From: an uncultured virus (IMG/VR IMGVR_UViG_3300029305_000620)
Lineage: Duplodnaviria; Heunggongvirae; Uroviricota; Caudoviricetes
Strand: one strand, 5' to 3'
Virus record (IMG/VR): IMGVR_UViG_3300029305_000620
DNA: 36,813 nucleotides
A program made the position numbers and the translations under genes. Position 1 is the stretch's first letter; each line of letters begins with the position of its first letter. Below, piece after piece: positions 1-36,813 of the stretch. The notes under the pieces were generated by a model. It searched no databases. It saw only the letters and a list, made by a program, of their open reading frames with translations, and was not told the DNA's origin.

Positions 1-102
1 CTTGGCGCTCAGGGTCGCCGGATTCATACCCATCGCGATGGCGAAGGCGGTTTCCGTCTTGAAAACCTCGCGAATCTTGCCACGCAGCATATCGTAACTC
101 AT
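1..102 (-). CDS. Cro-like HTH regulator (DUF739-like), 3' end outside window
   Basis: Manual translation MSYDMLRGKIREVFKTETAFAIAMGMNPATLSAK; RBS AGGAAGGAG upstream; divergent from cI-like gene. Confidence 0.8.
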   Translation of the reverse strand, partial: MSYDMLRGKIREVFKTETAFAIAMGMNPATLSAK

Positions 103-125
103 GCTCTCACGCTCCTTCCTGGGTA

Positions 126-258
126 GTTTTGATTTCAAAACCCGAAAACATGATAATACTACTCGCAAGTAATGTCAAGGGGGAAAATTGAATTTTCACG
201 ACTTTTATTATAAAATTTTCGTGTTTTTATTGTATTTTCTCAATTTCGGTGGTATATT
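126..258. promoter_or_regulatory. Divergent lysis/lysogeny switch promoters with candidate operator
   Basis: Minus: TTGACA(178-173)-17bp-TATCAT(155-150). Plus: TTGTAT(230-235)-17bp-TATATT(253-258). Near-palindrome GTTTTGATTTCAAAAC at 126-141. Confidence 0.7.
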
Positions 259-283
259 ATACCCATCGCAAAGGAGGGTTAGT

Positions 284-655
284 ATGGCAAAATTTGAGCG
301 GATAGACAGCACAGCGAATCGCCTCCGCATCGCTATGGAGGAAGCCGGGAAGCGTCAGGTGGATCTCGTTCGAGAAACCGGCATTGATAAAGGCGCTCTA
401 TCCAACTACCTGAAAGGCCGATATGAGCCAAAGCAGGATGTAGTCTACAAACTGGCGGTTGCATTGAACGTATCTGAAATGTGGCTGTGGGGTTATGACT
501 GCAAGAAGGAAAGAACACAAGAGCAAAAAAACAACGACCTGCTTGCGCAGATCGTTGTAAGGCTTCGTAATGACAAAGCGTTTTTCGACGCTGTGTCTTC
601 TCTCTATAAGATGGACTCAGACAAGCTCGAAAGTCTATCGGCTTTTCTGAAGTAA
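284..655 (+). CDS. CI-like XRE-HTH repressor (123 aa, no S24 peptidase domain)
   Basis: RBS AAGGAGG before ATG 284; HTH-XRE pattern RQVDLVRETGIDKGALSNYLKGRYEP...LAVALNVSEMWLWG. Confidence 0.85.
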   Translation: MAKFERIDSTANRLRIAMEEAGKRQVDLVRETGIDKGALSNYLKGRYEPKQDVVYKLAVALNVSEMWLWGYDCKKERTQEQKNNDLLAQIVVRLRNDKAFFDAVSSLYKMDSDKLESLSAFLK

Positions 656-736
656 TTTGAGTATGAAGTCCAGCAAGGCCAAATCTTCACACTTTTCGAG
701 CAACGCGTTTATTGATTTCAAGAGTCTTTCTCTCAA
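635..736 (-). CDS. 33-aa peptide convergent with cI; candidate antirepressor
   Basis: GGAGGA RBS, TTG start, MRERLLKSINALLEKCEDLALLDFILKLLQKSR; own promoter with SOS box. Confidence 0.7.
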   Translation of the reverse strand: MRERLLKSINALLEKCEDLALLDFILKLLQKSR

Positions 737-772
737 AGCAAATTCCTCCTTTAATTCAATTTTATCGGGGCA

Positions 773-821
773 GAACGCGTGTTCATGGGTCATTGTACCC
801 TATTCCAGTTATCTCTGACAA
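773..821 (-). promoter_or_regulatory. Promoter with LexA (DinR/Cheo) box
   Basis: GAAC-GCGT-GTTC at 773-784; TTGTCA(821-816)-18bp-TACAAT(797-792). Confidence 0.7.
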
Positions 822-1011
822 ATGGGAATCGTTCCCTTGCCAGTATAGTACAATCATGGGCCGGATCAGTGCCCGCCGACACAAAAAGACATGAAAGGAG
901 GTGGTTGTTTCAAAAATGGAAAATACCACTTTTGAGAATAAAGGAGGTGACACTTTCAGCTTTGCAACAAACATTGCAACATAGTTGCAACCACACAGGA
1001 GGAAAAATGAA

Positions 1012-2547
1012 ATGTCAGAGGTTTACCTAACATCCGACGAGTACATCATGTACCTTCGGAAATCGAGGGCGGACAATCCGCTGGAATCAGTAGAAGAAGT
1101 GCTGGAGAAGCACGAAAAGATGCTGCAGGACTTCGCGTTGAGAACGCTGGGCGGATACATCCCCGAGCACTGCATCCTGCGGGAGATCGGATCGGGGGAG
1201 ACAATCGCCGAACGTGAGAAAATGCAGGAGGTGCTTGCACGGGTAGAAGACCCAAAGGTGCGCGGCTGCATCGTCGCTGATAGCTCCCGCCTTTCCCGTG
1301 GCGACCTCTCCGAATGCGGCACCGTCGTCAATGCTTTTCGGTATACGCGGACGGAGATCATCACGCCGCGCATTACCTACGACCTGACGAACGAGATGCA
1401 CCGGCAGTTTTTCGAGCAGGAGCTCATGCAGGGCCGCTCATACCTGGAATACACAAAGCGCGTGCTGCTGATAGGCCGGGAGAATGCCATCAAGCAAAAA
1501 GGCGCATACATCGGCAACATCCCGCCGTTCGGCTATGATAAGGCCGTCATCGACGATGTGCACACCCTCAAACCGAACGATGCTGCTGCTGCCGTGCTGA
1601 TGGCCTTTGAGATGTACGTCAACGAGGGTAAGACCTACCTACAGATCGCCCGCCACCTTGACAGCCTGGGCATCAGGCCAACCGTGAGCAAGGTGTGGGA
1701 GAAATCGTCCATCCGGGCAATGCTACAAAACAAGCACTATATCGGCATGGTATACTTCGGGAAGTACAGAACAGAAAAGACCATCGAAAACGGCCAGGTC
1801 GTGAGCCGATCCGTGCGACAGCCGGATGACAAGGTGATCATTGCCAAGGGCAAGCACCAGGCAATCGTGCCGCTGGAGCTGTTCGAGGCGGCCCAGGAAA
1901 AGATGGACAATAACCCTCGTGCGAAATGGGACATGCCCCTGCAGAATCCGCTGGCCGGCTTGATCGTCTGCCATAGCTGCGGCAAAGCGTTGGCACAGCA
2001 CCCGTACCCACACGCAGAGACACGCATCGAGTGCCGGAACCGACACGGCTGCAAGGCAAACTCCGCCAAGCTCCGCGAGGTGATTGAGGCCGTGGCCTTC
2101 GCGCTGGAAATGGAACACCTGCCGGACATGGAGGTCAAGCTGCACAACGATGAGGGCAAGTCCGCCAGCATCCAGAAGAAGCTGATCGAAAAAATGAACG
2201 CCGAAATGGCTGAACTGCACGCCAAGGAAGAACGGCAGCATGATCTGCTGGAAAGTGGCACTTACTCCGAGGAAGTGTTCGTGAAGCGGAACAAAGCCCT
2301 TCATGCTCAGATGGAGGAGCTGCGGTCGAAGATTTACGAGGCCAAGCAGAACATGCCCAAGGAGATCAACTATCAGAACAAGATCATCAAGCTGCAGGAT
2401 GCCATCGCTGGCCTGCGGGATGACACAATCTCCGCAGAACAAAAAAACCGCCTCTTGAAGGCGATAGTCAAGAAAATAGAGTATGAGTTCATCGAGCGCA
2501 AGCGCCGCCAGACGAGGTTCCGGCTGCACATCACCTTGCAGCTCTAA
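1012..2547 (+). CDS. Large serine recombinase (phage integrase)
   Basis: Catalytic YLRKSR, SRLSR, recombinase-domain PPFGY, zinc ribbon CHSC...CRNRHGC, coiled coil; RBS AGGAGG before ATG 1012. Confidence 0.95.
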   Translation: MSEVYLTSDEYIMYLRKSRADNPLESVEEVLEKHEKMLQDFALRTLGGYIPEHCILREIGSGETIAEREKMQEVLARVEDPKVRGCIVADSSRLSRGDLSECGTVVNAFRYTRTEIITPRITYDLTNEMHRQFFEQELMQGRSYLEYTKRVLLIGRENAIKQKGAYIGNIPPFGYDKAVIDDVHTLKPNDAAAAVLMAFEMYVNEGKTYLQIARHLDSLGIRPTVSKVWEKSSIRAMLQNKHYIGMVYFGKYRTEKTIENGQVVSRSVRQPDDKVIIAKGKHQAIVPLELFEAAQEKMDNNPRAKWDMPLQNPLAGLIVCHSCGKALAQHPYPHAETRIECRNRHGCKANSAKLREVIEAVAFALEMEHLPDMEVKLHNDEGKSASIQKKLIEKMNAEMAELHAKEERQHDLLESGTYSEEVFVKRNKALHAQMEELRSKIYEAKQNMPKEINYQNKIIKLQDAIAGLRDDTISAEQKNRLLKAIVKKIEYEFIERKRRQTRFRLHITLQL

Positions 2548-2561
2548 AGTTATACCCAATA

Positions 2562-2607
2562 TGTACATCATGGGGAGGCAGGTTCACCCGCTTACCTATG
2601 ATGTACA
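2562..2607. other. Candidate intact attP site
   Basis: 46-bp imperfect inverted repeat (22-bp arms, 18/22 match, outer 10 bp TGTACATCAT perfect) around central TC, 14 bp after integrase stop. Confidence 0.75.
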
Positions 2608-2631
2608 CACCAAAGAAAGGTAGTGTTATCA

Positions 2632-2817
2632 ATGGCTGAGAAGAAAATGACCATCCGTGAAAAGCTGGAACTGATGAAGGAGATCGCCCAGAGGAACAGG
2701 GAGCGCCGGCAGGAGTTTCTGGAGAAGGAAAAGCGGGAACGGAACGAAAAGCTGTTTGACCTGTACGTGAACGGCATGATCTCACGAGAAGACTTTGAGC
2801 GCAGATATAAAAAGTGA
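2632..2817 (+). CDS. Small charged SHOCT-like protein; candidate recombination directionality factor
   Basis: RBS GAAAGG; C-terminal LFDLYVNGMISREDFERR; immediately after attP-like site. Confidence 0.65.
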   Translation: MAEKKMTIREKLELMKEIAQRNRERRQEFLEKEKRERNEKLFDLYVNGMISREDFERRYKK

Positions 2818-2820
2818 AAG

Positions 2821-2851
2821 AAGGGCCGGGGAGAAATCCCTGGCTCTTTTT
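2821..2851 (+). terminator. Intrinsic terminator
   Basis: AAGGGCCGGGGA-GAAA-TCCCTGGCTCTT stem with T run. Confidence 0.75.
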
Positions 2852-2902
2852 CTGTTTGCGAAAATTTCTTTGAAAAAAGTCAGAAAACTTGTATTTTGCC
2901 CC

Positions 2903-2931
2903 TTGCATTTCCACGGAATCCGTGGTAATAT
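2903..2931 (+). promoter_or_regulatory. Sigma-A promoter of accessory operon 1 with palindromic operator
   Basis: TTGCAT-17bp-TAATAT; CCACGGAATCCGTGG (2911-2925) lies in the spacer. Confidence 0.8.
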
Positions 2932-2985
2932 AGTAAACGTAGACAGGAACCCCGCACTACCGACCGCACGAAAGGAAGCAAGACA

Positions 2986-3300
2986 ATGACTATCACCTTC
3001 ACCCGCGAATCCATTGCCGCCCACCTCGCCGACTGCCAGTCCATGGAGCACGACACCCAGGACACCTGCACCTACTACCTGCACATGACCGACGAGCAGC
3101 AGATGCTCAAGGGCTTCTATGACGCAGACATCACCTTCACGGCTGACCGCGACTTCACCCCCTACATGGACGACGAGGACTTCTCCCGCTTCTACGATGA
3201 CGAGGTGCTGACCAACGAGGGCTTCGCCGCCGTCGTTGACAGCCTCTACGAGCAGGCGGTGGCCTACTTCACCGAGCTGGCCGCCTGGGACGAGGAATAA
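2986..3300 (+). CDS. Highly acidic 104-aa hypothetical protein
   Basis: RBS AAAGGA; 25 D/E vs 4 K/R by manual count. Confidence 0.85.
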   Translation: MTITFTRESIAAHLADCQSMEHDTQDTCTYYLHMTDEQQMLKGFYDADITFTADRDFTPYMDDEDFSRFYDDEVLTNEGFAAVVDSLYEQAVAYFTELAAWDEE

Positions 3301-3311
3301 GCAAAGAGGAC

Positions 3312-3336
3312 ACCGGGCGGGGCGGTATAACCCCGC
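3312..3336 (+). promoter_or_regulatory. Pre-RBS H-type pseudoknot motif 1
   Basis: ACCG-G-GCGGGG-CGGT-ATAA-CCCCGC. Confidence 0.65.
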
Positions 3337-3352
3337 ATGGAGGACAGAAACC

Positions 3353-3652
3353 ATGAAGAAGTATCGCGTGAATGAATCGGAGCATTTCAACCTGCACAGC
3401 ATGTATGAACGGCTGAAGGTGATGGAGATCGAAATGGAGTGCGACGAACGCCCGTGGGATGATTCCATTTTCGATAGGATCGAAGAAGTCGAAAACCTGA
3501 TGGACAAGGCATATTGTGTCGGTGCACTCGTTGATTGGCCCACGCTGAAGCGTATCCGGGAGATTCAGGCTGAACGGAAGATGATTCGTTATAATCGCTG
3601 CTTAGCTGCTGGCCACTCTGAACGAGATGCTGCGGTTGCATTCCAGCTATAA
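3353..3652 (+). CDS. Hypothetical protein (99 aa)
   Basis: RBS GGAGGA, ATG 3353 (MKKYRVNESEHF...). Confidence 0.8.
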   Translation: MKKYRVNESEHFNLHSMYERLKVMEIEMECDERPWDDSIFDRIEEVENLMDKAYCVGALVDWPTLKRIREIQAERKMIRYNRCLAAGHSERDAAVAFQL

Positions 3653-3656
3653 ACAA

Positions 3657-3682
3657 CTCCCCGCCCCGGAGGTCACGAGGGC
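3657..3682 (+). promoter_or_regulatory. Pre-RBS pseudoknot motif 2
   Basis: CTCC-CC-GCCCC-GGAG-GTCAC-GAGGGC (bulged A in stem 2). Confidence 0.5.
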
Positions 3683-3694
3683 AGAAAGGTCACC

Positions 3695-3922
3695 ATGAGC
3701 AAGCAATTCTTCATCATGTTCGAGAGCGACCGGATTGTGTGCGGAAGCAATGACCACATGCTGTGCAACGCAAGCACGATCAGGAGTGCGAAGGCAGCTA
3801 TTAGGAGTGCGAGGAAGAAGGACTACATCGCGGAGCACAACCCGAGAAACTTCCGTGTGTATGACTCCTGGGCCGATGGGCCGGAAGATCAGCACGTTCC
3901 TTGTGTGTACCAAGAAGATTGA
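3695..3922 (+). CDS. Hypothetical protein (75 aa)
   Basis: RBS GAAAGG; ORF track. Confidence 0.8.
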   Translation: MSKQFFIMFESDRIVCGSNDHMLCNASTIRSAKAAIRSARKKDYIAEHNPRNFRVYDSWADGPEDQHVPCVYQED

Positions 3923-3929
3923 CAGATCC

Positions 3930-3957
3930 GCCCCGCCGGGAGGCATCATATCCCGGC
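3930..3957 (+). promoter_or_regulatory. Pre-RBS pseudoknot motif 3
   Basis: GCC-CC-GCCGGGA-GGC-ATCATA-TCCCGGC. Confidence 0.6.
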
Positions 3958-3972
3958 AGAAAGGATGGAACC

Positions 3973-4392
3973 ATGAGGAACAAGCTCCCATACATCTGGG
4001 CCTACCTCGACGGCAAGAAGCTGGTCGAAGTGATCCAGGCAGCCCTCGACAACAACATGCTGGTTGATGATGTCAAAAAGCGGCTCATCGCCGAGAACCC
4101 CGGCCACGAAGTCACGTTCAAGGTCGTAACGAATCAAAGGAGGAAAAACATGAACACCAAGAAATGGACTGACACCCTGCCCGCTGATGTGTATGAGCGC
4201 TTGTGTAACTGCAGTACGATCAGGGCTGATCTGCCCGCGCTTGTCAACGCCAAATGGGAAGACTACAAGCGCAGAGGGAAGAACGACTACCTTGACAAGC
4301 AAGATGCGCTCGTCGAGGTACTTGAGCTGCTGGACGAAAATGGGCGTGATTTCTACCTGAGCAAAGATCAGTGGGATGCCCTGTGTAAATAA
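3973..4392 (+). CDS. Hypothetical protein, apparent in-frame fusion of two small genes (internal start 4150)
   Basis: RBS GAAAGGA before ATG 3973; second strong RBS AAGGAGG before in-frame ATG 4150. Confidence 0.75.
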   Translation: MRNKLPYIWAYLDGKKLVEVIQAALDNNMLVDDVKKRLIAENPGHEVTFKVVTNQRRKNMNTKKWTDTLPADVYERLCNCSTIRADLPALVNAKWEDYKRRGKNDYLDKQDALVEVLELLDENGRDFYLSKDQWDALCK

Positions 4393-4398
4393 CACTCC

Positions 4399-4424
4399 GC
4401 CCCGCCGGAGGCATCGTATCCGGC
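4399..4424 (+). promoter_or_regulatory. Pre-RBS pseudoknot motif 4
   Basis: GCC-CC-GCCGGA-GGC-ATCGTA-TCCGGC. Confidence 0.6.
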
Positions 4425-4438
4425 AGAAAGGACGATCC

Positions 4439-4672
4439 ATGAAAACCACTTGCAAGATGTACCGCTTCTGTTTCTACTTCGACAAGCCCATCCCTGAAAT
4501 TGCAGAGGATGGAACCCACAAGACACGGGCAAGCTGCCGATCCGTCAAGGGGGCTGAGAATTATGCCAGGAAGCATGCTGAGATATTCACCAGGCACCTC
4601 TACGCTCCGACCAAGTGCGTTATCGAATATAACACGACCACCGGAAAGAAGTCCCGCGAAATCACATTCTGA
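4439..4672 (+). CDS. Basic hypothetical protein (77 aa)
   Basis: RBS GAAAGGA, ATG 4439 (MKTTCKMYRF...). Confidence 0.75.
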   Translation: MKTTCKMYRFCFYFDKPIPEIAEDGTHKTRASCRSVKGAENYARKHAEIFTRHLYAPTKCVIEYNTTTGKKSREITF

Positions 4673-4679
4673 CACAACC

Positions 4680-4707
4680 TGCCCGCCCGTGGGCATTGTA
4701 CGCGGGC
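4680..4707 (+). promoter_or_regulatory. Pre-RBS pseudoknot motif 5
   Basis: TGCC-C-GCCCGTG-GGCA-TTGTA-CGCGGGC; 4681-4715 identical (35 bp) to 6692-6726. Confidence 0.65.
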
Positions 4708-4721
4708 AGAGAGGAAACACC

Positions 4722-5282
4722 ATGCACAACATCTGCTATCGCTCATTCCCTGCAAGTACCTCGCGCAATGAGATCATCAGCACCGTGCAGCACATCGTCA
4801 GCACCAGCGGCGACGGATACGGCACGGAGCACGTCATTTTCCATCCGATGCTCACCTGCGACGACTACGAGGCCGCAAAGGAGTTCCTTCACCAGCACGA
4901 CGACGGCTTCTACCCCGGCGTGGCGGTCAAGTATTACGACCTGGCAAGCATGGCCGCCAGCAAACAGGTCGAAGCGCTGCATGCAAAGATCAGCGAAACC
5001 AGGAAAGCACGTCAGGAGTACATGGCTGAGCATACTGTGAAGAAATTCAAGGCCGACTTTGTTGGCTGTCAGAAATGCGGGTCGAAGCTGAGCCGCGTGC
5101 TGCTCCCAAGCGACTATTGCCCGCTCTGCCGGAACGACCTTCGGAGCGCCACCACGCTTGACCGCATTGCCAGGTACGACGCGAAGATCAAGGATCTGGA
5201 GCAGAAAGTCCGGCAGGAGCGCATCAAGTCGAAGGACAAGGCCAAGGTCTGCTGGCTTGTGATGTTCGAGTACCATTCTTAA
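4722..5282 (+). CDS. Hypothetical zinc-ribbon/coiled-coil protein (186 aa)
   Basis: CQKC...CPLC between coiled-coil segments; RBS GAGGA. Confidence 0.8.
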   Translation: MHNICYRSFPASTSRNEIISTVQHIVSTSGDGYGTEHVIFHPMLTCDDYEAAKEFLHQHDDGFYPGVAVKYYDLASMAASKQVEALHAKISETRKARQEYMAEHTVKKFKADFVGCQKCGSKLSRVLLPSDYCPLCRNDLRSATTLDRIARYDAKIKDLEQKVRQERIKSKDKAKVCWLVMFEYHS

Positions 5283-5288
5283 CCACCA

Positions 5289-5314
5289 GCCCCACCCGCC
5301 GGGCAAAAGGCGGG
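5289..5314 (+). promoter_or_regulatory. Intergenic pseudoknot motif 6
   Basis: GCCC-CA-CCCGCC-GGGC-AAAA-GGCGGG. Confidence 0.6.
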
Positions 5315-5347
5315 AATAAATATCCCAAATCGAAAGGAATTGTAACT

Positions 5348-5608
5348 ATGAAAAAAGACAACGAAATGAAGGCTGCTGTATACATGCGTGTTGGGAGCAA
5401 AGAACAACTCGCGGGCGGCGAAAAGGAAATGGACTTCAAGGAGCTGCGCAGGCTGTCAGGCATGACGCAAAAGGAGTTCCAGGATTATTTCGGCATTCCG
5501 AAACGGAACATCGAAGACTGGGATCGTGGCATTGCGAAGTGCAAGCCGTACCTGATTGATCTGATGCTGTATAAACTGAAAAAGGAAGGAATCATCCGGG
5601 ACGAATAG
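5348..5608 (+). CDS. Small XRE-HTH regulator (Aca-like position); alternative start 5429
   Basis: FKELRRLSGMTQKEFQDYFGIPKRNIEDWDRG HTH pattern; last gene of operon 1. Confidence 0.85.
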   Translation: MKKDNEMKAAVYMRVGSKEQLAGGEKEMDFKELRRLSGMTQKEFQDYFGIPKRNIEDWDRGIAKCKPYLIDLMLYKLKKEGIIRDE

Positions 5609-5620
5609 TCCCGGATTTTT
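5594..5620 (+). terminator. Intrinsic terminator ending operon 1
   Basis: ATCCGGGAC-GAATA-GTCCCGGAT plus T run. Confidence 0.75.
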
Positions 5621-5656
5621 CTTTGAAAAAAATCTGAAAAAACTTCATTTTCCCCC

Positions 5657-5686
5657 TTGACGAAACCACGGAATCCGTGGTATTAT
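5657..5686 (+). promoter_or_regulatory. Sigma-A promoter of accessory operon 2 with same operator
   Basis: TTGACG-18bp-TATTAT; CCACGGAATCCGTGG at 5666-5680; shares upstream A/T tract and AAAGGAAGCAAGACAATGA leader end with promoter 1. Confidence 0.8.
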
Positions 5687-5743
5687 ATACACGTGGAAAG
5701 GAACACAGGGCAACAGCCCGGACGAAAGAAAGGAAGCAAGACA

Positions 5744-6076
5744 ATGAAGGCTATGAACACCATGATGTACGTGAGCAACCTGATCGAGCAGATGGCCGAG
5801 TACCAGAGCATCATCAAGAACGCCAAGGACTACGACGAGGCCAAGCGGTGGGCAAGCCGGATGATCGGCTTCATCGACGGTGCGCACACCGTCGCGAACA
5901 CCATGATCTGCAAGGAGAACAACGACTTCACCGGCGAGATGAGCGACGTGCTTGCGCACTGGGAAGCCAGAGTTTATGAAACCCTGGCCCACAAGGCCAT
6001 CGAGTTCAAAATGGATCACGACCTGATCATGAAGCTCCTTACCACCCGCGACGAAATCAATGCCACCATCGGCTGA
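5744..6076 (+). CDS. Helical hypothetical protein (110 aa)
   Basis: RBS AAAGGA, ATG 5744 (MKAMNTMMYV...). Confidence 0.8.
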   Translation: MKAMNTMMYVSNLIEQMAEYQSIIKNAKDYDEAKRWASRMIGFIDGAHTVANTMICKENNDFTGEMSDVLAHWEARVYETLAHKAIEFKMDHDLIMKLLTTRDEINATIG

Positions 6077-6086
6077 CACCCACGAC

Positions 6087-6111
6087 ACCGGGCCGGGCGG
6101 TATAACCCGGC
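6087..6111 (+). promoter_or_regulatory. Pre-RBS pseudoknot motif 7
   Basis: ACCG-G-GCCGGG-CGGT-ATAA-CCCGGC; compensatory pair change vs motif 1. Confidence 0.65.
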
Positions 6112-6122
6112 AGGAGGACACC

Positions 6123-6272
6123 ATGAAGCAGTACATCTACACCGAAAAGGGCGCGGCCATCATGGCCCGCCGCTTCCCCGGCATCAAGGCCGGCGACACC
6201 TACGACCGCCCCGTCACCAAGGACATCCTCAAGCAGTACGTCAAGGCTGGCTTCATTGCCAAGAAGAAATAA
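6123..6272 (+). CDS. Small basic hypothetical protein (49 aa)
   Basis: RBS AGGAGG, MKQYIYTEKGAAIMARRF... Confidence 0.75.
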   Translation: MKQYIYTEKGAAIMARRFPGIKAGDTYDRPVTKDILKQYVKAGFIAKKK

Positions 6273-6285
6273 GGAGGACACCAAC

Positions 6286-6684
6286 ATGAAGAAGATCACC
6301 GGTTACCTGATCGACGTGGCCAACGAGAAGGCCAGCGTCACGACCATCGACTACTCCCTGCAGGGCTTCTACGACATCCTGGGCTGCCGCCTGGTCGAGA
6401 TGCCCACGCGCTGGATCGGCGCACGCAAGGGCCGCCCCTACGTCATCATCTGCGACGAGGAGGGCATGTTCGCAGACGCTCCCAAGGTCAGCGCCATCGA
6501 CAACATGGGCCAGGTGATGCTGGTCGGCAACCTGTTCATTGTAAAGGCCGGGCTTGAGGGTGAGCTGGACAGCCTCGACGAGGACGACATCAAGTACCTG
6601 GAGCGCTTCATCAGCCCTGAAGCCACCCGCATGTTCCGCAGCCCCTACCCCATGCTCCACCAGTGCGAATACTACGGCCGATAA
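6286..6684 (+). CDS. DUF3846-like protein
   Basis: SLQGFYDILGC.LVE...IICDEEG...LVGNLFIV pattern; RBS AAGGAGG. Confidence 0.7.
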   Translation: MKKITGYLIDVANEKASVTTIDYSLQGFYDILGCRLVEMPTRWIGARKGRPYVIICDEEGMFADAPKVSAIDNMGQVMLVGNLFIVKAGLEGELDSLDEDDIKYLERFISPEATRMFRSPYPMLHQCEYYGR

Positions 6685-6691
6685 ACAGACC

Positions 6692-6718
6692 GCCCGCCCG
6701 TGGGCATTGTACGCGGGC
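6692..6718 (+). promoter_or_regulatory. Pre-RBS pseudoknot motif 8
   Basis: GCC-C-GCCCGTG-GGC-ATTGTA-CGCGGGC. Confidence 0.65.
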
Positions 6719-6734
6719 AGAGAGGATGATCCCC

Positions 6735-7034
6735 ATGATGTACACCATTTACATGCTTCCCCGTGAACACGCCAACACCTTCATGGACTACCGCTGGGCG
6801 ATGGCCCACGGCGGCGTGAACAAGTCCGAATACGAGCGCGTCTACACCGGCTACATCGACCCGCGAGAGAACGAAAGCGTGCAGGATGTGCTGGAGCTCA
6901 TCTTCATGGAGCACAACGCGCCGGATCGCCCCAACAGCTACCACATGCGCAGCCTGAGTATTTCCGACCTGGTGGAGCTGGAAGGCTCCGGCACCTGGTT
7001 CTGCGACTCTTTCGGCTTCAAGAGGATCAACTGA
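6735..7034 (+). CDS. YodL-domain protein
   Basis: YERVYTG...LELIF..HN..RP..Y..RSLSISDLV...WFCDSFGF signature. Confidence 0.85.
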   Translation: MMYTIYMLPREHANTFMDYRWAMAHGGVNKSEYERVYTGYIDPRENESVQDVLELIFMEHNAPDRPNSYHMRSLSISDLVELEGSGTWFCDSFGFKRIN

Positions 7035-7058
7035 CGATCAACTTACCATCAACTTACG
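7026..7058 (+). repeat. 3 x 11-bp tandem repeat
   Basis: ATCAACTGACG / ATCAACTTACC / ATCAACTTACG. Confidence 0.8.
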
Positions 7059-7072
7059 AAAGGACGATCACC

Positions 7073-7303
7073 ATGACCGACACCATAACCCGCCCACAGT
7101 TTGACCAAAGGATGCGCGAATACTTCTTCGACAAGGGATGGCGCATCAACGACGACGGCCTGCTGGTTCTCACAGCAAAGCAGGCCAGCAAGGCCGACCT
7201 GGAGCGCAGCATTCGCAACCCGGCCAAGCGCGTCCTCATGATCCCCTGCCTGCACGGCTGCGCCCTCCTTTTTGAGGGCCAGCACTTCATCATCGTAAAC
7301 TGA
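7073..7303 (+). CDS. Hypothetical protein (76 aa)
   Basis: RBS GAAAGGA; ORF track. Confidence 0.8.
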   Translation: MTDTITRPQFDQRMREYFFDKGWRINDDGLLVLTAKQASKADLERSIRNPAKRVLMIPCLHGCALLFEGQHFIIVN

Positions 7304-7335
7304 CGACACGCCCACAGGGCAGAAAGGACAGCACC

Positions 7336-7488
7336 ATGACAGCCGCCGCATCACTTGCCCGCGTGAATGAGATCACCGCGAACCGGAAGGCCCGCAAGCG
7401 CAACACCGAGACCACCCCCTGGTGGGTAGAGCCTATGATCAGCGCCATCCTGGCGGTCATGGTCTGGCTGCTCTTTGTGGGATGCTGA
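7336..7488 (+). CDS. 50-aa single-TM membrane peptide
   Basis: RBS GAAAGGA; MTAAASLARVNEITANRKARKRNTETTPWWVEPMISAILAVMVWLLFVGC (below ORF-track cut-off). Confidence 0.7.
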   Translation: MTAAASLARVNEITANRKARKRNTETTPWWVEPMISAILAVMVWLLFVGC

Positions 7489-7496
7489 ATAAACGC

Positions 7497-7531
7497 AAAA
7501 AAGGGAGAGGCCGAAGCCTCTCCCTCTTTTT
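7497..7531. terminator. Bidirectional intrinsic terminator
   Basis: A run-AGGGAGAGGC-CGAA-GCCTCTCCCT-T run. Confidence 0.85.
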
Positions 7532-7600
7532 GTTGCTGCGGTGGTGCTCGCAGCTGTTGCGCCATACACAAGCCAGAAGCGTGGTATATGGATCTGTCGC
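7497..7600 (-). ncRNA. Candidate ~100-nt small RNA
   Basis: Perfect TTGACA(7635-7630)-17bp-TATAAT(7612-7607) promoter, two hairpins, terminator, no RBS-led ORF. Confidence 0.55.
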
Positions 7601-7640
7601 GGCAGTATTATACATCCGCCGCCCCGACTTGTCAAGTTGC

Positions 7641-7680
7641 CTTATGTTCTTGACTTATCTCTTACGTTCTTGACTTATCC
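7641..7680. repeat. 2 x 20-bp tandem repeat just upstream of the sRNA -35
   Basis: CTTATGTTCTTGACTTATCT / CTTACGTTCTTGACTTATCC. Confidence 0.8.
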
Positions 7681-7686
7681 CTTGTG

Positions 7687-8523
7687 TTATTTCAGCAGGG
7701 CCGCCCAGGTCAGCGGGCCACAGTACCCGTCAACCTCCAGCCCCTTGGCCTTCTGGAACTTCTTCACGGCTGCCAGCGTTTTCGGGCCGAAGCTGCCGTC
7801 CACGTCGCCGCAGGAATAGCCAAGCGCATTCAGGAGCCGCTGCAGCGTCTTCACCTGATTGCCCTTGCTGCCGTTCTTCAACACGTTCAATTCTACCATG
7901 CACGTTTTCCCTCCAGATTCGCCCGCTGTGGCCCCTCCGGCCTCGGGGACGGGTATTTGTTCATCCTTCGCCGCAGGCGGCTCTACGGGCGTTTCTGCGC
8001 CGTCCAGGACACCAGGAAGCGCGGCCCAGTGCGTCCAGCTGCGGGAGGACACCTTTGTCTTGACCACGCCGTAGGAGTGCCCGCGCGCTTCCACCGCATA
8101 ACCGCCGCCGATATAAACGCCTGTGTGGCTCATGCGGCCCTTGTCATTGATGTGGTACAGGATCACGCCCGGCACATCCGGCAGGCTGTCAATGGTGCCC
8201 TTCTTGTCCCACGCGGTTTTCGTCCATTGGCTGTTCGCGCCGCTGACCAACTCCTGCCCGGCGGCCTTGCAGCTGTAGCGCGTGAGCTGGGCGCAGTCAT
8301 ACGCCTGCTTGCCGTTGTACTTGCAGCCCGTGCAGGAGCTTTGCTTGCCGCTCAGGACGGGGCAGTTGTTGTACATGTTCGACTTGTACTCCGGGTAGGC
8401 TTTGGCGCGCTCCTTGCGGAAAGCGGGCGTGCATTTCTTCTCGCCATAGCCGCCGTAGATATACGCGCACCCGATCTTGCTGATGGCATAGTTCGCGATG
8501 GTCTGACCTTTGATTGTTGCCAT
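7687..8523 (-). CDS. Endolysin: NlpC/P60-like catalytic domain + C-terminal PG_binding_1 domain
   Basis: YDCAQL, HTGVYIG, EARG catalytic motifs; LKNGSKG.QVKTLQRLL...DGSFGPKT.AAVKKFQ...VDG.CGPLTW. Confidence 0.9.
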   Translation of the reverse strand: MATIKGQTIANYAISKIGCAYIYGGYGEKKCTPAFRKERAKAYPEYKSNMYNNCPVLSGKQSSCTGCKYNGKQAYDCAQLTRYSCKAAGQELVSGANSQWTKTAWDKKGTIDSLPDVPGVILYHINDKGRMSHTGVYIGGGYAVEARGHSYGVVKTKVSSRSWTHWAALPGVLDGAETPVEPPAAKDEQIPVPEAGGATAGESGGKTCMVELNVLKNGSKGNQVKTLQRLLNALGYSCGDVDGSFGPKTLAAVKKFQKAKGLEVDGYCGPLTWAALLK

Positions 8524-8736
8524 GTTTTTTCCCTCCGCTCTCATAAAACTATGAAAAATCGCATAGTTTTTGCACAAAGTTACCTCTTTGCACATCGCAT
8601 CGTGGCAACTATGTGCAAAAAAACGCGGTTTTTTTACATCAAGTCGAACTTTTGATGCTTCAAATGTTCAACTTGACGCGTTTTTGATGTATTGATGTAT
8701 CACTTAACGCGTTGATTACGCGTTGATTGATGTAAT

Positions 8737-8766
8737 AAAAAAAGAGGCGGATTGCTCCGCCTCCCT
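8737..8766 (-). terminator. Intrinsic terminator between holin and endolysin
   Basis: GAGGCGGA-GCAA-TCCGCCTC followed by T7 on minus strand. Confidence 0.75.
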
Positions 8767-8767
8767 T

Positions 8768-8980
8768 TTATTCGATTTTGCCGGTTTCCAGCTCAGGCAG
8801 GCCCGCGACGCTGGTCAGCAGGGACAGGATGCCGGACAGCAGCGCAGCGCTGCCGACCATGATCCAGTTGACCTCGCCCATCACGGCAGAGGTGCCGATG
8901 GTCGCCACAGCGGTCTGGGCGACGGTCTTGATCGCGCGGACACCCGCAGCCTTGATCCACTTCACAAACTGATCTTTCAT
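8768..8980 (-). CDS. Holin (r1t-like)
   Basis: WIKAAGVRAIKTVAQTAVA...ILSLLTSVAGLPE pattern. Confidence 0.85.
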   Translation of the reverse strand: MKDQFVKWIKAAGVRAIKTVAQTAVATIGTSAVMGEVNWIMVGSAALLSGILSLLTSVAGLPELETGKIE

Positions 8981-8984
8981 GTTG

Positions 8985-9302
8985 TTAATCCCCTTTCTCA
9001 GGTGGTTCGGTCGGGAGTGCCAGGAATTTGACGTGGATGTCATCCATCACGCCGTTGGCACCCAGTGCATGGTATTGAGCCCAGCAGTTTTCAAAATTCT
9101 GCCGGGCGTAGATCGGAGCATAGCCCCGGTCTGCCCATTTGTTGTAGTCGGCGATCATCTGCGCACGCAGAAGGGCCTGGATGCCCAGCCGCACGGCCTT
9201 GATCTGATTCTGCTGGCTGCGGAAGAAGCCGACGACAAGCCCGCCTATCGTGAGCAGGATCGTCGGAATACCCAGCACGCAGAGCCATTGGTATGTGGTC
9301 AT
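8985..9302 (-). CDS. Membrane-anchored lysis-module protein (holin-associated)
   Basis: N-terminal TM; GIQALLR...YHALGANG motif; position before holin. Confidence 0.75.
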   Translation of the reverse strand: MTTYQWLCVLGIPTILLTIGGLVVGFFRSQQNQIKAVRLGIQALLRAQMIADYNKWADRGYAPIYARQNFENCWAQYHALGANGVMDDIHVKFLALPTEPPEKGD

Positions 9303-9377
9303 CGGTCGTTATGCTCCTTATGTTCATTTGACCGCCGAAGCGGAGAGGGACAGCACATCGCCGTCCCCCGGTTGGTT

Positions 9378-10754
9378 TTATTCACCTGTCGTGGCAGTCG
9401 TGGTTTCAGTCAAGCCCAGGTCAGCCTTTAGCTGGTCGATGGTGACGGGTTGCCAACTCCTTGCCGTCTGGCTCCAGCGGTAGTAGTACACGCCGTTCAA
9501 ATTGTCAGGCGGGGGAAGCACTTCCGCGTCAAGCGGTTTGTAAATAGCGTCGAGCGCAAATTTGATGTGCGGATACTGTGCGGCCCAATCTGTAGCAATG
9601 TAGATGCCGGCGCTACCGTCGATTTCTCCGAGGAAATTGCCGGTTTTCTCCTTGTCGTAGGAGATGTATTTCGGCGCACCGCTTGTGTCACCACTTGCGT
9701 AGAGTCCGTACAGACAGGGGGCGAGAAACATTTCCATCTTTGACAAAATCCAGCTTGACTGCGACTCTCCCGCATCGTTCTGAACAAAAATCGGGAAATA
9801 TGCGCCGCCCTTGTCGAAGGAATACTTGTTCAACGGGACAGGACATACCTTATAACCCAGTATCTGAGTCGTGCCGTTCACCGTGACAGACAGGATTTCC
9901 TTGCCTTCGGTTTCGCCGTCCCACACAATCCACCCTCCCGGGATTTCATACGCCCAGCAAGGCCGATTCGCGATGTGCCCTTCCTCGCCCTCCAGCGCAT
10001 CCATGTCAGGGGTAGGAACGTCAAGCAGTTCCCTGTCCACCTTCTTGATGTCGGTGGTCGTGGTTTCGACTTCCGCCGCGCTCCTGATCGTCAGGACGGG
10101 GGAATCCACAGGGTCAGCGAACACAGCCGTGCCATAGAAGCCGTCAGAACCACCCGGCACAAGCAGGATAAGGTACGTTGCATCCGGGGCAGGGTTTTCG
10201 AGAGGAAAATCATCGTCAGTCATTGCCGTGTTGCCGAATACATAGGCTTCCTGCCCAACCGCAAAAGCGGAAATATCCACGCACTTGCTTGTGTACTCAT
10301 TGCCGCCGATGATGATCGTGTAGGTTTCACCAGCCACAGGGGAGGATACAGGCGGGGCGGGAAGCTGATACCGCCCGTCCATAGCCACCATCTCTGCATC
10401 CTGATAGATGTAGGCGTAGCCCTTCTCGGTGGTGACTTCCTTCCATGCCAGCCGTTCCACCCACGCCGTATTGCCATCCTTGTCGGTGACAAGCTGCTGG
10501 TGGGCGGCTTTATCGCCACCAAGGATGGAGGCTTTTTCGTCCGCGTTGGCCGCACTCTTTGCGGCATCAGCTGCACTGGTAGCCGCAGCCGCCGCCTGGC
10601 TCAGGGCCGCAGACGCGCTGGTGGCCGCCGCAGCCGTGAGGTTGACAGCAGCAGCAGCGCTTTCGTTCGCGGCCTCAATACCCTTCTCCATGTGCACAAG
10701 GTGCTCCGCGGAGAATACCTGACCGTTTTTCAGGTTCAGTCTTTCATAAGGCAT
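9378..10754 (-). CDS. Putative fibre/minor structural protein
   Basis: N-terminal SAEHLVHMEKGI structural-anchor-like motif, Ala-rich coiled segment; tail-module position. Confidence 0.6.
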   Translation of the reverse strand: MPYERLNLKNGQVFSAEHLVHMEKGIEAANESAAAAVNLTAAAATSASAALSQAAAAATSAADAAKSAANADEKASILGGDKAAHQQLVTDKDGNTAWVERLAWKEVTTEKGYAYIYQDAEMVAMDGRYQLPAPPVSSPVAGETYTIIIGGNEYTSKCVDISAFAVGQEAYVFGNTAMTDDDFPLENPAPDATYLILLVPGGSDGFYGTAVFADPVDSPVLTIRSAAEVETTTTDIKKVDRELLDVPTPDMDALEGEEGHIANRPCWAYEIPGGWIVWDGETEGKEILSVTVNGTTQILGYKVCPVPLNKYSFDKGGAYFPIFVQNDAGESQSSWILSKMEMFLAPCLYGLYASGDTSGAPKYISYDKEKTGNFLGEIDGSAGIYIATDWAAQYPHIKFALDAIYKPLDAEVLPPPDNLNGVYYYRWSQTARSWQPVTIDQLKADLGLTETTTATTGE

Positions 10755-10777
10755 TTTGTTCCCTCCTGCCTATGTTG

Positions 10778-11218
10778 TTATGCTTCCACAGCTTCCCAGC
10801 CCGCCGGGTAAGCATCGGGAGCCCAGGTGTTGCCGTCGATCAGGGAGCGATACAGCGTGCCGTTGAAGCTCACCACGTCGCCGGTGTTGTAAGCGTCGGA
10901 TGCACCAAGGGGCTGCACCCATTCGGCATGACCGTCTTCAGTCACGCCGATCTTCTTGTACAGGCTGGGGGAAGCATCCGGCACCCACTCAGCCGTCGAG
11001 GTATGCGCCTGAAGAACCTGGTAGAGCTGAGGATCGCCAACGGCATTCTCGCCATAGGAGAACACTTCCTTGACCTTGTAGGCCTTGCCGATCTTGTACT
11101 TGGGGAACACGGTGGCCACCGCCATCATGTCCGCCGCCTGGGTGTCAACGTCCATGGACGCGAGGAAAAGCTGCAGCGCCTTGCGCAGCTCAAGAGCCTG
11201 CTGAACTTTGTTCGTCAT
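10778..11218 (-). CDS. Tail-associated protein with carbohydrate-binding (CBM5/12-like) C-terminus
   Basis: EWVQPLGASDAYNTGDVVSFNGTLYRSLIDGNTWAP...GW motif. Confidence 0.75.
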   Translation of the reverse strand: MTNKVQQALELRKALQLFLASMDVDTQAADMMAVATVFPKYKIGKAYKVKEVFSYGENAVGDPQLYQVLQAHTSTAEWVPDASPSLYKKIGVTEDGHAEWVQPLGASDAYNTGDVVSFNGTLYRSLIDGNTWAPDAYPAGWEAVEA

Positions 11219-11221
11219 GTC

Positions 11222-11638
11222 TTATTCCTCCCCATTCAGCAGCGCATTCATCGCCGCCATGTTTTCGGTAGACTGACCGGAGGCAATGGCTTCAAGGGCC
11301 GCCGCGGTGCGCTCCGCGTTGATGGCTTCCGCCTCAGCCGCCGCCTGGGCAGCAGCAGCCGCCGCCGCCTCGCGTTCGTCCTCGAATGCCTCAATAACCG
11401 CCAGCTTGTCCTCAGCGGTTTCGCACGTGGAGAAATCGCAGCCCATCTTGGTGTACAGATCCACCATCTGACCGAGCGTGCCGAAGAAAGCGCCGTTGAT
11501 CTCACCGCCGCCGCAGACCACGGTGATGCTATCAACACCAGCGATGGGGTAGCGCTCGATCCACTGCTTGGCGGTCAGCACCTCGCCAATGGGGGTCAGG
11601 ATGGGGTCTTGCTTGTTCCAGATTGCGTACTTGTTCAT
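11222..11638 (-). CDS. Hypothetical tail-module protein
   Basis: RBS GGAGG before MNKYAIW; Ala-rich helical C-terminus. Confidence 0.75.
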   Translation of the reverse strand: MNKYAIWNKQDPILTPIGEVLTAKQWIERYPIAGVDSITVVCGGGEINGAFFGTLGQMVDLYTKMGCDFSTCETAEDKLAVIEAFEDEREAAAAAAAQAAAEAEAINAERTAAALEAIASGQSTENMAAMNALLNGEE

Positions 11639-11657
11639 GTTGATTTCCTCCCTCGAA

Positions 11658-12794
11658 TTATTCTCTGTAGACATATGCGTCAACGGTATTCACACCACCA
11701 CCAGCACCGCCATTTGTACTGCCGCCAGCGAAAAGCGCGTAGTTTCCTACCGTAGCCGCGGCAATGTCGCAACGCGCAACACTCAATTCAGTTGGCGTAG
11801 AGCGCGTCAGGGATGCGTTGTATGCGTCTACCGTAGAATCGCCGCTTGAATGCAAGCCGCCGGCGAAAAGAGCATAATTGCCCGCCGTGGTTGCGGCAAG
11901 TTTATTTCGCGGCCAGCTCAACTCGGTTGGCGTATAGCGAGTAAGGGACGCGTTGTAAGCATCCACGGCGGCTGTACGTCCGCTTGTGCTGTTGTAACCA
12001 CCGCCGAACAGCGCATAGCCACTCACATTGGTTGCGGCAAGGCCATTTCGCGCAACGCTCAACGCGGTTGGCGTAGAGCGCGTCAGGGATGCGTTGTATG
12101 CGTCTACAGCGGAAAGTCGCGAACCATTATAACCGCCAGCGAAAAGCGCATAGTTGCTCACCCTCGTTGCGACAAGTTCGGAACGCGCAACGCTCAACGC
12201 GGTTGGCGTGGAACGGGTAAGGGATGAGTTGTATGCGTCTACCGCCGTTTTATAAGTGCTGCCATCCACGCCGCCAGCGAAAAGCGCGTAGTTTCCTACC
12301 TTGGTTGCGGCAAGTTTATTTCGCGCAGCATGCAGCGAAGTCAACATGGCTTGGGTAAGCGATGTATCGTATGCGTCTACCGTCGCAGATGAAGTGTCCG
12401 AATTGTTAAGTTTGCCGCCAGCAAAAAGAGCATAATCGCCAACCGTGGCTGCAGCAAGATAGGTTCGTGCATAAGAAAGCGAGTAAGGCTCAGACCGGGT
12501 CAGGGTGTTGTTGTATGCGTCTACCTTCGCTGCGTAATTGCCGGAGGAATCCATGCCGCCGCCGATAAGAGCGTAGTTTCCTACCGTTGTTGCGGCATGC
12601 AAACTGCGGCCAACGCTCAAAGAGGTAATCGCGCCGTAATACGATATTTCTTCGCTGCTCCAACACGGCCTTGCAACACCGCCCACTCCGATGTACGCCT
12701 TGATGATCTTCCGGGCCTTGCTGTTCACGCCAATGTAGCCGCCGGTGATCTTCCGCGCCTTGCCGCCTACGCCGATATAAGCACCTTGTGCCAT
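11658..12794 (-). CDS. Seven-repeat Kelch-like beta-propeller protein (candidate receptor-binding protein)
   Basis: Seven YALFAGG...VDAY repeats of about 46-48 aa; follows tail fibre. Confidence 0.8.
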   Translation of the reverse strand: MAQGAYIGVGGKARKITGGYIGVNSKARKIIKAYIGVGGVARPCWSSEEISYYGAITSLSVGRSLHAATTVGNYALIGGGMDSSGNYAAKVDAYNNTLTRSEPYSLSYARTYLAAATVGDYALFAGGKLNNSDTSSATVDAYDTSLTQAMLTSLHAARNKLAATKVGNYALFAGGVDGSTYKTAVDAYNSSLTRSTPTALSVARSELVATRVSNYALFAGGYNGSRLSAVDAYNASLTRSTPTALSVARNGLAATNVSGYALFGGGYNSTSGRTAAVDAYNASLTRYTPTELSWPRNKLAATTAGNYALFAGGLHSSGDSTVDAYNASLTRSTPTELSVARCDIAAATVGNYALFAGGSTNGGAGGGVNTVDAYVYRE

Positions 12795-12808
12795 ATCAGC
12801 TCACCTCC

Positions 12809-13819
12809 TTACTCATAGACAAAGTACAGCGTTCCCGTTGCCAGAGTGCTTGTACCTGCCGTGAGATCAGACGTGCCGGCAGAGATGCTCCTGACCTGTG
12901 CGTTGGAAAGCGTCGCCATGGCGGTTGCATTGCCCTGCACGCGGCCTGCAAGGGTGCCTGCGGAAACTTCGGACGCGTTGTGCGTGTGGGATGCTGCTGC
13001 CTTTCCGTTTGCCAGATCATAGGCAGCCTTGACCGCCGCCGGGGTGGCCGCCACGCCGCCGCTTACTCCGCTTGTGCTGCTTGTGGAGTCGGACAGCTTG
13101 ACGTGACCGTAGTTGCTGCTTGTGCCCGCGCCGTAGGTCGTCGAGGAGCTTGCATGGCTCGTCGGCGCTTTTGCGCTGAGCGCGGAATTGACCACCTTAT
13201 TCTGCACAGGATTGGCGCTGGAGGATGAAAGCGCGGAGTCTACGGTAACGCCTTCCGGGATCGTGGGCTTGTCCTTCAGGTCGTTATAGCTGCCGCTGGT
13301 TGCGACAGTAGCAAGCCCATTCACGTTGCTCGCATACACCTTCTGGCGGCCTACAACTTTCCACTTGGAAACCGATGCGTCATACTGAACGGTGACAGGA
13401 CTCCCCGCAGAAAAGAAGCCGGGCTCGGTAGGCATCACATAGGTGGTGTTATTGTCATCAACAGGAAGCACCATATGCTTTGCTCCGAGGTTGTTGACGG
13501 CGAGGAAAGTACCCTGATGAGCAGATGCGCTGGTCGTGTCGGGAATGATCGTGATGGTGAGGCCGTTGAAAAGGCTGTCCACACCGGGGACGGTAGCGGC
13601 GTAGATGTAGCCGCCGTCAGTGCTTGTGGCCGCCACAGCGGGCACGCCGATGCTGTGATTCTCCTGCAGTTCCTCAACAGCTTCACTCATGCCGTTCATG
13701 TACCAGTTGAAGTATGCGGCAGGGGGTTTCTGCCCAGGCTGGAAGCCGTTTGTTTTCAATGATTCGGGAGGCTCAACGCCTGCCGCGTGCCATGCCGGCA
13801 CAGTTTTTTTAAGAGCCAT
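12809..13819 (-). CDS. Tail fibre protein
   Basis: GQKPPAAYFNW N-terminus, SGSYNDLKDKP and GHVKLSD...AATPAAVKAAYD fibre repeats. Confidence 0.85.
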   Translation of the reverse strand: MALKKTVPAWHAAGVEPPESLKTNGFQPGQKPPAAYFNWYMNGMSEAVEELQENHSIGVPAVAATSTDGGYIYAATVPGVDSLFNGLTITIIPDTTSASAHQGTFLAVNNLGAKHMVLPVDDNNTTYVMPTEPGFFSAGSPVTVQYDASVSKWKVVGRQKVYASNVNGLATVATSGSYNDLKDKPTIPEGVTVDSALSSSSANPVQNKVVNSALSAKAPTSHASSSTTYGAGTSSNYGHVKLSDSTSSTSGVSGGVAATPAAVKAAYDLANGKAAASHTHNASEVSAGTLAGRVQGNATAMATLSNAQVRSISAGTSDLTAGTSTLATGTLYFVYE

Positions 13820-13838
13820 TTTTCACCCTCCTATACGT

Positions 13839-14462
13839 TTATACGGGCAATGCCGTGCTGGTGTCAGTGGCATAGCCGAGCGTGCCGCCAATCGTCTGCG
13901 CCTCATCCGCGAAGCCCGCATTCTCGTCATATTCCATGCTCGTGGTGCCAAACTCAAACGTACCGGAGAAGCCGTAGAACGAGAACGAAACGCCGGAAGG
14001 GATGAGCGCCTGCACGATCTTCGTGGCGGATGTAATATCCATGCCGATTTTGTTGATGGCATCATACGGGATGCCGTCAAGCACAACCTCGCATTTGCCC
14101 TCCGTCTCTGTCAGCAGCACGTCGGCCGGGTTGCAGCCGAACGTGATGCAGATGGCATTGACGATGCTGTTGTGATCGGAGCCGGACAGGTTGCGGATAA
14201 TGCGTGCCTTGAGCAGCGCCCTGTATTGCTCATCGGTTGCAATGCCGCGCGTCTGCCCCAGCATCTCACCGTACAGGTCAAGCGTATTGCCCGTGGCCAG
14301 CTCAATGTCCAGGCTGTCGTAAATCGCATTCACGGCCTCCCGCAGCTTGTCGGTCGCGCTTTTTTCAACGCTGAGGATCTTGGCGTTGTTCGACCCTGCT
14401 GTCTTGCGGTATGCGTCCGGCAGGTTTTTTACGTGGTTCTCGCGGTTAAAGCGCGTGATCAC
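13839..14462 (-). CDS. Baseplate wedge protein (DUF2612/gpI-like)
   Basis: ATGNTLDLYG...R...DEQYRALLKARI motif; follows baseplate J. Confidence 0.8.
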   Translation of the reverse strand: MITRFNRENHVKNLPDAYRKTAGSNNAKILSVEKSATDKLREAVNAIYDSLDIELATGNTLDLYGEMLGQTRGIATDEQYRALLKARIIRNLSGSDHNSIVNAICITFGCNPADVLLTETEGKCEVVLDGIPYDAINKIGMDITSATKIVQALIPSGVSFSFYGFSGTFEFGTTSMEYDENAGFADEAQTIGGTLGYATDTSTALPV

Positions 14463-15616
14463 GTCACCACCTCCAAAGCAACACCAGCGCAGACCACCGT
14501 GCCATACTGAGGCACGGTGATGTTGTCCGTGCTATACGCTCCGCCGTTCGTGGACAGCTTGAGCGTCGTGACCTCCGTCACACCGGGGACGCTGTAGATG
14601 TAGCCGTACAGGGTGGACAGCACAAGGGAGTTTCCGATGCCGAGGTTGTTGATGTAATTCGATACAGCGGTGCTGATCTGATCCTTGCCATCATCCGGGA
14701 AGGATGCGTTGGTTCGAATCTGAATGTAAACCGAAACGGTAATCTCGGGAGCGTAGGTGTACCTGACCACTCGCGCATTGCCGCTGAGGTCGGTGATGGT
14801 GACGGACTCATTGCCCCAGGTCTGAATGCCCACAGGGCGCTTGTCGAAGATGGCCTGCGCAATTTCCTGCCGCTTGCCTTCCCCACCCTGCACATAGCAT
14901 TCAAAGCTGTGCGGGGGTCTGCCTGAGCCGTCTTCTCCATCCGTTTCGTTCTCGATCACAGCCGCGAATTGCACGCCGGGGATGCGCAGCAGCGCCGCAC
15001 GGATGGCGTTGGTGTTGCCGCTGCCCGCACCGCTGACGGCCGCCGCAAAGCGCTTGCGCAGCTCTGTGTCGCTTTCCTCATCAATGCCAGCGTTGATGAT
15101 CTCAACACCGGCAACAGCATCCACGTTCGCGTCGGGGTTCACGATGCGGGAAATGGCCGCCGCACTTGCAAGGTTGCCCACCGTGCCCGTATCGGAGCAG
15201 CACACCTCCGCGAGGCATGTTCCGTCGCTTCCGATGGTGTAGTCCTGGATTGTCCAGTATGTCAATTCGGTGTCCGTGGCAACCAGGAATCCCGCGGAAA
15301 TCACATACCCAGCCTTGCCTGTAAACCGCACCCGGTATTCCGCAGCTGATGCAGGATTGCGGGAAATGCCGGCAAACACCATGAGCCGGTCAAGGCTCTG
15401 CCCGGATGCCGTATTGGGAAAGCGGGAATAATAGACCTGTTCGATTTCTTCCTCCGCAATCGCCTGGTCGTAGGCGTTGACGCGAAGGTACTTGCCCAGA
15501 ACGCTCTGGTCGCTCGTGTCGATGTCCTCACCCAGGAGCTCCTTCGCCCGCCGTTCTTTCTCAGACAGGATGTCGGCGTAGGTGCGTCTCTGATAACCCT
15601 TATCCGTCAATCCCAT
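14459..15616 (-). CDS. Baseplate J/gp47-like protein
   Basis: TASGQSLD, G.DEESDTELRKR, PPHSFECYV motifs. Confidence 0.9.
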   Translation of the reverse strand: MGLTDKGYQRRTYADILSEKERRAKELLGEDIDTSDQSVLGKYLRVNAYDQAIAEEEIEQVYYSRFPNTASGQSLDRLMVFAGISRNPASAAEYRVRFTGKAGYVISAGFLVATDTELTYWTIQDYTIGSDGTCLAEVCCSDTGTVGNLASAAAISRIVNPDANVDAVAGVEIINAGIDEESDTELRKRFAAAVSGAGSGNTNAIRAALLRIPGVQFAAVIENETDGEDGSGRPPHSFECYVQGGEGKRQEIAQAIFDKRPVGIQTWGNESVTITDLSGNARVVRYTYAPEITVSVYIQIRTNASFPDDGKDQISTAVSNYINNLGIGNSLVLSTLYGYIYSVPGVTEVTTLKLSTNGGAYSTDNITVPQYGTVVCAGVALEVVT

Positions 15617-15963
15617 GCAAACTCACCTCCAACTTCTTCACCTTTCGCAGTCTGCGCCTTGAAGGTGACAGTCGCCTTTCGGGCCGCCCTGTCCACCTTG
15701 TAGGAAAACTCCGTGATGGTGAAGGTGCTGTCCACCTGGGCCAGGCCGCGCTCGATTTCAAAGCGTGCAAGTTCCTCGCCCACACCCTTGCCCAGAAGGT
15801 TGCCGAAATCAATGCCCTGCTCCCAGTCGAAAAACCACTCTTTCAGGTTGGTACGCAGAACCGTCCAGACCTTTTGCCGCGTGAGCTCATCGCCCACCAC
15901 AATGCTGATGTGACCGTTCTCAATCAGCACATCGCCGTTTGCGTCCAAAGCAAAGCCCTTCAT
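15607..15963 (-). CDS. Baseplate wedge / sheath initiator (gp25/DUF2634-like)
   Basis: LRTNLKEWFFD..QGI motif; position before baseplate J. Confidence 0.75.
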   Translation of the reverse strand: MKGFALDANGDVLIENGHISIVVGDELTRQKVWTVLRTNLKEWFFDWEQGIDFGNLLGKGVGEELARFEIERGLAQVDSTFTITEFSYKVDRAARKATVTFKAQTAKGEEVGGEFAWD

Positions 15964-15980
15964 GTGATCCGCTCCTTCCC

Positions 15981-16370
15981 TCAAAGAATGCCGACAATGA
16001 TGCTGTCGGAAATACTGTGTCGGCCCGCGGGAGGCAGCTCATTGTTGCCGCGGCGGGCCTCGGTGATGTCCCAGTCAGCGCACAGACAAGCCACAAGGTC
16101 GCCTTTTGTGATCATGGTAGCCGTGGCGACGGTCACATAGCTTCCGTTGCCGTCCTTGATCGAACGTGTGCCAACCTTGTACTTGCATGCAATCGGGACA
16201 TCAGAAACGACGGCTTGCGGCCTCGCCACGCCGCCTATATCTTTTATCAAGCCAAGCGGCTGAACCGTGGCCGTCTCTCCGTCTGTCGAGATCACCTTGC
16301 CGATGTACCCGCAATGCAAGCCCATCAGCTTCTTCTCGATAACGGAATCAAAAAAAGACATGTTGCCCAT
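15981..16370 (-). CDS. Baseplate spike-like protein
   Basis: GKVIS...ATVQPL...DVPI...GDLV...D.DI...RHSISDS pattern; RBS GGAGGTG. Confidence 0.7.
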   Translation of the reverse strand: MGNMSFFDSVIEKKLMGLHCGYIGKVISTDGETATVQPLGLIKDIGGVARPQAVVSDVPIACKYKVGTRSIKDGNGSYVTVATATMITKGDLVACLCADWDITEARRGNNELPPAGRHSISDSIIVGIL

Positions 16371-16384
16371 GTCTCCACCTCCCC

Positions 16385-17314
16385 TTAGTACATTTTCACG
16401 GTGGTAATGGCTCCAGCTGGGGAGAAGCGGTGCTCGCCGCTGCAGACACGGTAGGTGCCGTTCGCGTCTTTGCTCGCCAGATTGACGATGCCACCGGCGC
16501 ACATGCGATGCTGCAGCAGCATCTCCACCTCGTAGCCTTCCACCGTTTCCGTGAAGTCCTCGGCAGTGATTTCTTCTTCGTAAGAGCCAGGGGAGCCAAT
16601 CATGCCGGTATCAACTGATACCTCAAAATTCAGGTTGTCGCCCTCTTTGATGTGCCGGGCGTAGATTTTGCCCTTGCTCACATAGACGGAGATCCCGCAG
16701 ACATCCGCGTACTGCTTGATGTTCTGCATCAGATCGCCGTCCACGGTCTGCCCGTCTTTGTAGGTGTGGTCACGCCGCGGATTAAACACAGCCACCGGGA
16801 TGCCGGTCTTGCCGATCAGCTCCTTCAGGATGTAGCTGGCCTTGGTGCCAGCTGCATAGGTGATGCTCTCAATGGTGTGGTCTTTGATGTCGTCCATCGC
16901 ATAGATGGTCGTCACCTTGTCCACGCCCTCGCGGGTCGTCTTGACCTTGGAGATGTACCCGCTGAAAAGCACGCCTGTATCGCCTTTGTAACCTGCCTCG
17001 ACGGAGATGGCATCGCCTTTTTTGAACTGTTTGATTGTGTTATTGGACAGGTTGTAGACGACGATCTCCGCCTCGTTGGGCTCCATATCATCGTCGAATG
17101 GCACGGTGAACTCCACGTCCAGCTTCTCGGAATCAATCGTCACCTGACTGCTTCTCACAATCGCCACACTGCCGAATACGCCATCCGGGAGGATGTCAAA
17201 CGGCTCCTTCCATGCATCGAAGGCCATGACAACCGCTGAGGTCAGCGGGTTGTCATGGCTCTGCATGATGGCTTTGGAGGCATTATCATTCATCGGATTC
17301 ACCGCCCTCGCCAT
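16385..17314 (-). CDS. Baseplate hub protein
   Basis: AEIVVYNLS...EAGY...LFSG.I pattern; position. Confidence 0.75.
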   Translation of the reverse strand: MARAVNPMNDNASKAIMQSHDNPLTSAVVMAFDAWKEPFDILPDGVFGSVAIVRSSQVTIDSEKLDVEFTVPFDDDMEPNEAEIVVYNLSNNTIKQFKKGDAISVEAGYKGDTGVLFSGYISKVKTTREGVDKVTTIYAMDDIKDHTIESITYAAGTKASYILKELIGKTGIPVAVFNPRRDHTYKDGQTVDGDLMQNIKQYADVCGISVYVSKGKIYARHIKEGDNLNFEVSVDTGMIGSPGSYEEEITAEDFTETVEGYEVEMLLQHRMCAGGIVNLASKDANGTYRVCSGEHRFSPAGAITTVKMY

Positions 17315-17627
17315 TGGCTACAATCAGCAGCACCGTGCGGCCCAGGTTGTCAAAGGTGACGGCATTGCTCTCGCCGCTGGGGTCTTTCGGGATGATCTCC
17401 AGGGCAGGGAAAATACCCGCCCGGCGCACGTCAGCCCAAAGCGGCCTGCCGTACACAATCGGCTCACCGGCACAGAGCAGCTCTCCCTCCCGGTAAAGGT
17501 CAACCGTGAACAGGTCAGCCGTCGCATTGTGGTTGAAGCGCAATGTAAATATCTCGCCAGCGAGCTGGATGTTGCACACATAGGGCAACAGCTCTTTTTT
17601 GATTTCCAATACATCCGGCGCGGTCAT
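17286..17627 (-). CDS. Baseplate-associated (plug-like) protein
   Basis: Size, position and FTLRFNHN...FTVDLY...GEPIVYG pattern. Confidence 0.65.
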   Translation of the reverse strand: MTAPDVLEIKKELLPYVCNIQLAGEIFTLRFNHNATADLFTVDLYREGELLCAGEPIVYGRPLWADVRRAGIFPALEIIPKDPSGESNAVTFDNLGRTVLLIVANGEGGESDE

Positions 17628-17639
17628 TTACATTCCCCC

Positions 17640-18539
17640 TTATTTTTTGTAACCCATCAGCAGATAAGCACCGACCTTCAACGTGGTGGCAACGCCCTGC
17701 TTGGTAAAAGCGTTCGGGTTGTTGATCATCACCGTGGAGATGCGCGGCTGCGGGGTCAGGTGCTTGTACTGTGCGCACAGCGCGGATACTGTGTCACCAC
17801 TGACCACATGGTGGTAGATCGGGTACCCTTCGTCGCTGGTATTGCTGCCGCTGGTATTCTTGCCGCTGGTCACCTGCTGCGTTCCGGCGTTGGTGGTGCC
17901 GTTGGTGCTGGTTGAGGAGGTACCTTCGATGTTGGCCTTGTCAACCCAGCCGTACACCTTGCCGCCGTCGGTGGAAATCAGATGATACTGATGAACAGAC
18001 CAGGTGCTTGTGTTGATCTTGGTGCATTCGCAGGTGGAGCGTCCGCGTGTAGCTGCCGCCTTCTTCGCGTCAGAGGAAACATACACGCTGCCGCCCTTGA
18101 ACACGACGATGGAGCCCACCGTGATCTCCACGTTCTGCTTGGCAGCTTCCTCTTTTTCCTTTTCGCTTTCCTTCTTGGGAACGTATGCGCTTTTTGCGAT
18201 GCGTACCTGAGTCAGCGTCATGGAGAAATCAGCGCCGCCGTAGTTGGTGTACGGGTGCGAAGTCTGGAAAGACTTGATCTGGAAGGAGTCTGCGATGTTC
18301 CTGCCGTGATACTGGACAAGCGCACCGGATGCCTGCCATGACCTCAGCTTTGACAGCACCTGCACTGCCTTTACGTCGTCATAGTCCACGATCTTGCCGG
18401 TGAGTGAGATGGAAAGGCCCCTCGCCTTCACCGTGTCCGAGGTTGGCATGCCTTCCTCGACGGGGTGGGAGGTCGATTCGACCTCCCGCTCCGCACTCTC
18501 GTCAATCACATGCACATAGAGACCATTGATAATCGCCAT
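17640..18539 (-). CDS. Tail tube initiator/Dit-like protein with C-terminal LysM
   Basis: TSHPVEEG N-terminal motif; HHVVSGDTVSALCAQY...LKVG LysM-like end. Confidence 0.75.
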   Translation of the reverse strand: MAIINGLYVHVIDESAEREVESTSHPVEEGMPTSDTVKARGLSISLTGKIVDYDDVKAVQVLSKLRSWQASGALVQYHGRNIADSFQIKSFQTSHPYTNYGGADFSMTLTQVRIAKSAYVPKKESEKEKEEAAKQNVEITVGSIVVFKGGSVYVSSDAKKAAATRGRSTCECTKINTSTWSVHQYHLISTDGGKVYGWVDKANIEGTSSTSTNGTTNAGTQQVTSGKNTSGSNTSDEGYPIYHHVVSGDTVSALCAQYKHLTPQPRISTVMINNPNAFTKQGVATTLKVGAYLLMGYKK

Positions 18540-18541
18540 GC

Positions 18542-21500
18542 TTAGGCCTCCTTTGTCACAGTGGTTTTACGCTCCAAGCTCTCGAAGAACTCGTTCATGG
18601 CATCGTTCACCCACTGCTTGACCTTCCGGGCCGTCGTCCTGTCATCCTGCGTGCCGCTGATGGTCAGGTTGAAGGTCGGAGAAATAGTCGTGGTTTCGGT
18701 GCTGGTACGGCTGTTGTAGACCGTGCTGCTGTCCGTATCCGGGCTGTAGTGGCTGGTGTACGGGATGGAAGCATCGGCCATGGAGCGCGCCGTGTCCTGC
18801 AGCTGCGGGATCGTGCTCTGCATGCCCAGGTCGTAGCCTTCGCCGACGAACTGGCCCGACTTCATCGTCTTGCGCGACGGGCTGTTGATGTCCAGCTCAA
18901 CGTCGAAGGCGCTCTGGATGTCAGCAGCGATGGATGCCGCCGTCGCAACCAGGGTCGAGCGCATGGATTCCATACCGCTGTCAACGCCCTGCATGATGGC
19001 CTGGCCGGAGGAGAACATAGTCAACGCCGTGGTGTTCATCAGGATGACGATCTCACCCAGGCGATCAGAGAACTTGCCCTTCACCTCGGTCAGTTTGGTG
19101 TCCGCCGTCGTGACCAGGTTGGCCAGGGCCGTGCCAACGGAGCTGTCAAGAGAGGACAGCGTGTCAGGCAGGTCGCCTGCTGTGCCCAGCTTGTCAAAGA
19201 GCGTGCCCAGCTTCGAGGTGTCCAGGCCGTTCACCGTGTCGAAGAAGGTCTTGGCGTTGGTAGCAAAGCCAGACAGGCCAGTACCCATGCTTTCCATGGC
19301 ACTCGCGCCCAGGCCCAGGAAGCCGGTGCCCTTCGTTGCATCGGTGTCGATCTTGACGCTGTTCAGGGTGTCGAACAGGTTCTTGATGGGCGAGAAGTCC
19401 GTCCTGCCGCCAAGGTTGGAGAAGAAGGTTGCGATGTGCGTCGCAATGCCAGGAAGCGCAGAGGCCACGTTGGTCAGGGTTTCGCTTTCGGTGCCGGTGA
19501 ACCAGTCGAAGAAACCGCCTTCCTTGGGCAGGCCCTTGATGTCAGCCAGCGCATTGAACAGGTTGGTCATGGCCGTGAAGCCAGTCGCCGGGATGTTCTG
19601 AATTTTCGCAATCGCGCTCAGGAACTCGTCACTTGCAAGGGCCACCAGGCCGGAGGCAATCTTGCTGAAGTTGATGTCGCCCATGAGCCAGCCCTTCACG
19701 CCGCCGTCAGTGGGAAGCCCCTTGATGCCGGCCAGGGCGTTGAACAGGCTGGTCATTTTGCCGAAGGATTCATCCGGGATGTCCTTGACCGTCGTGAAGA
19801 AGGTCTTCGCGTTGGTCGCGAAATCGGACAGCTTCGTGCCAAGGCCGGCATAGTCAACCTCGCCGAAGAAGAAGCTGCTGACGTTCTCGCTCACCAGCGC
19901 GCCAATCAGAGCACCGAGGGCTGATGCAAAGTCGCTGATGCCCTGGGTCTTGGCGCTGCCGAAGGTTTCAAGGGCAGGAGCTATTTTTTCAGCGAATGTG
20001 GAAATGTTCGCGCCGATGTCCGGCAGACCGTCGGAAAGGCCCGCCAGCGCACCGCCGATGAGGTTGCCCGCCATGTCGCCGATGATGTTGCACAGGTTGG
20101 TCAGCATCTCGCCGCCGTCTGCAATGAACTCATCAATGCCATCAATGCGGGAGAGTGCACCAAAGGCCAGCACAACCGCTTCCATGCCGCCCAGAGCAAG
20201 AGCAATCACGCCCATGCCGTTTGCTGCGGTGGCGACGTTGGCGAAGGTGCCGACGATGGCAACAAAGGACACAAACGCCGCGCCGACCAGGGCGATCTCC
20301 TCAATGATGCCGCAAAGCTGCTTCATCGCATCGCCGCCGCCGGAGATGAAGTCGGAGTACCCGTCAATCAGGGCCAGCGCACCAAAGGCCGCGACGATGG
20401 CTTCCATGCCAAGCAGAGCAATGGCGATGTCACCGATGCCGACTGCCGCATCCTTGATGTTCACGTTCTTGCCAACGAGGCCCACAAAACCAACGAAAGC
20501 CGCGCCCACAAGGCCGATGTCGCCGATGATGCCGCAGAGCTGCCCAAGGGCTTCTCCGCCGCCAGCCATGAACTCGTCATATCCATCAATCTTTTGCAGC
20601 GCACCAAAGGCCGCGACGACAAGGCCGATGCCTGCAATGGCCACAGCAATGCCGCCCATAGCCGTCAGCATGCTCTTGGCGTTAAATGCTCCGCCGGTGC
20701 CGCTGCCGCCCGAATCGCCGCCGAACAGGCCGGTGATGCCCTTGACCTTGTTGAACAGCTTTATCGCAACGACAAGGCCCAGCGCAACAGGGGTGAGGTT
20801 CTTGATCAGCTCTGTGTTTTCGCTGATGAGCGTCTTCATCTTCCCGAAGAACGTCTCCACCTTTTCGATACCGGGCACATCGCCGAACGCCTCAGAAATG
20901 CCGTCCCACACCTCAGAAAGGATGCCGGGCATTTCGCCTACAAGCGTGCCGATGATGTCAGGCATGGCCACGATCAGGCCCTTCACGAGCGCCGTCGCCG
21001 CCTTGATCAGCGGAGGCAGCAGCGTCTCGACAATGAGGGGCATGTTCTCCTCGATCAGAGGGCAGATTTCCTCAATCAGGGAGCCAACGCCGCCCAGCGA
21101 TTTCACCAGGGCTGGCATCAGGTTTTTCATGAAGGTCGTGGCAGATGTGACCAGGTTGTCGATGGAGCGGTCAAGATCATCGCCGCCCAGGATCAGGCTC
21201 GTCAGGGTGTTGCCCCATGCAGCCTTCATGGCATTCGCGGAGCCGGTGATGGTCTTCTCCGCTTCCTCTGCCGTGGTGCCGGTGATGCCCATGTTCTCCT
21301 GGATGGCGTGGATCGCGGAGATCACGTCCGAGAACGAGGACAGGCTATACTTGACACCGGTGAGCTTCTGCGCGTCTTTGAGAAGGCGGTTCAGCTCCTC
21401 CTTGGTGCCGCCATAGCCGAGTTTGAGATTGTCCAGCATGGCATAGTTGCCGCGGGACAGGCTCTGGTATGTGCCGATCAGAGTCTCCATGTCCGAGCCC

Positions 21501-22180
21501 ATCTTATTGGCGTTATCGGACATATCGGTGATGGCCATATTGGTGATGGCAGCCGCCTTCGCGGTGTCACCGCCCAGGGATTGGATCAGGGACGCGGAGA
21601 AGGACGTGGCCGTCTCCATATATGTGTTTTCGGATACGCCTGCGGTTTTCCAGGCATCGCTCGCATACTTTTGAACGGTGCCAGCGCTATCCTTGAAAAG
21701 CGTCTCAACGCCGCCGACGAGCTGCTCATAGTCCGCATAGCCGGTGATGGCCTTGGTGACAAGCGCGCCCACGCCAGCCACACCGGCGACGATGCCCTTG
21801 GCGAGCATCTTGCCCGCCTGGATGCCGACGTTCTTGAGCTGCGTGCCGATGTTCTTCAGGCCGGAGACGGTCTTATTGAACTTCGCATCGCCGATTTTTT
21901 TCAGCTCTTTATAAGCATCCTCGCCCTTTTCGTCGGTGTCCTTCAGGGCCTTTACGGTATCGTCCAGGCCGTCCGACTTGATGCCGTTGACGTTATCCTT
22001 GACTCCCTCAAGCCCCTTTGCGGCCTTTTTGCTCTCCTTGATAAGCTCATCGAAAGCATCATCACCCATGCCGCCGGTCAGCATTGCTTTCGTTTCGTCA
22101 AGCGTGTCGGTGAACTTGTTTAGCTCGCCCCAATCGACATCGAAGCCGAGCTTAACAACGTCTTCGCGTACTGTCGCCAT
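18542..22180 (-). CDS. Tape measure protein
   Basis: 1212 aa; YEQLVGGVETLF, DMSDNANKMG, MLDNLKLGYGGTKEE motifs; hydrophobic repeats; INSPSR. Confidence 0.95.
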   Translation of the reverse strand: MATVREDVVKLGFDVDWGELNKFTDTLDETKAMLTGGMGDDAFDELIKESKKAAKGLEGVKDNVNGIKSDGLDDTVKALKDTDEKGEDAYKELKKIGDAKFNKTVSGLKNIGTQLKNVGIQAGKMLAKGIVAGVAGVGALVTKAITGYADYEQLVGGVETLFKDSAGTVQKYASDAWKTAGVSENTYMETATSFSASLIQSLGGDTAKAAAITNMAITDMSDNANKMGSDMETLIGTYQSLSRGNYAMLDNLKLGYGGTKEELNRLLKDAQKLTGVKYSLSSFSDVISAIHAIQENMGITGTTAEEAEKTITGSANAMKAAWGNTLTSLILGGDDLDRSIDNLVTSATTFMKNLMPALVKSLGGVGSLIEEICPLIEENMPLIVETLLPPLIKAATALVKGLIVAMPDIIGTLVGEMPGILSEVWDGISEAFGDVPGIEKVETFFGKMKTLISENTELIKNLTPVALGLVVAIKLFNKVKGITGLFGGDSGGSGTGGAFNAKSMLTAMGGIAVAIAGIGLVVAAFGALQKIDGYDEFMAGGGEALGQLCGIIGDIGLVGAAFVGFVGLVGKNVNIKDAAVGIGDIAIALLGMEAIVAAFGALALIDGYSDFISGGGDAMKQLCGIIEEIALVGAAFVSFVAIVGTFANVATAANGMGVIALALGGMEAVVLAFGALSRIDGIDEFIADGGEMLTNLCNIIGDMAGNLIGGALAGLSDGLPDIGANISTFAEKIAPALETFGSAKTQGISDFASALGALIGALVSENVSSFFFGEVDYAGLGTKLSDFATNAKTFFTTVKDIPDESFGKMTSLFNALAGIKGLPTDGGVKGWLMGDINFSKIASGLVALASDEFLSAIAKIQNIPATGFTAMTNLFNALADIKGLPKEGGFFDWFTGTESETLTNVASALPGIATHIATFFSNLGGRTDFSPIKNLFDTLNSVKIDTDATKGTGFLGLGASAMESMGTGLSGFATNAKTFFDTVNGLDTSKLGTLFDKLGTAGDLPDTLSSLDSSVGTALANLVTTADTKLTEVKGKFSDRLGEIVILMNTTALTMFSSGQAIMQGVDSGMESMRSTLVATAASIAADIQSAFDVELDINSPSRKTMKSGQFVGEGYDLGMQSTIPQLQDTARSMADASIPYTSHYSPDTDSSTVYNSRTSTETTTISPTFNLTISGTQDDRTTARKVKQWVNDAMNEFFESLERKTTVTKEA

Positions 22181-22231
22181 AGTAAATCCCCCCTTTGCTC
22201 GCGGGAAAAGAAAGGAAGCGGCAGGCCATGC

Positions 22232-22438
22232 CTACCGCTTCCGCTTCGCCGCGCGTTTTTCCGCCTCAATCTGCATATCCAAGGCGATGTTTGCCTCATC
22301 TACATCCTGGGGCGACATGAAGGGCTTACCAAACACTGTCTCGAAAGAGAAGCCCCTGTCGGACAGTACAAGCCGCCACAAGTTCCAGTTACTTTTTGCT
22401 CGCTTTTTCAGCTGCGCCGGAGTTAGCTTCGTTTCGAA
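22232..22438 (-). CDS. Frameshift extension of tail assembly chaperone (+1 frame)
   Basis: Open +1 frame FETKLTPAQLKKRAKSNWNLWRLVLSD...ANIALDMQIEAEKRAAKRKR starting at TTT_CGA. Confidence 0.6.
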   Translation of the reverse strand, partial: FETKLTPAQLKKRAKSNWNLWRLVLSDRGFSFETVFGKPFMSPQDVDEANIALDMQIEAEKRAAKRKR

Positions 22439-22703
22439 ACTTACCCTGCATCACCTTGCGAGCGAAAGCAATGACCTCGTTGAACTCGTCGATGTCCTCG
22501 AAGTCGTCAACGGTCAGGTTCTTGGGTTCGACGATGATGTGCTTGAAAAGGTAATCTGCCATCTTTTCCATGCTGGTGTTGCCCGTGCCCTCGATGTAGG
22601 AAGAGTCCACCGCCTTGAGAGAAACGGACAGGCCCCCAAACTGGGCGATGTACTTCTTGCCGTTGATTTCCTTTTCCACCTGATAGAACTTGTTGTCAGC
22701 CAT
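22389..22703 (-). CDS. Tail assembly chaperone
   Basis: Between tube and tape measure; RBS GAGGAGG before MADNKF. Confidence 0.8.
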   Translation of the reverse strand: MADNKFYQVEKEINGKKYIAQFGGLSVSLKAVDSSYIEGTGNTSMEKMADYLFKHIIVEPKNLTVDDFEDIDEFNEVIAFARKVMQGKFRNEANSGAAEKASKK

Positions 22704-22776
22704 TTTGATATTCCTCCTCATATTTTAGGTCAAAGTAGAAAGCCGGGAGCGGTCATCGCCCCCGGCTGTATTGGAC

Positions 22777-23175
22777 TTAGGCAGTCGCCTCGACATCGTA
22801 GTCGAAGACCTGGAACACGAACTCCATGTCCTCGGCCTCAGCGCCGCGATCCATAGAGGGCCACTTGAGCATGCGGGCCTTGGTGCCGCCGAAGCGCTCA
22901 CCCAGCTTCTTGTTCACGCACCACACAGGGAAGGCTTCCTTGCGCTTGGCCAGATTCAGCAGGAAGGCCTTCTGGGGGCTGGTGACCTGGATGTAGATGG
23001 TCACGGTGCCCAGGGAGTTGTTGATCTCGCTGGCAACATGGTCACCCTGCGCGCCGGTGGAGACGGAGAAGAAGTCCTCGTCCTTCTCACCGCTGATCAT
23101 GTCCTCGCCCAGGCCGGTGATGTAGGTGTTGTCCACGATGACGGTCGTGTCTTTCGCGTCATACTGAGTATACAT
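22777..23175 (-). CDS. Tail tube protein (DUF3277-like)
   Basis: YDAKD...ITGLGED...GAQG...GTVTI..Q.TSP pattern; follows sheath. Confidence 0.85.
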   Translation of the reverse strand: MYTQYDAKDTTVIVDNTYITGLGEDMISGEKDEDFFSVSTGAQGDHVASEINNSLGTVTIYIQVTSPQKAFLLNLAKRKEAFPVWCVNKKLGERFGGTKARMLKWPSMDRGAEAEDMEFVFQVFDYDVEATA

Positions 23176-23189
23176 AGCGTTTTACCTCC

Positions 23190-24197
23190 TTACACGGTGA
23201 TGCTGCCGGTAACTTCGACAGTGTGGATGGCACCAGCCAGCGCGAAGCCGAACTTGCCGCCGATGTACTTGCGGTTGGCGCGGTCTTCGGCCTTGGTGTC
23301 CTCGCGCAGCGCGTAGTCCACCCAGTAGCCGGGGGTGCCGTCCTCGTTGGTGATGATCATGCCGTTGTTGTAGGCATCCTGCAGCACGTCCTTCGCCACG
23401 CTTTCCAGCATCGCGATGCCGTTGTTGTCGTAGGAAACCTTGGCGGCGTTGTTCAGCACCTTCTGCGTGCGGTAGGCCAGCTGCTGGATGATGTAATCCT
23501 CGCAGTCGATCACGTCGATGTACTCGCCGCCGCCAACCTTGCCCTCGCTGGTCACGTTGTTGCCAGCCTTGGCGACAAAGGTGATGCCGCCCTTCGCATG
23601 GATGGCCTCGATCTCAGCATCGGACAGATCCTGCGCGGCAATGCCGGACAGAATCATGTTCTTGTAGGTGAAGCTGCCGGCAGCACGGCCAGCGGTAGCG
23701 CCCACCAGCGCGGCGACGGGAACGGGAACGTCCGCAGTCGCATCGCAGTAGAACAGCACGGTGCGGCGAAGGCCGGAAGCGGTGATGTTGACGCTGCTGT
23801 CCACATCCAGATCGGCGAAGTACATCTTGCCCTCCATGCCCTCAACCAGTGTGCTGATGGGTACGCAGCCAGTGCTGGTGTCGCCGTCAGAAACGACGAT
23901 CAGCTGCCGCCAGCCCTTGGAAACCAGAGCAGAATCAGCGAGGGCGGTGGACGCAGCATCACTCACTGCGCGGATGGCGATGGTCTTGGGAGCGTTCGCC
24001 TGGCCGAACAGCAGCGCCGCGGCCTTGTACGCCTTGCTGGTGTTGGCAATGCCAGCTTCCAGGAGCTCATCGAGGCCGGTAACCTCGGTGTAGGCGACCT
24101 CATTCTCAGCGTTTTCCAGCAGGATCAGAGGCACACCGAAGCCCAGCTGGCCAATCGGCTTGGCAAGGTCAATGTTTACCTTCACGTCATAAGCCAT
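23190..24197 (-). CDS. Tail sheath protein (DUF3383-like)
   Basis: GSFTYK, GEYIDVI, KVSYDNNGI, LAGAIH.V motifs. Confidence 0.85.
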   Translation of the reverse strand: MAYDVKVNIDLAKPIGQLGFGVPLILLENAENEVAYTEVTGLDELLEAGIANTSKAYKAAALLFGQANAPKTIAIRAVSDAASTALADSALVSKGWRQLIVVSDGDTSTGCVPISTLVEGMEGKMYFADLDVDSSVNITASGLRRTVLFYCDATADVPVPVAALVGATAGRAAGSFTYKNMILSGIAAQDLSDAEIEAIHAKGGITFVAKAGNNVTSEGKVGGGEYIDVIDCEDYIIQQLAYRTQKVLNNAAKVSYDNNGIAMLESVAKDVLQDAYNNGMIITNEDGTPGYWVDYALREDTKAEDRANRKYIGGKFGFALAGAIHTVEVTGSITV

Positions 24198-24200
24198 GTT

Positions 24201-24698
24201 TTATTCCTCCTTGATAACCAGTTTGTTGGAGACTTGTACTTTTTCGATGGTACCCGTCCCGCTATCGGACGGGTTTTGCACTTCATCGCAAACAGAAAAG
24301 ACAACATCGAAGCCGCATTTCCTCTCGTACTCAACGGTCAGCATGTTGTCCCTGTTTGTGATGTCGGTTACTTTTTGCACGATGATGCCGTGCTCAGACA
24401 GCCACAGGCGGCCCGTGTGGGTGAACCACTCCCGCGCCTTGGAGGCATACTTGACGCTTTCGTCGTAGTCGGCAGCGAGGAACGAAAAGCTCCAGATGCT
24501 CTGCATCCACAGACGGTCGATGCCATCCTCGTGCTGCTGCCATGTTCCATTGTTCGCCTTTGCGGGCGTGGTTGCCTTGGCCGTTCCGTAGGGATAGGCA
24601 GGAGCCCTTGCTGTCTGGTCACCGTGGATCACCAGGATGCCGAGGTAGCTGTTCAGCCCCGTCAGCACATCCGTCCGCATCGCCTTGAAGTCAAGCAC
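24201..24698 (-). CDS. Neck/tail terminator protein
   Basis: GTG start after GGAGGTG; PAYPY motif; position before sheath. Confidence 0.7.
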   Translation of the reverse strand: MLDFKAMRTDVLTGLNSYLGILVIHGDQTARAPAYPYGTAKATTPAKANNGTWQQHEDGIDRLWMQSIWSFSFLAADYDESVKYASKAREWFTHTGRLWLSEHGIIVQKVTDITNRDNMLTVEYERKCGFDVVFSVCDEVQNPSDSGTGTIEKVQVSNKLVIKEE

Positions 24699-25131
24699 CG
24701 GAGCCACCTCCTTCGTCGCAATGCATGCCCAGCCGCGAGTTGCCAATCAGGCCCATGCCCAGCGCAACGCCACCCTCGAATGCGCTGACATGCCGCAGGA
24801 AGTAGCTGTACACGCCCGTAAACTCAGCATTCTCGTGCTCAGATTCGACCATGTACTTGTGGCCGTTGTAGACCACCTCAGCGCCTACAAGGGCCTGGGG
24901 AAGCGGCTGCTGCATGAACAGCCGCCTGTCCTGCCGGGTGATCTTACCCTCAGAGCGGAATACCTTGCTTTCCTTGAAGGCGATGATCGCGCCCTTGTAT
25001 TCGGTGCGCGTCTCCGCGCCGTCCTGCCAGTCGCCAGCCTCATCATAGCCGCCGCCCGTGTGGGTGATGGCCGTGAATGTGTTGGAGAAGTCCAGGATCA
25101 GGCCGGAAAAATCAAAGTATTGTCTGCTCAT
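24691..25131 (-). CDS. Head closure/adaptor protein
   Basis: GGYDEAGDW motif; neck-module position. Confidence 0.65.
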   Translation of the reverse strand: MSRQYFDFSGLILDFSNTFTAITHTGGGYDEAGDWQDGAETRTEYKGAIIAFKESKVFRSEGKITRQDRRLFMQQPLPQALVGAEVVYNGHKYMVESEHENAEFTGVYSYFLRHVSAFEGGVALGMGLIGNSRLGMHCDEGGGSGA

Positions 25132-25640
25132 CAGGCTTTCCTCCAGGTGATACCTTGTTCGATCATGTCGCCGGTGCTCACCAGCGGGTTGCTGCTGCCC
25201 TTGTTGTCGATGGTGAAGGGATGGTTGGCGGGGTTTTTCAGGTCGATGGCGTAGTCCTTGATGATGTCGACGAGCTCCATGCCCACCGCATCAAAGAACG
25301 CCTCTACGTCCAGCTTCCCCGCGGCCACGTCCGCCATGAGCAGCTGCGCGTGCTGCATCACTTGCTTGCTCCCTGCGTCGTAACCGGCGCGTAGGAAGGA
25401 TCGCTCAGGGATGTGGATGTGGGTGGTGCTGTCTTTGAGATGCAGCCCCTGCCCGTGCAGGTAAGCCCGCATGGCCGGGGTGACCACAATGTCCAGGCCG
25501 TACTCATGGATAGGGGCAAGCCACGCATGCTCACCCTTGAATACGCCCACTTCCACCGCCTTGCCAGCGATGGCCTGCATCCGCTTCACCATGCTGGGGA
25601 AGCCGTTCTTGGTTGTCTTCCATCTTGCCGTTACGCCCAC
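25131..25640 (-). CDS. Neck/tail-completion protein
   Basis: A.IHEYG, IPERSFLR, KGSSNPLV.TG motifs. Confidence 0.75.
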   Translation of the reverse strand: MGVTARWKTTKNGFPSMVKRMQAIAGKAVEVGVFKGEHAWLAPIHEYGLDIVVTPAMRAYLHGQGLHLKDSTTHIHIPERSFLRAGYDAGSKQVMQHAQLLMADVAAGKLDVEAFFDAVGMELVDIIKDYAIDLKNPANHPFTIDNKGSSNPLVSTGDMIEQGITWRKA

Positions 25641-25641
25641 G

Positions 25642-25995
25642 TCACCACCGCCTCTTGGCAGGGAACACGCGCACGGTAGACTTGAGGTAGTCGCCCAGCA
25701 GGGAATGGGCGAGCTGCCAGAGCGCCGCGGACTTGCCCGTCGTGTTGAACGACATGCTCAGTCCTTCGATGCTCTGGCTTGCCACGCCCTCCCGCAGGCT
25801 CATCGCCTCGGAATACTTGAGCACGAACAGCTTTGCACATGCAGGAAGCGCCTTGATACTCTCCGCGTCGTCCTTGGAGAATGTCAGCGTGGTGTGCTCC
25901 AACATCCAGTCAAGGGCCGCTTCCGCCTGCAGCAGGGCCACCGCGTCTCCGGTGACAGGGATGTCCGCGTTTTTCAGGATGTCAGCGTTCATCAC
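25642..25995 (-). CDS. Head-tail connector protein
   Basis: GVASQSIEGLSMSF motif; position after capsid. Confidence 0.7.
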   Translation of the reverse strand: MMNADILKNADIPVTGDAVALLQAEAALDWMLEHTTLTFSKDDAESIKALPACAKLFVLKYSEAMSLREGVASQSIEGLSMSFNTTGKSAALWQLAHSLLGDYLKSTVRVFPAKRRW

Positions 25996-26210
25996 GCATC
26001 ACCCTTTTTGCGGCGTTTGGTGGCCTTCTCAGGGGCCTCTGCCTTTTCTTCGACAGTTGCTCCGTCTTCCACCTCAGCGGGCTCCTGTGCCGCGTCTGCG
26101 GGCTCCTGTGCCGCTTCCTCGGTGACTTCAACCTCAGCGGGCTCAGGGATTTCAGCACCAGGGGGATAATACTTGCCGTTGTACTTCACGGCATAGCCAA
26201 ACTTGGGCAT
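25992..26210 (-). CDS. Small post-capsid protein
   Basis: VKYNGKYYPPGAEI motif, acidic repeat linker, basic tail; RBS AAAGGAGG. Confidence 0.7.
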   Translation of the reverse strand: MPKFGYAVKYNGKYYPPGAEIPEPAEVEVTEEAAQEPADAAQEPAEVEDGATVEEKAEAPEKATKRRKKGDA

Positions 26211-26247
26211 GTCAGCGCCCTCCTTTCATGTGGTTGTTCGCTTCCGC

Positions 26248-27321
26248 TTACTCGCTGACGACCTGCAGCGCGTAGCACTCGTCAAGGCGCTCGAAGGAAG
26301 GCAGCACGATCTCGGAAACGGTGGTCTTGGTGTTGACGGGATCGCTGGTGATGGTCACAGCGACGGCAACGCCGGTATTGACGATGGAGACGTTGGCCTC
26401 GCCGGAACCGGCCAGGGTGCGCTCCTCGGGAGTGGTGCCGTACCAGGTCTTGCCGACGGAACCGTTGGGCAGCATCATGACGATGTTGTCGGGGTAGAAG
26501 GCCTTGGTGTTGCCAGCCTCATCCTTGAACTTCTTGGTGTAGATGACGATGCGGATGTTCAGAGCGTCCTGCACGAAGTTCTGCACCAGCTTGTCGGTGT
26601 AGAAGACGTTGGCGGTCACGTTCTGGGCCAGCACGCCGGACTGGACACGCTTGGAGTCCTTGATCAGCTTGAAGGTGGCCTTGGACATCAGCAGCACTTC
26701 GGGGCGGTTGCCGGAAGCAGCTTCCTGAGCATCCAGGGCGGCCTCGATGTCAGCCAGGGGATCGCAGGTTTCGGGAGCGTTCCACATATCCTCGGCAGTC
26801 TCGATCTTCATGAAGTGCTCGGCCTTCCAGGTGCCTTCGGGGTCGTAGTTGTAGGTGTAGTTCACACCGTTGGCAGCGATGTTGATGCCGACATTGCCCT
26901 CCAGGGGAGCCAGCAGCTGCATGCGCATGCGCTCGGGCACGACGTTCGCGCCGTCCACCAGGGTGCGGGTGTCGTCGAAGATGTTGTCCAGGATGGAAGC
27001 GGCGTAGGGATCGTTGGAATCCTTGACGCGCATGATCTCCTGCTCATCCTTCTCCTTCACGAGCATGGACTCGCGGAAGAAGGGCATCTCGGTCTCGTTG
27101 TAGGCGATGCCAACGCGGTCACGGAAGGTGGACTTGGCATCGAAGGCAGAAGGCATCAGGGAGACGGCCAGACCACGGTGGCCCTTGAACCACTTCAGGT
27201 CAAGACCGGCCTTTTTCTGAGAGGGGAAGAAGCCGCCGCCCAGATAATCCTGCTTGTTGCTCGCGGCCTCAGTCCAGTTGGCCGCAATCGCTTTCGCGGT
27301 AAAAATATCAGTGAGATTCAT
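26248..27321 (-). CDS. Major capsid protein (phage cap E-like)
   Basis: 357 aa; MPFFRES, ERMRMQLL, GKTWYGTTPEE, VSEIVLPSFE motifs. Confidence 0.9.
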   Translation of the reverse strand: MNLTDIFTAKAIAANWTEAASNKQDYLGGGFFPSQKKAGLDLKWFKGHRGLAVSLMPSAFDAKSTFRDRVGIAYNETEMPFFRESMLVKEKDEQEIMRVKDSNDPYAASILDNIFDDTRTLVDGANVVPERMRMQLLAPLEGNVGINIAANGVNYTYNYDPEGTWKAEHFMKIETAEDMWNAPETCDPLADIEAALDAQEAASGNRPEVLLMSKATFKLIKDSKRVQSGVLAQNVTANVFYTDKLVQNFVQDALNIRIVIYTKKFKDEAGNTKAFYPDNIVMMLPNGSVGKTWYGTTPEERTLAGSGEANVSIVNTGVAVAVTITSDPVNTKTTVSEIVLPSFERLDECYALQVVSE

Positions 27322-27324
27322 AAT

Positions 27325-27717
27325 TTAGTTTCCTCCTTCTTCGCCGTTCGATTCTTCTTCGCCGTTCGATTCTTCTTCGTCGTTCGATTCTTCTTCGTCG
27401 TTCGATTCAATTACAACGAGCGGCATAAAAACAACGCCTTTAAGTGCTGTAACAGCGTCAGAATCGGGTTCCACAGGCAGCTTAGCCTTCTTGATAAAGC
27501 CATGAATGACGACGGTGCCGTTGGGGTTGTCTTCCTTCACGACATCGGTCAGCAGCACGCCGATGGCGGTCGCGTCGTTCTTGGGCACAATGGTGCCAGC
27601 AGGGATGATGCCCTTATCGTTCGCCTCGATGGCGGAGCAGTCATAGGGCATGGCGACATAGTGGTCGTTGTGCAGGATTTCCACCTTGGGAGTCACTGCA
27701 TGAGTGCGATATTTCAT
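27325..27717 (-). CDS. Head decoration protein
   Basis: IIPAGT.VP.ND..AIGVL..DV...G.VVIHG.I...KLP; between scaffold and MCP. Confidence 0.8.
   Translation of the reverse strand: MKYRTHAVTPKVEILHNDHYVAMPYDCSAIEANDKGIIPAGTIVPKNDATAIGVLLTDVVKEDNPNGTVVIHGFIKKAKLPVEPDSDAVTALKGVVFMPLVVIESNDEEESNDEEESNGEEESNGEEGGN
27337..27408. repeat. 4 x 18-bp tandem repeat encoding ESN(D/G)EE
   Basis: TTCTTCGYCGTTCGATTC x4. Confidence 0.9.
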
Positions 27718-27719
27718 GA

Positions 27720-28355
27720 TTACTTACCTCCAAGTCCGTAAGAGTCGAGAATAGACCGAGACTTCTGATTGACCGCCGCAGCATTCTTGCCGCTGCGGGT
27801 AGCGTAGTCGTTCTCGCCGCCAGCGTTGGCAGCGGTATCGGTACTCACGCCAGGGGTGCGGCCTGCGTCCTTGAAACGAGCATCGACCTGAATCTTGACC
27901 AGGCGCTCAACATGGTTTTTGATGGCGGTGACGTTCTTCTTGATGCCTTCCTCGTCCTCGGCCATGACGAGGTTGACAAGCTCAGTAGTAGCGTTACTGC
28001 CGTCATCAAGCCCGGCTTCCCTGATCGCGTTCATAGCGATCCACCGGTTCTCCTTTTCGGTCAGCTCCTTGTCGCGGTCAGCGATGGCCTTTTCCCTCTC
28101 TTTCAGGGCCAAGTCCTTGAGCTCATCGTCGGAGAGCTTTTCCTTCTGCAGGGCCTCGAGCTGCTTGCGGAGCTGCTTGTTCTCGTTGCCCAGCTTGTTG
28201 GTGGCGCGGTCAACAGCGCTCTGGATCAGGGATTCGAGCTTGCTGTTGTCGCCCGCGGGCTGCTGCGCTGCTGCAGGATTGCTTGCCGCCGGGGTGGTCG
28301 GCTGCTCTGCCGCGGGAGCGGTTGCCGGGGTAGTGGTCGTTGCTTCGTCTGCCAT
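27720..28355 (-). CDS. Capsid scaffolding protein (DUF4355-like)
   Basis: RBS AAGGAGG, low-complexity N-terminus, coiled coil, GRTP motif; upstream of decoration/MCP. Confidence 0.8.
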   Translation of the reverse strand: MADEATTTTPATAPAAEQPTTPAASNPAAAQQPAGDNSKLESLIQSAVDRATNKLGNENKQLRKQLEALQKEKLSDDELKDLALKEREKAIADRDKELTEKENRWIAMNAIREAGLDDGSNATTELVNLVMAEDEEGIKKNVTAIKNHVERLVKIQVDARFKDAGRTPGVSTDTAANAGGENDYATRSGKNAAAVNQKSRSILDSYGLGGK

Positions 28356-28576
28356 AGGGGATTCCTCCTTGTTTTGAGTTCCTGTGGTTGACACAGGCCC
28401 ACATATTTATGAGTACACACCATCGCGCCCACGGAACGAGTTCGCGGTGATGAGTCCACCTGTTTGAATGCCCTGCCTGAGTTCCACAGGAGCCGCCGGA
28501 GCGGAGCCGCTTCTTATGGGCTGCGGCTTGTCTGAAAGGAGGCGCAATGAAGAATCCACGGGTGTCCAGTCCGTGG

Positions 28577-28638
28577 TGGTGGGGAGTACAGGACACGACC
28601 TGCGACGTTGCCGTTGTTCCCGGCCTCATTCTCTCCCC
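28577..28638 (-). ncRNA. tRNA-like element lacking a D arm, ending in ACCA
   Basis: GGGGAG/CTCCCC acceptor-like stem + ACCA; GCCG-7nt-CGGC arm; GCAGG-TCGTGT-CCTGT T-like arm; directly abuts tRNA-Lys CCA. Confidence 0.5.
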
Positions 28639-28713
28639 TGGTGCGGTTGGTGGGATTCGAACCCACGGCCCACGGATTAAAAGTCCGTTGCGCTACCACT
28701 GCGCTACAGCCGC
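28639..28713 (-). tRNA. tRNA-Lys (anticodon UUU)
   Basis: Cloverleaf GCGGCTG..., D arm GCGC/GCGC, ACGGA-CTTTTAA-TCCGT, GGTTCGAATCC, encoded CCA; one C.A mismatch in acceptor stem. Confidence 0.92.
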
Positions 28714-28795
28714 ATAGGAAAAGGCACCATTTGCGTGAGGCCACGAAAATGATGCCTTGATGTTGTGTTTTATTCGCGATTGCGAACAATATCGC

Positions 28796-29203
28796 TTATT
28801 CCACGATGGCCCACCCTGCCGGATACTGCTCCGGCGTGTAGACGTTCGCGTCAAGCAGGGACTTGTACAGCATATCCTGCCACCAGCCGCACTCGTCCTT
28901 CGCAAAGGCCGTGCCAGCCGTGATGACCTCCGGGATGATGCGGTAGCCGCCCTTGTAGGCGATGTCCTCCCACAGACCGGGTGTGTGGTTGGGGTCGTTC
29001 TGTTCCGTGTCCCACAGGTCGGAGGCGGCGCGTTTGATAACGCCGTTCCAGTTGATGCGCGTGCCAGCGCGGACGAGGGAGCCGTCCTGCTTGAGGGCCG
29101 GGAACAGCTCTGCCGCGTTGCTGGCATCCTTGTCGTCAAGGGAGGCCGATGCCTGTACGATGTAGGGGCGCAGCTTCCGCGCCTTTGCAATGTAATCGTT
29201 CAT
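28796..29203 (-). CDS. Tail-associated protein, distant paralogue of 10778-11218
   Basis: C-terminus LYKSLLDANVYTPEQYPAGW resembles LYRSLIDGNTWAPDAYPAGW. Confidence 0.8.
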   Translation of the reverse strand: MNDYIAKARKLRPYIVQASASLDDKDASNAAELFPALKQDGSLVRAGTRINWNGVIKRAASDLWDTEQNDPNHTPGLWEDIAYKGGYRIIPEVITAGTAFAKDECGWWQDMLYKSLLDANVYTPEQYPAGWAIVE

Positions 29204-29206
29204 GCG

Positions 29207-29437
29207 TTACTCCTCCTCGCCAACAAGGATGTCGTATGCCTTGGCCTTCGCTTCGACCTCGGACAGGTCGGTGACTTCCTCCGGCATGACCTCGCCCTCG
29301 GTGTAGACCCTGCCGGAATCCAACGGGTCGATGGCCTCGGAGTAGGAAACGCCGTCACGCACCACGAAACGGTTGGAGTCGCTGTAGGTGCGGATGAAGT
29401 CACGGTTTCGGATGGTTACTCGCTCGGTGATAATCAT
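29207..29437 (-). CDS. Small tail-module hypothetical protein
   Basis: RTYSD...G..Y.EAIDP....R.YTE pattern; RBS AGGAGG. Confidence 0.8.
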   Translation of the reverse strand: MIITERVTIRNRDFIRTYSDSNRFVVRDGVSYSEAIDPLDSGRVYTEGEVMPEEVTDLSEVEAKAKAYDILVGEEE

Positions 29438-29449
29438 GGTCGCACCTCC

Positions 29450-30559
29450 TTAATATGCCTTGATGTAGTCAGCGTAGGTTGCCCAGTTGGTCGCCGCAAT
29501 CCACTCGTCGTAGAGGGCCGCAGGGACACGGATTTCGCAGTCGGCGGGGATGCCGGTGAATGCGTTTGTATTTGCCAGCGACGGTACTGCTGTGTGAGCT
29601 GTGAAATCGTAGAAAGCAACGCCATTGCAACCGTAGAAAGACCTCGCTTCGATAGAGATGACTTGCGCTGGGACGATCACGGATGCAAAACTGGAGCAGG
29701 AAGAGAAAACTGAGTTTCGATATGATGTAACGCCTCTCTCTGGATAAGACACGAAAGACAAGCCGTAACAATTTGCAAACTGGTTCGACATAGTTGCCAT
29801 TACAGTTTCTCCGGTCGGAACTGTAATATATTTCAGCCCAGTGCATCCGTAGAAAGTATATGCTCCTTGCAAAACAACATTGGCGGGGATCGATACGGAT
29901 GCGAGGCTGATACAGCTATGGAAAGCAACGCCTTCAAGTTGAACATTTGCGCCTATTTCAGCTTTACGGACTGCATAAAGGTAATTTTTATTGCGGTTGT
30001 CCGAACTTTCTGAGTGCCGCAAAACACAGGAACCACCTGTGCCTGTCATACCAAGAAGTCCCATCTCGCCATCCACCGTCAACCGGATAACGTAATCACC
30101 CGGCGCGGCGTATGCATGTTCCGGTGTCCACTTGGTCGTGCTTATATCCGTACCCGTCAGCACATTCGGCTCCGTCCCATCGCCCCAGTCCACCGTTACC
30201 GTGCCATTCACACCCACGCCCAGCATGGGGCTGGTGCGGCCTTCCTGCAAGGTGATATACAGGCGGGTCGTGCCGTCATCGGTGGTGTACATCGCACCGA
30301 TATTCATGGCGCGGGTCAGGCCCTTCACGCCCTCCAGCGACCAGTTCCAGCCCTGAAACACAAGCCCGGGATGCTCCGGGCCAGCAGGGAGTTCGGACAG
30401 GGCTTGCGCTTCTGCTACCGTGTAGGCATGAACGCAAGTGCCGTCGTAGTCGTAGAAGTTGACCTCCTTGGGACTGACACCAGCAGACCCGCCGCCCGAG
30501 CCGGAGGAGCCCCCGCCACTACCGAACAGCGTTGCCATGATCAAGTCTTTTCCGACCAT
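29450..30559 (-). CDS. BspA-type leucine-rich repeat protein (candidate receptor-binding protein)
   Basis: AFHSCISLASVSIP, TFYGCTGLKYITVP, FANCYGL repeats; VNFYDYDGT N-domain; VTVDWGDG; ATNWATYA end. Confidence 0.8.
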   Translation of the reverse strand: MVGKDLIMATLFGSGGGSSGSGGGSAGVSPKEVNFYDYDGTCVHAYTVAEAQALSELPAGPEHPGLVFQGWNWSLEGVKGLTRAMNIGAMYTTDDGTTRLYITLQEGRTSPMLGVGVNGTVTVDWGDGTEPNVLTGTDISTTKWTPEHAYAAPGDYVIRLTVDGEMGLLGMTGTGGSCVLRHSESSDNRNKNYLYAVRKAEIGANVQLEGVAFHSCISLASVSIPANVVLQGAYTFYGCTGLKYITVPTGETVMATMSNQFANCYGLSFVSYPERGVTSYRNSVFSSCSSFASVIVPAQVISIEARSFYGCNGVAFYDFTAHTAVPSLANTNAFTGIPADCEIRVPAALYDEWIAATNWATYADYIKAY

Positions 30560-30563
30560 CTCA

Positions 30564-30809
30564 TCACCCCCTGAACTTCGTCCACACGCCCGACGGACTC
30601 AGCATGTACCCCACGCTCAGGTCGGCGGTGTAGGCGACGCTTCCCCGCGCCGGGATAACCGTCATATCAGCCACGTCCGTCACCGGCTGACCATACGCGG
30701 GGAGGCCGGTGATATCCGCCTCCGTGTCCGCCGTGATCTCCACCTTCTGGTGGATGGTGCTGTTGCCGATCAGGCCCGTGCCGGTCATGCTTTCAATCTT
30801 TATCGCCAT
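30564..30809 (-). CDS. Hypothetical protein
   Basis: RBS AAAGGAG; ADTEADI..LP...GSVAY..D...YML...G.W pattern. Confidence 0.75.
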   Translation of the reverse strand: MAIKIESMTGTGLIGNSTIHQKVEITADTEADITGLPAYGQPVTDVADMTVIPARGSVAYTADLSVGYMLSPSGVWTKFRG

Positions 30810-30825
30810 GTGATTTCTCCTTTCG

Positions 30826-31329
30826 TTATGTCGCAAATCCACTAACGTTCATCGTTCCATCCTGATTGAAGTTGCCAACAATGTCAAGGCCAGGCACCCG
30901 CTGGAACAGTGTCAACGAATCGTCAGTACACATAACTGCAGGGATGTGCCACTTTTCGCCCTCTCCCATAAGGTTTTCTGCGACAAGCATGACTTGCTGC
31001 CCCGTCCGGAACGCAGTTGTTGTTTCCTTGAAGGTTTTATCGAGCTTGGCAGTGCAGGCAAAGGTCAGCCCTTCTCCGGGGGATTGAGCAGTTACTTCTG
31101 TTGCGTTTACAATGAAATTGCCTCCACCCTGCGCCGGCACTTTGTTCTTGTCCTCCTCCAGCGCGATGAACTTCTTCAGCAGTTCCGCAACGGGTTCCGG
31201 CACGGAAGTAGGGATGCCGATAGGGAAGTCCACCGTCACGCCGTTAATGGTGACGGAGCCGGCGTATACCCAGCCGTTGATGCCCACAGGTACGGTGATT
31301 TCTTCCATCTTGTTCCAGTCGTAAGTCAT
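30826..31329 (-). CDS. Hypothetical protein
   Basis: ORF track; INGV...P.G....VPEPVAELL N-terminal motif. Confidence 0.75.
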   Translation of the reverse strand: MTYDWNKMEEITVPVGINGWVYAGSVTINGVTVDFPIGIPTSVPEPVAELLKKFIALEEDKNKVPAQGGGNFIVNATEVTAQSPGEGLTFACTAKLDKTFKETTTAFRTGQQVMLVAENLMGEGEKWHIPAVMCTDDSLTLFQRVPGLDIVGNFNQDGTMNVSGFAT

Positions 31330-31333
31330 GGTG

Positions 31334-31438
31334 TTATTCTCCCTTCTTGTCCTTGGCTGCGGAAGCCATCGCCCCCAGCAGAAGCCCGAAGGCCGCTGCC
31401 AGGGGGATGATCCACGCCAGATGAATAGCGTTTATCAC
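31334..31438 (-). CDS. 34-aa hydrophobic peptide
   Basis: GTGA overlap with upstream stop; INAIHLAWIIPLAAAFGLLLGAMASAAK. Confidence 0.55.
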   Translation of the reverse strand: MINAIHLAWIIPLAAAFGLLLGAMASAAKDKKGE

Positions 31439-34023
31439 AGGTTGATCTCCTCGTTGACCGTGATGATCGAGTCGCCACGGATATTCTTCGCAACGATCCT
31501 GACAAACGCCGTGCTCCTGTAGTACGAGTTGTTGGGGATCGTCAGCTGCACAATGTCGCCGTTGCTGTTGTACAGTGCGTTCCACAGGCTTCCCGGCGCT
31601 TGACCGTAGACGAACACGGGAGACTGCCCGATGTACTGCTTGTTTGCATCGTAGCAGAAGAATGCGCTGCGCTTATAGGTCCCTCCGGCGTTACCGGTGT
31701 CAAGAAACTCCATGTTTGCAAAGCGGATCACATCGCCCTGCACAGCCGCGATGAAACCTGTCGAGTCCCATCCGCCGGACAGGATGTCTGCGCCATTTGC
31801 CACAGGGCGGTAATTGTTGATGTACCCGTTCCCGTCGTTGAACACATTTCCGGATGCGTCCGTCGCAGTGTCCAGCATGTTGGTAAAATCGCCCGTCGGC
31901 GCGGTGTACTCGTAGTCGTTTTCCTTCGGCTCCGCATTCTTGGTGATAACGGTGTCGCGGGTGATGTCGTTCGCGCCGAATCGTACATACGCCGTCCCGT
32001 TGTAGTAGGAGTCCAGCGGGATTGTCAGGCTGACAATATCTCCGGCTTCGTTATACACCGGCGACCAGGCAGTGCTCGGCAGGTTGCTCTCAGGGAAGTA
32101 CGGTCCTCCGACAACCTTGAATTCCCTGTCTGCATCGTAGCAGTAAACATAGGTCCTGTTCGCGTCCACAGTGGCAACGCTTCCGTCCATGAACAGCATG
32201 TTCTTGAAATGGAATGTGTCACCCTGTACGGCCGGTATGTATCCGGTGATGTCCCACCCCGGCGCAGCTTCATCCTGCGCCTTGGACTGGCTGTATCTCG
32301 TATCGTCCTTGAAGCCCCAGCCGTTGTTGAACGGCGTCACGCCGTCATCTTCGGTAGCGATGCCCAGCATGTTGTCCGGGCCGTACACCGGCGGGGGTTC
32401 AACGGTTTCTTCCTCCTGCTCCGGGTCCTTCTCCACGCCTCCGGAGCCGTCAAGATACACCGTGCGGCTGTTCCCGCGGCCGAAGCGGATCACATGCACA
32501 ACGCCTGCTGCATAGTCTGCAACAATGGCATTGACAGAGGATTCCGTGATGGTTCCCTGCGTAGCGGTCGCGCCATTTCTCAGGCTGTAGTAGCTTTCGC
32601 ACGTCACCAGAATCACCGGCACGCCGCCTGGGCTTGTGTAGTCTGCGTCCCAGTGCAGGTGTCCTCCGATGCAGAATTCCACTCGGCCTGTGCAGGATGC
32701 GTACTCTCCAGTCCGGGCATTGTACGCATCGATCTGGTCGAACACTATCCCGGCATTCCCGGAGTATGTGTCCTTTGCCTCGTAGCTTTCGTCATCGTTG
32801 TGCTTGTAGTCCCACCACAGATGACCTATGATGACGATGTGCCATCCGTCGGGTGTAGCCTTCAGGGTGTTCTTGAACCACGTCTGCTGTGCGGTGCTGT
32901 CCAGGATCCATGCGCGGGTCGCCGTATCCACAAAGATGTAGCGTGTCTTTTCCGCTGTGGAGTCGATGTGATAGTACAGGTCCGCGCCAGTCACGACTTC
33001 GCTTGTTTTCTCAGGTGCCAGCAGGAAGTCGTATGTATCTTCGATCGTCCATGCATCATTGTCGATGCTGTCATCGTGGTTTCCGGCGGCGCTGTGATGG
33101 CTTGTCAGCCTGGACACCTGGGTGCGCCAGTCCACCAGATAGCTCCGGTCCGTTTCGTTCTCGATGATGTCACCGCCGAAGAACGTTTTCTTGATGTCCG
33201 TCCTGTCTTCGATGTATTTCAGCAGCGTCGGTGCCATCTTGTAGCTGCCTGTCCAGTGCGCATCGGTGTAAAACAGGAATGCGCTCCGGTCCATCGCAGC
33301 GGTTGTCATGGCAGCGTTCGCATCGACGATTCCTGCGTCCATATGGTCCTTCCAGTAGTCCGGCACGGAAGATGTAGGATCGCTCGGTGTATCTGTTCCG
33401 ATTCCGCCAGTCGGGATGTTGACATACACCGTCTTGCTGCCGTCGTACATTTCCTCCACCGCGCCTGTGAAAATGAGCGGCTGCATCGTTGCGGATGGCG
33501 TTGCCGCAATGCCGCTGTCCGCATATGCACCGGTTTCCATATCCCAGATCCACCAGTTACCGTTGCTCCCGATGTAGGGGAGCCGCTGGCTCACGGCATC
33601 CTCGGCGCGTTTCGCCGCCTCCAAAACCTGGTTCACCCACTTCTGCGCCGGATCGTCTTCTTCCAGCAGAATGCTGTTGAATTCCTCCAGGCTCCTTGCA
33701 ACGATGGTCTCTACCACTCGGGATTTGTACTCCTGCATGGTGTCGGTGTTGTACAGGGTGATCTGCGCAAGGCCTTTGCCCGCGTACTTCACCTCGCCAT
33801 GTCCCACCGTCCATGTCAGGATGCCTTTTTCCTTCGTGTACGACACAAAGTACTTGTACCTGTCCTGCGGTCGAACCATCTGAATGACGATCATTGCGCC
33901 CGGAAACTGCTCCAGCCATTCTCTCACGTCTATTCGGATCTTCCTCGTTCCGCCTTCGCCTGCGTAGCCAAGCATCAGGCGCGTCAGTTTCCCGATGGCT
34001 GTCACGCCGTATTCAAAGCCCAT
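31435..34023 (-). CDS. Virion-type protein with calcineurin-like metallophosphoesterase domain and two C-terminal repeats
   Basis: TDAH, GGDI, GNHD, GHL, GHLH metal-binding motifs; BppU-like N-terminus; PYIGSNGNWW motif. Confidence 0.8.
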   Translation of the reverse strand: MGFEYGVTAIGKLTRLMLGYAGEGGTRKIRIDVREWLEQFPGAMIVIQMVRPQDRYKYFVSYTKEKGILTWTVGHGEVKYAGKGLAQITLYNTDTMQEYKSRVVETIVARSLEEFNSILLEEDDPAQKWVNQVLEAAKRAEDAVSQRLPYIGSNGNWWIWDMETGAYADSGIAATPSATMQPLIFTGAVEEMYDGSKTVYVNIPTGGIGTDTPSDPTSSVPDYWKDHMDAGIVDANAAMTTAAMDRSAFLFYTDAHWTGSYKMAPTLLKYIEDRTDIKKTFFGGDIIENETDRSYLVDWRTQVSRLTSHHSAAGNHDDSIDNDAWTIEDTYDFLLAPEKTSEVVTGADLYYHIDSTAEKTRYIFVDTATRAWILDSTAQQTWFKNTLKATPDGWHIVIIGHLWWDYKHNDDESYEAKDTYSGNAGIVFDQIDAYNARTGEYASCTGRVEFCIGGHLHWDADYTSPGGVPVILVTCESYYSLRNGATATQGTITESSVNAIVADYAAGVVHVIRFGRGNSRTVYLDGSGGVEKDPEQEEETVEPPPVYGPDNMLGIATEDDGVTPFNNGWGFKDDTRYSQSKAQDEAAPGWDITGYIPAVQGDTFHFKNMLFMDGSVATVDANRTYVYCYDADREFKVVGGPYFPESNLPSTAWSPVYNEAGDIVSLTIPLDSYYNGTAYVRFGANDITRDTVITKNAEPKENDYEYTAPTGDFTNMLDTATDASGNVFNDGNGYINNYRPVANGADILSGGWDSTGFIAAVQGDVIRFANMEFLDTGNAGGTYKRSAFFCYDANKQYIGQSPVFVYGQAPGSLWNALYNSNGDIVQLTIPNNSYYRSTAFVRIVAKNIRGDSIITVNEEINL

Positions 34024-34055
34024 AGGCTTCCCTCCTTTCTATCCGCCTCCACCAT

Positions 34056-34093
34056 AACAAAACAGGGCAGGGAAAGAGAGTCTTTCCCCGCCC
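34056..34093 (-). terminator. Intrinsic terminator
   Basis: GGGCGGGGAAAGA-CTC-TCTTTCCCTGCCC then TGTTTTGTT on minus strand. Confidence 0.65.
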
Positions 34094-34195
34094 GTTGGTA
34101 TTACTTTTTTTCAAACCACTTCTGTTCCGGCCATCACAGCCTCTGGCTGCGCTGGCTACACTTGCCTATTGCGAGCAATAGGCTGCGTTAGTGGT

Positions 34196-36813
34196 TTATT
34201 CAAACCACCTCTGAATGTCCTTCTGCTTTTGCGCCCGGTCATATCCCAGGGCCTCATAAGCGGTCAGGAGCCGCGCCTGCAGGTCGGCGTATCCCTTGCC
34301 GGTTGCCTTCAGGTCGATCAGCTGCTGCTTGTACTGGGTGGTGATCTGCGACGCCAGTGTGGTCTTGCTCACGCCGTTGTCCAGGTACTCCTTGATGGTA
34401 GTTCTCAGGTTCTCGCCTGTTTCCACCGCCTGGAAGAAGTCTGCGTATTTCCGGTAGTCACCGGCGGCGATCCCTTCATCCCGCATCTCCTTCCATTTGT
34501 CCACTTCCCAGTATGCATCGTCTTCATCAGCGTATGCACCGATCTTCAGCAGATACTGCTTCGCGGCATCCTCGTCAGCGTCTCCGCTGATGAAGCGCTC
34601 CTGCATGGCCTTCTTCAGGCCGGTCTTCATCGCATCTTCGCTCACCATCTTGCTCAGTAGCATGTACTCCCGGTAGTCCTGCGCCTTCTGCGTGTCGCCG
34701 TTCAGCTCTGCCGCTACTATGCGCTCGTAGTACACAGCGTTCTTGCTCTGGTAGAAGGGCACATTTTCCAGCATCGCCTGTCCCACGCTGAAAGCGTCCG
34801 GGGCGGTCCATTGGCTGTTCATGATCAGGTTGCGTGTTCGGCGCACCTCTCGGCTGATGTTCTTTGCCGGCAGTCCTGCCATGTTGGCTATCGTACCCAC
34901 AAAGTTCTCGTAGTCCTTCCAGGTCAGCGTCTTTTCAGGATCCGCCGCCTTGGTGATGAAGGTCTTGCCGTAGTCGATGATGTCTGCCACCGCCGCCATG
35001 TCGGGACGCTCCACCTCGTATCCTGCGAACAGGCTCATCAGGTCGGATACGTAAGGCAGCATGCCCAGCGGGTTCAGATTGTCCAGGATGTTCGCCGTCG
35101 CGCGGTCCGCATAGCGTTCCACCACGTTGCGCTTGTCCTCGTCATCGTTCCACGCCTGTGCCAGCGCCGCCATCGCGCCCGCCAGCACCTGGGATACGAT
35201 CACGCCGCCCAGGATCTTCCCGCGCTGCTTCTTGTCGTGTTTTCCCAGGAATGCGTCGTACAGCATGTTGATGCTCAGCGTCGGCTCAGCCATGAAGCTG
35301 GTCGCCATCCTGTGCAAGGCGTTCTTGCTTCGCATCAGGTTGCTGCGGGTGATCACGCTGTCGTACACCTGGGTGTGGTCGATCACGTCATCGAATCGGT
35401 CTCCGCACAGCTGCAGGAATTCCTCGCTGTTCACGTCCATACCCGGATGCAGCTCCGCCTGTTCGGCTTTGACTGCCTTCCAGATCAGTCCCCAGGTCCA
35501 CTGGTCAGCCTTTCCCGGTGCAGCCGTCAGCCAGTCCAGCGCGCGCTTGTACGCTTCCTTTCCGGCCTCCCACTTGCTGTCCGCCTTCAGGCGGCTGTAG
35601 GCTTCCATTGCACTCAGGTGTTCGTCAGCGATGTACTGCCGCGCCGTCAATCCCATGCCCACGTCGAATTTGCCCATGTCCTTGATAACCGCCGTGCCAG
35701 CGTATTTCATCATCTCGTCCCATGTTCCCTTGCCGGGGCGGTAGAAGGGATTCTTCGTGAAGTACTTCGGGCTGATGTAGGCCATCGCACGCGCCATGGC
35801 GGTGGGCTGCTGCAGCACCACGCTGGCAGAGGCCATCACTGCGCCGCGCTTGAATGCGCCGATCATGCTGTTCACCAGGTCGGTGGCACGCTCGTCTCCC
35901 ATGGCCGCGCCGTTGAGGTCCTTCAGCAGCTGCGTCATGTAGTCCTGGCTTGCCTGTCCGTACTTCTGCCCGATCAGCGCACGGATGGTGTTCACCGTGC
36001 CGTCGGGTTCCATCACCTTGTGGTTCAGCAGGCGTTTCATGTTCTCGATCGGCTGCACCATCGCCGCGTAGGTCGCCATCTTGTGGATGTGTTCAGAAAC
36101 CGTGTCGGTCAGTCCGCCCACCACCAGCGTCGCGTTCGCGCCGTGCTGAAGCCTGTGGGTGAAGCCGCTGTTCTTCAGGCGCCCGGTTCCCACGTTCTCA
36201 CCCTGCGGGCCTTCATCGCCGCGCTGGAAGCGCTGCTCCGCTGCGGTATGGAACGGGATGTAGTACGTTTCGTTGAACTTCTTGTACCCGTACATCTCCA
36301 TGCTGGCAGCGTTGCCGTAATCCGCCATCGTGGTGGACAGGAAGCCCACCAGCGTATCCGCATAGGCTTTCTGCTCATCCGTCAGCCAGCGGCTGATCTT
36401 GGCGATATCCGCCGCATCCAGCTGATGGCTCTCCTTCTTCGCCGCGTACAGGCCCTCGCCCTTCTTGGTGATATCCTTGTACTGGAAGCCGCCGTACAGC
36501 AGATGCTCCGTCTGGTACAGCTTGTTGGTGCTTTCGCGCTTGGCGATGGCGTAGATTTCTGCCGCTTCCTCGCGGGTCAGCTCAATTTGATGGCCCTGGC
36601 TCGTCTTCATCTTCAGCTTGCCGTCAGCCACCCATGCGCCGTAGTGGTACTTCTCCTTCGCTTCCTGCACGAAGCCCTTGCCCTGTGCCACGATCTTCGC
36701 ATAGTCGCTCTGTCCCATGCGGACCTCGTCGAACACTTCCTTCAGCAGCGGGCTGTTCAGGTGCTCCATGAAGTAGATGGGCGTCATGTTGCCGGTGCGG
36801 ATGTTCTCGTCCA
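34196..36813 (-). CDS. Very large helical phage protein (polyvalent/ejection-type), 5' end outside window
   Basis: Frame is open to window edge (>870 aa); helical composition, hydrophobic stretch, TQVYDS and NPLGMLPYV motifs; family assignment tentative. Confidence 0.7.
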   Translation of the reverse strand, partial: DENIRTGNMTPIYFMEHLNSPLLKEVFDEVRMGQSDYAKIVAQGKGFVQEAKEKYHYGAWVADGKLKMKTSQGHQIELTREEAAEIYAIAKRESTNKLYQTEHLLYGGFQYKDITKKGEGLYAAKKESHQLDAADIAKISRWLTDEQKAYADTLVGFLSTTMADYGNAASMEMYGYKKFNETYYIPFHTAAEQRFQRGDEGPQGENVGTGRLKNSGFTHRLQHGANATLVVGGLTDTVSEHIHKMATYAAMVQPIENMKRLLNHKVMEPDGTVNTIRALIGQKYGQASQDYMTQLLKDLNGAAMGDERATDLVNSMIGAFKRGAVMASASVVLQQPTAMARAMAYISPKYFTKNPFYRPGKGTWDEMMKYAGTAVIKDMGKFDVGMGLTARQYIADEHLSAMEAYSRLKADSKWEAGKEAYKRALDWLTAAPGKADQWTWGLIWKAVKAEQAELHPGMDVNSEEFLQLCGDRFDDVIDHTQVYDSVITRSNLMRSKNALHRMATSFMAEPTLSINMLYDAFLGKHDKKQRGKILGGVIVSQVLAGAMAALAQAWNDDEDKRNVVERYADRATANILDNLNPLGMLPYVSDLMSLFAGYEVERPDMAAVADIIDYGKTFITKAADPEKTLTWKDYENFVGTIANMAGLPAKNISREVRRTRNLIMNSQWTAPDAFSVGQAMLENVPFYQSKNAVYYERIVAAELNGDTQKAQDYREYMLLSKMVSEDAMKTGLKKAMQERFISGDADEDAAKQYLLKIGAYADEDDAYWEVDKWKEMRDEGIAAGDYRKYADFFQAVETGENLRTTIKEYLDNGVSKTTLASQITTQYKQQLIDLKATGKGYADLQARLLTAYEALGYDRAQKQKDIQRWFE

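What the first reader, a model, noticed from the sequence alone, without database searches (positions are those of the whole stretch)
2870..7531. Twin acr-aca-like accessory operons under one palindromic operator
Seen: two promoters (2903, 5657) share the perfect palindrome CCACGGA-A-TCCGTGG between -35 and -10, similar upstream A/T tracts and an identical AAAGGAAGCAAGACAATGA leader end. Operon 1 ends with a small XRE-HTH gene and a terminator, and the 13 genes are small and mostly of unknown function. Established: Aca HTH proteins are encoded at the end of anti-CRISPR operons and repress strong promoters through inverted repeats. Inference: the HTH represses both operons after an early burst, and the cargo is enriched in anti-defence or host-takeover proteins.
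Basis: partly seen in the sequence, partly recalled or inferred. Interest (0 to 1): 0.8.

Follow-up and report, generated by a model that had tools for sequence, protein, structure and literature searches.

The report
Self-repressed twin accessory operons in phage
A temperate gut phage carries two small operons whose promoters hold the same palindrome, and comparison with about 160 related sequences indicates that the small DNA-binding protein at the end of the first operon shuts both off; what the other twelve proteins do is unknown.

Summary
CCACGGAATCCGTGG fills the -35/-10 spacer of two homologous terminator-promoter-leader cassettes, at 2911-2925 and 5666-5680. They head 7 and 6 small genes, and operon 1 ends with an XRE-type HTH gene (5348-5608) and a terminator.

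The repressor inference is strongly supported by comparison, not by experiment. In 63 of 80 viral loci that encode an HTH relative, a consensus promoter upstream on the same strand holds CAC-NN-A-W-T-NN-GTG in its spacer; 3 such sites lie downstream and none on the other strand.

One recognition-helix residue (D57 here) tracks base 4 of the half-site:
- Asp goes with G in 31 of 31 non-redundant pairs.
- Asn goes with C or T in 31 of 31.
- Gln goes with T in 2 of 2, and Glu with A in 3 of 3.

A sister phage has the same twin layout with another operator, another recognition helix and other cargo.

The anti-defence reading is untested. No cargo protein matches a known anti-defence, defence or solved family; only DUF3846 and YodL-like domains are recognisable. 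The early burst is also inferred.

This is a new HTH/operator family of the known acr-aca-like kind.

The parts
2818..2851 (+). Hairpin plus T-run (terminator-like) that closes the integrase/SHOCT-like unit and insulates P1
   Evidence: Read from the sequence. It aligns with the terminators of the other three cassettes. It is not listed by the scan (one G-T pair in the stem).
2864..2902 (+). A/T-rich upstream tract of P1 (TTTCTTTGAAAAAA...), conserved in P2 and in related cassettes
   Evidence: similar tracts appear upstream of the promoters in L018, L034, L118, L168 and L169.
2903..2931 (+). Promoter P1: -35 TTGCAT, 17-nt spacer holding the operator, TG-extended -10 TAATAT
   Evidence: Not listed by the scan (-35 matches 3 of 6).
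2911..2925 (+). Operator copy 1, CCACGGAATCCGTGG
2932..2985 (+). Leader of operon 1, ending in the shared block GAAAGGAAGCAAGACA before the ATG
2986..3300 (+). Operon 1 gene 1: 104 aa, very acidic (pI 4.05; 25 D+E against 4 K+R), no known family or fold
3353..3652 (+). Operon 1 gene 2: 99 aa, unknown
3695..3922 (+). Operon 1 gene 3: 75 aa, unknown
3973..4392 (+). Operon 1 gene 4: 139 aa, unknown. An internal strong RBS and ATG at 4150 would give an 80-aa product.
4439..4672 (+). Operon 1 gene 5: 77 aa, basic, unknown
4722..5282 (+). Operon 1 gene 6: 186 aa, two CxxC pairs after a coiled stretch, unknown
5348..5608 (+). XRE-type HTH, 86 aa, the proposed repressor. The core domain is residues 28-83; the recognition helix is 52-60, with the specificity residue D57.
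5594..5616 (+). Terminator of operon 1 (overlaps the end of the HTH gene)
5657..5686 (+). Promoter P2: -35 TTGACG, 18-nt spacer holding the operator, TG-extended -10 TATTAT
   Evidence: 10 of 12, TG yes
5666..5680 (+). Operator copy 2, CCACGGAATCCGTGG
5744..6076 (+). Operon 2 gene 1: 110 aa, unknown
6123..6272 (+). Operon 2 gene 2: 49 aa, basic, unknown
6286..6684 (+). Operon 2 gene 3: 132 aa, DUF3846
   Evidence: E 1.1e-9; phrog_3777, unknown function
6735..7034 (+). Operon 2 gene 4: 99 aa, YodL-like
   Evidence: E 2.2e-14
7073..7303 (+). Operon 2 gene 5: 76 aa, unknown
7336..7488 (+). Operon 2 gene 6: 50 aa with a hydrophobic C-terminal stretch. It is the only cargo gene with a homologue in the sister phage's slot.
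   Evidence: (46% identity in L253/L254)
7497..7530 (.). Bidirectional terminator that closes operon 2

Best explanation
The region is a pair of insulated accessory operons of a temperate, contractile-tailed phage of gut Clostridia. They lie between the serine integrase and the lysis genes. Each operon starts with a copy of one portable cassette: terminator, A/T tract, sigma-70-type promoter, leader and start codon.

The promoter spacer, and the TG of the extended -10, are occupied by a 15-bp palindrome. The 86-aa XRE-type HTH protein encoded last in operon 1 most likely binds this palindrome as a dimer through helix 52-60. It would then occlude RNA polymerase, repressing its own operon (negative feedback at P1) and the regulator-less operon 2 (at P2).

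Shown here:
- the anatomy of the two operons;
- the family-wide linkage of HTH and operator;
- a residue-to-base specificity relation.

Inferred:
- physical binding, dimer formation and repression;
- that a promoter free of repressor fires on DNA entry and is then shut down.

The twelve cargo proteins are fast-swapping accessory proteins of unknown function. An anti-defence or host-takeover role is the leading guess (about 35-40%) but has no direct support.
For: (1) Exact-palindrome scan of viral contigs. Of 84 loci, 9 have the palindrome between a -35 and a -10. Five of these 9 are unrelated in their flanks: L008, L044, L018, L034, L064. All 5 encode an HTH relative (41-49% identity) downstream on the same strand. 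None of the 75 loci with a non-promoter match does.

(2) Among 80 viral loci chosen by HTH homology, 63 have a promoter-embedded CAC-N7-GTG palindrome upstream on the HTH strand. Only 3 such sites lie downstream and 0 on the other strand, in equal search space of 344 kb against 349 kb.

(3) Covariation (non-redundant pairs).
- Viral set: Asp 15 (14 G/G, 1 G/A); Asn 22, all C or T at both half-sites.
- Bacterial-genome set, examined after the rule was formed: Asp 16 (14 G/G, 1 G/A, 1 A/G); Asn 9, all C or T; Gln 2 T/T; Glu 3 A/A.
- The variable inner bases change symmetrically in both half-sites.
- On the best tree, 8 changes of residue coincide with 8 changes of base.

(4) The HMM alignment places this residue opposite the residue of a 434-repressor derivative that corresponds to Gln33. 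From recall, Gln33 contacts operator base pair 4.

(5) The sister phage L254 (integrase 75% identical) has the same layout: terminator, promoter, cargo, HTH, terminator, promoter, cargo. Both of its promoters carry ATCCCCC(G/A)ATGGGGTAT, its HTH has another recognition helix (IPLKSLQKWE, 25% identity to the window's HTH), and its cargo differs.

(6) The phage's immunity region has its own palindrome, GTTTTGAttTCAAAAC, twice.

(7) The HTH is the last gene of the chain in 37 of 61 viral operons, and first in 2 of the 56 chains that include it. Cargo is highly diverse: 95 non-redundant proteins fall into 53 clusters.

(8) The AlphaFold model gives a confident XRE fold for residues 28-83.
Against: - No binding, reporter or expression data exist. 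No RNA run was available.
- 17 of 80 viral loci and 49 of 81 HTH genes in bacterial genomes showed no promoter-embedded CAC box by my pattern. Some are cut by contig ends and some have other operators, as L254 does.
- The tree rests on 53 columns. Only 2 independent residue switches lie on strongly supported branches, where the sign test cannot reach significance.
- The near-identical pair L102/L103 is weakened because L102's operator lies 4.5 kb upstream and outside the called gene chain.
- The outer CAC/GTG could be conserved partly because GTG supplies the extended -10.
- P1's -35 is poor (3 of 6).
- The window's HTH scores below Pfam's HTH_3 threshold (18.1 against 23 bits).
- Nothing links the cargo to defence or counter-defence. 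None of the window's 12 cargo proteins has a homologue in the other 159 HTH-family loci.
Confidence: 0.75

Rival explanations
1. The regulatory circuit is the same, but its purpose is lysogenic. The operons are prophage-expressed morons (superinfection exclusion, defence or host-fitness genes). The autorepressor holds them at a steady low level in the lysogen, rather than giving an early anti-defence burst.
For: The operons sit beside the integrase, on the strand of the CI-like and integrase genes and opposite to the replication and late genes. They are insulated by terminators. The last gene of operon 2 encodes a 50-aa protein with a hydrophobic stretch, and it is the only cargo gene kept in the sister phage. 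HTH modules are often next to a large serine integrase: 11 of the 159 other loci have one within reach.
Against: No cargo protein matched a PADLOC defence model at a meaningful score. Consensus host-type promoters would also fire at once on infection. DUF3846 and YodL-like domains are otherwise typical of proteins of invading elements (YodL: passages of PMC5512222; for DUF3846 this is my recollection and comes from no call).
Confidence: 0.3
2. The HTH is the antitoxin of a toxin-antitoxin pair with reversed gene order (HigBA/MqsRA-like). The gene upstream of it would be a toxin, and the palindrome the usual antitoxin operator.
For: The HTH shows weak likeness to MqsA and HigA2 domains: TIGR03830 at E 0.001; MqsA C-domain and HigA2 among the top structural rows. 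Many relatives form two-gene units with the HTH second.
Against: TIGR03830 scores 18.8 bits against a cut-off of 61.8. The structural rows are all at E 0.1-1 and are tied with C proteins, ImmR and Aca proteins. The gene just upstream of closely related HTH genes belongs to many unrelated clusters, and 1 to 8 genes can precede the HTH. No toxin family was found in 46 cargo representatives. A regulator-less second operon does not fit a toxin-antitoxin pair.
Confidence: 0.05
3. The palindrome is not the HTH's site. It is bound by the phage CI-like repressor or a host factor, or it is only a promoter element.
For: The GTG arm doubles as the TG of an extended -10, which could explain part of its conservation. 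No binding data exist.
Against: A recognition-helix residue covaries with base 4 in both half-sites in two data sets. The left arm has no promoter role yet mirrors the right arm. The immunity region uses another palindrome. Operator and HTH are swapped together in L254. Two adjacent modules in one Ruminococcus flavefaciens genome pair CACT with an Asn-type HTH and CACG with an Asp-type HTH.
Confidence: 0.05

Closest known systems
acr-aca operons in which one Aca regulator controls its own and a neighbouring operon. Sources: Feussner et al., NAR 2026, PMC13551039 (abstract and sections 22-23 read); Aca11/Aca13, PMC12282945 (abstract in a search listing only); Aca1-10 as repressors, PMC9410906 (passages read).
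   Same: A strong promoter with an inverted repeat overlapping the core promoter. Variable small genes come first and a small DNA-binding regulator last. A second regulator-less operon nearby carries the same site. Cargo is mostly unannotated.
   Different: There is no recognisable anti-CRISPR or other anti-defence gene. The HTH shows no significant sequence match to Aca proteins with solved structures. Hosts are gut and rumen Clostridia. The operator fills the -35/-10 spacer exactly. A one-residue specificity relation is visible across the family.
434 repressor/Cro-type XRE HTH proteins and their ACAA-N6-TTGT operators
   Same: The same five-helix fold class. A weak profile match to 434 repressor (E 0.05-0.07). 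A short palindromic operator. The specificity residue aligns with the position of Gln33.
   Different: This is not the immunity repressor of this phage. It is only about 58 aa with no extra dimerisation domain. The 434 contact map is recalled, not tested here.
Controller (C) proteins of restriction-modification systems, e.g. C.Kpn2I
   Same: C.Kpn2I is the top structural row (4yba, E 0.13). C proteins are small XRE proteins that bind palindromes in their own promoters.
   Different: There are no methyltransferase or endonuclease genes in the window's operons or in the 46 cargo representatives. The score is not significant.
PeSL (promoter-early stem-loop) cassettes of T4-type phages
   Same: Repeated promoter-plus-hairpin cassettes flank small, swappable early genes. 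Here the promoter-leader cassette is duplicated, and a hairpin-plus-RBS motif precedes most cargo genes.
   Different: PeSL cassettes have no dedicated repressor or operator. The phage type and host are different.

Membership tests
acr-aca operon / Aca protein | A small DNA-binding regulator is encoded in the operon, typically after the cargo genes | tested here: met
   The HTH gene is the 7th and last gene of operon 1. It is last in 37 of 61 related operons.
acr-aca operon / Aca protein | An inverted repeat overlaps the operon's core promoter | tested here: met
acr-aca operon / Aca protein | The regulator binds that repeat and represses transcription | not testable with these tools
   Supported only indirectly, by co-occurrence and covariation.
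acr-aca operon / Aca protein | At least one gene of the operon is a validated or recognisable anti-CRISPR | tested here: not met
   No hit in Pfam, PHROGs, NCBIfam or PADLOC for the 12 cargo proteins. No credible PDB sequence hit for the 3 window cargo proteins searched (the E 1.1e-5 row has no stretch that passes on its own). No fold match for gene 1. dbAPIS and Acr-specific models were not available.
acr-aca operon / Aca protein | Sequence membership in a named Aca family (Aca1-14) | tested here: inconclusive
   Profile against PDB sequences: Aca10 (7xi5) E 0.057, Aca3 (9vt3) E 0.97, others absent. No Pfam PF08965 (Aca2) hit. HMMs of the remaining Aca families were not on hand.
XRE / Cro-CI HTH (Pfam HTH_3, PF01381) | Match to the HTH_3 profile and a five-helix fold | tested here: met
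   The window protein is below threshold (18.1 against 23 bits). However, 10 of its 19 homologues carry a precomputed PF01381 hit, the L254 relative scores 29.8 bits, and the AF2 model has the fold with pLDDT above 90 for residues 28-83.
Type II antitoxin (MqsA/HigA-like) | A conserved cognate toxin gene lies adjacent | tested here: not met
   The upstream neighbours belong to many unrelated clusters. TIGR03830 scores 18.8 against a cut-off of 61.8 bits.
R-M controller (C) protein | Adjacent restriction endonuclease and methyltransferase genes | tested here: not met
   None in the operons or in the 46 cargo representatives.

The most novel reading that the evidence does not exclude
This HTH/operator family is a natural kit of orthogonal repressor-promoter pairs in phages and prophages of gut and rumen Clostridia. 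One recognition-helix residue sets base 4 of the operator: Asp with G, Asn with C or T, Gln with T, Glu with A. Modules can therefore sit side by side without cross-talk. The family would also mark hundreds of swappable small genes, including the twelve here, that are new inhibitors of bacterial immunity or host-takeover factors in a group of phages where almost none are known.
Probability: 0.3. Interest if true: 0.75.

Novelty: new member of a known kind. Interest (0 to 1): 0.6.

Why it matters
Self-repressed accessory operons are the main handle by which anti-defence genes are found ("guilt by association"). So far the anchors come mostly from Proteobacteria, Listeria and Streptococcus.

This HTH/operator pair is a candidate anchor for phages of gut and rumen Clostridia. 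Pattern scans confirmed 330 viral and 288 bacterial-genome stretches that encode a relative. I found none of six operator strings in print, and I did not find the family in the Aca papers I read.

The residue-to-base relation is directly testable with one point mutation and one symmetric operator change. If it holds, it offers compact orthogonal repressor/promoter parts for Gram-positive anaerobes.

For this window, the practical result is a ranked list of twelve small proteins to screen, headed by the very acidic first gene.

Tried and rejected
- **Own genome.** The window's assembly is not held. I used the near-identical virus record G001 instead.
- **Annotated collections.** blastn of the whole region against annotated phages gave only two weak 4% matches. 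tblastn of the DUF3846 protein against plasmids gave no match. The HTH against annotated phages gave 10 weak hits: 9 unannotated fecal contigs and one Streptococcus satellite phage "DNA-binding protein".
- **Function libraries.** PHROGs, NCBIfam and PADLOC gave no function for any cargo protein. The only PADLOC row was PDC-M21B at E 0.007 with no passing stretch.
- **ESM Atlas.** Gene 6 has only "hypothetical protein" clusters, all under 0.9. Gene 1 had no usable hit.
- **Fold of gene 1.** Foldseek against PDB gave a best E of 1.5. VIA-align wide gave a best Z of 4.2, below the tool's stated noise level. No conclusion can be drawn on its fold.
- **PDB sequence searches** of five proteins (three of the window's cargo, two cargo representatives from related loci) found nothing credible. 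The PCNA-fusion row at E 1.1e-5 for gene 6 has no stretch that passes on its own.
- **Rfam** on 1-9000 gave only two sub-threshold rows, at E 0.07 and 0.18.
- **Guilt by association for the window's own cargo.** No homologue appears in the other 159 HTH-family loci. In eight loci with a related integrase, only the last small gene recurs, and in two of them, L253 and L254.
- **R-M controller reading.** Rejected: no R-M genes are present.
- **Earlier notes of this scan.** Look-ups by place and by sequence returned nothing.
- **Literature.** The search on Aca plus Clostridia taxa returned only unrelated gut-microbiome papers.

Full report
**1. Context**

The window is most of a temperate phage with a contractile tail.
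- On the minus strand, from 36787 down to 7687, lie large structural genes: capsid protein E, tail terminator, tube/sheath-related proteins, baseplate J and tail fibre. A holin and an NlpC/P60 plus PG-binding endolysin follow.
- On the plus strand lie an HTH_3 protein of 155 aa (188-655), a large serine integrase (985-2547; phrog_95, E 3e-74), a 61-aa SHOCT-like gene (2632-2817), and then the region of the finding.
- Window positions 1-29382 are 100% identical to positions 28777-58158 of a 58-kb IMG/VR record, G001, which CheckV rates complete.
- The rest of G001 carries replication and early genes on the minus strand: Gp157, ParB-like, PAPS reductase, SSB, YopX and a methylase.

The two operons therefore lie between the integrase and the lysis cassette. 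They are convergent with the late genes and on the strand of the integrase.

**2.

*Operator and promoters.*
- CCACGGAATCCGTGG occurs exactly twice in the window and twice in G001.
- Each copy fills the spacer of a promoter. P1 is TTGCAT-17-TAATAT and P2 is TTGACG-18-TATTAT.
- The GTG of the right arm supplies the TG of an extended -10.
- The scan lists P2 but not P1, whose -35 matches only 3 of 6.

*Duplicated cassette.*
- P1 and P2 are two copies of one cassette. They align at 79% mean identity.
- Three blocks are identical: TTTCTTTGAAAAAA, the palindrome, and a 20-nt RBS/start block.
- Each cassette is preceded by a terminator-like hairpin: 2818-2851 (read by eye) and 5594-5616.

*Genes.*
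- Gene calling by RBS and start codon gives 7 + 6 genes of 49-186 aa.
- Operon 1 ends with the HTH gene. Operon 2 ends at a bidirectional terminator.

**3. Linking the HTH to the palindrome**

*Test 1: scan by operator.*
- I scanned 2.9 million viral contigs for the exact 15-mer. Most of the 84 loci are chance matches inside genes.
- Nine loci have the palindrome between a -35 and a -10. Four of these are copies of this phage.
- The other five (L008, L044, L018, L034, L064) have unrelated flanks. All five encode an HTH relative of 41-49% identity downstream on the same strand.
- None of the 75 remaining loci does.

*Test 2: scan by protein.*
- An alignment of 23 homologues found 330 viral stretches; the best 80 were kept.
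- In 63 of the 80, a near-consensus promoter lies upstream of the HTH gene on its strand with CAC-NN-A-W-T-NN-GTG in the spacer.
- Only 3 such sites lie downstream and none lies on the opposite strand, in equal search space.
- The inner NN varies between loci and changes symmetrically in both arms. This is what a dimeric protein site predicts and a promoter element does not.
- Some loci add a second site about 41 bp upstream (L100, L101, L103, L105, L159). L064 has a second site near the start point.

**4. A residue-to-base relation**

The motif IPKR(T/N)IE-X-W lies in helix 52-60 of the AlphaFold model.
- *Viral set.* X = Asp goes with CACG (15 non-redundant pairs: 14 G/G, 1 G/A). X = Asn goes with CACC or CACT (22 of 22).
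- *Bacterial-genome set.* This set was fetched afterwards and analysed with the same script. Asp: 16 pairs (14 G/G, 1 G/A, 1 A/G). Asn: 9 of 9 pyrimidine. Gln: 2 of 2 T. Glu: 3 of 3 A. There is one Ser-type gene, which shares an operon with an Asp-type gene.
- *This window.* Its protein has Asp57 and its operator has CACGG.
- *Tree.* With the residue masked, the tree shows 8 changes of residue and 8 of base on the best topology, all concordant. It has only 53 columns, and only 2 independent pairs lie on strongly supported branches. The association is therefore strong, but its number of independent origins is not firmly counted.
- *Link to 434 repressor.* The HMM alignment to a 434-repressor derivative puts X opposite the residue that corresponds to Gln33. 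From recall, Gln33 reads operator base pair 4. The Asp-cytosine and Gln/Asn-purine pairings fit common recognition chemistry (recalled).

**5. Natural swap experiments**

- *Sister phage.* Phages with an integrase 75% identical (L253, L254) have the same slot and layout: integrase, SHOCT-like gene, terminator, promoter, three genes, HTH, terminator, promoter, more genes, terminator, lysis. Cassette frames, leader end and hairpin-RBS motifs are homologous.
- Both of L254's promoters carry ATCCCCC(G/A)ATGGGGTAT. Its HTH (64 aa, HTH_3 at 29.8 bits) is only 25% identical to the window's, with another recognition helix. Only the last small gene is shared.
- *Other cases.* L155 also has twin promoters around its HTH. 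In a Ruminococcus flavefaciens genome (L194), two modules sit side by side: CACT with an Asn-type HTH and CACG with an Asp-type HTH.
- *Integrase relatives without the module.* Relatives at 70% integrase identity (L255, L259, L260) have other small genes in the slot and no HTH of this family. The slot is therefore a variable accessory region.

**6. Rival binders**

The immunity region has its own palindrome, GTTTTGAttTCAAAAC. It occurs twice, beside the Cro-like and CI-like genes. This makes CI an unlikely binder of the CCACGG palindrome.

**7. What the HTH is**

- Pfam gives only a sub-threshold HTH_3 hit for the window protein. Ten of its 19 homologues carry PF01381.
- Many homologues are about 58 aa and start at the window protein's Met28. 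Four keep the 27-residue N-terminal extension, which the model predicts with low confidence.
- The profile against PDB sequences finds uncharacterised XRE proteins, ICEBs1 ImmR, 434 repressor, HipB and C proteins. Aca10 appears at E 0.057 and Aca3 at E 0.97.
- Foldseek ranks C.Kpn2I, ImmR, MqsA-C, HigA2, Aca7, Aca2, Aca10 and Aca1 together at E 0.1-1.
- It is a generic XRE fold, with no demonstrable membership in a named Aca family.

**8. The cargo**

*In related operons.*
- One to eight genes of 35-180 aa precede the HTH. The HTH is last in 37 chains, not last in 19, and absent from 5 chains.
- The 95 non-redundant cargo proteins fall into 53 clusters.
- Of 46 representatives, 40 have no Pfam family. 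The six with one carry zinc-ribbon-type domains, a class II tRNA-synthetase core with anticodon-binding domain, a GIY-YIG homing-endonuclease type, sub-threshold HTH domains, or a pepsin-inhibitor-like repeat.

*In the window.*
- Only DUF3846 and YodL-like domains are recognised.
- The YodL domain is described as typical of polyvalent proteins of Firmicutes conjugative elements. It is suggested to act on the MreB cytoskeleton rather than on restriction (PMC5512222, passages).
- Gene 1 is very acidic (pI 4.05) and belongs to a small family of 20 close homologues. It folds confidently (pLDDT 84.9, pTM 0.80) but matches no solved fold above noise.

Nothing links the cargo to defence or counter-defence. 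The anti-defence reading rests on architecture alone.

**9. Comparison with what is known**

- All ten Aca families tested repress their own promoters (PMC9410906, passages).
- A 2026 paper predicts that most Aca families also control neighbouring operons. It shows this for Aca14 and cites it for Aca11 and Aca13 (PMC13551039, abstract and sections 22-23).
- The twin-operon logic is therefore in print.
- The apparently new elements are this HTH/operator family, its host range in gut and rumen Clostridia, and the residue-base relation.
- A full-text search for six operator strings found no paper. The search covers open-access texts only, and I did not open any paper's supplements.
- Earlier notes of this scan describe similar cassettes in unrelated phages. 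I did not test them.

**10. Verdict**

| Claim | Status or my estimate |
|---|---|
| Observation | confirmed |
| HTH represses both promoters | about 0.85 |
| Early burst | plausible, unshown |
| Anti-defence or host-takeover cargo | about 0.35-0.4 |

Noticed in passing
window 3301-7335 (intergenic regions); motif at 3680, 3955, 4422, 4705, 6716, 7318: Eight of the 11 intergenic gaps hold a GC-rich hairpin (-10 to -19 kcal/mol) whose 3' arm abuts the ribosome-binding site. The motif GGCAGARAGGA occurs 6 times in the operons and once elsewhere, against 1.58 expected by chance; 0 of 100 shuffles reach 7. A 43-nt copy is repeated at 4674-4715 and 6685-6726. The same motif precedes genes in L018, L034, L110, L169 and L254. 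It may be a cassette boundary or a translational or stability element.
   Followed up: partly
window 7492-7635, minus strand: A perfect consensus promoter (TTGACA-17-TATAAT, 7635..7607) points at the bidirectional terminator 7530-7497. It would give an RNA of about 100 nt with three hairpins (z-score -6.1, much of it from the terminator). It has no Rfam match. This is a candidate small RNA convergent with operon 2.
   Followed up: partly
window 7642-7681: Two tandem 20-nt direct repeats (TTAYGTTCTTGACTTATCYC) lie just beyond the stop codon of the endolysin gene (7687-8595). Their purpose is unknown; an attachment site was not examined.
   Followed up: no
window 5348-5428 (HTH residues 1-27): The N-terminal extension contains AAVYMRVGSKEQ. 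From recall, this resembles the catalytic-serine motif at the start of serine recombinases. It is kept in 4 homologues, is absent from the 58-aa forms, and is modelled with low confidence. It could be a remnant of a recombination event.
   Followed up: no
window 3973-4392: This single 139-aa frame has a strong internal RBS and an ATG at 4150. It could be two products, or a fusion of two cassettes.
   Followed up: no
G001 28660 and window 126 (L004 8660, 8902): The immunity region carries the palindrome GTTTTGAttTCAAAAC twice, beside small minus-strand HTH-like genes and the plus-strand 155-aa HTH_3 gene. These are probably the CI/Cro operators.
   Followed up: partly
L003 4169-6613 (G001, minus strand): An 814-aa protein fuses a Mu-F-like head-morphogenesis domain to an ADP-ribosyltransferase exoenzyme domain (Pfam E 2e-15). 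At the corresponding place the window has other large genes.
   Followed up: no
L122 5644-6333: Downstream of one HTH module lies a 229-aa protein. By eye its N-terminus recalls Cas5-type proteins, but it has no Pfam hit.
   Followed up: no
window 28810-30637 against G001 1671-3495: The LRR_5 protein region matches the other end of G001 at 96.9% identity, and the window then continues with genes absent from G001. The two assemblies differ in this part.
   Followed up: no

Follow-up and report, generated by a model that had tools for sequence, protein, structure and literature searches.

Putative pseudoknot leaders fused to the SD sequences of cassette genes in two operons of a myovirus-like prophage

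Compact leaders that are predicted to fold as pseudoknots against the SD of the next gene recur along two operons of an uncultured virus, and comparison with relatives shows both stems to be under selection in the sense strand. The window, by which we mean the whole stretch of 36,813 nucleotides that was analysed, is a myovirus-like prophage. We give about an even chance to the reading that the leaders are portable intercistronic translation-initiation modules that double as recombination junctions, judging from sequence comparison. The original prediction had described eight spacers sharing one pseudoknot topology, and all eight were found in the window sequence at the places and with the topology described.

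The leader array consists of two operons next to a serine integrase, which is of the large serine type and was the sole recombinase observed in the window. The promoter of operon 1, read from the sequence, lies at 2903..2931 on the + strand (TTGCAT, 17-nt spacer, TAATAT) and encloses the palindromic operator CCACGGAATCCGTGG (2911-2925). That of operon 2, also on the + strand, lies at 5657..5686 (TTGACG, 18-nt spacer, TATTAT) with its own copy of the operator at 5666-5680, and the two promoter regions are 78% identical. The promoter-proximal genes of both operons (2986 and 5744) are without the leader motif. An intrinsic terminator with a U tail closes operon 1 (5594..5625, +) and an intrinsic bidirectional one closes operon 2 (7502..7534, +). 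Their scan matches, 5594-5616 and 7502-7525, were the only terminator-like sites on the + strand, and no leader has a U tail, in line with the earlier view that the leaders are not terminators. Promoter-like sites on the same strand were returned at 2870-2897 and 5657-5686, none of them inside a leader.

In all eight spacers a GC-rich hairpin (stem 2, S2) separates the stop codon of one gene from the SD of the next, and the 3-4 bases 5' of S2 are able to pair with the first bases of its loop (stem 1, S1). The folds predicted in this way are H-type pseudoknots and are robust in six copies. All eight leaders lie on the + strand. Family A contains m1 (3312-3336; 34.7 bits with the S2 covariance model) and m7 (6087-6111; 34.9 bits), which have the same S1 (ACCG/CGGU), loop 1 (L1, G) and loop 3 (L3, AUAA) and are one compensatory S2 pair apart, GCGGGG/CCCCGC in m1 and GCCGGG/CCCGGC in m7. 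The former is followed by the SD GGAGGA (3339-3344) and a start codon at 3353, the latter by AGGAGGA (6112-6118) and a start codon at 6123. Family C contains m3 (3930-3957; 48.1 bits; S1 GCC/GGC, L1 CC, S2 GCCGGGA/UCCCGGC, L3 AUCAUA) and m4 (4399-4424; 41.3 bits), which is m3 with one whole S2 base pair lost; AGAAAGGA follows both, at 3958-3965 and 4425-4432, with start codons at 3973 and 4439. Family B contains m5 (4680-4707; 58.9 bits) and m8 (6692-6718; 61.1 bits), which are 100% identical across 35 bp (4681-4715 and 6692-6726). The parts of m5 are S1 (U)GCC/GGC(A), L1 C and L3 AUUGUA, and GCCCGUG/CGCGGGC, 7 bp closing a 9-nt loop, is the better S2 for both copies; AGAGAGGA follows at 4708-4715 and 6719-6726, ahead of start codons at 4722 and 6735. 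These relations between copies were as the original prediction had given them. Its statement that S2 has 5-7 bp and that no loop separates the stems is true in general; the part that fell was m2, in which S2 has 4 bp and the junction 1 nt.

The remaining two copies are less certain. The divergent m2 (3657-3682; 21.8 bits, outside the training set of the covariance model) has a proposed S1 of CUCC/GGAG and a weak S2 of GCCC/GGGC, and is followed by AGAAAGG (3683-3689) and a start codon at 3695. Its folding energy gave z +0.32 and its sole relative (L064:1107-1146) does not have the same S1, so that its pseudoknot reading is weak. For m6 (5289-5314; 11.1 bits, E 0.31; S1 GCCC/GGGC, L1 CA, S2 CCCGCC/GGCGGG, L3 AAAA) no relatives were found, and the putative pseudoknot depends on a single example. 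It is also the exception in spacing, with its SD about 18 nt on and the start codon of an HTH gene at 5348, compared to 0-3 nt between fold and SD in the other seven leaders. A decayed ninth leader (7310-7328, +; 13.7 bits) is a mini-hairpin, GCCC-aca-GGGC (7310-7320), followed by AGAAAGGA. Its ortholog in the related phage L004 is a full family-B leader ahead of the same 50-aa membrane-protein gene.

Perfect GC-rich hairpins of at least 6 bp number 51 per strand in the window, or about 1.4 per kb. Seven of the 51 fell in the approximately 400 nt of the eight spacers, where about 0.55 would be expected. Over the whole window, the matches to a covariance model of S2 only were confined to 3300-7330 and to the + strand. 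Single-sequence folding energies were unexceptional (z +0.32 to -2.33): among 200 shuffles, between 2 and 129 folded as well as the leader itself. Because of this, the support for the folds comes from position and comparison and not from energy.

The comparison favours S2 strongly. Among 110 distinct copies, 98.5% of S2 cells were paired and four of the seven pairs were changed on both sides, values that 0 of 500 shuffles reached; pairing in the relatives of both data sets was 98.5-100% of cells. Wobble pairs in S2 numbered 65 G·U against one A·C, and all copies lay on the gene strand. Because G·U is so far above A·C, it is the sense strand that folds. The covariation of S1 could be tested in family A, in a collection that included m1 and m7 and for which the search pattern placed no constraint on S1. 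There the outer S1 pair formed in 64 of 66 distinct in-register copies (G-C 32, A-U 24, C-G 7, G·U 1), whereas 10,000 permutations averaged 40.2 such copies and never exceeded 53. Neighbouring columns gave no association, and every type of outer pair was found with 2-5 different S2 sequences. The covariation score of S1 alone was 0.280, compared to 0.101 in shuffles (0/500 as high) and to no more than 0.079 when the partner was slid out of register. A 4-bp S1 was kept in all seven copies that have a 2-nt L1, and three family-A copies (L155, L184 and L224) carried uncompensated S1 mismatches. Thus both stems covary in relatives, and the earlier suggestion of selection for RNA structure was upheld.

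In family B, S1 is beyond a covariation test because it is invariant, and its fourth pair gave no covariation. The S1 rule, the pairing of upstream bases with the loop, was satisfied in 102 of 110 covariance-model matches. Among the 88 listed hairpins outside family B it was satisfied in 16, all of which were leaders (15 clear and one uncertain), and in none of the remaining 72. Sequence conservation within families exceeds what the structure needs: one S2 sequence recurred in 76 of the 110 copies, and U22, U25 and A26 of the loop were near-invariant. L1 of 1-2 nt spans an S2 of 6-7 bp and L3 of 4-6 nt spans an S1 of 3-4 bp, and we assume from general rules and the T2 gene 32 structure that such loops are able to cross the grooves.

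The position of the element, which is 26-30 nt long, is as regular as its fold. In 173 of 176 distinct copies the stop codon of the upstream ORF lay at most 72 nt away, and in the copies compared the leader is located only between cistrons. The distance from stop codon to S1 had a median of 10 nt and was typically about 7-12, with few copies below 6, and the distance from S2 to the start codon was 12-17 nt (median 14-15). S2 is immediately followed by a purine box, AGAAAGG or AAGGAGG; 91 of 91 copies had A as the base 3' of S2, with GAAAGG next. We take AGAAAGG to be complementary to the 3' tail of 16S rRNA.

Viral contigs, MAGs and metagenomes are rich in related leaders, which are carried by hundreds of mobile elements, uncultured phages and prophages among them; the MAGs that carry the motif are labelled as several phyla. 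When the window was aligned with L004, whose integrase is 74% identical, only the leaders aligned (88-89% identity) and the intervening genes did not, which agrees with the predicted portability of the leaders. Contigs from other faecal metagenomes had the leader alone in common, and both flanks were unrelated. The leader is thus the only conserved sequence where cassettes differ between related phages. Family-B leaders were followed by 73 distinct proteins, and 50 of the 55 that were scanned had no Pfam family. The decayed copy at 7310-7320, the mini-hairpin deletion variants and the hairpin-free spacers indicate that the element is dispensable for some genes.

We suggest that the leader acts as a cis-acting RNA module inside a polycistronic mobile-element mRNA, with its 3' end fused to the SD of the next gene. 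Its parts would be two directly stacked stems, S1 of 3-4 bp and S2 of 6-7 bp, together with an L1 of 1-2 nt and an L3 rich in A and U. The fold would begin just past the reach of a ribosome terminating upstream and so remain folded; the ribosome-footprint argument behind this stop-to-fold spacing is general knowledge. Upstream sequence and ribosomes that slide or scan would be kept away from the SD by the fold, which may also stack beneath the SD:anti-SD helix and block 5'-to-3' decay. With the SD walled off in this way, translation of each cassette would start from a site of its own, independent of context. As DNA, the 30-60 bp that leaders share would supply homology for cassette exchange. 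A rigid fold that abuts the SD could inhibit initiation as readily as help it.

Other explanations fit part of these observations. A sequence-specific RNA-binding protein, from either the element or the host, might use the leaders as operators and co-ordinately repress or activate translation of every cassette gene, in the manner of gp32. The strong conservation of loops and stems over many contigs agrees with this, as does the T4 precedent of an intercistronic pseudoknot of about 28 nt that nucleates a protein (PMC535899). We nevertheless find it distinctly unlikely, since a single operon of the window mixes families that differ in S1 and loops, which a single sequence-specific protein would not fit. 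Furthermore, the window and L004 have common leaders with different operators and HTH regulators, the commonest protein cluster within about 4 kb occurred in just 25 of 78 partly overlapping loci, and the 12-17 nt between fold and start are without repeats of the UUAAA type. The closing G-C pair of S2 (106 of 110 copies) and the A that follows it suggest a different role, because a tRNA acceptor end likewise has a G1-C72 pair plus a discriminator A. The leaders may then be processing signals at which an endonuclease (RNase P in L1, or RNase Y, E or J) cuts inside the fold or next to it and so splits the operon transcript into monocistronic mRNAs with a protective hairpin at their start, and the cross-phylum distribution would suit a universal enzyme. 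RNase P is reported to cut loop 1 of a small pseudoknot that is given an RCCA 3' end (PMC12710915). The leaders, however, have no CCA 3' of the fold and no equivalent of a T-loop, and we regard the processing explanation as very doubtful.

We have similarly strong doubts that the leaders are primarily DNA-level recombination junctions that move or swap cassettes, as PeSL and attC do, with an incidental RNA fold. They are the sole sequence shared between differing arrays, other metagenomes yield matches that are confined to a leader and have unrelated flanks, m5 and m8 share their 35-bp identity, and the deletion variants fit slippage between GCCC repeats. Of 365 ends of long BLAST matches between contigs, 32 were no more than 40 nt from a leader, compared to an expected 14.7 ± 3.7 at random places, although this null ignores intergenic position, where match ends cluster anyway. 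But the 65:1 asymmetry of G·U and A·C and the covariation of S1 would be meaningless for duplex DNA, and the orientation and the distances to stop, SD and start are all fixed. Recombination at leaders is also compatible with the translation-module explanation, which includes it. Finally, the leaders may be plain intercistronic hairpins (3' stabilisers, pause sites or weak attenuators) for which the upstream complementarity is irrelevant. S2 is indeed the dominant and well-supported helix, S1 has just 3 bp and is invariant in families B and C, and mini-hairpin variants without S1 occur. Against this, S1 of family A covaries through three Watson-Crick pair types, conservation in family B sets in sharply and exactly at the first S1 base, and the leaders have no U tracts while true U-tailed terminators end both operons; we consider plain hairpins highly improbable.

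The translation-module reading addresses the question of how accessory genes are exchanged and yet correctly expressed in a new context. Accessory regions of phages and mobile elements house most uncharacterised genes, many of which probably serve host takeover or anti-defence. A covariation-supported, RBS-fused pseudoknot new to Rfam would be a testable module that joins autonomous starts with homology patches. In practice, the leader may help to locate accessory-gene arrays in metagenomic data, and it is a candidate for a natural insulator in synthetic operons. A bolder version, which we think rather unlikely, has phylum-spanning "bumper" pseudoknots that sit just outside the entry channel of the terminating ribosome and end-on under the SD:anti-SD helix, uncoupling the cistrons, and that are perhaps also acceptor-stem mimics read by an RNase. 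If this were true, any inserted cassette would be translated at a set, context-free rate, the operon mRNA would possibly be cut by a universal RNase into protected units, and the leaders would correspond, in natural and mobile form, to the synthetic "insulator" parts of operon engineering.

As a class, the leaders are H-type pseudoknots by prediction, with both helices under selection. The claim that they belong to no named family agrees with Rfam 15, in which the whole window at gathering thresholds matched tRNA only, positions 2700-7300 at E up to 10 gave only chance miRNA and snoRNA matches, and fifteen related loci at E up to 1 gave nothing. We rejected intrinsic terminators because no leader appeared in the + strand terminator scan and a purine-rich SD follows S2. 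Type III antitoxin RNAs (ToxI-like) are pseudoknots repeated head to tail in tandem, immediately before the gene of an endoribonuclease toxin; they were rejected because the leaders are 270-800 nt apart with whole genes between. Integron attC sites are imperfect palindromes of 57-141 bp with R and L boxes, which a tyrosine integrase uses in folded, single-stranded form. Like the leaders, they occur in same-strand arrays of small, mostly uncharacterised genes in which the imperfect palindromes alone are conserved and the content varies. However, attC sits 3' of its cassette, whereas the leaders are 26-30 nt long, show G·U pairs, a pseudoknot and SD fusion, and neighbour a recombinase of the large serine type. 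In the activator pseudoknot of IncI-alpha/IncB rep leaders, which affects translation of the following cistron, a hairpin loop pairs with bases 3' of the hairpin, beside the SD, and this pairing depends on a leader peptide being translated; the phage leaders likewise have a hairpin-loop pseudoknot near an SD, but their loop pairs with bases 5' of the hairpin, and the SD lies outside the fold.

Three phage systems are closer. The PeSL of T4-type phages combines a strong sigma-70 early promoter with a terminator stem-loop (PMC2839356, PMC4122927). As described there, it is also a small conserved regulatory cassette that flanks small uncharacterised ORFs in hyperplastic regions and whose copies recombine and shuffle genes, whereas the leaders lie inside operons, fused to the SD, with no promoter match and no U tail. 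In T4, an intercistronic pseudoknot of about 28 nt 5' of the SD is the proven nucleation site of gp32; in T4 and RB69 it lies more than 40 nt before the start with UUAAA repeats between (PMC535899). The leaders resemble it as compact folds of similar length in a phage intercistronic region, 5' of the SD. On that account there is one copy per genome, whereas the leaders occur many per operon, only 12-17 nt from the start and with no UUAAA/UAAA repeats. The start-associated sequences (SAS/ESAS) of Cluster K mycobacteriophages are marked by a 13-bp GGGATAGGAGCCC box, which stands 3-8 bp ahead of the start and may be accompanied by 17-bp inverted repeats; about half of the SAS copies have the upstream inverted repeat, with a 4-13 bp spacer, and they are tied to the same gene family across phages and suspected of a role in translation initiation (PMC3203893). 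As in the leaders, these repeats stand at the translation starts of some non-structural phage genes, in one orientation, with an SD-like box within. The box is absent from the leaders of the window, the sequences are unrelated, and the cited account of SAS/ESAS, as far as it goes, reports no pseudoknot or covariation, so the likeness is functional and positional only. By the same account, SAS/ESAS are confined to one actinophage cluster, whereas the leaders are spread over many uncultured phages and MAGs.

The window is a myovirus-like prophage. A large serine recombinase (985-2547, + strand; Pfam) precedes two small-gene operons on the + strand, and the structural genes, recognized with PHROGs as tail sheath, baseplate proteins, tape measure protein and major head protein, occupy the - strand beyond about 9.4 kb. 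Both operons open with a sigma-70-like promoter, and one 15-bp palindrome, read from the sequence at 2911-2925 and 5666-5680, is common to both and lies between the -35 and -10 boxes. The hairpin and terminator scans placed the operon ends at hairpins with a U tail (5594-5625 and 7502-7534). Pfam matches at E up to 0.01 were obtained for 3 of the 12 array genes (2986 to 7303). DUF3846 was found at 6286-6684 and YodL at 6735-7034; a weak HTH match at 5348-5608 was below the Pfam cut-off, and a sub-threshold DNA_pol_B_thumb match at 7073-7303 (E 0.0089) was disregarded. The small HTH gene is the last one of operon 1. The layout recurs in a related phage, L004, whose integrase is 74% identical, with another palindrome (CCCC..GGGG type; 8055-8075 and 9462-9482) and another HTH gene; the palindrome with its HTH gene looks like an exchangeable regulator-operator module.

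Other features of the prophage were recorded as well. On the - strand at 7607-7635 there is a perfect consensus promoter (TTGACA, 17-nt spacer, TATAAT; 12/12 matches), directed leftwards to a bidirectional terminator at 7497-7530. The structural-gene half contains a tRNA gene (28642-28713, - strand; 77 bits). An 863-aa protein (34196-36787, - strand) aligned with positions 2526-3154 of the 3513 in phrog_22978 (E 9e-166) and looks like a fragment of a very large phage protein of the polyvalent type. Within the array, 3973-4392 is a single 139-aa open frame with an internal Shine-Dalgarno sequence (SD) and an in-frame ATG at about 4138-4150. In another locus (L087, 3825-3986), the first ~54 aa form a stand-alone gene after a family-B leader (see below). 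This frame may represent two fused cassettes or one gene with two products.

All eight intergenic spacers named in the original prediction (3312..6726, + strand; leaders m1-m8) contain a GC-rich hairpin, S2, located 3' of the upstream stop codon and 5' of the SD of the next gene, and in all eight the 3-4 bases ending 1-2 nt 5' of S2, here S1, are complementary to the start of the S2 loop. The finer relationships also held: m1 and m7 differ by one compensatory S2 pair, m3 and m4 by the loss of one base pair, and m5 equals m8 over 35 bp. The terminator scan found no U tail in any of them, which contradicts a terminator. The uniform topology that had been claimed applies overall and is weak in m2, which has an S2 of just 4 bp plus an extra junction base. 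The sole relative of m2 lacks its S1 yet has another 4-nt loop complement, and m2 is no more than a possible pseudoknot; m6 is a single example without relatives. Among 51 perfect GC-rich hairpins of at least 6 bp in the window, 7 fell in the approximately 400 nt of spacer, compared with about 0.55 expected, a clear enrichment over chance. A model of S2 only found copies solely at 3300-7330 and solely on the + strand, and the folding energies of single copies were not exceptional. A decayed ninth copy lies at 7310-7320, and its ortholog in a related phage is a full leader. In deletion variants (7310-7320 in the window; 65-95 in locus L077) only a mini-hairpin is present, with an upstream GCCC replacing the 5' arm of S2, which suggests slippage between GCCC repeats as their possible origin. 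The mini-hairpin variants show that some genes can do without the full fold.

In 110 distinct model hits, S2 was paired in 98.5% of the cells. Four of its seven pairs had changed on both sides, and the observed values were reached by none of 500 shuffles. There were 65 G·U pairs against a single A·C pair, which indicates selection on the sense-strand fold rather than on a palindrome in the DNA.

The scan pattern for family A (the m1/m7 type) left both S1 strands unconstrained. Among the matches listed, S2 was complementary in 65 of 77 unique ones; CGG formed the first loop bases in 58 of these 65, and CCG was located 1-2 nt 5' of S2 in 56 of the 58. None of the 12 listed matches without a complementary S2 followed this S1 rule. 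The tool-based covariation test was confined to a gap-free family-A alignment of 83 distinct copies, in which the fourth S1 pair covaries (G-C 35, A-U 24, C-G 9, G·U 2, other 13). This pair forms in 64 of the 66 in-register copies, while the mean over 10,000 permutations was 40.2 and the highest value 53. The adjoining columns had no association, and every type of fourth pair was seen with several sequences of S2 and of the pseudoknot loop L3. The S1-only covariation score was 0.280; shuffles gave 0.101 ± 0.015 and slid partners no more than 0.079. A 4-bp S1 was kept in all seven family-A copies with a 2-nt L1, the other pseudoknot loop, and one copy had CGCG/CGCG as S1. Pairing was retained by a U·G pair, a register shift or a bulged base in one copy each; three copies carried an uncompensated mismatch.

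In family B (the m5/m8 type), S1 (GCC/GGC) is invariant and covariation is thus no test of it; a possible fourth pair in this family did not covary. Conservation begins there at the first base of S1, with L1 and the first L3 base variable. When all families were aligned together by MAFFT, S1 did not fall in common columns, so the cross-family test was performed by script: S1 halves were matched, and no copy combined the family-A CCG with the family-B GGC or the reverse. In the model-fitted alignment A3 the family-A rows were misaligned, and its S1 counts, with no change on both sides, understate S1. We have shown here a sense-strand H-type pseudoknot, and the covariation of S2 and family-A S1 with the G·U asymmetry bears out the predicted selection of both stems for RNA structure. 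In a separate comparison, L017 (1244-1285) and L027 (2632-2674) share the downstream gene and S2 (GCCGGGG) and differ in the upstream genes; one has the S1 and loop of family A and the other those of family B. These sequences are a leader chimera in which S1 was kept matched.

The integrase had relatives at 14 IMG/VR loci. Between L004 and the window, the arrays aligned at the leaders only, at 88-89% identity, and the intervening genes were unrelated. Pattern scans found at least 121 family-A and 21 family-B stretches in viral contigs, about 45 true family-B copies among 101 stretches in species-representative genomes and, by a fuller 34-nt consensus pattern, at least 132 family-B stretches in metagenome contigs. 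These counts showed that the leaders are members of large families. Records with leaders were titled Clostridia, Oscillospiraceae, Verrucomicrobia, Akkermansia, Kiritimatiellae, Lentisphaerae, Prevotella/Bacteroidales and others, labels that are MAG record titles and share the unreliable binning of phage contigs into MAGs. A 6.3-Mb MAG titled Verrucomicrobia had 15 copies over 8 contigs, and in three Clostridia MAGs the strong copies were all confined to one contig each. Whole phage records of 48-57 kb contained 1-4 copies (E up to 0.01), grouped on a single strand. The 4.5-kb array had two short unrelated matches in GenBank phages and none in PLSDB plasmids; the leaders alone matched neither, to which the BLAST low-complexity filter may contribute. 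Rfam 15 had no match for the window or 15 related loci, in agreement with the expectation that no named family covers the element. MAGs labelled Verrucomicrobia, Akkermansia, Kiritimatiellae or Lentisphaerae also have leader pairs about 250 nt apart around a conserved 66-aa gene, followed by a 140-aa gene with a weak DUF2958 match; this module occurs many times per genome (G015, on 8 contigs; L052, L065, L081).

The position of the element is constrained on both sides. In families A and B together, 173 of 176 distinct copies had the stop codon of an upstream ORF within 72 nt; the distance from stop to S1 had a median of 10 nt and a mode of 7-12 nt, with few below 6, and the start codon followed S2 at a median of 14-15 nt. 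The stop-to-S1 distances of family B peak again at 21-24 nt, a second mode formed by a subfamily (L023, L029, L064, L067, L087, L125 and others) in which the entire spacer is common from the stop codon onward. That spacer, TAACGCC..GAAA.CATTTCA, includes a short AT-rich palindrome, and G003 has a hairpin-less version of it. An A directly followed S2 in 91 of 91 copies and was succeeded by GAAAGG, with the variant AAGGAGG in 11 of 91, showing that the element is fused to the SD. The first gene after each of the two promoters lacks it. The element is strictly intercistronic, and is conserved where the flanking genes vary.

The mechanism proposed here builds on the properties of the mRNA channel of the ribosome and of the 16S tail, which in Bacillota is of the CCUCCUUUCU type; a search of five MAGs for a host 16S rRNA, as a check on its pairing with AGAAAGG, found none. 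The fold would begin just past the reach of a ribosome terminating on the upstream gene, and its 3' end would be the beginning of the SD:anti-SD helix, so that it could stay folded. It may prevent upstream sequence from pairing with the SD, obstruct sliding ribosomes and 5'-exonucleases, and stack beneath the SD helix. Family-B leaders were followed by 73 distinct proteins, small and unrelated, and 50 of the 55 scanned had no Pfam family, which fits a leader that would act as a portable start module of a generic kind. Exchange might also draw on the shared 30-60 bp as homology. Contig matches ended near leaders in 32 of 365 cases, compared with 14.7 ± 3.7 for a null of random places that ignores intergenic position, and contigs of other faecal metagenomes had the leader alone in common. 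Joints of metagenome contigs on the array (3927>4398, 4709>6689 and others) were rejected as deletions, having sides of 24-37 nt and leader copies that are alike. The core of the original prediction, portable gene-cassette leaders selected for RNA structure, is supported by the covariation, the G·U asymmetry and the comparison with L004.

Other functions have to be weighed against this portable leader. The high sequence conservation would suit a sequence-specific protein operator, for which T4 gene 32 is a precedent, but several leader families occur within one operon and no neighbouring protein is common to them; within about 4 kb of the leaders, the search for a co-occurring protein gave nothing general. 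We therefore disfavour the operator. Stoperator-like repressor sites were rejected because the leaders are common to the window and L004 whereas the operator and the regulator are not, and a riboswitch because the unpaired bases vary between families. Neither the G·U asymmetry nor the S1 covariation is compatible with a role confined to the DNA level, and S1 itself contradicts a plain hairpin. A signal for stop-codon readthrough or frameshift was dismissed, since the downstream genes are in other frames with their own SD and start. An RNA-processing signal is possible, although the element is without CCA; a search for RNA runs covering the array region returned none.

Literature searches on pseudoknot, intercistronic and bacteriophage topics, which covered publications outside their supplements, did not find the element described in print, and full-text searches with leader strings returned unrelated primer coincidences only. 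Among known systems, the SAS/ESAS repeats of Cluster K mycobacteriophages come closest, together with the PeSL cassettes of T4-type phages; our leaders have neither the features that define SAS/ESAS nor those that define PeSL. The leader is a new and widespread RNA motif of a general kind that is already known, the repeated phage leader cassette.
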